Part shown: positions 1-64,000 of the stretch, one piece after another
Position numbering within the stretch: position 1 is the first letter of the stretch
Layout of the letters: each line of letters opens with the position of its first letter
DNA from: Eledone cirrhosa
Lineage: Eukaryota
DNA: 64,000 bases
Assembly: GCA_964016885.1 (NCBI GenBank)
Contig: OZ024742.1
Coordinates: forward strand, 322,834,001-322,898,000
Direction of reading: 5' to 3'
The notes under the pieces: generated by a model
Database searches by the model: none
Seen by the model: the letters and a program-made list of their open reading frames with translations, nothing else
Told to the model about the DNA's origin: nothing
Position numbers and translations under genes: made by a program

Positions 1-857
1 CTGGTGTCATGATGTATTGCAGAAAACCAGCCTTCCCATATGCACAAAATGAAATGAAATATGTAGTGAACACACTAGTCTGCACCAATCATCACCCCCC
101 ACCCCATCCACTTTCTCCTGTTAAAATACCCTGCTCTCACCTGCTAAATATTCCATGAATCATACATCTGCTAAAATATCTCACACACTTAATCAATGTC
201 GAACTTGCTTCTCTACCCAATCCATGAAAGCTGGACACACTTGATATCTGATCTCCCACAATGCTGTTTCCATGACAAAAAGCACAAAGTCTACCTTGTA
301 TGCGGATCTGGTGCTACAACAAAAGCACCCAGTCCACAATGTAAGCTGGTCATGCTGGTGTCACAACAAAAAGCATCCATTCCACCTTGTAAGGTGGTCA
401 TGTTGGTGACATGACAAAAAGTACCCTGTTCACACAGCAAGGTGGTCGTTTCAGTGCCATGATAAAAAGCACCAGTTCAAACTATAAGGTAGTCATTTCA
501 GTGCCATGATAAAGGGCACACAGTCCACACTAACGAAGTTGGTGTTGGGAAGGGCCGCCAGTCATAAAAACCAAGCCAAAATAAAGATCCATATGAGTAA
601 TATGGTCTCTAGACCTGACTTGTCTTATAATATAACTCGTCTAACCCATGCAAGTGTGGAAAATGAATGTTAAACAATGATGATGATGATGATAGTAATA
701 AGAATGGTGATAGTTGTAGTTGTGTTGTTTGTAGTGGTGATTAGTTAATGATGATGATGATGAATCTGGTTTATCTAACCATTCCAGAAAGATTAGTCAA
801 ATGATGATGATGATGATGTTATACGATTAATAAAATCAATATATTTAAAATACTTAC

Positions 858-922
858 ATGTATAGGGTTTCGATAGAAGGCCATTATACCAGAGGAAGGG
901 AATGACATGGCTATCACTCGTT
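858..922 (-). CDS. TPTE: VSP/TPTE-like exon, start of the PTEN-like phosphatase domain
   Basis: Acceptor ttatttag|AA, donor CAT|gtaagt. Translation (E)RVIAMSFPSSGIMAFYRNPIH matches the TPTE/VSP RIIAMSFPS..YRNPI motif. The catalytic exons would lie left of the window. Confidence 0.95.
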
Positions 923-1046
923 CTAAATAAGAAAAATAATTAAGAAATCATTAATTAAAATTATTCACTTTCTTATTGTGTTCTTTTACTTCTTTTACAG
1001 CTGTTTTTCCCAATAGCTTTCAGAAACAATTATTATTATTATTATT

Positions 1047-1452
1047 AAGGGCAGTAAATTGGCAGTATCGATAGGGCACCGGAAAACATGCTGTGTAGCA
1101 TAGAGTTACGGCCTTTTACAGATCCTGTTGAGGTTAGATTTGCCTTTCATCGTTACAAGGTTGATAAAATAAAGCACCAGTAATGCACTGGGGTCGATTT
1201 AATTGACTTTTGCTTCCCTGAAAATTGCTGGCCTTGTGCCTAAAGTAGAAATCATTAGAGGATTGGCAGTATTGGTAGAGGGTCGGACGCCATGCTTTGA
1301 CGTATAGAGTTACGGTCCTTGCCATTCTGAGTTCAAATCCCGCCAAGGTTAACTTTGTCTTTCATCCTTTCTGGGTCGATAAAATAAAGTACCAGTAATA
1401 CACTGGGTAATTGCTGGCCTTGTGCCAAATGTAGAAACAATTATTATTATTA
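1047..1452 (+). mobile_element. Two tandem copies of the second SINE family
   Basis: Both match 24028-24224. Confidence 0.78.
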
Positions 1453-1460
1453 TTGTTGTT

Positions 1461-1799
1461 TTTCATTTCATTTCATTTCATTTCACGTCCGCTTTTCCCT
1501 GCTTGCAAGGGTGGGACGGGAACTGATTTTGGCTTGATTTCTACAGCTGGATGCCCTTCCTAACACCAACCTCATTTACAGTGAGTGCTGGGTGCTTTTT
1601 TGCCGTGGCACCTACACAACCACTTTGCAGTGGAATGATAGGGACCCTATCATCTCATTTCTACAGCTGAGTAAACTGGAGCAATGTGAAATAAAGTGTC
1701 TTGCTCAAGGAAACAACACATCACCTGGTCTGAGAATTGAACTCACAACCTTTCGATTGCAAGGCCAATGTTCTAACCACTAAGCCATGTGCCTCCATG
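1461..1799 (-). mobile_element. SINE, near-identical inverse copy of 15694-16038
   Basis: Direct sequence match in reverse complement. Confidence 0.85.
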
Positions 1800-3317
1800 T
1801 GTTTCTTTATAATTATTTATTATGATGAATCCTCTGCCAATTTCAATAATGAGCATTCAGTCGTCCAATCACCTGAACATTTGACATTTAAGTGGCTGAA
1901 TATTCCACAGACACGTGTACATTTAATGTAGTTCTGAAGCCAGATTAGCATGATAGAATATATAACAAGGTTAGACCTTTGAATTACAGGTACAGTCTGG
2001 CAGCCTTCAACACACTGTCTACCCAAGGCTTGGATTGATCTGAAGCTATGCTAAAGACACCCATGATGCTATATAAGGGGATTGAACATGGGACCTCATG
2101 ATTGCAAAGTGAACTTCTGATATTACATTTAAGGCAGGGTTGTTAGAACAGGGTTGTTAGAACAGGGTTGTTAGAACATTGAATAAAATGTTTTGCAGTA
2201 TTTGTTCTGGCTCTCTGCACCCCAAGTTCAAATCCTGCCTGGGTCAAGTTTGTCTTTCATCTTTTTGGAATACACCATTCTAGAAGTGCACAATGACAGA
2301 ATTGTTAGAACATCAGACAAGATGTTCTGGCTCTGTGTTCTGAGTTTAATCCTTTCATTACTCTTTTACCTGTTCCAGCTGACTGGCTGAGGCCATGCTG
2401 GGGCACCACTATATTTCTTATGAAAGACGCTACCTATGATTTTCAAATTTGGAGGGATTTAGTAAAATAACCAACTCCCTCATTATTAAGCTGATGTTTG
2501 GAACAAAACTGCTTACAAAAAACTATGATGGAAAGATTTTAGATTAATATAAACATTTTAGAATTAATAACTTAATATTGTAGAACCAGGGGTAGTTTCA
2601 GGGGGTTTAGTATCAGAATGGCTAAATGCCTTCTAAGATGCCAGTGTCTTAAAACCAGCATATTTGCTGAGGAAATAAATCAGTCAGACACACATGCACA
2701 CCAGGTCCAAACACTGAGGAACTGCTTCCATCTCTCCCACTCTCCCTATCTCTCATTATTATGAGTAAATGGGGGCCCACACGCTGGCCAAGCCCCAGCC
2801 CCAGTGGACAAATAAAGAAGGGGTTTCCCCCGGAGTATGGTGAGGGAGATGCGCTGGAAGAACCATTTCAGCTCGTGAGGCTCATTCCTGCAGGTAGCCA
2901 GCTCAGTGCTGATGGCGGTGAGTAGTGAGGTGGCCCTAGGGTTAAGGACACCAGAAGTTTACACTGTTATGAGCTTGACTGCAAACCTGTTGAGAGAGCG
3001 ACCAATATTTGAGGCTCTATCCAGCAGTGGATTACAATTAGATGGATAGAAAAAATTATATTACAAATCATTGGAAGAAATCTTTCTTCAAAGAAGGAGA
3101 TAGGTGGCCTCTTCAAAATACTAACTCAAGGAATCTATGAGGGAGTTACTATGTGATCACTTGACCTACTAGAAGTAGCAGCCAAATCTTCAAATCACAC
3201 CCTGCTATCTAAAAGAAATGGTGGAGACACTGGATAATGTGGTCTTGCATGTACTATGCTTGGGAAAAAGACAGGATGGTCAGAGCTGGAACATCATTGA
3301 TCATAGATTTGACTTTA

Positions 3318-3503
3318 ATAATTGTTTCTACTTTTGGCACAAGGCCAGCAATTACCCAGTGCATTACTGGTTTTTTATTTTATCGACCTCGTAAGGATGA
3401 AAGGCAAAGTTAATCTCGGCAGGATTCAAACTCAGAATGGCAAGGGCCGTAACTATGCGTCAAAGTATAGCGTCCGACCCTCTACTGATACTGCCAATCC
3501 ACC
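3318..3503 (-). mobile_element. Second SINE family copy
   Basis: Reverse complement of the 24028-type SINE. Confidence 0.8.
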
Positions 3504-4217
3504 AATGAATACAACAAATGCATTTTAAGATCATTTTCCATGCTGAAGCAAACATTCTTGCAAGCCCCATGATAAGCTTAATACTCATCACAGGGTCCTT
3601 TTTGAGGCAATGTTTTACATCCAATGGCCTTCCTGAAACCTCCTACAACATCTAAGGCTACAGTGTGTCTATTTTAAACTAGATACACCTAGCAATGCAG
3701 ATAATAATGAATGTTAATAGGAAAGATAACAACTAAACAAAGACAATAAAAATGAATCATTTTTATACAAATTGTTCATTAAAAATAGTTAAATGATGAT
3801 GATCATCATCATCATTAAAAATGAAAAGATTTCAACCACTATTTTTACTAAATTTGATTAAAAAAAAAGAAAATTTTGGCTCTATAAAAAGCATTTTTAA
3901 AATAACATCAGTTGTGTTCAGAAATTCATAATTTTCCTCATGTTGTATATTTTTTCTTCACCAATTTCATAGACAGAGCATCTTTTTTTAGTTTTATACA
4001 ATACAATAGAAACATTTTACTTCCTAGACTTGTCGATCAGATAGCAGATAAAAGAAAATAACTAAAATTCACAGAAAACAGACAATACACATACATGACC
4101 TGATGTGGGAAGGCTCCCTATATAGCCATGAATCTGCTAAAAATAGCAGTCATATTCCCTCAAATTAGATGTTATAAAGAAAATCATCAAAATTCACAGA
4201 CAGCACACATGTATGAG

Positions 4218-4450
4218 TTAAGCATCATCCCCAAACACCCAGAATTAGCTCACGTCCCCAAACACCCAGAATTAGCTCTCATCCCTAAAAATCCAGAATT
4301 AGGTATCATCCTCAAACACCCAGAATTAGCTCTCATCCCTAAACACCCAGTATTAGGTCACATTTCCAAACACAGTTAGGCCACATCCACAAACACCCAG
4401 AGCTATACTTCATCCCCAAACACCCAGAATTTGATTTCATCTCTAAACAA
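4218..4450. repeat. 24-bp minisatellite
   Basis: catccccaaacacccagaattagc-like units, about 9-10 copies. Confidence 0.85.
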
Positions 4451-6377
4451 CTAAATGGCCAGGCAAAATGTATCACTAAACAAACTGATTCATATAACTG
4501 AACTAATTGAAAGCAGGCTAACAGTACAAAGGCAGACATTAAAAGATACCTCTCCTACTATCATCAACAGAAATTATAACAAATCTTACATACACACCAC
4601 AAACCTCAAACAAAAGTCCTACTGTACTCCCTTTGACATAATAAATACCCTCACTCCCTTACATTTCCCATCACCTATCCCAAACATCACACCCCACCAC
4701 ATCATGCTTCTGACCTTTTCAATGAACCATTTCACCCGTCTAACCTTTCTTAATACATATATAATATGGATTCAACATGAGAAGATAAAACAACCCTCCC
4801 CCATACTATTCTAACCCAAATTAGTTACAGTAAAATAGCTTTTCTACTCACTCCTGCCACTAGAAATAAGAGTTAAATTCTCCCTCGAATCTTAATACAT
4901 ATATATAACATGGATCCAACAACAGTAAATCATTTTTCACTCACTCTTGCCACTAATCTCATCAATCAAATCAACAATAAAACCTCCTTGGTCACTTGAC
5001 CTGCTAGAAATAACAGTCAAATTATCCCTCAAACCTTAATACATGGATTCAATAAGAGAATATTATAATGCTCCTCATATGTTTTTCTAATCATAATCTT
5101 GCCAGCCACACTTCATGACAGCATAAAAGCAAGTACCCAGGAAATATATTTGATGTACCTAAGCCGGCACAAGCATTCAATAACATCAATACAACAGCAG
5201 CCATGGATGTTTGGTTAAAAAGCTTGCTTCACAATAACATGGTCCAAAGTTCAATCCACAGCACAGAACCATGAGCAAGTATCTCCCATTAAAACCTGTC
5301 AAATGAGCTTCAATTGTTCTTGAGTGGTAGACTTAATCAACATTTGGCTATTAGGGTACCATTCGTGGAATCTATTGTGCTGCAGTACCACATCTCTGGG
5401 TTTAGGATAGTCCTTGTGTTCTGAATTCTTTTTCTTTCCCCTTCTACTACAAATCTTAAATGACTAGCAAAAATAAAGAAAAATATCATGGTTGTTGTCT
5501 TATTCTGACAATTTTTTTCCTTAGTTCCTTTTATTCCCTATGGAACATTGAGGAATGCGAGATCACCATTCTGCAGACACAAACTTTGTCAAGAGCTTAC
5601 TCCCAGACCAAGCCTATGTAACCTTGAGGAATGTTAGATCACTATCTTGCAGTCACAAACCTTGTCATGGGCCTACTCCCAAATCAGGACTATGTAACAT
5701 TGAAGAATGTGAGATCACCATCCTGCAATCACAAACTTCCAGAGTAGGCCTATGTTTGCCAGATCTTACTCCTCAGTCTTCAACCAGGTCTTATCAGGTT
5801 TGCTTTGCCTCCTCTATTCCCCACTTTAGCTTCCACTCAAGCTTCTCATTGGTTTCTTCATGGGTATATGTAGCAGCAGATGGACAGATGTTGCAGGTGG
5901 ACAGATGTTGCATGTGGAAAGACGTTGCATGTAGCAATGCATAGGATGTGGACAGATGTTGCATGTGGCCAAGCATCTTGTGCCATCTTACAGTGATGGT
6001 ATCCCACAGATTATTTAGCCCAGTTCTTTTCATGACAATTTTACTTGTCATGTGGTCCTGTCAAGAAATTCTTAGTATGATCCTAAGGTAACATCTATGG
6101 AAGACATCTGTAGACTCTGGAAATCATTCACTTGTCTCACATCTGACTAAAGGATTAAATATATATACAAATTTTAAAAACTACCCGAGAAACCCTAGAG
6201 AAAAGGTATAACCCCACTGCCTATTTACCTGCGATATAATGGTGGTACATATTCACAGCCTATCAAACTATTTACTTGTGTACCTGTAATGTAGCAAAGG
6301 TACAAATTCACTACCTATTTAATTATTTACCTATGTACCTGTCATGTAGCAAAGGTACAAATTCACTACCTATTTAC

Positions 6378-6544
6378 CTGTGATGTAGCAAAGATCCAGA
6401 TCAAAACCATCCCTTTGAAAACGGCGTTTGTTCTGTGAGACCATTTTACGAGAGGCAGTGGTCAAATGTCGATGCTGGACATACATAAAGTATAGGATCC
6501 TCAAAATACGGATAATTCTCACCACACGTCCAGCAACAAGAAGT
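6378..6544 (-). CDS. TPTE: VSP/TPTE-like exon encoding S4 and the voltage sensor-phosphatase linker
   Basis: Acceptor ttgccag|A, donor G|gtaaat. Translation LLVAGRVVRIIRILRILYFMYVQHRHLTTASRKMVSQNKRRFQRDGFDLDLCYIT has four RxxR gating arginines plus the VSxNKRR..DGFDLDLxYIT signature of VSP/PTEN. This exon is absent from the ORF track. Confidence 0.97.
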
Positions 6545-6558
6545 CTGGCAACAGAAGA

Positions 6559-7180
6559 TAATAATAATGAAATTATTGTGTACAGTGCTCAGGTGCACTA
6601 CAACTCATCAAAGGTGCATGTATAGTACATAGAATAATGTTCAAATATCAGGAAAGTGAACAGTGTATGAGTCATGAAATACATGTGTGCGTGTATAAGG
6701 AGAGGAACATCAGGTGCAGTGTTGGCGAATCTCAAGAAGCATGGAGGTTTTAAAGGATGCAGTGTCTTGGCAGCTAACAACTGCTGCAGGTAGTTTGTTC
6801 CATGCTTCAGCAAATCTGAGCGTGAAAAAATGTTCCTGAAAGTCATGGGAGCTGTGCAGTTTTCTGACTTTGTAGGCATGCCCATGTGTTAGACACATGG
6901 AAATCAAAGAAGTGCTCAGAGTTGTTGTTGGCAAGATGGTTAATAATTTTGTGGGTGTTTACCAAGTCAGTTACCAGATGCCGGAGCTTCAATGTATCCA
7001 TGCCCAGGGAAGCAAGGCATTCAGAGTATGGTAGATGCCTGATGGAGGGTATTCGTTTGATTGCACATCTCTGAACAGTTTCCAGGAGGTCACTGTTCTG
7101 AGCAAGATAGGGGTTCCAGACTGGTGATGCAAATTCTAAGTGTGGCTGCACCATAGCTATATACAGCTTTAAGACCATCA
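6559..7180 (-). mobile_element. CR1-clade LINE 3' fragment
   Basis: LYIAMVQPHLEFASPVWNPY...ETVQRCAIK...; frameshifted TRGH-like and WNKLP motifs; (ATT)n tail at 6559-6570. Confidence 0.85.
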
Positions 7181-7613
7181 CTTGTAACTTAACTCCACCA
7201 AAGATGTATTAGAGAGAGGAATTAGTTGTATCACCTTAGTATATGAATGGTGTTATGGTGTTGTAGTGGCAGTGTAGTGGTAGTATGGTGAGTAGTGGTA
7301 ATGGTAGTGTAGTGGTAACGTGGTGCTAGTGTTGTAATGGTATTCATAGTAGAGAGATAATTTTCACCACATGTTGATTTTTGGATGGATGGTGGCAGCT
7401 GTGGTGGTGTTGTAGTGGCTATATTGGTGCCATAATGGTGGTTGTGTTATAGTGCTGATAGTTGTATCGTGGTTGTCATGGTTGTAGTGGTGATGTAGTG
7501 TTGTGTTGGTGAAACCGAGGTGGAGATACAAGTGATGCTCTTGTGACAGAGTTGATTGTAATAGAAAGTTACAGTACAATAGACAGATAGATAGATATGT
7601 TAAGATATCTTAC

Positions 7614-7757
7614 TTGACATAACTGCGGTGATCTTTCTTCATAATATTTCCACAAGTGTTAATACCATAAAGACCAGCAAATATCATGTCAGTGAGGAAG
7701 GAGATTGTAACAACCACCATGTCCACAATATCAATCCAGTTATAAAAGAAACTCCGT
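7614..7757 (-). CDS. TPTE: VSP/TPTE-like exon encoding S3 and the S3-S4 loop
   Basis: Acceptor gaag|A, donor AA|gtaaga. Translation RSFFYNWIDIVDMVVVTISFLTDMIFAGLYGINTCGNIMKKDHRSYVK has the FF..W...D S3 motif, and the phases match both neighbours. Confidence 0.9.
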
Positions 7758-7803
7758 CTTCATGCCACAACCAGGAGAGAAAGGAATGAAACAACAACAT
7801 TAA

Positions 7804-7960
7804 TCATGGTGGTGATGATGATGATGATGATAGTGATCATGATGGTGATGAGCCTGATGGTAATGATGATGATGATGATGATAGTGATCATGCTGGTGGT
7901 GATGATGATGATGGTAATGGTGGTGATCATGTTGACGATGATGATCATGATGATGTTTAT
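7804..7960. repeat. (GAT/GGT)n microsatellite in a VSP intron
   Basis: Directly visible. Confidence 0.9.
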
Positions 7961-8147
7961 GATTCACAACTGAGCAGTTCACCTAAAGCAAAATCGATAA
8001 AAGAAGTACCAGACTTGAAAAAAGTTAGTACTGGGGGTGATATGATCAATTAAGTCTCTTTAAGGCAGTACTCCAGCATGACCATAGTCCAATAGCCGAA
8101 ACCAGAAAAAAAATAAAAGCATAACTAAAAGAATGTTAAATACAAAC

Positions 8148-8351
8148 CCTTTATAGAATATTCTTGCTGCGACTTCCAACATGAAATAAGTGATAATAGC
8201 ATGTGATGTTATCTCCAGGCCATTGTTCATATCACACTGGTAAATGGATAAGTCTATGATGACCAGTACAAAGTCAGTGATGATTAATATCACGGTCATA
8301 ATACGGAAAACAATGTGTTCAACAACATTCTGTATCATCAGCTGGACGGTC
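8148..8351 (-). CDS. TPTE: VSP/TPTE-like exon encoding voltage-sensor S0-S2
   Basis: Acceptor ttcccag|G, donor GG|gtttgt. Translation TVQLMIQNVVEHIVFRIMTVILIITDFVLVIIDL...HAIITYFMLEVAARIFYKG has S1 aspartates and the S2 FxxExxxR motif of voltage-sensor domains. Confidence 0.92.
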
Positions 8352-8942
8352 CTGGGAATAAATGAAAAAAATATTGAAATTTACAGCTGACACCTATGCA
8401 AGGTTAGCTGACCTACAGGTTGCAACTTAGACAAGGTTTCTTGGGTGTTTTGATGATAGGGGCCCCAGTCCTATCATATTACAGCTTACATCTATGCAGG
8501 TTTAGCTGGTCTCCTACAAAGTTGCATCTTATAGAAGGCTTCTTGAGTGTTTTAATGATTGAGATCCCAGTCCTGTTCAAGAATGCAACACACCACCTGG
8601 TCCAGATATTAAACTGATAACCTTAAGAAATGTGAGTCCAAACACCTTAACCACTAAGCCACATTCCTTCAGTTTTGGTAAACAACAATAACAGCAACAA
8701 ATGAGTTGACAGGAAATACATTAACAGCAGCAATAACAATGACAGCATAAATAATAAAAAAAATGAAGGTGCATGGCCTAATGGTTAGGGTCAGAATCAT
8801 AAGGATGTGGGTTCACCTCCTGGATTGTGTGGCATATTGTGTTATTGAGCAAGATGCTCCATTTTACATTGCTCCTGTCCAATCAATTGAAAAAAAAAAT
8901 GTGTATGGGGCAGGGAAAGAGACCAATGCTCAATATACTTAC

Positions 8943-9220
8943 TCTAAAACTGTCTTTGGATTATACCTCTTCTCTCCTGCTGGATCAGCCATGAACTTCG
9001 AAGAAAGTGTATTGGATGTGACATGTGAAGCCACGGGTTCAATCTTCAGTTCGTCTCTACCATTGCTGAATCCAACCTGCAGTTGAGAAGTATTGTTTGT
9101 CGAGATCTGTGTGTCCTGGATATCAATGGACAATGTAGCAGCATGTTCTTCTCCTCCTCCTTGATTGTCTGGTACACTGTCTGGAATCTCTTCATTTTTA
9201 AACTGATCATACTTGAACAT
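8943..9220 (-). CDS. TPTE: Voltage-sensing phosphatase (VSP/TPTE-like), first coding exon (cytoplasmic N-terminus, MFKYDQFKNEEIPD...YNPKTVLE)
   Basis: Exon opens after the acceptor ttgtttcag (exon starts 9251). First ATG at 9220. Ends GA|gtaagt at 8943 (phase 2), joining in frame with the next exon. Start codon is inferred. Confidence 0.75.
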
Positions 9221-10319
9221 AGTATCAGTCTCAACACTCAAGCTTGGTGCACTGAAACAAATAATTTCATAGATAACAAAAAGAAATGGAAATGAGCTGA
9301 CCATCAGATTAGACCAAGGCAGAGGAACATCTATGTGGTCAATGGTCAGGATCACCACGTTACTGAAGTATACTACGACTAACATCTATAGACCTAGGCA
9401 GAAGGATTGATGTGATCAATGGCCAGGCTCACCAAGCTCCTTAAGTGTATTACTGCAAACATCTATAGATCTGGTGACCACAGATATCATTAAAATACAG
9501 CAACACTCTCACAATACCAGACAGAGAAACCTCTATGAGGTCAATCACCAGGGTCACCAAGTTCTTGAAGTGTCCCATCTATAGACCTAGTGATTATAGA
9601 TGTCAGTCTACAATGAAACAGCCACAATGACCAGAGACAACAAAGATAATCCTTCAACAGGAATATGAAGACAGCAGTACAAGTGTGAATCATCAACTGC
9701 TACCTTCCCAACAACCTACTGCTATAAAAATGAAATTTCAGTCAAGCACCTACCTTTAGGAACACCTGTTAGTATGGGAGGGAAAAAGGAAAAGGGGAAG
9801 ATGGAGAGAGGGATACAGAAAACAGAGGTAGAGAGAGGGTAACATTTTAGCAATGGTGAATAAAGAGACTATGAGAGAGAGGGGGGGGGAGTGGCATAAC
9901 ATAGATGGAAGAGAGAAGGGAGAGAGGGAGAATGAGATAGATAGAGAAAAAAGGAAAGAAACAAAGAAAATATGTTTAATAATACCACACATGCCAACTA
10001 TACCAACGGGTGCTTTTAAATAGTTGCTGTCTTTCTGTGAGGTCTTTACACTGGCGATTCCAATAACAGTTTTGAATTTCAACTTAAATATATTTTTTAT
10101 TTCTTTGTAGGAAACATGATATTGTGTTTTAAGCAAAAGATAGTCAAGAATATGTCAATGAGGAGTGAGAAAAAATGTTAAAAAGATATTTTTTCTGTTT
10201 GTTTTGCAGCCTGATAAAATATTATATGCAACACTTTTGTTACCATATCAACAATTTCCAAATCATTTTGAAAATAATTGAGAATTTTTAGAGATTTAAT
10301 ATAACTAATTATCTCATTA

Positions 10320-10561
10320 TTAACCCTTTTGTTGCCATATTTCTAATAAAAAACAACAACAAAAAAACGAAACATAACTGAACTATATTTTCAAATAATT
10401 TTTAAAATAATCAAGAGTTTGGAGGTAGCTTAACTAACTTTTTCATCATTAAGCTGGTGTTAGGTATAAAATAATGGTTCTTACATAAAATTATGATGGA
10501 AAACAGTTTTGTATCATAAAAAAAGCTTCAATTTCTTGTTGTTTGGTATCAAAAGGATTAA
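10320..10561. mobile_element. TTAA-flanked MITE, second family
   Basis: ttaacccttttgttgcca ... tggtatcaaaaggattaa imperfect inverted termini. Relatives lie near 22005, 23698, 23935-24485 and 29700-30060. Confidence 0.55.
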
Positions 10562-11416
10562 AGCCATCATTGGTAGTATTTGAATTTGGAGCAGAGAGAT
10601 AAAGACTTCAAATTCAAAAGACAAATTAATCCTATTTCTAATTAACTAATTACTACAGAATATTTTTATCACATCAGTTTGGTGTTAGGAAGCAATTAGC
10701 TTTTATTATTTAGTTTGTGCCATAAAGTTTCATTCTGCAACCTTATATTTTGTTGCAATGAAATAATATAAGATTTCCTCTTTCCTGGAGACAGCATTGA
10801 AAGAAAACTTTCTACAACCAATATAAGAGTCTCTACATGGCTAGAAATAGCAGGCAAATACCTCAAAAATCACAACCATTGACTTAAAAAGGCTAAAACA
10901 CATTGGATTATAAATTCTGCACAACGCAGCTGAGATAAAGAATAATTTTAATCTCTCATCTCAGCCCATCTTCTGACTAAACCAGGGAAACAAAGACATG
11001 CCAAACATCTCATTCCACTATCACTGATTGTATTCCAACACAGACTTTGATCTGGTGTCTTTTAGAAGTATAACAAAGTCAGTGGTTTGCCTCTCACAGT
11101 TAATCCACCCATATTGGCTGCCATAGCACAAGATTTGAGTCTAGTACCAGTCAAGCAATGGGTCCGATATAATGAACTTTCCACTACCTCTAAAATTGCT
11201 GGCCTTGTGCATAAATTTGAAGCCATTTTTATTATCATCATCATCATGATTCCTTGGCAAAGTTATTAGGATATTGAACAAAATGCTTTGTAGAATTTAG
11301 TTAATGGCTCTTTATTTTCGAAGTTTAAATCATATCAAGGTCAAAAGTACCAGTCATACACTAGGGTCAATAAAATCCAATTATCTGTCCCTTAAAAATT
11401 GTTAGTTTTGTGCCCT

Positions 11417-14400
11417 GTTGTTACTGTTACTGATGTTGTTACTGTTACTGTTGTTACTGCTATTGTCACTGTTACTGTTGTTACTGTTACTGCTGTTGTC
11501 ACTGTTACTGCTATTGTCACTGTTACTGCTATTGTCACTGTTACTGCTATTGTCACTGTTACTGCTATTGTCACTGTTACTGCTATTGTCACTGTTACTG
11601 CTATTGTCACTGTTACTGCTATTGTCACTGTTACTGCTATTGTCACTGTTACTGCTATTGTCACTGTTACTGCTATTGTCACTGTTACTGCTATTGTCAC
11701 TGTTACTGCTATTGTCACTGTTACTGCTATTGTCACTGTTACTGCTATTGTCACTGTTACTGCTATTGTCACTGTTACTGCTATTGTCACTGTTACTGCT
11801 ATTGTCACTGTTACTGCTATTGTCACTGTTACTGCTATTGCTGTTACTGCTATTGCTGTTGTCACTGTTACTGCTACTGCTGTTGTCACTGTTACTGCTA
11901 CTGCTGTTGTCACTGTTACTGCTACTGCTGTTGTCACTGTTACTGCTACTGTCACTGTTACTGCTATTGCTGTTGTCACTGTTACTGCTATTGCTGTTGT
12001 CACTGTTACTGCTATTGCTGTTGTCACTGCTACTGCTACTGCTGTTGTCACCGTCACTGCTATTGCTGTTGTCACCGTTACTGCTACTGCTGATGTCACT
12101 GTTACTGCTACTGCTGATGTCACTGTTACTGCTACTGCTGATGTCACTGTTACTGCTGTTGTCACTGTTACTGCTACTGCTGTTGTCACTGTTACTGCTG
12201 TTGTCACTGTTACTGCTACTGCTGTTGTCACTGCTACTGCTGTTGTCACTGTTACTGCTGATGTCACTGTTACTGCTGATGTCACTGTTACTGCTACTGC
12301 TGTTGTCACTGTTACTGCTACTGCCACTGCTACTGCTGTTGTCACCGTTACTGCTGTTGTCACCGTTACTGCTGTTGTCACTGTTACTGCTGTTGTCACT
12401 GTTACTGCTGTTGTCACTGTTACTGCTGTTGTCACTGTTACTGCTGTTGTCACTGTTACTGCTGTTGTCACTGTTACTGCTGTTGTCACCGTTACTGCTG
12501 TTGTCACTGTTACTGCTGTTGTCACTGTTACTGCTGTTGTCACTGTTACTGCTACTGCTGTTGTCACTGCTACTGCTGTTGTCACTGTTACTGCTGTTGT
12601 CACTGTTACTGCTGTTGTCACTGTTACTGCTGTTGTCACTGTTACTGCTGTTGTCACTGTTACTGCTGTTGTCACTGCTACTGCTGTTGTCACTGTTACT
12701 GCTACTGCTGTTGTCACTGTTACTGCTGTTGTCACTGTTACTGTCACTGTTACTGCTATTGCAGTTGTCACTGTTGCTGCTACTGCTGTTGTCACTGTTA
12801 CTGCTATTGCAGTTGTCACTGTTGCTGCTACTGCTGTTGTCACTGTTACTGCTATTGCAGTTGTCACTGTTGCTGCTACTGCTGTTGTCACTGTTACTGC
12901 TGTTGTCACTGCTACTGCTGTTGTCACTGTTAAACTGCTATTGCTGTTGTTACTGCTACTGCTGTTACTGTTACTGCTGTTACTGTTAGTGCTACTGCTG
13001 TTGTCACTGTTACTGCTGTTGTCACTGTTACTGCTATTGTCACTGTTACTGCTATTGTCACTGTTACTGCTATTGTCACTGTTACTGCTATTGTCACTGT
13101 TACTGCTATTGTCACTGTTACTGCTATTGTCACTGTTACTGCTATTGTCACTGTTACTGCTATTGTCACTGTTATTGTCACTGTTACTGCTGTTGTCACT
13201 GTTACTGCTGTCACTGTTACTGCTGTCACTGTTACTGCTGTTGTTACTGTTACTGCTGTTGTTACTGTTACTGCTGTTGTTACTGTTACTGCTGTTGTTA
13301 CTGTTACTGCTGTTGTTACTGTTACTGCTGTTGTTACTGTTACTGCTGTTGTTACTGTTACTGCTGTTGTTACTGTTACTGCTGTTGTTACTGTTACTGC
13401 TGTTGTTACTGTTACTGCTGTTGTTACTGTTACTGCTGTTGTTACTGTTACTGCTGTTGTTACTGTTACTGCTGTTGTTACTGTTACTGCTGTTGTTACT
13501 GTTACTGCTGTTGTTACTGTTACTGCTGTTGTTACTGTTACTGCTGTTGTTACTGTTACTGCTGTTGTTACTGTTACTGCTGTTGTTACTGTTACTGCTG
13601 TTGTTACTGTTACTGCTGTTGTTACTGTTACTGCTGTTGTTACTGTTACTGCTGTTGTTACTGTTACTGCTGTTGTTACTGTTACTGCTGTTGTTACTGT
13701 TACTGCTGTTGTTACTGTTACTGCTGTTGTTACTGTTACTGCTGTTGTTACTGTTACTGCTGTTGTTACTGTTACTGCTGTTGTTACTGTTACTGCTGTT
13801 GTTACTGTTACTGCTGTTGTTACTGTTACTGCTGTTGTTACTGTTACTGCTGTTGTTACTGTTACTGCTGTTGTTACTGTTACTGCTGTTGTTACTGTTA
13901 CTGCTGTTGTTACTGTTACTGCTGTTGTTACTGTTACTGCTGTTGTTACTGTTACTGCTGTTGTTACTGTTACTGCTGTTGTTACTGTTACTGCTGTTGT
14001 TACTGTTACTGCTGTTGTTACTGTTACTGCTGTTGTTACTGTTACTGCTGTTGTTACTGTTACTGCTGTTGTTACTGTTACTGCTGTTGTTACTGTTACT
14101 GCTGTTGTTACTGTTACTGCTGTTGTTACTGTTACTGCTGTTGTTACTGTTACTGCTGTTGTTACTGTTACTGCTGTTGTTACTGTTACTGCTGTTGTTA
14201 CTGTTACTGCTGTTGTTACTGTTACTGCTGTTGTTACTGTTACTGCTGTTGTTACTGTTACTGCTGTTGTTACTGTTACTGCTGTTGTTACTGTTACTGC
14301 TGTTGTTACTGTTACTGCTGTTGTTACTGTTACTGCTGTTGTTACTGTTACTGCTGTTGTTACTGTTACTGCTGTTGTTACTGTTACTGCTGTTGTTACT

Positions 14401-14570
14401 GTTACTGCTGTTGTCACTGTTACTGCTGTTGTCACTGTTACTGCTGTTGTCACTGTTACTGCTGTTGTCACTGTTACTGCTGTTGTCACTGTTACTGCTG
14501 TTGTCACTGTTACTGCTGTTGTCACTGTTACTGCTGTTGTCACTGTTACTGCTACTGCTGTTGTTACTGA
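11417..14570. repeat. 3.1-kb trinucleotide-based minisatellite (18-bp ACTGTTACTGCTGTTGTY and variants)
   Basis: Directly visible, and it generates the spurious 500-1090 aa low-complexity ORFs. Confidence 0.97.
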
Positions 14571-15049
14571 TGATATTGTTGCTGTTAACATTTCCAAGTT
14601 CAGACATGATCTTGTTGGGAGTTATTTTGATTGGAAAGCAAGTACTTTCAAGACAAATTCCAAGTCAATAGAGAGGTGGGTGATGGAGTGGAATAGAAGA
14701 GATTAAGGAGAAGAAAAAAGGAGTAGTAGGAGGAGGAGAGAAAATATTTAGTTTTATATACACAATATTGATGGTAATGGTGATAGTAATGGCAACTGAT
14801 GTGTGTGTTTGTATTTGTAATATGTAGCAGAAGAGATGGGAAAAGAGTAAGAGGGTGGGTAAATATTAAAGCAATAGTTGAGTGAAAGGTAGGTTGGGGT
14901 TAAACGATGAACATCACTAATCCATTAGTGGAGACAAGTAACAAACAATAAAGTGAGCTGGACAGGTGAGGTCTCACACATACACACCTTCATACATACA
15001 CCTGGAAATTAACCACAAATACATGCATACATATACAAGCAGGAAACCA

Positions 15050-15558
15050 CATCATCATCGTTTAACGTCCATCTTCCACACTTGCATGGGTTTGGACGGG
15101 ACTTTTCCCACTTGAGGCAAGAGTGGTTGTCTCGCTCGTATAGGACTGTCTAGCGGGTTTTCTACGGCTGGATGCCCTTCCTAACACCAACCACGTTTAC
15201 AGTGTGGACTGGGAGGTTTTTACCGTGTTACCTACATGGCCACATTACAGCGTGGACTATGTGTTTTTTTGTCGTGACACCTACATGACCTCATTTGTTT
15301 CGGACTGGATGTTGTGGTACCAACATAACTTTACATTGAAAGGGGTGGTGTGGATGGGGTGGGGGTAGTGGGACGGGGTGTATTTTGTTAGAGGTGCCTA
15401 CTGACTGTAGTAGGTTTCACTTTGTACTTAGGTAAGGTGGGTCTTCTGTATTACTGTGTAGCGCCAAAGATCTCGGTCCAGTGACATTGTCTTGGAGAGG
15501 TGTAAGTGTGTGAGGTCGGAATTTATCAAGTCGTCCCAGGTTTTTCTGGGTCTGCCTA
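15050..15558 (-). mobile_element. 3' fragment of the same RTE family as 44200-47082
   Basis: High similarity to 44225-44738 ([33 protein letters not shown] plus 3' UTR and GAT tail). Confidence 0.88.
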
Positions 15559-15693
15559 CTATATATAACAAACAAGAAAACACAAATGCATGCACATACA
15601 AGAAGAAATCACACACACATACCAAGCAAGAAAATCACACTCACACATCCACTAAACAAAAACTCAATACATATAAGAAAATAACGCGCACAT

Positions 15694-16038
15694 GGAGGCA
15701 CATGGCTTAGTGGTTAGAGCATTGGCCTTGCAATCGAAAGGTTGTGGGTTCAATTCTCAGACCAGGTGATGTGTTGTTTCCTTGAGCAAGACACTTTATT
15801 TCACATTGCTCCAGTTTACTCAGCTGTAGAAATGAGATGATAGGGACTGGGGTCCCTATCATTCCACTGCAAAGTGGTCGTGGAGGTGCCACGGCAAAAA
15901 AGCACCCAGCACTCACTGTAAATGAGGTTGGTGTTAGGAAGGGCATCCAGCTGTAGAAATCAAGCCAGAATCAGTTCCCGTCCCACCCTTGCAAGCAGGG
16001 AAAAGCGGACGTAAAATGAAATGATGATGATGATGATG
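15694..16038 (+). mobile_element. tRNA-derived SINE with CORE-like centre and RTE-type tail
   Basis: A box tggcttagtgg, B box gggttcaattc, central tccttgagcaagacactt, tail gttggtgttaggaagggcatccagc...ggacgtaaaatga-(gat)n shared with the RTE 3' end. Confidence 0.85.
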
Positions 16039-17239
16039 ACACACATTCAACATAAACACTCAATACATAAGAAAATCACACAGATACACCCACATTACAA
16101 GCAATAAAATACTCACATATACATACGCTACACAAAAACCCAATCTATATAGAATATTCACACACACACACACACAAACTGTATATTATGAAAGCCTCAC
16201 ACCTATAAACATTTTTTTTTTTTAACTACATACATGAAACAAGCATGAAACTTAAACAAAAATTATATACAAATGCACACACTCACACATATCTATGTAT
16301 CTTAACTCTTAACTTGTCAGCTCCAAAGTTATTGGGTTGGGCTGGGTCAGGTTTCAACCAAAATGGGGTTATTGTATGATTCTAAAAGTGGCCATCAAAA
16401 AAACAATCTCACACATGGTAGATTTCCCCCATCTGTTCACCTTATTACAATGCACAGCACTAAATAGCAGGTGCTAGCCCTATATACATAAAGTTTTTCA
16501 TTAATTTGTCATCTTTTTCTTGTAGCCTGTCCTATCACCAACCACTTTACATAAACTAGGGATGTTTTATCTTGTTACCCACACTAAAGAAATTGTCTGC
16601 CAGGACCCAAATATCTTATGTAGCCTATATCAATTTTTATTGAGTTATTGCTCTCCCAAACAGGTTGTCTTCACCATGTCTTCAGAGTTACTGCTCTCCT
16701 AATGCCAGTTTTTATTCAAAGCTTATGCAGTTCTACAAGACAGGTTGCTTTTCATGCAGCTTGCAAGGTACATATCTCCTCTGAGTAGATTTTTGTTAAG
16801 TTGTTACTGAATGTGTTTACAGATGTATTTAGTTATTACGCTCATTAAATGTGTTGCCTTCACTGAGTTGCGTGCAAAGTCTGTAGCTTTCCCATGGTGT
16901 ATTTATTCAGAGTTACTGCATCTCCTACTTCCCAGCTGGGTCACCTTCACTATAGGGTCTTGTTTCTCAATGCTTTGAAAGGTGCTCACACTATGGTCAT
17001 GCTGCTAAGGATGCTCATTGTAGTAGTTGAAGGTAAGGTGTACAGACTGTATTTCACTGAACTTGCCAAATCTATGCTATGCCTTCTCATGTTACTAAGA
17101 TAGATTCTATTTCACTGAACTTTCAAAAATTTCTACTGCTAATAAAACATTGTATTTCACTGAAATTGCCAATATATGCTATATCTTCTACTATATTTAT
17201 TAAATTAAACTATTTCACTAAACTTTCATGGGGGGATGT

Positions 17240-17910
17240 GGCCATGATTGATATGCAGAAAAATAAGTAGGAATTGTATATGACGTGAAAAGTATGGATA
17301 CACAAGAAGTGCAGTGGGATCATAGACAGACAAATGGAAAGGTAAGAATTTATATGTAGTAGATGCATGGAAATAGTTACCAGAAAATAAGATACCTATT
17401 TAGAAGTAATTGATAGCTTCAGTTACATAGGTGACCTCATTAGCAATGGAAAATGGTGCTTTGAAAGTGTAGTATGCAGAGTAAAAATGAAGTAGAAAAA
17501 GTTCTGGGAACTTATTGCATTTACTGGAAGCAAAGGGATTCCCCTTCCAAATATAGAGCAAATTATATGATTCATGTGTACAAAGTAAAATGCTATAAAA
17601 TAGCAAAACATGGACAATGGACAATAAATGTGGAAGATTTACTAGAGCTGAAAAGAAATGAAGCAAGCATCTCCATTGGATGTATTGAAATGAATTATGG
17701 AGCACAGATGAGTTGGAGAGAAAAAATTAGGTATAAGAAGAATCAAATGTATGCATGAAAGAAGACTGAGCTGGTACAGACATGTGATGTGTATGAAAGA
17801 CAACAGTAGGATAAAGAAGTGAAAGCGATCCAAATGAAAGGACCTGTTAAGGCTGAACCTCTCACAGAAGATGACAAAGAACTGTAACAAGTATTGAGAT
17901 GCCGTGATGA
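17240..17910 (+). mobile_element. Decayed RTE 3' ORF remnant
   Basis: Frame-broken similarity to the RTE C-terminus (LEVIDSFSYIGDLISNG, KKFWELI, LYDSCV, LSWYRHVM). Confidence 0.65.
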
Positions 17911-18589
17911 AGAAACCCTATTTATGACTTAATACTTCTTAGGTGGAATTGTGATGGAAGGTTTTAGGTAAATATAACACTTAAAAACAGGGTTGCTCTC
18001 AGGTGGTTTGGTATCAAAAAGGTTAACAGTGTACCATTAGTTGTGAAGTGGGTGTTTAGAAGTTTATCTACCAACTTAACTAATGGCCTTTAATATCAAA
18101 ATACATAAACAAAGACACAATTATATGTTCTGATAGATAATCTACCAAATGTATTGTCTGTTATAGATATAATTAATAAAGTACACCAACATTATTTAGA
18201 ACAAGGAGTTTGTTATCTCAGAGAGAGATGGGAAGTTATCAGACTATAGTTTGCTTAGATAATTTTGATTCTCAGCTAAACTTGTCCACATCATTAGAAA
18301 TCTTGAATATCGCACTGCATTTTTTCATCTACTTTTAATCTGACTCTTCATGCTTGTATAAGAAATTGTCTCCATCATTGTCATTGTGTAGTCAAGGCTA
18401 GCACTGATCCAATAGACCTATTATCAAAAACGCCTTCCAGCTCTAACCATACTGTCATAATTTGTTTTCAGGTATAGTGTTGTAGTAGTTTATCTAGGAC
18501 TACATTTTTTAAAAGACAGTGACAGCTCAAACATTATCCTGGGTTGCTAGTCACATCCAATAAATATCTTTAAAAACAAGACTGGTACA

Positions 18590-18950
18590 CCAACCATACT
18601 GTCTTGGCTTGGATGAAAGTGTTGTACCTATGGTCTTTGCAGACTCTCCAGCCTGGTCTGTTCGGCTATCAGCCCAGGTTTCACATCTTGTCAGGCTGAA
18701 GAATCAAACTGTCAAAGTATCAGCTGCTCTCTGATAGGTTTGTGGTCAAGTCTGTGGCAGTGGAGACTTTAAACATTCTTGGCCCCCATACCACATCCCT
18801 ACTCACTTCTATCAGAGTGGAGTTGGTTACCCACAAATGCAAGCCCCATGAAGTGGAGTGGCTGTTCCAGCATGTCTCCCTTGCCATTCTCTGGGACAAT
18901 GTCTTCTCCATCTTGTCTGCCACTGGGGCCAAAAGGCAGACTAACCCTTA
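18590..18950 (+). mobile_element. CRE-clade non-LTR retrotransposon C-terminal (restriction-like endonuclease) remnant
   Basis: VAVETLNILGPHT...EVEWLFQHVSLAILWDNVFSIL resembles the CRE-type AVETLGxxGP...FLxQRLSIAxxRGNAxSIL motif. Confidence 0.6.
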
Positions 18951-19207
18951 ACCAGCATTGATAGATTTTAAGACAGTTACAACAATGTTGTTTATCCATA
19001 TATCAAAGACTGATTTTTGCTATAATATTCATAAATACATCTAATAACCAATGAGACTGATATAGTTGATGCTCTTATTGAACAATTGTAAGTCAATGAC
19101 TTCAGAAAAAAACATTTAGGGAGGGAAGGGCTGTGCCCATGACACTTTTCAAGGCTTCCAAGACTGGCGAGATGGACCGAGGAAGGCATCTTCAAACCAG
19201 AAACCAG

Positions 19208-19485
19208 TTATAATAATAAAATTATTGTGTACAGTATAGTATATAGAATAATGTACAAATGTGAGAAAAGTGAACAGTGTACAAGTCATGATATACATGT
19301 GTCTTTATGTATGGAGAGGGGAATATCGGGTGTAGTGTTGGTGAATTTCAAGAAGCATGAAAGTTTTGAAGGATGCAGTATCCCAACAACTAACAACCGA
19401 TGCATGTAGTTTGTTCCCTGCTTCAACAACTGAGCGTTAAAAAATGTTTCTGAAAGTCATGGGAGCTGTACTGTTTTCTGACTTC
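19208..19485 (-). mobile_element. CR1 3' fragment, more diverged
   Basis: Similar to 6560-6870. Confidence 0.7.
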
Positions 19486-19807
19486 TTGTTCTAAATATTT
19501 GCGACAGAGTGGACTCTGCTAAAGGCATCCAAGGGCAAGGTTTTTCATCCATATATCAATGTTGATTATCCATACATCAAAGACTAATTTTGCTATAATA
19601 TTCATAAATACATCTAAGAATCTAAGAATCAATGAGACTGATATAATTGATGTTCTTATTAAACAACTGTAAGTCAATGACCTCAGAAAAAAAAAACATC
19701 AGATAACAAAAACAGGTGAAACACTTCAATTGAATTACTCAGTCTTTCACTACACAATAGTGTTAGTGTGTTTCTAGCTCCAACTGACACATACATTTCA
19801 GTTGCTT

Positions 19808-20071
19808 TTAACTCTTTAGAATTTAAACTGGCTGTATCTGGCCAGAATTCTCTCGTCTTTCTGTTCAAACTGGCTGTAATCAGCTGCTCATACTCATGTT
19901 AAGGTATTGTTCTCAAAATAAATAATATCAAAATCTCAAATTTGATATCATGTGAGATAAAGTGTTTACCATGAAAATACAATTGTAGTGCACCTGAGCA
20001 CTGTACACAATAATGTCATTATTATTATATATTATTTTAAATATAGAGTAATGCAAATGCTAAAGGGTTAA
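19808..20071. mobile_element. TTAA-flanked MITE (piggyBac-like termini)
   Basis: ttaactctttagaattt ... aaatgctaaagggttaa inverted termini. A related copy lies at 22156-22333. Confidence 0.65.
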
Positions 20072-21163
20072 ATGTTTGATCAGTCATAGTAAATCAAAAA
20101 TAACAGAACAATCAAGTGTCTGGTCAATCTAACTGGCTATGTATCTCTGCCACAAATAATTTTGCCCTATCTTAGAAATAATTATGATTAATGCAACAGT
20201 GTCTGTTAATCTATTAATTGTCAGACAATCTACCACCATTTTGTATAGGATTTGATCATCTTTGATTTTGTATTGTTAACATTTATATCTATTCAGTTAG
20301 ATCTAACTAGAGCTACTCTACATCATGAACAACAAAAACAGAGTGAACTGCAGAACACCTACATGGCCATTCAATCCTGCTAGAAATAGCAGCCACATAT
20401 CTCTCAAAACACACATTACCATTTTAAAGAAACATCGCATCCATGCTAGCGTGGAAAAATGGATGTTAAACAATTGTGACGATGATGACATTAGTTGACA
20501 TCATTTATTGCTGAAAACAAAAATATGAGGATTATGGCTTCAATGTACTTTGATCATAGGTCTGCTCAAATCAAGATTGATCTGAGCCTAAACAATAACA
20601 AAAAAACAAAAACATTGGATAAATTATATACAAAAAGATAGCTAGCTGTTTCCTATTCCTTGTGAGAAAACATTTCTCCAAGTGACACAGTGACACAGAT
20701 ATAGCTAAATGTTTAACAGGAACACAGTTATGGTTACCAACAGTTGTCTGGGAAATACAGAGAAACTGGCTGTAAATGATAACAGAACAGATACACCACA
20801 CTTCAGACCTTACAAAGAGATTATTTTTGATCATAGATCAGCTCAATCAGGGTTGATTAGGGATTAAGCATCATCATCATGATTTACCCTTCCCCGCTTT
20901 ATTTAACATTCATTGTCCCATGCTTGCATGATTTGAAACTACAGTGAACAAAACTGAAACTTCAAGTTTTTCAGTTTACAACCCTAATCCTTCAAGGCAG
21001 TGCCCAGCATGGTCACAGTTCAATGACCAGTATCAGTAAAATAAGAAAAAAAATGAAGAAAAATCAATGCTACATATGTTTTAATTTATTTTTCTGCTAT
21101 CAGTCTAGCTGCATTTTTTTTTTATCAACACTAATAAAGTAAATTAACAATAACGAAGCCAAG

Positions 21164-21199
<36 letters not shown>

Positions 21200-21887
21200 A
21201 CAAAAAAATACAAAGTACCAAAGTTAACACAAAATCATAGTTTATCAGATCCAATAAAAATGGTGGTTGATTGTTAGACAATTAATAAATTAAAAAACAC
21301 TGCCAGATTAATTATAATCATTACCAACATTGGCATAGGGCCAACTATAGATACACAGTAGATTAAATTGACCTTGCACTTGTTTGTTCTGGTAGTTATG
21401 TTATCGACCTTGGAAGGGATGAAAGGCAATGTTGACTCTGGCAAGATTTAAACTTAGTGTAAAGGGATGTAACTAAATACGGCAAGGTATTTCTTAACTG
21501 GTCTCCAAACAAACTAGCAGTACAAGACAGAAAAACAAGAAAAACAATGACTGCATTTAGAATACACCACTTAAAATCATATGTAGAAAGATTCTTACTA
21601 TGAAGACAGGGGACCTTATACTACTAAAAATCTATTATAAAATAACCACTGTTGGACTACAAAAATACAGAGTGAAGAAATAGTTCCAAGGCATGAACAA
21701 AGTAAAAAATTGTTTTCGTTTTTTAGGAAGCCAACAAGTACAAAACAGGGTGAATTGGCAGATAATTGTGAAGAAAATGAAATAAAAGAAGAAACAACAC
21801 AAATGGTGAAAAATGTAAATTGAAACCAGATCTTCAGAATGCCATGATAAAATATTGGCATGAAAAAACCCTACACCAACAATACCT

Positions 21888-21920
<33 letters not shown>

Positions 21921-22155
21921 TTGAACATTCCACCACCATAATGGTACCTTATTTTATTGACCCTGAAGAAATGAAGGCAAAGTTGACCGAGGCAACATTT
22001 GAATTTAACCCCTCTTTTGGTACCAACCTATCCAAAAGCCTTCACTGGTTCTATGAAACAAAACCACCCATTTTAAGGAGTTCCAATTTAAATTATAATC
22101 TTCCAACATAATTTGATAAAAGAACGTTTTGTTAAGTTACAATGCAAATGCCATC

Positions 22156-22333
22156 TTAATCCTTTAACATTTAAACAGTCTAACTGGCCGGTCACACTTA
22201 TGTTAAGGTATTGTTCTCTAAATAAATATCAAAATCTCATAGATTCAATATTATGCGAGATAATTATGAGGTAAAACCTTTACCATGAAAATACAATAGT
22301 ATATATGGAATAATGCAAATGCTAAAGGGTTAA
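22156..22333. mobile_element. TTAA-flanked MITE nested in another MITE (about 22005-22430)
   Basis: ttaatcctttaacattt ... aaatgctaaagggttaa. The flanks rejoin to match the uninterrupted element at about 23698-23925. Confidence 0.6.
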
Positions 22334-24027
22334 TGAAATAAATAATAGTTTTAGGAAATCCTTTCAAATTCTTCATTAATTAATTCAAATTCAGTGTATT
22401 TCATTAGAAATATGGCAATGAAAGAGATAAAGGCATTTTGTCTCTACCTAGTTGACCACAGTAAAATTTAAACTCAGAGCATAGAAAGAACAAACAACAC
22501 AAGATATTTTATCCTACACTAACAACTCTATCAGTTGATCAACTAATTGACTCAGGGTTAGATTTGAACTAAAGAGTTGATCTTGGAAGGATTTTAACTT
22601 TTTGTGTTAAGAGAGTTAAATGAAACACCAAGAGTGCATCCTTTCCGTCTTGTCTACCACACGACTGCAGCTTACTGCTTGGTCATCCTTTGATAAAGGG
22701 GGTGGTGAGGCCGTTGTGATGGTAGTGGCGAAGTAGTGATGCAGTGAGGGTGGTGTGATGGTAAGGTGATGTTTTGGAGTACAATAGGGAATAGGAGAAG
22801 GTGGGACCAAAGTTGACAGTCTGCTCCAATAACAAGACATGGAAAAAGAAGTTTTTGACAAAAGGAAAGCAATTAACTTCTGGACAGCTCAAAAGAACTT
22901 TTACAATTTTCACAACCACCTATGTGTGTGTGTGTGAGTGTAGTTAAAGAAAAGGAAAAATACTGACATACAACAATAGTCTTATCAGGTTCACGGTTGA
23001 AAAAGGAAAGTTCAACACATCAGATATACGTACGTACGTGCGCGTTCCTGTATGAGCAAGACAAGATCAGCCGATTGGTCACTGCCCACAACAGGACAAC
23101 CTGTCTAACCGATGCTAGCGTGGAAGAACGGACGTGTGATGATGATGATGATGATAAAAGAGAGAGAGAAAGAGAGAGAGTATATATATATATATGATAT
23201 ATACACACACACATGCGCACACACTTCAGTACATTATTATAATTGTTTAGCTTCACAACACCTGAAGATGAACAAGACCAACAGTCAACCAACATGACTG
23301 ATGCATATATAACACACCTGCAATGGTTGTTAACTGGAGGTGAGTGGCACTCACATGTACATACTATGCACACATGTATAGACTCTCACACACTCACATA
23401 TACATACATTTATACCCACAGAGTCATACATAGATATACAGATACATATACACACATAATGATATGTACATAGACACATACATGTACACATTTACACACA
23501 TGAATGTGCATCTGTGTGTCTGTACATGTGTGTGGTTATGACTTGAGAAGTTAGTACAATGCAAGTTAGAAACACAAGAGTGAAATCTAGAATAGAGTAA
23601 AGAAAACAGTTTACATTTTTATGTTATATTTCTTGATATTACAAGATTAGGGCCCCCTTTTTCAAAAGAAAAATGGAATGTGGTGTTGTAAAGATGTTTA
23701 ACTCCTTTGATACCTAACAGCACCAAAACCGCCTTAAGTTCTATGAAACAAAACTATTCATTTCAAAGGGTTCCTATTTAAATTTAAAATTTTCCAATGT
23801 AATATATAAAAAAACTTTTATGTTACAAATACCATCTTAACAAAATAATAACAATAGTCAATTTATTAATTTCCTCCAAATTCTTTAATTAATTAAAATA
23901 CAGTGCATTTCATGAAATGGTTAAAGGATGATTGTTAGCCGTTTTGCTGCCATATTTCTAATGAAAGGCATTCTTTGAAAATTATCAAAGAATTTGGAAA
24001 GATTAAATAAAATAACTCATTATTATT

Positions 24028-24224
24028 GGTGGATTGGCAGTATCGGTAGAGAGTCGGACGCCATGCTTTGCAGCAAAGAGTTACGGCCCTTTATGATCCG
24101 AGTTCAAATCCCGCCGAGGTTAACTTTGCCTTTCCTCCTTACGGGGGGGGTCGATAAAATAAAGTACCAGTAATACACTGAAGAAATTGCTGGCCTTGTG
24201 CCAAAAGTAGAAACAATTATTATT
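24028..24224 (+). mobile_element. Second tRNA-derived SINE family (Nin-domain-like centre, ATT tail)
   Basis: A box tggcagtatcgg, B box gagttcaaatccc, central gcctttc.tcctt.cgggg-tcgataaaataaagtaccag, tail attattatt. Confidence 0.8.
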
Positions 24225-24761
24225 TTGATGCTTGAAGTAGGATTTTATAAAGATTCCTACATGAATTTATAATGGTAGGTTCTTAGATAAATATAAAGAC
24301 ATAAAAATAAAGAATTTGTATCATAGAACCACATGTTTGAATAGTTAATTTGGTGTTTGAAACAAGATTCTTACATAAATTTATGATGGAAGGTTTTTAG
24401 ATAAATATAAATATTTTAAAACAAACAGTTTTATATTGTAAAACCAGTAGGAGGAGGTTCAGCTAGTTTGGTATCAAGAAGGTTAAGGTATTGAAAGACA
24501 AGAAAAATATTTTAGAAATTCTTATTGTTTGTAAATAAATTAAGATGATAATGAATATATTTGGGTGTGTGGAGGCTAAGAAAAGCGTACAATAATTAAA
24601 TTATATCCTACAGGAATGTGAAAAGATAATTAGAAGTCTTACCTAAGGGGAATAAAATACTGAAACCATTTGTAGATACATTTTTAAATAGTTTTGATGT
24701 CGAATAAAACAAGAAAAAGATGTCAAAGAAGGATGGGTAATAAATACATTATATTGAAAAC

Positions 24762-24942
24762 GGTGGATTGGCAGAGGGTCGGACGCCATGCTTTGACGCA
24801 TAGAGTTACGGCCCTTGCCATTCTGAGTTCAAATCCCGCCGAGGTTAACTTTGCCTTTCATCCTTACGGGGTCGATAAAATAAAGTACCAGTAATACACT
24901 GGGTAATTGCTGGCCTTGTGCCTAACGTAGAAACAATTATAT
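24762..24942 (+). mobile_element. Second SINE family copy
   Basis: Matches 1258-1450 and 24028-24224. Confidence 0.8.
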
Positions 24943-26132
24943 TGAAAAGCAGTAGGTTGATGATTAAATACATAAATAAATAAGTGGAGATTGTGTGTGT
25001 GCATGTAAAATTTGAAATGCATGCGTCCCAACGCAAATAACCATAACTATAGTCAATCATAATAACAAATAGTTGAGAAAACTGTCTCCAGGAGTAATTT
25101 ATCCAATTTTCTCATTATTTATGGTAATTAATGATTATTTGCATTGGGATGCACACTTTCCAAATTTTCCTTATGCTTCTTAAGTCAACCGCTGTGTGTG
25201 TGTTTTTAGAGAGAGTGTAGTGTTGGTGCCATGACAACATATACCCAGTACTCTTTGTAAAGTGGTAGTGCTGATGTCATGGCAAAATGAATTCAGCTGT
25301 AGAAACCTTGCCAAAAATGGAACGTATAAGCAAGATGTGGTCTCCATGACAACTTATCTTGAACCCAGTCAACTAATCCAACACATGCATGCAAGCATGG
25401 AAAGCAGACATGATGATTTTTATATTATACACAAACAATCATGTTAGAAATGCTTTTCCTTGCATGCACAGCCTGCATCCATTTATAGGGTTCCTTCATA
25501 TATGATGTTACAGCTCCCCTACATAGGTTTAGCTCATTTTCACGAGGTTGCACTATGTAGGAGGTCTCTTTGGTGGCTTTAATGATGATATCCCCAGTCC
25601 TATCATGTCATCAATTTTCCAGTGAGCCATAACAAGTTTGAACTAGGAATGCACAGAGTTGAAACATATCACAAAGCATCAGGTCTGATACTATTTGCCA
25701 GTTTCAACTCCTGCCAAAAGGAGGTGGGACTTAAATTCAGAACGGGTTAGATGAAAAAAAAAAAGAAACTGAGAAAAAAATGAAATAAAATGTAATAAGA
25801 TGTAATAATGTGAAACAGAATACAATAGATGAAATGAATGATAAGTATATAAATTTACAGAGATAAAAGATTGAGAAGGTCAGGAGAAAAATGTATATAT
25901 TTAGGTTAAAAGTGTGTGAGTGGAGAACAGTCCACAATAGTTAATTAAGCTAAAAAAGTTAAGTAGTTAATTAATTAGTCTTATGTAGTCTAATGTGAGT
26001 GTATATTTATGAATATATAAAATGTATAAATATGACGCACATATATATATATATATCAGTATTAAACTAGTTAGACCATTATTCACTTGATACTTGGGAT
26101 AGTAGAGTGTGACTATATTAGAGAAAGTCTAG

Positions 26133-26220
26133 GCCCGACATCTGAGCTCTTGCTGTTTCGACAGCTAGTTCCAACTGTTAACAAACAGACTTACAGCAGA
26201 CTAGCCATTTCATGAGGAGC
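26133..26220 (-). ncRNA. Degenerate type I hammerhead motif
   Basis: Minus strand gctc-CTCATGA-aatggctagt...actagctgtc-GAAAC-agc...gat-GTC-gggc. All three stems are recognisable, but the core has G5->C, so it is probably inactive. Confidence 0.55.
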
Positions 26221-26603
26221 GGAGCTAAGGTGATTCACATGTCGGTAAAATAATAGATTGTCCATATAAGGGTATAAGCTGTCTATGTAAGCGTAAAGGT
26301 TCTTTATAGGAAGAAAAGTGTTAGAATAAATTGATTCTATTTTATATATATATATATATATATATATGACAGTCAACAGTCGGTTGACAAGATCCCAGAC
26401 CTCATCAAATCGGACAGAGGAAACTATGTTTCTATTGGTCTTTCCAGTTGCTAATACTATCTACCAGCCGCAAGTCCAAGAAGAAGGAGCAACGTGAAAT
26501 GAAGTGTCTTGCTCAAGGACAATGCATCACCTGGAATCGAACTCAACTTCACGATTGCAAATTCAATTCTCTAACTACTCAGCCATGTGAATTCACTTTA
26601 TAT

Positions 26604-26702
26604 AGTGAGTGAGTGAGTGAGTGAGTGAGTGAGTGAGTGAGTGAGTGAGTGAGTGAGTGAGTGAGTGAGTGAGTGAGTGAGTGAGTGAGTGAGTGAGTGA
26701 GT
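26604..26702. repeat. (GAGT)n microsatellite
   Basis: Directly visible. Confidence 0.95.
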
Positions 26703-29700
26703 GTGTGTTTCGTCACTTATGCGGAAATGGGTAAAAAATTCTGTGGTGTTGAAGCTGTGTGGGAAGAATTAAGCCAAGTTGAAGAATTGTGGAGGGAAAA
26801 TGGAATATATTTATCATCTTTATTTACTGGGGTATGTGTGTATGCATGATTTTTGTCATTTCTGTGGTTGGAGTGGTCAGGAAAATGTTGGCTTAATTGC
26901 AGACACAAAACAACCAAAGACGCCACCAAATCTCGCTACCACTCCCGGACCAAAGAATGGTACTGTCATGCCAGTACAAATTTTATATATCTGTCAACAA
27001 AAGAACCTATTTTTTAGTTTTCTCAAAAGATCACAGATCAGCCGGTTGGTATTATTGTTGTTGTTGACAGGAGCAACATGAAGTGAAATATTTTTCTCAA
27101 CATCAATGTGTCACCCAATCTGGGTATTGAACCTAAAACCTTATGATCACGATAGGTCACACACTTTCATATACGTGTTTGTTCTAGATATACCTACATT
27201 CAGATTGTCTGATGGTCCTATATGCTTACTTACATAAATATTTTGCTGAGTGTATCCAGTTTAGAATAGGTATACCAAATCCCTGCAAGCTGTAAAACGA
27301 CCCCAAAATGAATAGGAAGCCTGTCATGTTACCCACTTTCATGGGGGGAAAAGGCCTTAAAACAATTGTCATATCTATATATATTATACATATAATTTCC
27401 ATCAAATTATTACACTTTTCAGTTTTGAAAAAGACGGACCACATTGGAAAATGTAGCTCTAGATATACAATGCCCAAAGGAAGGAAAGGATGGTCATAAC
27501 TGGAACACCTTAGATCATAAATCTGCTCAACAGGCCTGACCTGGGGCTAAACACTAACTGAGCAAAGACGAATTATGTTATGGACAGAGAAAAATGTTAT
27601 CATCCACTAATTAATATTTTAACCTATACAACAATGATAGACAATCTCAAGGTGTGGCTGCAGTTTACAAATATGTTCACTTCGCATTAGATTTATACAA
27701 TCTAATTTTAATAATTTGAAAGTTAAAGTTCAATTGTTTCAGTAAAGGTATACATCTAGTTTATCATAGTAAAGTTTCCATTATTTAATCTCAATCTTTT
27801 AAAGTATCATTACTATCTTAGACTTATTTTTCATTATCTGATGACTGACAAATTATAAAAAAATATTTACTTCATTTGCATCATCAAGATGTTACATAGA
27901 ACAGATATAATCTTGTTTATATAAACCTTGGGTAAGAATTTGTTAAATATTTCCCCTGGGTAAGATTATGAGCAGCACTTCTTTACATCATTGTCAGAAA
28001 GTGTAAATGATTTGATTTCTAATTAAACATGAACAAATTTATGAAGAAGTCTTCAGATATTGATAACGATCATGACTGACCATATAGGTTTGCATCTGGA
28101 AAGTTCCTCTCCTAGATGAAAGCATGGCATTGTTTTGTGGAAGACCAGCAGTCTTCCAGGCATGGAAATCCTCACTTGCCACAACACAGTGATGCTGCAA
28201 CTCATTTTTTTTCAGCTGAGTGGAGTGGACCAACGTCAAATAAAGTGTCTTGCTGAAAGACACAATGAGCCACCCACTATGGGGAATCAATATCATAAGC
28301 ACAACATCACTAAGCCATGCACATTCACAACAAATATCAGAGTTGATAAAAATGTAACAATGGAAATATGAAAACCCCCGTTTTTAGAACTACAGAAATG
28401 TGACCTTCCTCCTTACTCATATTTGGATACCAACTTCAGATAAGCCATTTTCTTCTTTGCCATGTAGATATTTTCTTTGTGTACAATGTCAATACAACAA
28501 GTATTTTAAGGCCATTTTCCCAGCTAAAGCTGGATTTTGACTTGCAGACCCCATGATAGACTTCATACTCATCATGGAGTCCTTTTTGAAGCAATGTTTT
28601 ACTGCTAGATACCCTTCTTTGTACCAATCCTTTTACTCACCTTTTATGATTCACCTCAGCAAGCCCAGAGGCTCATCAGTCCACAGCCTTTCCTAATTTT
28701 ATTAGTGTAAAACAACTCAGACTACAAGACTACTTCCTGAACAGGGCACCAGTCTATTGCAGGGTTAATCACCAGCTGCTGCTGATGGTACTCAATTTCA
28801 GTTGAGTTGATTGGAACAGCATGAAATGCCCAGTTCAGGAATCAATTGAATGACATTACAAGCACGAGTCCAACATTAACCACTTGGCAACATGCCTTAT
28901 TCATCATCAACATTCACCACTCTGCAGAGAAGCAGGAAATAAAGTTAATTCAGTGGGATTTATACCCAAAACGTCAAAGTCTGTAACTAAACACTCTTAA
29001 ATCTGTAAACTGGTCATGTCGGTGACCCAACAAAAAGCACTCAGCCCACACTGTAAAGTGATCATTTTGGTGCCACGATAAAAAGCACCTAGTCTACATT
29101 GTAAATGTGGTTGGCGTTAAGAAGGGCACCCAATCGTAGAAACAAGCCATAAACAGTTCTGTATGAGCAAGACACGGTCATATGATCTGACTTATCACAA
29201 ATGGGACAACTCGTCTAACCCATGCTAGCGTGGAAAAATGGACGCTAAACGATGATGAAGATTATATATACATACATAAATTGTCATGTAAGTCATGCTC
29301 CAAACACCGCATTAATATATATAGTGTGTGTGTGTGTAGGAATCTATCGTCGTCATCGTTGCGCGAAAGTACCACGATATATCCGATATACATCCCCCAC
29401 AACCATCAACATTCAATGGTTAACCCAGGGAATATAAATATATATATGTAAAGCCATAAAAGCCTAAAATGTGTTCGGTTTATATATATAAGGCCGCTGA
29501 GAAAATACAAGGGGGCGTTAACCAAAACTAGAAATTGTAGTTTAGCTGACAGTATAGGGAACGACGGAGAGAGGGGGGAGTAACATTGGCACTCCAAGTA
29601 TTTAGAGGGATTAGTACCGTTAGTCATGTTGACACACGTGGGTTCCGTCTCAAAGACACACACGTATCCCGAAAGAAGAAATTTTTATAAGAGATATCAA

Positions 29701-32700
29701 ACTTTTTTATACCAAACCGTTCCTGGTTGTATGATATAAAACTGTTTGTTTTAAGATGTTTGCATTTATCTAAAAACCTTCCATAATTATTTTATGTAAG
29801 AACTTTTTTTAAGTTAGCTTTCAAACACGAACTTGATTATTTTCAAAATTATTTATAATATGCAGTGCCTTTTATTAGAATTACGACAATAAAGAACCTT
29901 CATCTTAATTGTCATCTAAGAGCCTTTAAGTTACGTTACAAACATTTGATAAATAATGAGAAAGTTATGTAACTAAACCTTCAAATTCATGATTAATTTC
30001 AAAATTATTTGTAAATTATAAACAGTGTCTTTCATTAGAAATATGGTAACGAAAGGATTACGAGAGGGAGAGAGCAAAGTGAAGGACATTGTGAATAGGT
30101 TTCTTCCAAAAGAAAGAGTGGGCGGTAGTGAACGATGGGATGCGATGGATGTCAATCGGATATTTCTTTTAACATTGTCACCTTGTCTTTCTACTTTACC
30201 TTATAACCATTACCCCTTTATTTTTTCACCGTTTCCAGAACCACATTGAGACAGTCGAGTTAGCCGTATCAATGACACATTCTAACAGGGAAACAACGTT
30301 TTAAAAAAAAAATTGGATAAGTTGTTATGGTATTTCAACGGTGGGAATTTCAATGACAGCGAAGTATTAATATTATTTTTAAAAAAACATTATATTAATT
30401 TATATTATATGGAAAGTGAATGTTCAAAAATACGTGAAACAAAATGAAATAGTTGTTCGTGTCTGAAGGATATTGATGTAAACAGAGACGGGGAGGCGAG
30501 TAACTATCGGACTCAACAGTTAAGAAGTTTTCTAGGTTTATAATATGATCACCATATACATACATACATACTACATACATATGTTACACGGGTGTATTAT
30601 TTAACTATATATGCGTGTGTGTGTGGAGGCATGGAATAGAAGAGAAAAGGGGCGGATGATGTCAATTAAAGAAACAAAAAAAAAAAAAAAAAAAAAAAAA
30701 ATCAGTTTTGACATTAAAAAAAAACTCTTTAACGAAACCACATATAATATATTGCATGATTAAAAAGACAGAAATAGTAAAATGACATGTACATATTGGT
30801 GGACCCCCTAGCATGGCAACAGTTGGAACCAGTAATATATATAACTCGACACCACACATCTATACATACATACACAACCATTCAATACCACCCCCTAAAT
30901 TTTAAGTAATAAATATAATTCAAATGAGGGGCAAAAATTCAAAACGGCAGCTTTGACTTTTTCATTCACTCGATAGGGATTTATTGATATATATATATAT
31001 ATATATATACACACACCGGCGAGTCCCTGTTTGAACAAAATATATACGCACATACCGATCTAGATAGGTAGACGAAAGAGAGAGAGAGAGAACAAGAGAT
31101 ATAATGGTACATGTAAAGGTATGTGACAGGATTAACAACCCTTTAAGACAAACATACAAGTAAGGGACAACAAAATTAAAACGGGAACACTGTCAAAATA
31201 TAAATATATCTAAGAAGTAATAACGGTTCTCCGAGGACGATGAAAAACCCCGATATAAAAATGTCTGATGCTGCAATGAATGGAAATGTCTTACCTCGTC
31301 CGAACGTACCGCCGTTGATGTTTATACTAACATATATATGCACACATAGACACAACTGCTCACACACACATACAAGCTTGTCAAGAAACTGAAGTAGTAG
31401 GAGGATGTCAGGTCAGGTCAGGTCAAGGTTCACGAGAGGAGAAGGTGAAGGAAACGATTTCCTTCTCTTACAACATACAATATCCACTTTCTGTTTTCCT
31501 CTCCTTCTACTTCTTTGCATCTCTCTTTCTTTATGCATGCTTTCTTTTTCTCCTCTCTTCTTTACATGTTTCGTTCTTCTCTGTCCCCGCCCTCATGCTT
31601 TTCTCACCTGCATCTCTACACCTTTTTTTCCAACCTCCCCTAACCATTTTGCTTATTTCTTTTTGTCTTTACGTTTCCCCTTCTACTTTTGGTTTTCTTC
31701 ACCCCGCCTTCATTTCATTAACTTTCTTTTACTCATTCTATCTCCTGACTACAAATTCGCTTTTAAACGGGACGGTGTATGAACCGCTACGCAGCCGCTC
31801 TATCTGCTAGAAATAGCAACCAATTCTTTCTCAAACTATGTCATACTCTCTAAAGCAAAGAACACATTAGTTAATGTAGTTCTAGATGGTCCTAAAATTA
31901 TTATTAGCTTTATTCATTCAGAGCTAACAGAGCTTCAAGAAACGAAAATAAAAATAAAAAAAATTCTATCCTTTAGTCGAGTTTGACAACTTTATAAAGT
32001 TATTTAGAAAACCTTTTTGTCAACATTCGGTCATGGTTATGCTGATAGTTGTGGTGTGGGCCCTGTCAGTCATAAGTGCTGTTAGAGTAATTACAAAGTT
32101 GTAATTCTCAGAGACCCAGGTCACATACTCCCTTTGCAATCCCAGGTTTCCTCAATTCCTCACCCTATTAAAAAACAAGCAAGGTTTTCAAACCTCAACA
32201 TTTTTATACTCCTAAACGGGGATATATTGGTATTTCAGTGGATATATACACAATGAACATTATTCTTTCTCAGAAAAGATTCTTCCCTTGGTTAAAATTA
32301 CTCCACTGGGAGCCAAGTGCCTCCTGTTGAGAATTACTATTGTAAACGTTATATATACAATGGAAGGTTTGTTTTTATGTATATGTGAGAAGGAATATGT
32401 ATTAAATGAAAATGAAAATGAAAAATAAATGTGAGAAAAATAAGAGAGAGCAAGACAGATGTGAAATGTACCCGAGGTGGGGTAATAATGATGAAGAGAG
32501 GAGGTAGGGGAAAGTTTGAAGAAAGGATAGAAAAATAAGGAGCACAATATATAAAGATAGAGGGATGTTTGACAAAGAAGGAACACGGGGAGGACTGGGA
32601 AGTTGAGAAAAAGATGGAGTAATATTACAAAAGGGGGTATTTATTTTGGAGGGAGGGTATAGTAGAGAAAGATAAGGGATTTGAGAAGGGAGAAGTACAG

Positions 32701-33164
32701 TGGAGAACGAGGTAGTTTGAGAAAAATAGTGATAGGATGTAGAGAAATAGGTAAGAGATGTTTCAGGCGTGGAATGAATGATTTGAGGGGAAAAGGGTAG
32801 AGAAATAGATAGTGTAATGAGAGGGAGAGTAGAGAAACATATGGAGGATGTTACAGAAGGTGGGGTATAATAAATTATAGGAGGTTAGAGTAGAGAAAGA
32901 GGAGTAAGGTGAAATATGAGGAGTAGAGAAAGAAGTGAATAGAAGTATGATAAAGAGCAGAAGGTAGTGGAGTGAGTTGTGTAACAAAGAATAAAAGTGC
33001 ATAGATCGATAATGCAGCAACACTGTTATTATTGAGTAGACCAGGCTTGGATATACTAACAGTCATTATTATTACAGTTATAATGGTAATAATTTTAATG
33101 ATGAATGGTAATTAAAAAGTATTTTGCATCAGACTTGCTGCTCTGAAAAAAAAACCGGACTCAA

Positions 33165-33245
33165 GTTGCTGACGTTTCATGCTTTGACTTGTTTGACAGA
33201 ACGACTGCGATTGGTCGGAAATTAGTTAATTGGTCCAATCATTAT
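33165..33245 (+). promoter_or_regulatory. Candidate promoter: CRE-like TGACGT plus three CCAAT/ATTGG boxes
   Basis: TGACGT at 33170, ATTGG at 33210 and 33229, CCAAT at 33235. These lie about 250 bp upstream of the 33485 ATG in a locally CpG-retaining region. Confidence 0.45.
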
Positions 33246-33484
33246 ACGGCTTTCTATATACTGCTGAACTCTTCAACGATAACTCGCAATGTTGTGTAGA
33301 AAACAGAGCGGGAAATTCAGTAAGACGTTTTAAATTCACTAAAAACAAACCCAGAAACCCAAACAATAACCATACGAAAGGAAATCCTTTCTTTTCTTTT
33401 ATTTCTCTTCTTTTTTTTTCTAAAAAAAAAAAAAGTATCTCCCTGCAAACTTCCTATTTCCCCCATTGTACTGGTCAAACAGTG

Positions 33485-33851
33485 ATGGGATTTTTTGAAA
33501 TTATTGTCTATATTTTCTTCAAACCTTTCTATCTTATATTTCAAGGATTGTTATTTCCGTTTAATTTCATCGCACAACTACTGATAGATGTGGTTGAAGA
33601 TGACTCGAACGAATTAATCGAAGAGGAAACTGAATACCCTACGTCTAGTTATGAACTGGGTGGTCGACCCGGCTGCATCTGTCGAAATCGCGGTTCGTTG
33701 ATAAGTTCTGAAAGCACGGACGATGATGACACACCTGTGAAGAATATATGTCGCCATAAGCCACTACCACAACAGTTGATATCACCACTTGGTGGTGCGG
33801 ATTACCATGCTATCAATATACCTTATATTATCCGACAACATGAGAAAATGG
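33485..33851 (+). CDS. Probable first coding exon of an unidentified gene (hydrophobic N-terminal segment, then acidic/Ser-rich region)
   Basis: Non-repetitive, CpG-containing ORF MGFFEIIVYIFFKPFYLIFQGLLFPFNFIAQLLIDVVEDDSNELIEEE...GGADYHAINIPYIIRQHEKM, ending at a perfect G|gtaagt donor, with CCAAT boxes upstream. Family not recognised and no second exon found. Confidence 0.65.
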
Positions 33852-34169
33852 GTAAGTCTTCAGTTAGTGAAAAAATACATATATTTATATTTGTGTTAAT
33901 GGTAGCTTCTCAATCTCTCTCTCTATAAATATCAGTATATATATATATTGAAAGATACGCATGCAGCTGTGTTGACAATTTATTTATAATAATATATATA
34001 GAATTATGTGCAAATGTATATATGTGTGTGTCCACATGTTTACCAATATGTTTCAATGATAGTCCGAATTGTGAATATATTTTCTGTTAAATCTGTCAAT
34101 TTGCTTTGGCATCACTTTTGATAAAGACCCCCCTCCTTCATGAATCAACTGTGCTTCCTTTCAAGAAAA

Positions 34170-34945
34170 TATGTATGTATATGTGTGTATATATATGTAT
34201 ATGTGTATATATGTGTGTATGTGTATATATATATATGTGTATATATGTGTGTATGTGTATATATATATATGTGTATATATATATGTGTATATATATGTGT
34301 GTATATATGTGTGTGTATATATGTGTGTGTATATATATGTGTGTATATATGTGTGTATATATATGTGTGTGTATATATATGTGTGTATATATGTGTGTGT
34401 ATATATATGTGTGTATATATATATATATATATGTGTATATATATATATATGTGTATATATATATATATATGTGTATATATATATATATATGTGTATATAT
34501 ATATATATATGTGTATATATATATATATATGTGTATATATATATATATATGTGTATATATATATATATATGTGTATATATATATATATATGTGTATATAT
34601 ATATATATATGTGTATATATATATATATGTGTATATATATATATATATGTGTATATATATATATATGTGTATATATATATATATATGTGTATATATATAT
34701 ATATATGTGTATATATATATATATATATGTGTATATATATATATGTGTGTATATATATATATGTGTGTATATATATATATATGTGTGTATATATATATAT
34801 ATGTGTGTATATATATATATATGTGTGTATATATATATATATATGTGTGTATATATATATATGTGTGTATATATATATATATGTGTTTGTATATATATGT
34901 ATATGTGTTTGTATATATATGTATATGTGTGCGTGTATATATATA
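34170..34945. repeat. (TA)n/(TG) compound microsatellite
   Basis: Directly visible. Confidence 0.97.
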
Positions 34946-35088
34946 ACGAAGGAGGTGTGGTAAAGAACCAGATGGACCATAACGCTCCAGAGTACTCAAT
35001 ACTTAGGGTAGTAGAGTGGGTAATAGGAAAATGTTTGACCCTGACGGCAGAGCTCAAGCCGTTTCGACGCTCACAATAATTTCTATAC

Positions 35089-35143
<55 letters not shown>

Positions 35144-35228
35144 AAAGTTCTATTTAAATTGTTGGGATACAACAAGCAAATATTTTTATAACTGATATAA
35201 AGCACTCAACAAATATTTGGAGTAAAAA

Positions 35229-35596
35229 TACGATATTTACAAATGGAGACTATTTATGAAACCATATTTATTTCATTATACATATTTCAAGGACACCAAG
35301 TTAAATTATAGTGTGCTTTCATCAGATAAAATATAATATAGATCAGTTTTATAAATAAATATTGACATACCCTTAAAGAATGCAACCATTGCTGTAGGAA
35401 GCTCCCGGATAGTCTATGCGGGAACTTCCAGTAATGGTTGCATTCTTTAAGGGTATGTCAATATTTATTTATAAAACTGATCTATATTATATTTTATCTG
35501 ATGAAAGCACACTATAATTTAACTTGGTGTCCTTGAAATATGTATAATGAAATAAATATGGTTTTATAAATATAGTTTCTATTTGTTAATATCGTA
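35229..35596. repeat. Long inverted repeat (foldback), arms about 170-180 bp
   Basis: 35229-35408 is the near-perfect reverse complement of 35418-35596; (TA)n lies on both sides. Confidence 0.9.
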
Positions 35597-37867
35597 TATA
35601 TATATATATATGCGGCGAATTGGCAGTCGTTAGAACGTGGGGTAGAATACTATATGGTATTCGTTCCGGTTCTCTCTTCTCTCTGAGTTCATCCTTTTTC
35701 TATATCTCTTTCCCTCTCTCAATTCTTTTCTGGAAGATCTACCTTGTTCATACCCAGTGAGGGATGGGCTCCACCAGGCTTAAAAGGCCCCTACGATTTC
35801 CGGGAGTTATGGGACTATCACACACTCGCTTTCCTGAAACATCGTAGCTATGTTGTAAGCTAATAAACAAATTTATATATTTTTTCTATTATATATGTAT
35901 ATAAATTTGTTTATTAGCTTACAGCATATATATTGAGTTCTTATTCCTTTGTGGACTACAAAATGCTAAGATCACTAGATCAAAACTTAATCCATGCGTG
36001 TGTTTATTGAAGTTATAGAATGTTAGCTTTCTCACTGATTAGTTTCATCTTTTATGGGTATTCATTGAACTGTGCTGATTGTCTATGAAAACTTTCGTAT
36101 AGAGCTCTCTTTTTCAAGAGAAGTAGCAACTAGCCAAACTCTAACCGCCTTTCATCCTGTTTATAAAATTTAACTTGTTTGTCAATATATTTATATTGAT
36201 AATTGAAAGATAAAACAATCTCCAAGGCCCTCTTATTCATTAGGTTAACTAGGTTGAAGGGGGGGGGGGTCAATTTTGTTTTGTTTTGTTTTATTTATTT
36301 GCTGTAGTAGGGTGAAAGTTTGAAGTGCCAAAAGTGGCCCGAAATACATCAAAGCCTAGCGTATCTCTCTGACTAATATAATTCATAAAACAGAAATTCG
36401 GTGGATTTTGACTTTTCTTCGAAGAAATTAAATGTGTGTGTAATGTGGAAAGGCTTTATGAAACCAATGGTCTCTCCAACCTTATAAAAGTTCAGAATTT
36501 ATTAGAATCGTAGTATAATCGAAAAAGGTTTGCGAAGACAAAATCTTTTTCTATTGAAATATTTTATAAAACTTTCGTGAATGTTATACAATAACGATAT
36601 ACACAAAATAACATTTATTGCAAACAAAAGCCTGGAAATAATTCCCTTAAAAAGTATGAAATATAATTTTTCTAATTTTTTTTTTTCATACATCTACGTA
36701 CAAGGTTACCCCATTTGAATATAAAAAAGTGGGATGTTGCGGAGAATGGTTGAATGGTGATGGTATGTTAGGGGCTACTATTTTAGACTATCATAGATAC
36801 ACTGCGTATTTTAAAAAAAACACCAATACGGGAGTGGGATTGTGGGTGGAACGCTTTTCTTCATATGTCTGCATTATCATGGCTGACCTAGGGCTAAACC
36901 ACCACTATGGAAACAGCTGGTTCTTATGTGTCCTCATTTATTGGAAAAAATTGTGATATGACAACCGGTTCCTTCCATGTACTCATTACTCCGGTGGCAG
37001 ACATCGAAAATCAATCACTAACTTGTGTGTGTGTATTTGTTATATACATGAGTATATACAGACATAATGTGTATGTGTTTTTGTCTATACAAGCGATTTT
37101 GTTCAGCAATTTCTTCACTATATAAACAATTCAGCGAAAGAGATATTTCGTTTTAGTTTAATTTTGTTTTTCCTTTTCTTTCACCTTCATTTTATTGTTT
37201 GCCATTTATATACCTAAAGCGAAATATCCTGATGTGAGCAGTCGCAAACATGACCTAGTTTATTAAAAAGTTCACTGCACAATCATGAGGTTCTGTATTC
37301 TATCCCACCGTGTGACATCTTAATCATGTCTTTTACCATAGCCTTGAGTCGATTCAAATTTTGGGTACATTTTTATTATTACATCCATCTCTAAGATGTG
37401 TGTAATATGTTGTTTTATTTATTTTTTTTTTTAAAGTTTAGTTAGTTCATAGAAGTTAGAAGTTTATATTTTTGCTATGATTTTGAGTTTTGAAAGAGGA
37501 TGGCCTTCAAAACCGTCCTAAATCACTTGTTAGCTGTGGTTCCCCCACTCCAGAACTCCGTAATACTCGTCTGTAATAATATAAATTTATCAAATCTTGT
37601 GATTGAGAGTGGAAAATGGAACCTATGTGGAAGCCCAATGGACACCCATGCTGAATCTATCTAAGGATTATTTTAGAGGTAAACATGTCTTTAGAATACT
37701 CAGCCACTTACATGCTTATTTAATGAGTAGGTTCCAATACCCAAAAAGTGTTGAGTGCTCGAAATAATATGTGTGTATATGTATACAATATATATAGAAG
37801 AAACGGGGCTGTGTGGTTACTTTATAAAGTGTATTTAAAAATAAAAGGAAAGAACAAACGGAGGACA

Positions 37868-40338
37868 ATCAGTGAACCCACAGCATTCACTCTGGATGTG
37901 TTGAACCAACTCCAACCAGTGAATCCACAGCATTCACTCTGGATGTATTGAACCAACTCCAACCAGTGAATCCACAGCATTCACTCTGGATGTGTTGAAC
38001 CAACTCCAACCAGTGAATCCACAGCATTCACTCTGGATGTGTTGAACCAACTCCAACCAGTGAATCCACAGCATTCACTCTGGATGTGTTGAACCAACTC
38101 CAATCAGTGAACCCACAGCATTCACTCTGGATGTGTTGAACCAACTCCAACCAGTGAATCCACAGCATTCACTCTGGATGTGTTAGCTAACTTTAACCAA
38201 TGAATCCGCAGCATTCACCCTGGATGTGTTGAACCAACTCCAACCAGTGAATCCACAGCATTCACTCTGGATGTGTTGAACCAACTCCAACCAGTGAATC
38301 CACAGCATTCACTCTGGATGTGTTAGCCAACTTTAACCAATGAATCCGCAGCATTCACTCTGGATGTGTTAGCCAACTTTAACCAATGAATCCACAGCAT
38401 TCACTCTGGATGTGTTAGCCAACTTTAACCAATGAATCCACAGCATTCACTCTGGATGTGTTAGCCAACTTTAACCAATGAATCCGCAGCATTCACTCTG
38501 GATGTGTTAGCCAACTTTAACCAATGAATCCACAGCATTCACTCTGGATGTGTTAGCCAACTTTAACCAATGAATCCACAGCATTCACCCTGGATGTGTT
38601 AGCCAACTTTAACCAATGAATCCACAGCATTCACCCTGGATGTGTTAGCCAACTTTAACCAATGAATCCACAGCATTCACCCTGGATGTGTTAGCCAACT
38701 TTAACCAATGAATCCACAGCATTCACTCTGGATGTGTTAGCCAACTTTAACCAATGAATCCACAGCATTCACCCTGGATGTGTTGAACCAACTCCAACCA
38801 GTGAATCCACAGCATTCACTCTGGATGTGTTAGCCAACTTTAACCAATGAATCCACAGCATTCACTCTGGATGTGTTAGCCAACTTTAACCAATGAATCC
38901 ACAGCATTCACTCTGGATGTGTTAGCCAACTTTAACCAATGAATCCACAGCATTCACCCTGGATGTGTTAGCCAACTTTAACCAATGAATCCACAGCATT
39001 CACCCTGGATGTGTTAGCCAACTTTAACCAATGAATCCACAGCATTCACTCTGGATGTGTTAGCCAACTTTAACCAATGAATCCGCAGCATTCACCCTGG
39101 ATGTGTTGAACCAACTCCAACCAGTGAATCCACAGCATTCACTCTGGATGTGTTAGCCAACTTTAACCAATGAATCCACAGCATTCACCCTGGATGTGTT
39201 AGCCAACTTTAACCAATGAATCCACAGCATTCACCCTGGATGTGTTAGCCAACTTTAACCAATGAATCCACAGCATTCACCCTGGATGTGTTAGCCAACT
39301 TTAACCAATGAATCCACAGCATTCACCCTGGATGTGTTAGCCAACTTTAACCAATGAATCCACAGCATTCACTCTGGATGTGTTAGCCAACTTTAACCAA
39401 TGAATCCGCAGCATTCACCCTGGATGTGTTGAACCAACTCCAACCAGTGAATCCACAGCATTCACTCTGGATGTGTTAGCCAACTTTAACCAGTGAATCC
39501 ACAGCATTCACTCTGGATGTGTTAGCCAACTTTAACCAATGAATCCACAGCATTCACCCTGGATGTGTTAGCCAACTTTAACCAATGAATCCACAGCATT
39601 CACCCTGGATGTGTTAGCCAACTTTAACCAATGAATCCACAGCATTCACTCTGGATGTGTTAGCCAACTTTAACCAATGAATCCGCAGCATTCACCCTGG
39701 ATGTGTTGAACCAACTCCAACCAGTGAATCCACAGCATTCACTCTGGATGTGTTAGCCAACTTTAACCAATGAATCCACAGCATTCACCCTGGATGTGTT
39801 AGCCAACTTTAACCAATGAATCCACAGCATTCACCCTGGATGTGTTAGCCAACTTTAACCAATGAATCCACAACATTCACCCTGGATGTGTTAGCCAACT
39901 TTAACCAATGAATCCACAGCATTCACTCTGGATGTGTTAGCCAACTTTAACCAATGAATCCACAGCATTCACCCTGGATGTGTTAGCCAACTTTAACCAA
40001 TGAATCCACAGCATTCACCCTGGATGTGTTAGCCAACTTTAACCAATGAATCCGCAGCATTCACCCTGGATGTGTTAGCCAACTTTAACCAATGAATCCA
40101 CAGCATTCACCCTGGATGTGTTAGCCAACTTTAACCAATGAATCCACAGCATTCACCCTGGATGTGTTAGCCAACTTTAACCAATGAATCCGCAGCATTC
40201 ACCCTGGATGTGTTAGCCAACTTTAACCAATGAATCCACAGCATTCACCCTGGATGTGTTAGCCAACTTTAACCAATGAATCCACAGCATTCACCCTGGA
40301 TGTATTGAACCAACTCTAACCAGTGAACCCACAGCATC
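37868..40338. repeat. 46/47-bp minisatellite, about 53 copies, two variants
   Basis: Units ctggatgtgttagccaactttaaccaatgaatccacagcattcacc (46 bp) and ctggatgtgttgaaccaactccaaccagtgaatccacagcattcact (47 bp). Confidence 0.97.
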
Positions 40339-41217
40339 ACAAACAGAAGCCAGTCACACACAACAATCACAGATATATAATACAGAGATGGTCAACAGCA
40401 GATACCATATATGTGAGGACTAGATGTCACTTCCAGATCTGACTTAGTTATAGTAATCTATATTTTCAGTTGTCTATTTCACCTAATACACCTTCCCAAG
40501 AGAGGCTCTGGTGTGACTGCATCACGAATGAGTTCATCCCTGTGATTGTTCTGTACTATCTGATTGACTGTGTGGGTGACAAAGTACACAATCTACTCAA
40601 TAGATATTTTCAGTGTCTTAGTGACTATACTTGACACTCCATCTGAATTAATATTCTTAATAGCTCTATCAACTGTACTACTTTCAATGTTTGTAGCTGG
40701 TTCCTCTCTTATGTCTGTTTGTGGTAGGCTTTCTTTCTCCCTTCCATTCTTATCATTCAACACTCTCGTAGCATTTTCATGCCTCTTTCTTTTCAGAATC
40801 ACTAAGGAATAGCCCCTGTTTTTATTGTGTATCAGGTTTAGAATAAGTGCACTATATCCCTGCATGTTGTAAGAAGTAACTAAAAGGGTTGGTATCGGGA
40901 AAGGTATCTGTTTGTAAAATATTGCCTCAAAAAAACCTGTCCAACCCATGCCAGCATGGCAAAGCTGACATAAAAACAATGATGATACACTGATAGCTCA
41001 ATTTTGCCTAGCACACTGTGTTACCATCTGGAACCCATCACACCACTCATCCTTGAATTGCAGAACATGCTTGTGCTTTTGTAAGATAGGAAGTTGTGGT
41101 TTAAGGGATATTTGGCTGTTGTTTCTGTCAAGTCATGTGATAATGTTGGGATTTCCTCAGGTTGATGGCAAAAGGAATATTGTTTACCAATATATCATTA
41201 TTATTATCACCACTGTC

Positions 41218-41406
41218 GGTGAATTGGCAGTATCGGTAGAGAGTCGGATGCCATGCTTTCCAGCATAGTTACGTCCCTTTACGGTCCGAGTTCAAATCCC
41301 GCCGAGGTTAACTTTGCCTTTCATCCTTACGACGTCGATAAAATAAAGTACCAGTAATGAACTGGGTAATTGCTGGCCTTGTGCCAAAAGTAGAAACAAT
41401 TATTAT
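41218..41406 (+). mobile_element. Second SINE family copy
   Basis: Matches 24028-24224. Confidence 0.8.
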
Positions 41407-41876
41407 CACCACTGTCACCACCATTATTAACAACTTCCTCTATAGTAGTCAGTTTTAATAAAACATTGTATTGAATTAAGAAAATGACTAATCCAGTTTA
41501 GAATATGTACACCACATCCCGTGTAAGAGGTAACTAAAAGGATTGGCACTAGGTCAGGCATCCAGCTTTAATGCATTGCCTAAAAAATGGCTACATGATG
41601 AATATGAATCCTGTCATGGGGGCCCACAAAGCTAAACCGTACTTTAGCAAGGAAAATGCCATTAAAATGCTTGTTGTTGTACTTAGAAAACCCATTTGAC
41701 CATGGTCAAGTGGACATAATATGCCAAGAAATATATGAGTTAGTATAGGAGGAAACAAAGGCTTTTATTTATTTGGGTTGGAGCGAGTAAATGACATTAA
41801 TATATTAATCATTTATCATTGTCCTTCCTGCTTTATCACTGAGTGCAAATAGTTTGTATGCACATATATATGTATA

Positions 41877-42170
41877 TCATCATCGTTTAACGTCTATCTT
41901 CCACACTAGCATGAGTTAGATCGGAATTTTCCCACTTGAGGCAAGATTGGTCGGGTGACTGTGTCTCGCTCGTATAGGACTGTACCTGGCAGGTTTTCAA
42001 CGGCTGGATGCCCTTCCTAACATCAACCACATTTAGTGTGGACTGGGAGCCTTTTTACCGTGTCTCCTACACGACCACTTTACAGCATGGACTGGGTGCG
42101 TTTTGTTATGACACCTACACGACCACTTTAGTGTGGACTGGATGTTCTGTGGTACCAACGTAACTCTAGA
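41877..42170 (-). mobile_element. RTE 3' UTR fragment
   Basis: Matches 44225-44510 (cgtttaacgtc...ttttcccacttgaggcaag...ggatgcccttcctaac). Confidence 0.75.
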
Positions 42171-42679
42171 GAAAGGGTGGTATAGACTGCCTAAATGGAA
42201 CATATGAGCAAGACTTGGTTTCTAACCCATCTAGCCTCAGACTGGCAACACGTTATCAAACCCATGCCACCTTCATACTTTTTGAGGCAATGTTTTACAG
42301 TCAAATGGCCTTCCTAGTGCGAATTTTAAGCCATTAACAAAAAGCATTTTATGGTCATCTTCTCTGCTAAAGCAAAGTTAACCTTGCAGGCCCTTTGTCA
42401 ACCTTTTCCATATTTCTGTATTGCCCCCCCCCCCCCCCCCCCCCCCCCATTAATTCCTGGTCTTTCATTTCCCCTTCCATTATCTAAGTAATTTCTTTCT
42501 TGGTTTTTCTATTCCTCTATTTCCTTCCACATTCATTTCCCATCATTCCTCTAACCCAGTTACATTCATCCTTCCTCAACACACAACCCAACCATCTCAT
42601 TCCATTTCTCTTCACAACATTCATTACTAGTTCTCTTCCTATTGTCTTCCTCTCTCTCTTTCTCAATGATACCCTCCTT

Positions 42680-43100
42680 ATAATAATAATGAAAATATTG
42701 TGTACAGTGCTCAGGTGCACTACAACTCATCAAAAGTGTATGTATAGTACATAGGGTAATGTACAAACGTCAGGAAAATGAACAGTGCATGAGTCATGAT
42801 ATACACATGTGTGCATGTGTATGGAAGGGGTACATCAGGTGTAGTTTTGGCGAATTTTGGGAAGCATGAGGGTTTTAAAGGATGCAGTGTCTCGGCAGCT
42901 AACAACTGACGCAGGCAGTTTGTTCCATGGTTCAGCAACTCTAAGCGTGAAAAATGTTTCCGAAAGTCATGGGAGCTGTGCTGTTTTCTGATTTTGTAGG
43001 CATGTCCACGTGTGTTAGACACATGGAGATCAAAAAGGTGCTCAGGGTTGTTGTTGGCGAGATAGTTAATAACTTTGTGGGTGTTTACCAAGTCCATTGC
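42680..43100 (-). mobile_element. CR1-clade LINE 3' fragment (same family as 6559-7180)
   Basis: DLVNTHKVINYL...SNTRGHAYKI; same 3' UTR and ATT tail. Confidence 0.85.
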
Positions 43101-43379
43101 CAGACGTGCTTTGTTCACCACAAATCACTGCTGACAGTAATGCTCAGATCACATTCACAAGAAGGCTTCTTGATATTATTGTTGTGGAGGGAGTATGTGG
43201 ATGCTGGGTTTTTCCTCCCAAAATGCATGGTGGTATTTCCATTCTTTCCTACCTTCTCTGCTGCTCCTGGTTTATCACCCCTATCTTACTCCCATAAATC
43301 ATGGCACTTCTCAAACGTGCAACATACACCATTTCCTTCTGTTTCAGTGACACTCTTTTCCTTATAAGCACACCACCAG

Positions 43380-44160
43380 TTTCTGGAGCTGCTTCTATGC
43401 ACATCTCAAGATACCATTACAGAATCTAATTCAGTCTCCATTCAACATGTCTACAAAATAACAAAACCTTTTCACACCTTCCATCTTGACATCATTACCA
43501 AGATCCAGCTCAACATCCTCTTGATTTGCATCTCCCTCAATACACACTTTTCACTTAAATGTAGCTTCCACAATATTTACTACTATCTTCACACGACTAT
43601 ATTTTCAATGTACCCATAGAGTGCATATTGTTCATTTAAGAGTTCATTCAAACATCCTGCACACAGCCACCTTCCCGTTCTTTCCATTTCATTAAAGGTT
43701 TTACTGCTTGCCATCACCTTTGACTTTCCAATATACACTCCTTCAGTTCATCCATGCTCTCTGTTATTAACACCAAGCCTTCTTCATACATCAACTCCCA
43801 TGGTAAGGACTTCTTTACACTTTGAGCCAGTACCTCTTACAAATAGTAGTGGACTTAATACTGATCCCTGATGCACTTCAAACTCTTCACTCTTCCTATC
43901 CTTCATCCTTATAACTGTATGCGCTATCTTATATACTACTCTAACCAACAATACCTACAGTTATAATTCTCTCAATGCCAATATCACTACATCATGTGGA
44001 CCCTAATTGAGACTTTTTTCCAGATCAAAAAATAATTATTATTCTTGTCTTTGTGCTTCTCTTGTAACTGCCTCACAAGAAAAATTGCATTAGTTGTTCT
44101 TTTTCCAGGCGGAAATTCACTGCATTTCATCAGTCTTTACTTTTTCCTTATCTTCTCTAA
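43380..44160 (-). mobile_element. Decayed RTE-like reverse transcriptase remnant
   Basis: Minus strand around 43840-43875 translates [12 protein letters not shown] and around 44010-44035 FDLEK, with many stops. Confidence 0.6.
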
Positions 44161-44198
44161 CAATATGTGCAGTACATGTTCCAATTACTTAATTGCTA

Positions 44199-44199
<1 letters not shown>

Positions 44200-44233
<34 letters not shown>

Positions 44234-47082
44234 ACGTTTAACGTCCGTGTTCCACGCTTGCATGGGTTTCGACGGGGGGTTTTCCCACTTGAGGCAAGAG
44301 TGATTGTCTTGCTCGCATAGGACTGTCTGGCAGGTTTTCTACAGTTGGATGCCCTTCCTAACACCAACCACATTTACAGTGTGGGTCTGGGAGGTTTTTA
44401 CCGTGTTGCCTACACGGCCACATTACAGCATGGACTGTGTGTTTTTTTGTCGTGACACCTACACGATCTCATTTGTTTCGGCCTGGATGGTGTGGCACCA
44501 ACACAACTTTACATAGAAGGGGGCGGTGTGGATGGGGTGGGGGTGGTGGGGCGGGGGTGTATTTTGTTAGAGATGCCTACTGACTGTAGTAGGTTTTACT
44601 ATGTATTTAGGTAAGGCGGGTCTTCTCTATTACTGAGTACCGCCAAAGGTCTCGGTCCAGTGACATTGTCTTGGAGAGGTGGAAGTGTGTGAGGTCGGAG
44701 TTTATCAGCTCGTCCCAGGTTTTTCTAGGTCTGCCTATTCCGTGGCTACCGTCTATCTTTATTGCCCTGCACTTTGTTATACAGCTATCGACTTTCATGC
44801 GCATCACGTGTCCATACCAACGTAGCCTTCTCTCGAGTAAACAACATCTGATCCCTCTTATTTCTAATTTTTTCCTTAGTTCGTTTATGCTTTGCCGTTC
44901 ACGTATATTACTATTACACATCCAGCGGAGCATGCAAGCTTCGTTCCTCTCTAGTCTGCGTATATCCTCTGCACACAATGCCCAGGTCTCACTGCCATGC
45001 AACATTGCTGTTCGTATGCAGGCATCAAACAACCTGCCTTTCATTTTTAGGGAGAACCCTTTAGCGGCTAATAGTGGTATAAGCTCTCTGAACTTTTTCC
45101 ATCCAGTTCTGACTCTAGCTACTGTACTTTCAGAGCACCCTCCCCCACTGCTGATTTTGTCACCCAGGTAACGGAAGCTGTCCACTATTTCTATAGAGCC
45201 CTCTGCGCAGTTGAAAGAGCTAGTATTTTGTGGGCACTTGCTGCTACTTATTGCACCAGAGCACCGGCCACATGTGAAATCTATGTTCTTAGTTAGCTTA
45301 CCTGTCATCCCACTACATCTTTTATGCACCCATACTTTGCATTTCTGACACAAAATGGAGTTTCTACCTACGCCTTTCCTACACACTGAGCATGGCCACT
45401 TCCCAGAAGGGACCGCCGCCTTATTTTCTTTCCTACAAACTAGAACTTTGGTCTTAGCCAGATTAATTTTAAGGCCTTTTGATTCTAGGCCGTGCTTCCA
45501 TGTTTGGAATTTCTTCTCTAGCTCGGCCATTGATTCAGCTATGAGTGTTAGGTCGTCTGCGTATAGGAGTTCCCATGGGCAGCCTGTCTTGAACTCCTCT
45601 GTTATAGCCTGAAGGGCAATAATAAATAGTAGTGGGCTGAGAACAGAGCCCTGATGGACGCCAACTTTTACGCTAAACTCTTCACTATATTCGTTGTTAA
45701 TTCTAACCTTGCTGACTGTTTCTTTATACATGGCTTGTATAGCCCTCACAAGCCATTCGTCAACGCCTAGTTTTCTAAGAGCCCACCAGATAATGGAGCG
45801 GGGGACTCTGTCGAAGGCTTTCTCCAAGTCGACAAAAGCTAAGTAGAGGGGTTTACCTTTAGCTAGGTACTTCTCCTGTAGTTGTCGTACTATGAAAAGA
45901 GCGTCTGTGGTACTTTTGCCTGACACAAACCCGAACTGCATTTCATCTAGGTCAATTCTCTCTCTGATTAGTTGCGCTATTACTTTTTCCGTGACCTTCA
46001 TGACCTGGTCGATTAATTTAATGCCTCTATAGTTACTCCTATCTAGGGCGTCTCCTTTACCCTTATAACAGTTAACGATGATGCTGCTATGCCAGTCCTT
46101 CGGAACAACCCCATTCTGTACGACTTGGTTAACTATGCGGGTGACCATGGTGTGTCCCACCGTGCCAGATGCCTTCAGCATCTCAGCAACTATTTCCGAA
46201 GGCCCAGCCGCCTTACCCGTCTTCATATCCTTGATTGCCTTACTTATTATACTCCCCTCGACTAACACTGCTGGTCCCTCTATTGTGTCGATATGGGGGA
46301 GACTGTCTTTCTCCCATTTATTCTCCTCATTTAGTAGCCTTTCATAGTGACACTTCCAAGCTACCTTCTTATCAGCGTCGGTGATGGCAAGTGTGCCATC
46401 GTCGTTTAGTACACACTTCTCCCCGACAATATCACGGTTTTCCTTGACGCATTGCCTAGCAATCCTGAACACCTCACGTTTTTGGTCATCGCGTTGTAGA
46501 ACATGCTTGAACTTTCTTTCCTCAGCTTCCCTTCTTGCTAAGTACACTTGTCTCCTAGCTTCCCTCCTGGCCACTTGATAGTCTTCTCTACTTCCCCCAT
46601 CCCGCCATACTTTCCAAGCCTGCTTTTTGGCCTTAATTGACCCCTCCACCTTACTGTTCCACCACCATGTTACTCTCCTCCTGCCTACAGGCCTGCTCCA
46701 GCCACAGACTTCGTCTGTCGCCATCAGCAGGTTTGCTTTCAGAAATTCCCACTCTCCCTCTATATTGTCCGACTCTAAATGTTCTTCCTTACTGTCGAAA
46801 GCATCAAGTAATATGCTTTGAAATTTATTCCTGGCTGTGGGGTCCTTTAGCTTCCATATTTTTCTCCTGAGGATAGTCCTCTTCTGCTGTCGAGTACGTC
46901 TCGTCCTGACTATGAGGTCGCTAATTATCAGTCTATGTTGGGAGGTGCATTCTTCATGGGGGAGGGATTTAGTGTTTACAACAGACACTCTGTCACGTCT
47001 TCTGGTAAGGATATAATCTACCTGGCTTGTGTGTTCCCCGGATCTATAGGTGATCAGGTGATTGTCACGTTTTTTGTCACGT
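44200..47082 (-). mobile_element. RTE-clade LINE, 5'-truncated, with uninterrupted ORF, 3' UTR and (GAT)n tail
   Basis: ORF 47082->44607 has the APE C-terminus (SQVDYIL, SQHRLI), RT motifs ([31 protein letters not shown]) and RGRPRKTW-type C-terminus. Tail (atc)n at 44200-44232; the 5' end is lost at a (TA)n tract. Confidence 0.93.
44607..47082 (-). CDS. RTE endonuclease (partial)/reverse transcriptase ORF, about 825 aa, with Cys/His PHD-like insert
   Basis: No stops across the non-microsatellite part of the 1282-aa ORF. CSVC...CQKC...H..C...CGRC follows the YADD region. The N-terminal YI-repeat part of the track ORF is microsatellite artefact. Confidence 0.88.
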
Positions 47083-47609
47083 ATATATGTATATATATAT
47101 ATGTATATATATATGTATATATATATATGTATATATATATATGTATATATATATATGTATATATATATATGTATATATATATGTATATATATATATGTAT
47201 ATATATATGTATATATATATATGTATATATATATATGTATATATATATGTATATATATATATGTATATATATATATGTATATATATATGTATATATATAT
47301 GTATATATATATATGTATATATATATGTATATATATATATGTATATATATATGTATATATATATATGTATATATATATATGTATATATATATATGTATAT
47401 ATATATGTATATATATATATGTATATATATATGTATATATATATATGTATATATATATGTATATATATATATGTATATATATATGTATATATATATATGT
47501 ATATATATATATGTATATATATATATGTATATATATATATGTATATATATATATGTATATATATATATGTATATATATATATGTATATATATATGTATAT
47601 ATATATATG

Positions 47610-47640
<31 letters not shown>

Positions 47641-47681
47641 GTATATATGTATATATATATGTATATGTATATATGTATATA

Positions 47682-47734
<53 letters not shown>

Positions 47735-48009
47735 ATATGTATATATATATATGTATATATATGTATATATATATATGTATATATATATATGTATATATAT
47801 GTATATATATGTATATATATGTATATATATATATGTATATATATGTATATATATGTATATATATGTATATATATGTATATATATATATGTATATATATAT
47901 ATGTATATATATATATGTATATATATATATGTATATATATGTATATATATATATGTATATATATATATGTATGTATATGTATATATGTATATATATGTAT
48001 ATATGTATG

Positions 48010-48058
<49 letters not shown>

Positions 48059-48059
48059 G

Positions 48060-48090
<31 letters not shown>

Positions 48091-48217
48091 GTATATATAT
48101 ATGTATATATATATATATGTATATATATATGTATATATATATATATGTATATATATGTATATATGTATATATATATATATGTATATATATGTATATATAT
48201 ATATATGTATATATATG

Positions 48218-48268
<51 letters not shown>

Positions 48269-48434
48269 GTATATATATATATATGTATATATATGTATGT
48301 ATATATATGTATATATATATATATGTATATATATGTATATATATATATATATATGTATATATATGTATATATATATATATGTATATATATGTATATATAT
48401 ATATATGTATATATATGTATATATATATATATAT
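47083..48434. repeat. (TA)n microsatellite with periodic TG interruptions
   Basis: Directly visible. Confidence 0.97.
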
Positions 48435-51400
48435 ATTAAAAATGTACATCCACATATGTATACTGAAATACTAGTATGCATATGAATACACACACGTGTA
48501 CATATGTAGATGTACCGAGTTTTTCACTGGACACTTTACTGTGAGTGTCCAGCTATTCCGTATGTAAACACACAGACAAACCGGTTTTTAGAGTCATACT
48601 GGTTTTCGAGGAAACACCTTTCCTCTATTCTCCAGAAAGCCAGACAAGGAATATTGGACTAGTTTCGATGTTGTTACATCTCATCAGCAATATTTACCTA
48701 TCTTCCGGCCTTTCTAGAGAATCGTAAAAGCACATATCGTTATATGCTTTTTCTATGAAAATTAGTAGTGGGCAGACTAATTTGCATAGAGCGTGAGTAC
48801 GTACCGGTTCAGCGGAGACGATAAAAACAAATAACGAAACGAAATTAAATTTCGTTTCGTTTGTAACTCACTTTTGTATGACTGACGCTTAAACAATTAA
48901 ATTAAAAATGTACATCCACATATGTATACTGAAATACTAGTATGCATATGAATACACACACGTGTACATATGTAGATGTACCGAGTTTTTCACTGGACAC
49001 TTTACTGTGAGTGTCCAGCTATTCCGTATGTAAACACACAGACAAACCGGTTTTTAGAGTCATACTGGTTTTCGAGGAAACACCTTTCCTCTATTCTCCA
49101 GAAAGCCAGACAAGGAATATTGGACTAGTTTCGATGTTGTTACATCTCATCAGCAATATTTACCTATCTTCCGGCCTTTCTAGAGAATCGTAAAAGCACA
49201 TATCGTTATATGCTTTTTCTATGAAAATTAGTAGTGGGCAGACTAATTTGCATAGAGCGTGAGTACGTACCGGTTCAGCGGAGACGATAAAAACAAATAA
49301 CGAAACGAAATTAAATTTCGTTTCGTTTGTAACTCACTTTTGTATGACTGACGCTTAAACAATTAAATTAAAAATGTACATCCACATATGTATACTGAAA
49401 TACTAGTATGCATATGAATACACACACGTGTACATATGTAGATGTACCGAGTTTTTCACTGGACACTTTACTGTGAGTGTCCAGCTATTCCGTATGTAAA
49501 CACACAGACAAACCGGTTTTTAGAGTCATACTGGTTTTCGAGGAAACACCTTTCCTCTATTCTCCAGAAAGCCAGACAAGGAATATTGGACTAGTTTCGA
49601 TGTTGTTACATCTCATCAGCAATATTTACCTATCTTCCGGCCTTTCTAGAGAATCGTAAAAGCACATATCGTTATATGCTTTTTCTATGAAAATTAGTAG
49701 TGGGCAGACTAATTTGCATAGAGCGTGAGTACGTACCGGTTCAGCGGAGACGATAAAAACAAATAACGAAACGAAATTAAATTTCGTTTCGTTTGTAACT
49801 CACTTTTGTATGACTGACGCTTAAACAATTAAATTAAAAATGTACATCCACATATGTATACTGAAATACTAGTATGCATATGAATACACACACGTGTACA
49901 TATGTAGATGTACCGAGTTTTTCACTGGACACTTTACTGTGAGTGTCCAGCTATTCCGTATGTAAACACACAGACAAACCGGTTTTTAGAGTCATACTGG
50001 TTTTCGAGGAAACACCTTTCCTCTATTCTCCAGAAAGCCAGACAAGGAATATTGGACTAGTTTCGATGTTGTTACATCTCATCAGCAATATTTACCTATC
50101 TTCCGGCCTTTCTAGAGAATCGTAAAAGCACATATCGTTATATGCTTTTTCTATGAAAATTAGTAGTGGGCAGACTAATTTGCATAGAGCGTGAGTACGT
50201 ACCGGTTCAGCGGAGACGATAAAAACAAATAACGAAACGAAATTAAATTTCGTTTCGTTTGTAACTCACTTTTGTATGACTGACGCTTAAACAATTAAAT
50301 TAAAAATGTACATCCACATATGTATACTGAAATACTAGTATGCATATGAATACACACACGTGTACATATGTAGATGTACCGAGTTTTTCACTGGACACTT
50401 TACTGTGAGTGTCCAGCTATTCCGTATGTAAACACACAGACAAACCGGTTTTTAGAGTCATACTGGTTTTCGAGGAAACACCTTTCCTCTATTCTCCAGA
50501 AAGCCAGACAAGGAATATTGGACTAGTTTCGATGTTGTTACATCTCATCAGCAATATTTACCTATCTTCCGGCCTTTCTAGAGAATCGTAAAAGCACATA
50601 TCGTTATATGCTTTTTCTATGAAAATTAGTAGTGGGCAGACTAATTTGCATAGAGCGTGAGTACGTACCGGTTCAGCGGAGACGATAAAAACAAATAACG
50701 AAACGAAATTAAATTTCGTTTCGTTTGTAACTCACTTTTGTATGACTGACGCTTAAACAATTAAATTAAAAATGTACATCCACATATGTATACTGAAATA
50801 CTAGTATGCATATGAATACACACACGTGTACATATGTAGATGTACCGAGTTTTTCACTGGACACTTTACTGTGAGTGTCCAGCTATTCCGTATGTAAACA
50901 CACAGACAAACCGGTTTTTAGAGTCATACTGGTTTTCGAGGAAACACCTTTCCTCTATTCTCCAGAAAGCCAGACAAGGAATATTGGACTAGTTTCGATG
51001 TTGTTACATCTCATCAGCAATATTTACCTATCTTCCGGCCTTTCTAGAGAATCGTAAAAGCACATATCGTTATATGCTTTTTCTATGAAAATTAGTAGTG
51101 GGCAGACTAATTTGCATAGAGCGTGAGTACGTACCGGTTCAGCGGAGACGATAAAAACAAATAACGAAACGAAATTAAATTTCGTTTCGTTTGTAACTCA
51201 CTTTTGTATGACTGACGCTTAAACAATTAAATTAAAAATGTACATCCACATATGTATACTGAAATACTAGTATGCATATGAATACACACACGTGTACATA
51301 TGTAGATGTACCGAGTTTTTCACTGGACACTTTACTGTGAGTGTCCAGCTATTCCGTATGTAAACACACAGACAAACCGGTTTTTAGAGTCATACTGGTT

Positions 51401-64000: not shown

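What the first reader, a model, noticed from the sequence alone, without database searches (positions are those of the whole stretch)
48627..48722. Hammerhead has a 2-bp palindromic stem III (ACUAGU) and a long bulged stem I, a design suited to dimeric cleavage
Seen: GAA-ACTAGT-C leaves only a 2-bp stem III with a 2-nt loop, but ACUAGU is self-complementary, so two adjacent copies could form a 6-bp intermolecular stem III. Stem I extends through AGATAGG/CCTTGTCT and ATTCTCTAGAAAG/CTTTCTGGAGAAT with bulges that could contact loop II. Established: minimal hammerheads with palindromic stem III (newt, Penelope pLTRs, avocado sunblotch viroid) can cleave as double hammerheads. Inference: tandem organisation is functionally required, linking copy number to RNA processing.
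Basis: partly seen in the sequence, partly recalled or inferred. Interest (0 to 1): 0.75.

Follow-up and report, generated by a model that had tools for sequence, protein, structure and literature searches.

The report
Pair-cutting hammerhead in mobile RNA repeat
Each 466-base unit of this young, much-copied mobile repeat carries an intact hammerhead self-cutting RNA motif whose third helix is a six-letter palindrome, so it likely cuts mainly when two neighbouring copies pair and would stay uncut as a one-unit RNA circle; the design is already published for newt and axolotl repeats, so this is an ordinary new member.

Summary
In detail: a canonical type I hammerhead (minus strand) with helix III = ACUAGU, 24 copies in this insertion and about 3,100 family cores in the genome. 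It belongs to a non-LTR retrozyme inserted in (TA)n as two opposed arms with Penelope-type ends (33 of 33 scorable insertions: one long, one short 3' end). Pairing between copies is supported by comparison: 11 of 12 distinct even-length helix III segments from other hammerhead families in this genome are self-complementary through the centre, and helices I and II covary in a sister family while ACUAGU is kept. Insertions look copied from a one-unit template read through the ribozyme site many times. But the long bulged helix I is not a dimer signature (in newts it is what permits single-copy cleavage), folding energies do not settle dimer versus monomer, two copies suffice, and no RNA data were available. 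Dimeric cleavage by this design is published (1988, 2014, 2020). The scan noted palindromic helix III in other genomes and two-armed retrozymes elsewhere in this genome before. New member of a known kind; interest 0.3.

The parts
48627..48722 (-). Extended type I hammerhead, first complete copy of the array (repeats every 466 bp)
48681..48687 (-). Catalytic core CUGAUGA
   Evidence: invariant in 11 of 11 aligned variants
48667..48680 (-). Helix II (5 bp) and loop II AACA (AAUA in an older subfamily)
   Evidence: 2 of 5 pairs change on both sides in the sister family
48658..48663 (-). Palindromic helix III segment ACUAGU
48656..48657 (-). Predicted cleavage site, 3' of C17 (48657), triplet GUC
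   Evidence: position from the hammerhead consensus; cleavage itself not tested
48650..48694 (-). Proximal helix I (48688-48694 with 48650-48656), followed by the internal loop that would contact loop II
   Evidence: 3 of 6 pairs change on both sides; the contact is inferred
48780..48787 (-). Octamer-like ATGCAAAT in a hairpin, 100 nt upstream of the core; kept in two other hammerhead families
   Evidence: promoter role untested
48435..59365 (-). Long arm: 23.5 tandem 466-bp units, 23 hammerheads, 22 of 23 units identical; outer 3' end at unit position about 222-228
59362..59884 (+). Short inverted arm, about 520 bp, identical to the unit; outer 3' end at unit position 302
59552..59582 (+). 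24th hammerhead core, in the inverted arm
47082..48434 (.). TA-rich microsatellite, left flank (insertion target)
59885..60022 (.). TA-rich microsatellite, right flank

Best explanation
This is an intact type I hammerhead motif in each unit of a tandem, non-coding mobile repeat (non-LTR retrozyme), and its palindromic ACUAGU likely acts as a copy-number switch: two neighbouring copies in a transcript would swap helix I strands and pair their palindromes into a shared 6-bp helix III, cut together and release one unit, whereas a lone copy would cut only slowly. The released unit has its ends held together by helix I and would be ligated into a circle (inferred from axolotl, mussel and coral retrozymes). 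In the circle the single ribozyme has no partner and is predicted to tuck the palindrome's UAG against the core's CUG, so it would survive while a Penelope-type reverse transcriptase, primed at two fixed internal sites from both sides of a break in (TA)n, copies it round and round into two opposed arrays. The bulged helix I and loop II likely give the usual tertiary contact and would allow some leaky single-copy cleavage. Shown: sequence, covariation, copy structure, insertion ends. Inferred: cleavage, dimer dependence, circle, the enzyme.
For: Cross-family test: 157 distinct motifs in 1.12 Mb of held loci, 0 in the reversed control; 11 of 12 distinct even-length helix III segments (6-12 nt) pair through both central pairs, which a hairpin loop does not need (binomial 1.5e-8 if independent; 8 of 9 and 2e-6 for clusters of two or more members). 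Sister family changes helices I and II on both sides but keeps core and ACUAGU (13 of 34 pairs with two-sided change, 0 of 500 shuffles). Within the family the only variant seen fixed across an insertion is ACUGGU, which still pairs by G-U (L163 14 of 14; L164 all minus-arm copies, its plus-arm copy carrying one further change; L165 2 of 2); palindrome-breaking variants were sporadic in the 14 loci examined. The double-hammerhead fold is nested and lies 0.4 kcal/mol above the minimum in a 562-nt two-copy stretch, two single hammerheads 17 above; a natural ACUCGU variant costs about 5-6 more. Circular monomer: the active single fold costs +8.4. Copying read through the cleavage site: arm 5' ends are spread evenly round the unit, 5 of 78 in positions 1-20 against 3.3 expected. 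One-unit template: a cluster of six A-to-G changes occurs 8 times in the genome, all in one insertion and on both arms; another pattern 14 times, all in one array; this window's 25 copies of position 98 carry G on a background held by none of the six other G98 loci. Penelope footprint: 33 of 33 scorable two-armed insertions have one end near 302 and one near 228; a reverse transcriptase plus GIY-YIG element in the same genome shows the same layout. Published analogues: PMC7229834, PMC4209133, PMC11167929, PMC8557442.
Against: No cleavage or RNA data for this family. In natural longer contexts the model does not favour the double form: +13.5 (circular dimer) and +13.8 (962-nt linear) against +8.4 for one single hammerhead, and about equal (+8.8) with a 200-nt leader. 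Newt single hammerheads with an extended helix I cleave as monomers (PMC6155905); coral and mussel monomers cleave at about 0.8 and 0.1 per min. Eight of nine Xenopus retrozyme dimers did not cleave in vitro (preprint), and the Anolis Penelope hammerhead needs protein and is not needed for insertion. One family here has a non-palindromic AGAACU/AGGACU, and 2 of 4 odd-length segments are not self-complementary. Families share ancestry, so the binomial figure overstates. A-to-G bias over all 41 insertions was not significant (22 against 17 T-to-C, P 0.22). Read-through of the cleavage site also fits uncut linear templates. No autonomous partner with matching ends was found among 50 GIY-YIG loci.
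Confidence: 0.6

Rival explanations
1. Extended single hammerhead: the helix I internal loop and loop II contact stabilises a one-copy active fold well enough for processing, and pairing between copies only speeds it up or is a leftover from Penelope ancestors.
For: Newt precedent for monomer cleavage needing an internally looped helix I (PMC6155905). Helix I length, internal loop U and loop II adenines are kept while the helices covary. In long contexts one single fold costs less than the double fold. The 96-nt local hairpin is very stable (-35 kcal/mol) and would form first.
Against: Central self-complementarity in 11 of 12 segments is not needed by a monomer. The axolotl motif with the same helix III and full tertiary contacts is poor as a monomer. 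Templates were read through up to 24 times uncut.
Confidence: 0.25
2. The ribozyme rarely cuts on its own in either form; cutting needs a protein (for example the Penelope protein) or hardly happens, and arrays come from uncut multimeric RNA or from DNA-level expansion after insertion.
For: No pile-up of arm 5' ends at the cleavage site. Protein-assisted and dispensable hammerhead in the Anolis element; 8 of 9 Xenopus dimers inactive. Some old arrays show higher-order variant patterns typical of DNA-level expansion (L166, L040).
Against: Identical multi-site A-to-G patterns in every unit and both arms of single insertions, found nowhere else, are hard to get from a linear multimer and point to a one-unit circle, which needs two cuts. 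Core and helices are conserved with two-sided changes.
Confidence: 0.15

Closest known systems
Axolotl retrozyme Rtz_331 / HHR_Amex1 and newt satellite 2 (Cervera and de la Pena 2020, PMC7229834; passages and Discussion read)
   Same: Type I hammerhead, helix III of one pair capped by a palindromic tetraloop, loop 1-loop 2 elements, short tandem non-coding units below 45% GC, strongly folded monomer.
   Different: 466-nt unit against about 330; A/U-rich palindrome with weak self-duplex (-4.8 kcal/mol); activity and circles were shown for axolotl, not here; two-armed insertions with fixed ends are not described in the passages read.
Canonical metazoan type I hammerhead and Penelope pLTR hammerheads (Cervera and de la Pena 2014, PMC4209133; Perreault 2011, PMC3088659; passages read)
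   Same: Helix I of 6 bp, helix II of 4-5 bp, helix III of 1-2 bp with a 2-4 nt palindromic loop, proposed dimeric fold, proposed protection of monomeric circles.
   Different: Not the minimal loop-less form: no extra base before helix II, long extended helix I; not attached to an ORF.
Penelope-like elements, insertion footprint (Frangieh 2024, PMC11167929, parts 1-2 of 4; Craig 2021, PMC8557442, passages)
   Same: Tandem plus inverted 5'-truncated arms, a tail at one end only, two internal reverse-transcription start sites, AT-rich or (TA)n targets.
   Different: No ORF; the two ends lie about 70 nt apart against 30-40 reported (about 45-55 in one autonomous family here); arms can hold 23 units.
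Rfam Hammerhead_HH9 (RF02275)
   Same: Full-length match, core, helix I and internal loop (E 3.7e-8).
   Different: 38.9 bits, below the 52-bit cut-off; helix III five bases shorter; HH9 motifs are isolated copies in amniotes (recalled, and PMC7229834 passage).

Membership tests
Type I hammerhead ribozyme | Core CUGANGA, GAAA, UH around three helices, open helix I | tested here: met
Type I hammerhead ribozyme | Helices supported by changes on both sides | tested here: met
   (13 of 34 pairs; most come from one sister family, two rows)
Type I hammerhead ribozyme | Self-cleavage after C17 | not testable with these tools
   needs a bench assay
Dimer-type (double) hammerhead | Helix III too short for a monomer and self-complementary through the loop | tested here: met
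Dimer-type (double) hammerhead | Double fold favoured over single fold in the natural transcript | tested here: inconclusive
   +2.5 to +13.8 by context, against +8.4 for one single fold; tertiary contacts not modelled
Dimer-type (double) hammerhead | Dimer cleaves faster than monomer | not testable with these tools
   shown for axolotl only
Minimal PLE hammerhead (min-HHR) | No loop 3, short helix I, extra base before helix II | tested here: not met
   sequence against the description in PMC4209133
Non-LTR retrozyme | Tandem non-coding units of a few hundred bp, low GC, a type I hammerhead in every unit, dispersed copies | tested here: met
Non-LTR retrozyme | Strongly self-paired monomer | tested here: met
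   circular fold -153 kcal/mol, z -10.5 on the ribozyme strand, -6.2 on the other (60 shuffles each)
Non-LTR retrozyme | Expressed as linear and circular unit-length RNA | not testable with these tools
   no RNA holder listed; only indirect genomic signs
Non-autonomous Penelope-like element | Tandem/inverted arms, tail at one end, microsatellite target | tested here: met
Non-autonomous Penelope-like element | Terminal sequence shared with an autonomous element | tested here: inconclusive
   none among 50 GIY-YIG loci, out of 150 scored and 10,597 candidates

The most novel reading that the evidence does not exclude
The palindromic helix III is the on/off switch that answers the question left open by Cervera and de la Pena 2020, of how animal retrozyme circles avoid cutting themselves: on in a tandem precursor, off in the one-unit circle. 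The genome records the off state directly, as single edited RNA circles that two Penelope reverse transcriptases copied up to 24 times through an uncut ribozyme, and it supplies a natural series of at least a dozen different palindromes to test the switch.
Probability: 0.4. Interest if true: 0.55.

Novelty: new member of a known kind. Interest (0 to 1): 0.3.

Why it matters
The design itself is textbook for animal hammerheads. Its value is as a test case: a very young family with identical copies, natural palindrome variants (wobble-keeping and breaking), a sister family with swapped helices and many unrelated families in one genome would let one measure whether pairing between copies is what turns cleavage on in precursors and off in circles, and whether Penelope enzymes copy such circles, both long proposed and, in the papers read here, not shown for this step.

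Tried and rejected
DNA search of the own genome with 241 nt found no candidate (common words are skipped), so patterns were used. One search used a spacer two bases too long and missed this family; one search replaced it. An apparent non-palindromic family 'AUAGCU' was a wrong register: its real helix III is AUAUGUAU. ACAUGU was 64 of 94 matches (my hand count), a further palindrome, but helix I was not confirmed for these decayed copies, so they are not in the 11-of-12 tally. A suspected pile-up of arm ends at the cleavage site vanished with exact mapping. A family-wide A-to-G bias was not significant. L048's 5.5-kb interior holds a LINE-type reverse transcriptase ORF, not a Penelope partner. 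The sister unit next to a GIY-YIG ORF in L127 is a separate insertion in (TA)n. No RNA holder listed; the six runs are of unrecorded kind, and unit-length contigs in X4 and X5 cannot tell circle from tandem DNA, so they are not used. microRNA hits are low-complexity hairpin matches far below their cut-offs. One row of alignment A1 had wrong coordinates; A2 replaced it. Four primary papers (PMC333935, PMC361788, PMC1369408, PMC5785218) are not held and Forster 1988 was not read; their results are taken from reviews. No supplements were read; family lists there may already include this host. A search for hammerhead, retrozyme, octopus and cephalopod (15 of 27 listed) showed no paper on such a family; the host was not identified here. 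Assembly error in the number of identical units is possible and untested.

Full report
1. Observation. They hold a complete type I hammerhead: helix I AAUAUUG/CAAUAUU, CUGAUGA, helix II GAUGU-AACA-ACAUC, GAA, ACUAGU, C17, with the predicted cut between 48657 and 48656. The stretch folds at -35.3 kcal/mol, z -5.5, and matches Rfam HH9 over its full length at E 3.7e-8, below the curated cut-off. The palindrome self-pairs over 6 bp.

2. The element. The motif recurs every 466 bp: 23 copies on the minus strand from 48435 to 59365, 22 of 23 units identical (one change at 58105), then an inverted arm of about 520 bp to 59884 with a 24th copy; both outer ends abut TA microsatellite. No ORF of 120 codons or more is listed inside the array. 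The unit folds as a circle at z -10.5 on the ribozyme strand. The exact core occurs 1,633 times in the 3-Gb genome, 3,100 times with both loop II variants and any helix III. This meets the sequence criteria of a non-LTR retrozyme (PMC7229834, passages and Discussion; preprint 10.64898/2026.07.22.740005, parts 1-3 of 5).

3. How the copies were made. Of 61 insertions fetched (mostly the first ones listed on contig C1, so not a random sample), 39 had a clean inversion junction; 33 of these had both outer 3' ends at defined sites, and in all 33 one end lay near unit position 302 and the other near 228, counted from the cleavage site (the other 6 were cut by the fetch or ended elsewhere). In the first set all 22 such insertions had TA-rich flanks on both sides by a lenient criterion. 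Tandem plus inverted arms, a tail at one end and two internal start sites are the Penelope signature (PMC11167929 parts 1-2 of 4; PMC8557442 passages). The genome holds long ORFs with reverse transcriptase and C-terminal GIY-YIG domains, and one such family shows the same two-armed, one-tail layout in (TA)n and carries its own hammerhead with another palindrome, AGUACU. None of 50 GIY-YIG loci shared terminal sequence with this unit, so the partner is unknown. The 78 arm 5' ends are spread evenly round the unit, with no excess at the cleavage site (5 in positions 1-20, 3.3 expected): the template was read through the ribozyme site. Some insertions carry private A-to-G clusters in every unit: six changes in 25 nt found 8 times in the genome, all in one insertion, on both arms; another pattern 14 times in one array. 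In this window all 25 copies of unit position 98, on both arms, carry G, and the six other G98 loci lie on different backgrounds. The simplest reading is a one-unit circular RNA copied repeatedly. Against it, a pooled A-to-G bias over 41 insertions was not significant, and later DNA-level expansion is visible in old arrays.

4. Is the palindrome for pairing between copies? Comparison says likely. A scan of 1.12 Mb of held loci (fetched around motif and GIY-YIG hits, plus 26 arbitrary 9.9-kb stretches, with overlaps) that required helices I and II but nothing inside helix III gave 157 distinct motifs in 21 clusters and none in the reversed control. Of 12 distinct even-length helix III segments, 6 to 12 nt long, 11 pair through both central pairs; AGAACU is the exception; 2 of 4 odd-length segments pair around one central base. 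A hairpin loop has no need for this. The binomial figure (1.5e-8) assumes independence and overstates. A sister family changes helices I and II on both sides while keeping core, loop II and ACUAGU. Within the family, ACUGGU, which keeps G-U pairs, is shared across three insertions of different subfamilies, while breaking variants were sporadic in the 14 loci examined. The same regularity was published as a supplement legend in 2011 (PMC3088659) and as the description of the canonical animal motif in 2014 (PMC4209133).

5. Energies do not decide it. The double hammerhead is a nested fold: outer helix I from copy A 5' and copy B 3', shared helix III, inner helix I closing the unit. It lies 0.4 kcal/mol above the minimum in a 562-nt stretch (ensemble +2.5 to +2.9), but +8.8 with a 200-nt leader and +13 to +14 in longer linear or circular dimers, where one single hammerhead costs +8.4. 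Both active forms compete with a predicted off fold in which the palindrome's UAG pairs with the core's CUG. The model lacks core and loop-loop contacts, which count twice for the double form.

6. A review reports that newt single hammerheads can cleave and need internally looped helix I extensions matched to loop II (PMC6155905; the primary papers are not held). Swapping helix I strands between identical copies gains no pairs, and the local hairpin would form first (inference). It more likely supplies the tertiary contact and closes the excised unit for ligation. As to copy number: two cuts are needed to free a unit in any case, a pair is enough, and 15 of 41 insertions hold at most one intact core per strand, so the link is a threshold of two, not a dose.

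7. Mechanism, with status. Shown: anatomy, covariation, array and end structure, private variants shared by all units. Inferred: transcription of the ribozyme strand; paired cleavage of tandem precursors with slow single-copy cleavage; ligation to a circle that stays uncut for lack of a partner; copying by a Penelope-type enzyme from two internal sites. Confidence 0.6; extended single hammerhead 0.25; largely inactive or protein-dependent ribozyme 0.15 (8 of 9 Xenopus dimers did not cleave; protein-assisted Anolis motif).

8. Novelty. The closest case, axolotl HHR_Amex1, has the same helix III build and was tested as monomer and dimer; the tandem-layout argument is in reviews (PMC6765202 passages). 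This is a new member of a known kind. The scan's earlier notes report two-armed Penelope-type retrozymes many times in this genome, one with a 467-bp unit that is probably this family, and palindromic helix III in other genomes; I had seen the two fixed ends before that look-up and took the editing lead and the two-enzymes-on-a-circle wording from it. What remains of interest is that the 2020 paper leaves open how animal retrozyme circles escape self-cleavage, and this family offers natural material to test the palindrome as the answer. Interest 0.3.

Noticed in passing
window 35498-35545 (+): A single hammerhead of another family (long helix II, helix III segment AUAUGUAU, 8-bp helix I), followed within about 60 nt by TA repeats.
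   Followed up: partly
window 48780-48787 and L126, L138: An octamer ATGCAAAT lies 88-100 nt upstream of the core in this family, its sister family and the AUGCAU family (3 of 8 families looked at); with a second near-octamer in inverted position in the first two. Possible internal promoter; an snRNA-type promoter for newt satellite 2 is recalled, not read.
   Followed up: partly
window 44607-47050 (-): Long open frame of a LINE-type reverse transcriptase, 5'-truncated against the TA microsatellite that also holds the retrozyme; a near-identical copy sits between the arms of the insertion in L048.
   Followed up: no
window 60020-60600 (+): Short unique stretch between two TA microsatellites whose frame ends in a C2H2-like zinc finger, probably the 3' end of another retroelement.
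   Followed up: no
L226 (G000:C21:27569500-27576500) and L163 (G000:C20:6701500-6711400): Clusters of A-to-G changes in the octamer hairpin, identical in every unit of one insertion and absent elsewhere; look like RNA editing fixed by reverse transcription.
   Followed up: yes
L116, L120, L125, L217: Penelope-like family (reverse transcriptase plus GIY-YIG) with an AGUACU hammerhead about 385 nt after the stop codon, two-armed insertions in (TA)n and a tail of about 45-55 nt at one end.
   Followed up: partly
L031:5186, L038, L113, L123-L125: A hammerhead family with non-palindromic AGAACU/AGGACU whose copies end in TA repeats a few bases after the cleavage site; the one exception to the palindrome rule.
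   Followed up: no
L173 (G000:C4:303499000-303504000): An insertion whose arms converge (tail to tail at unit position 288) instead of diverging.
   Followed up: no
window 11415-14553 and 37873-40337: Two other tandem arrays: an 18-bp unit (173 copies) and a 46-bp unit (53 copies, 95% matches).
   Followed up: no
runs X4, X5: Two other coded organisms each hold one clean unit-length contig about 97% like the unit at depth about 10; run kind not on record, meaning unexplained.
   Followed up: no
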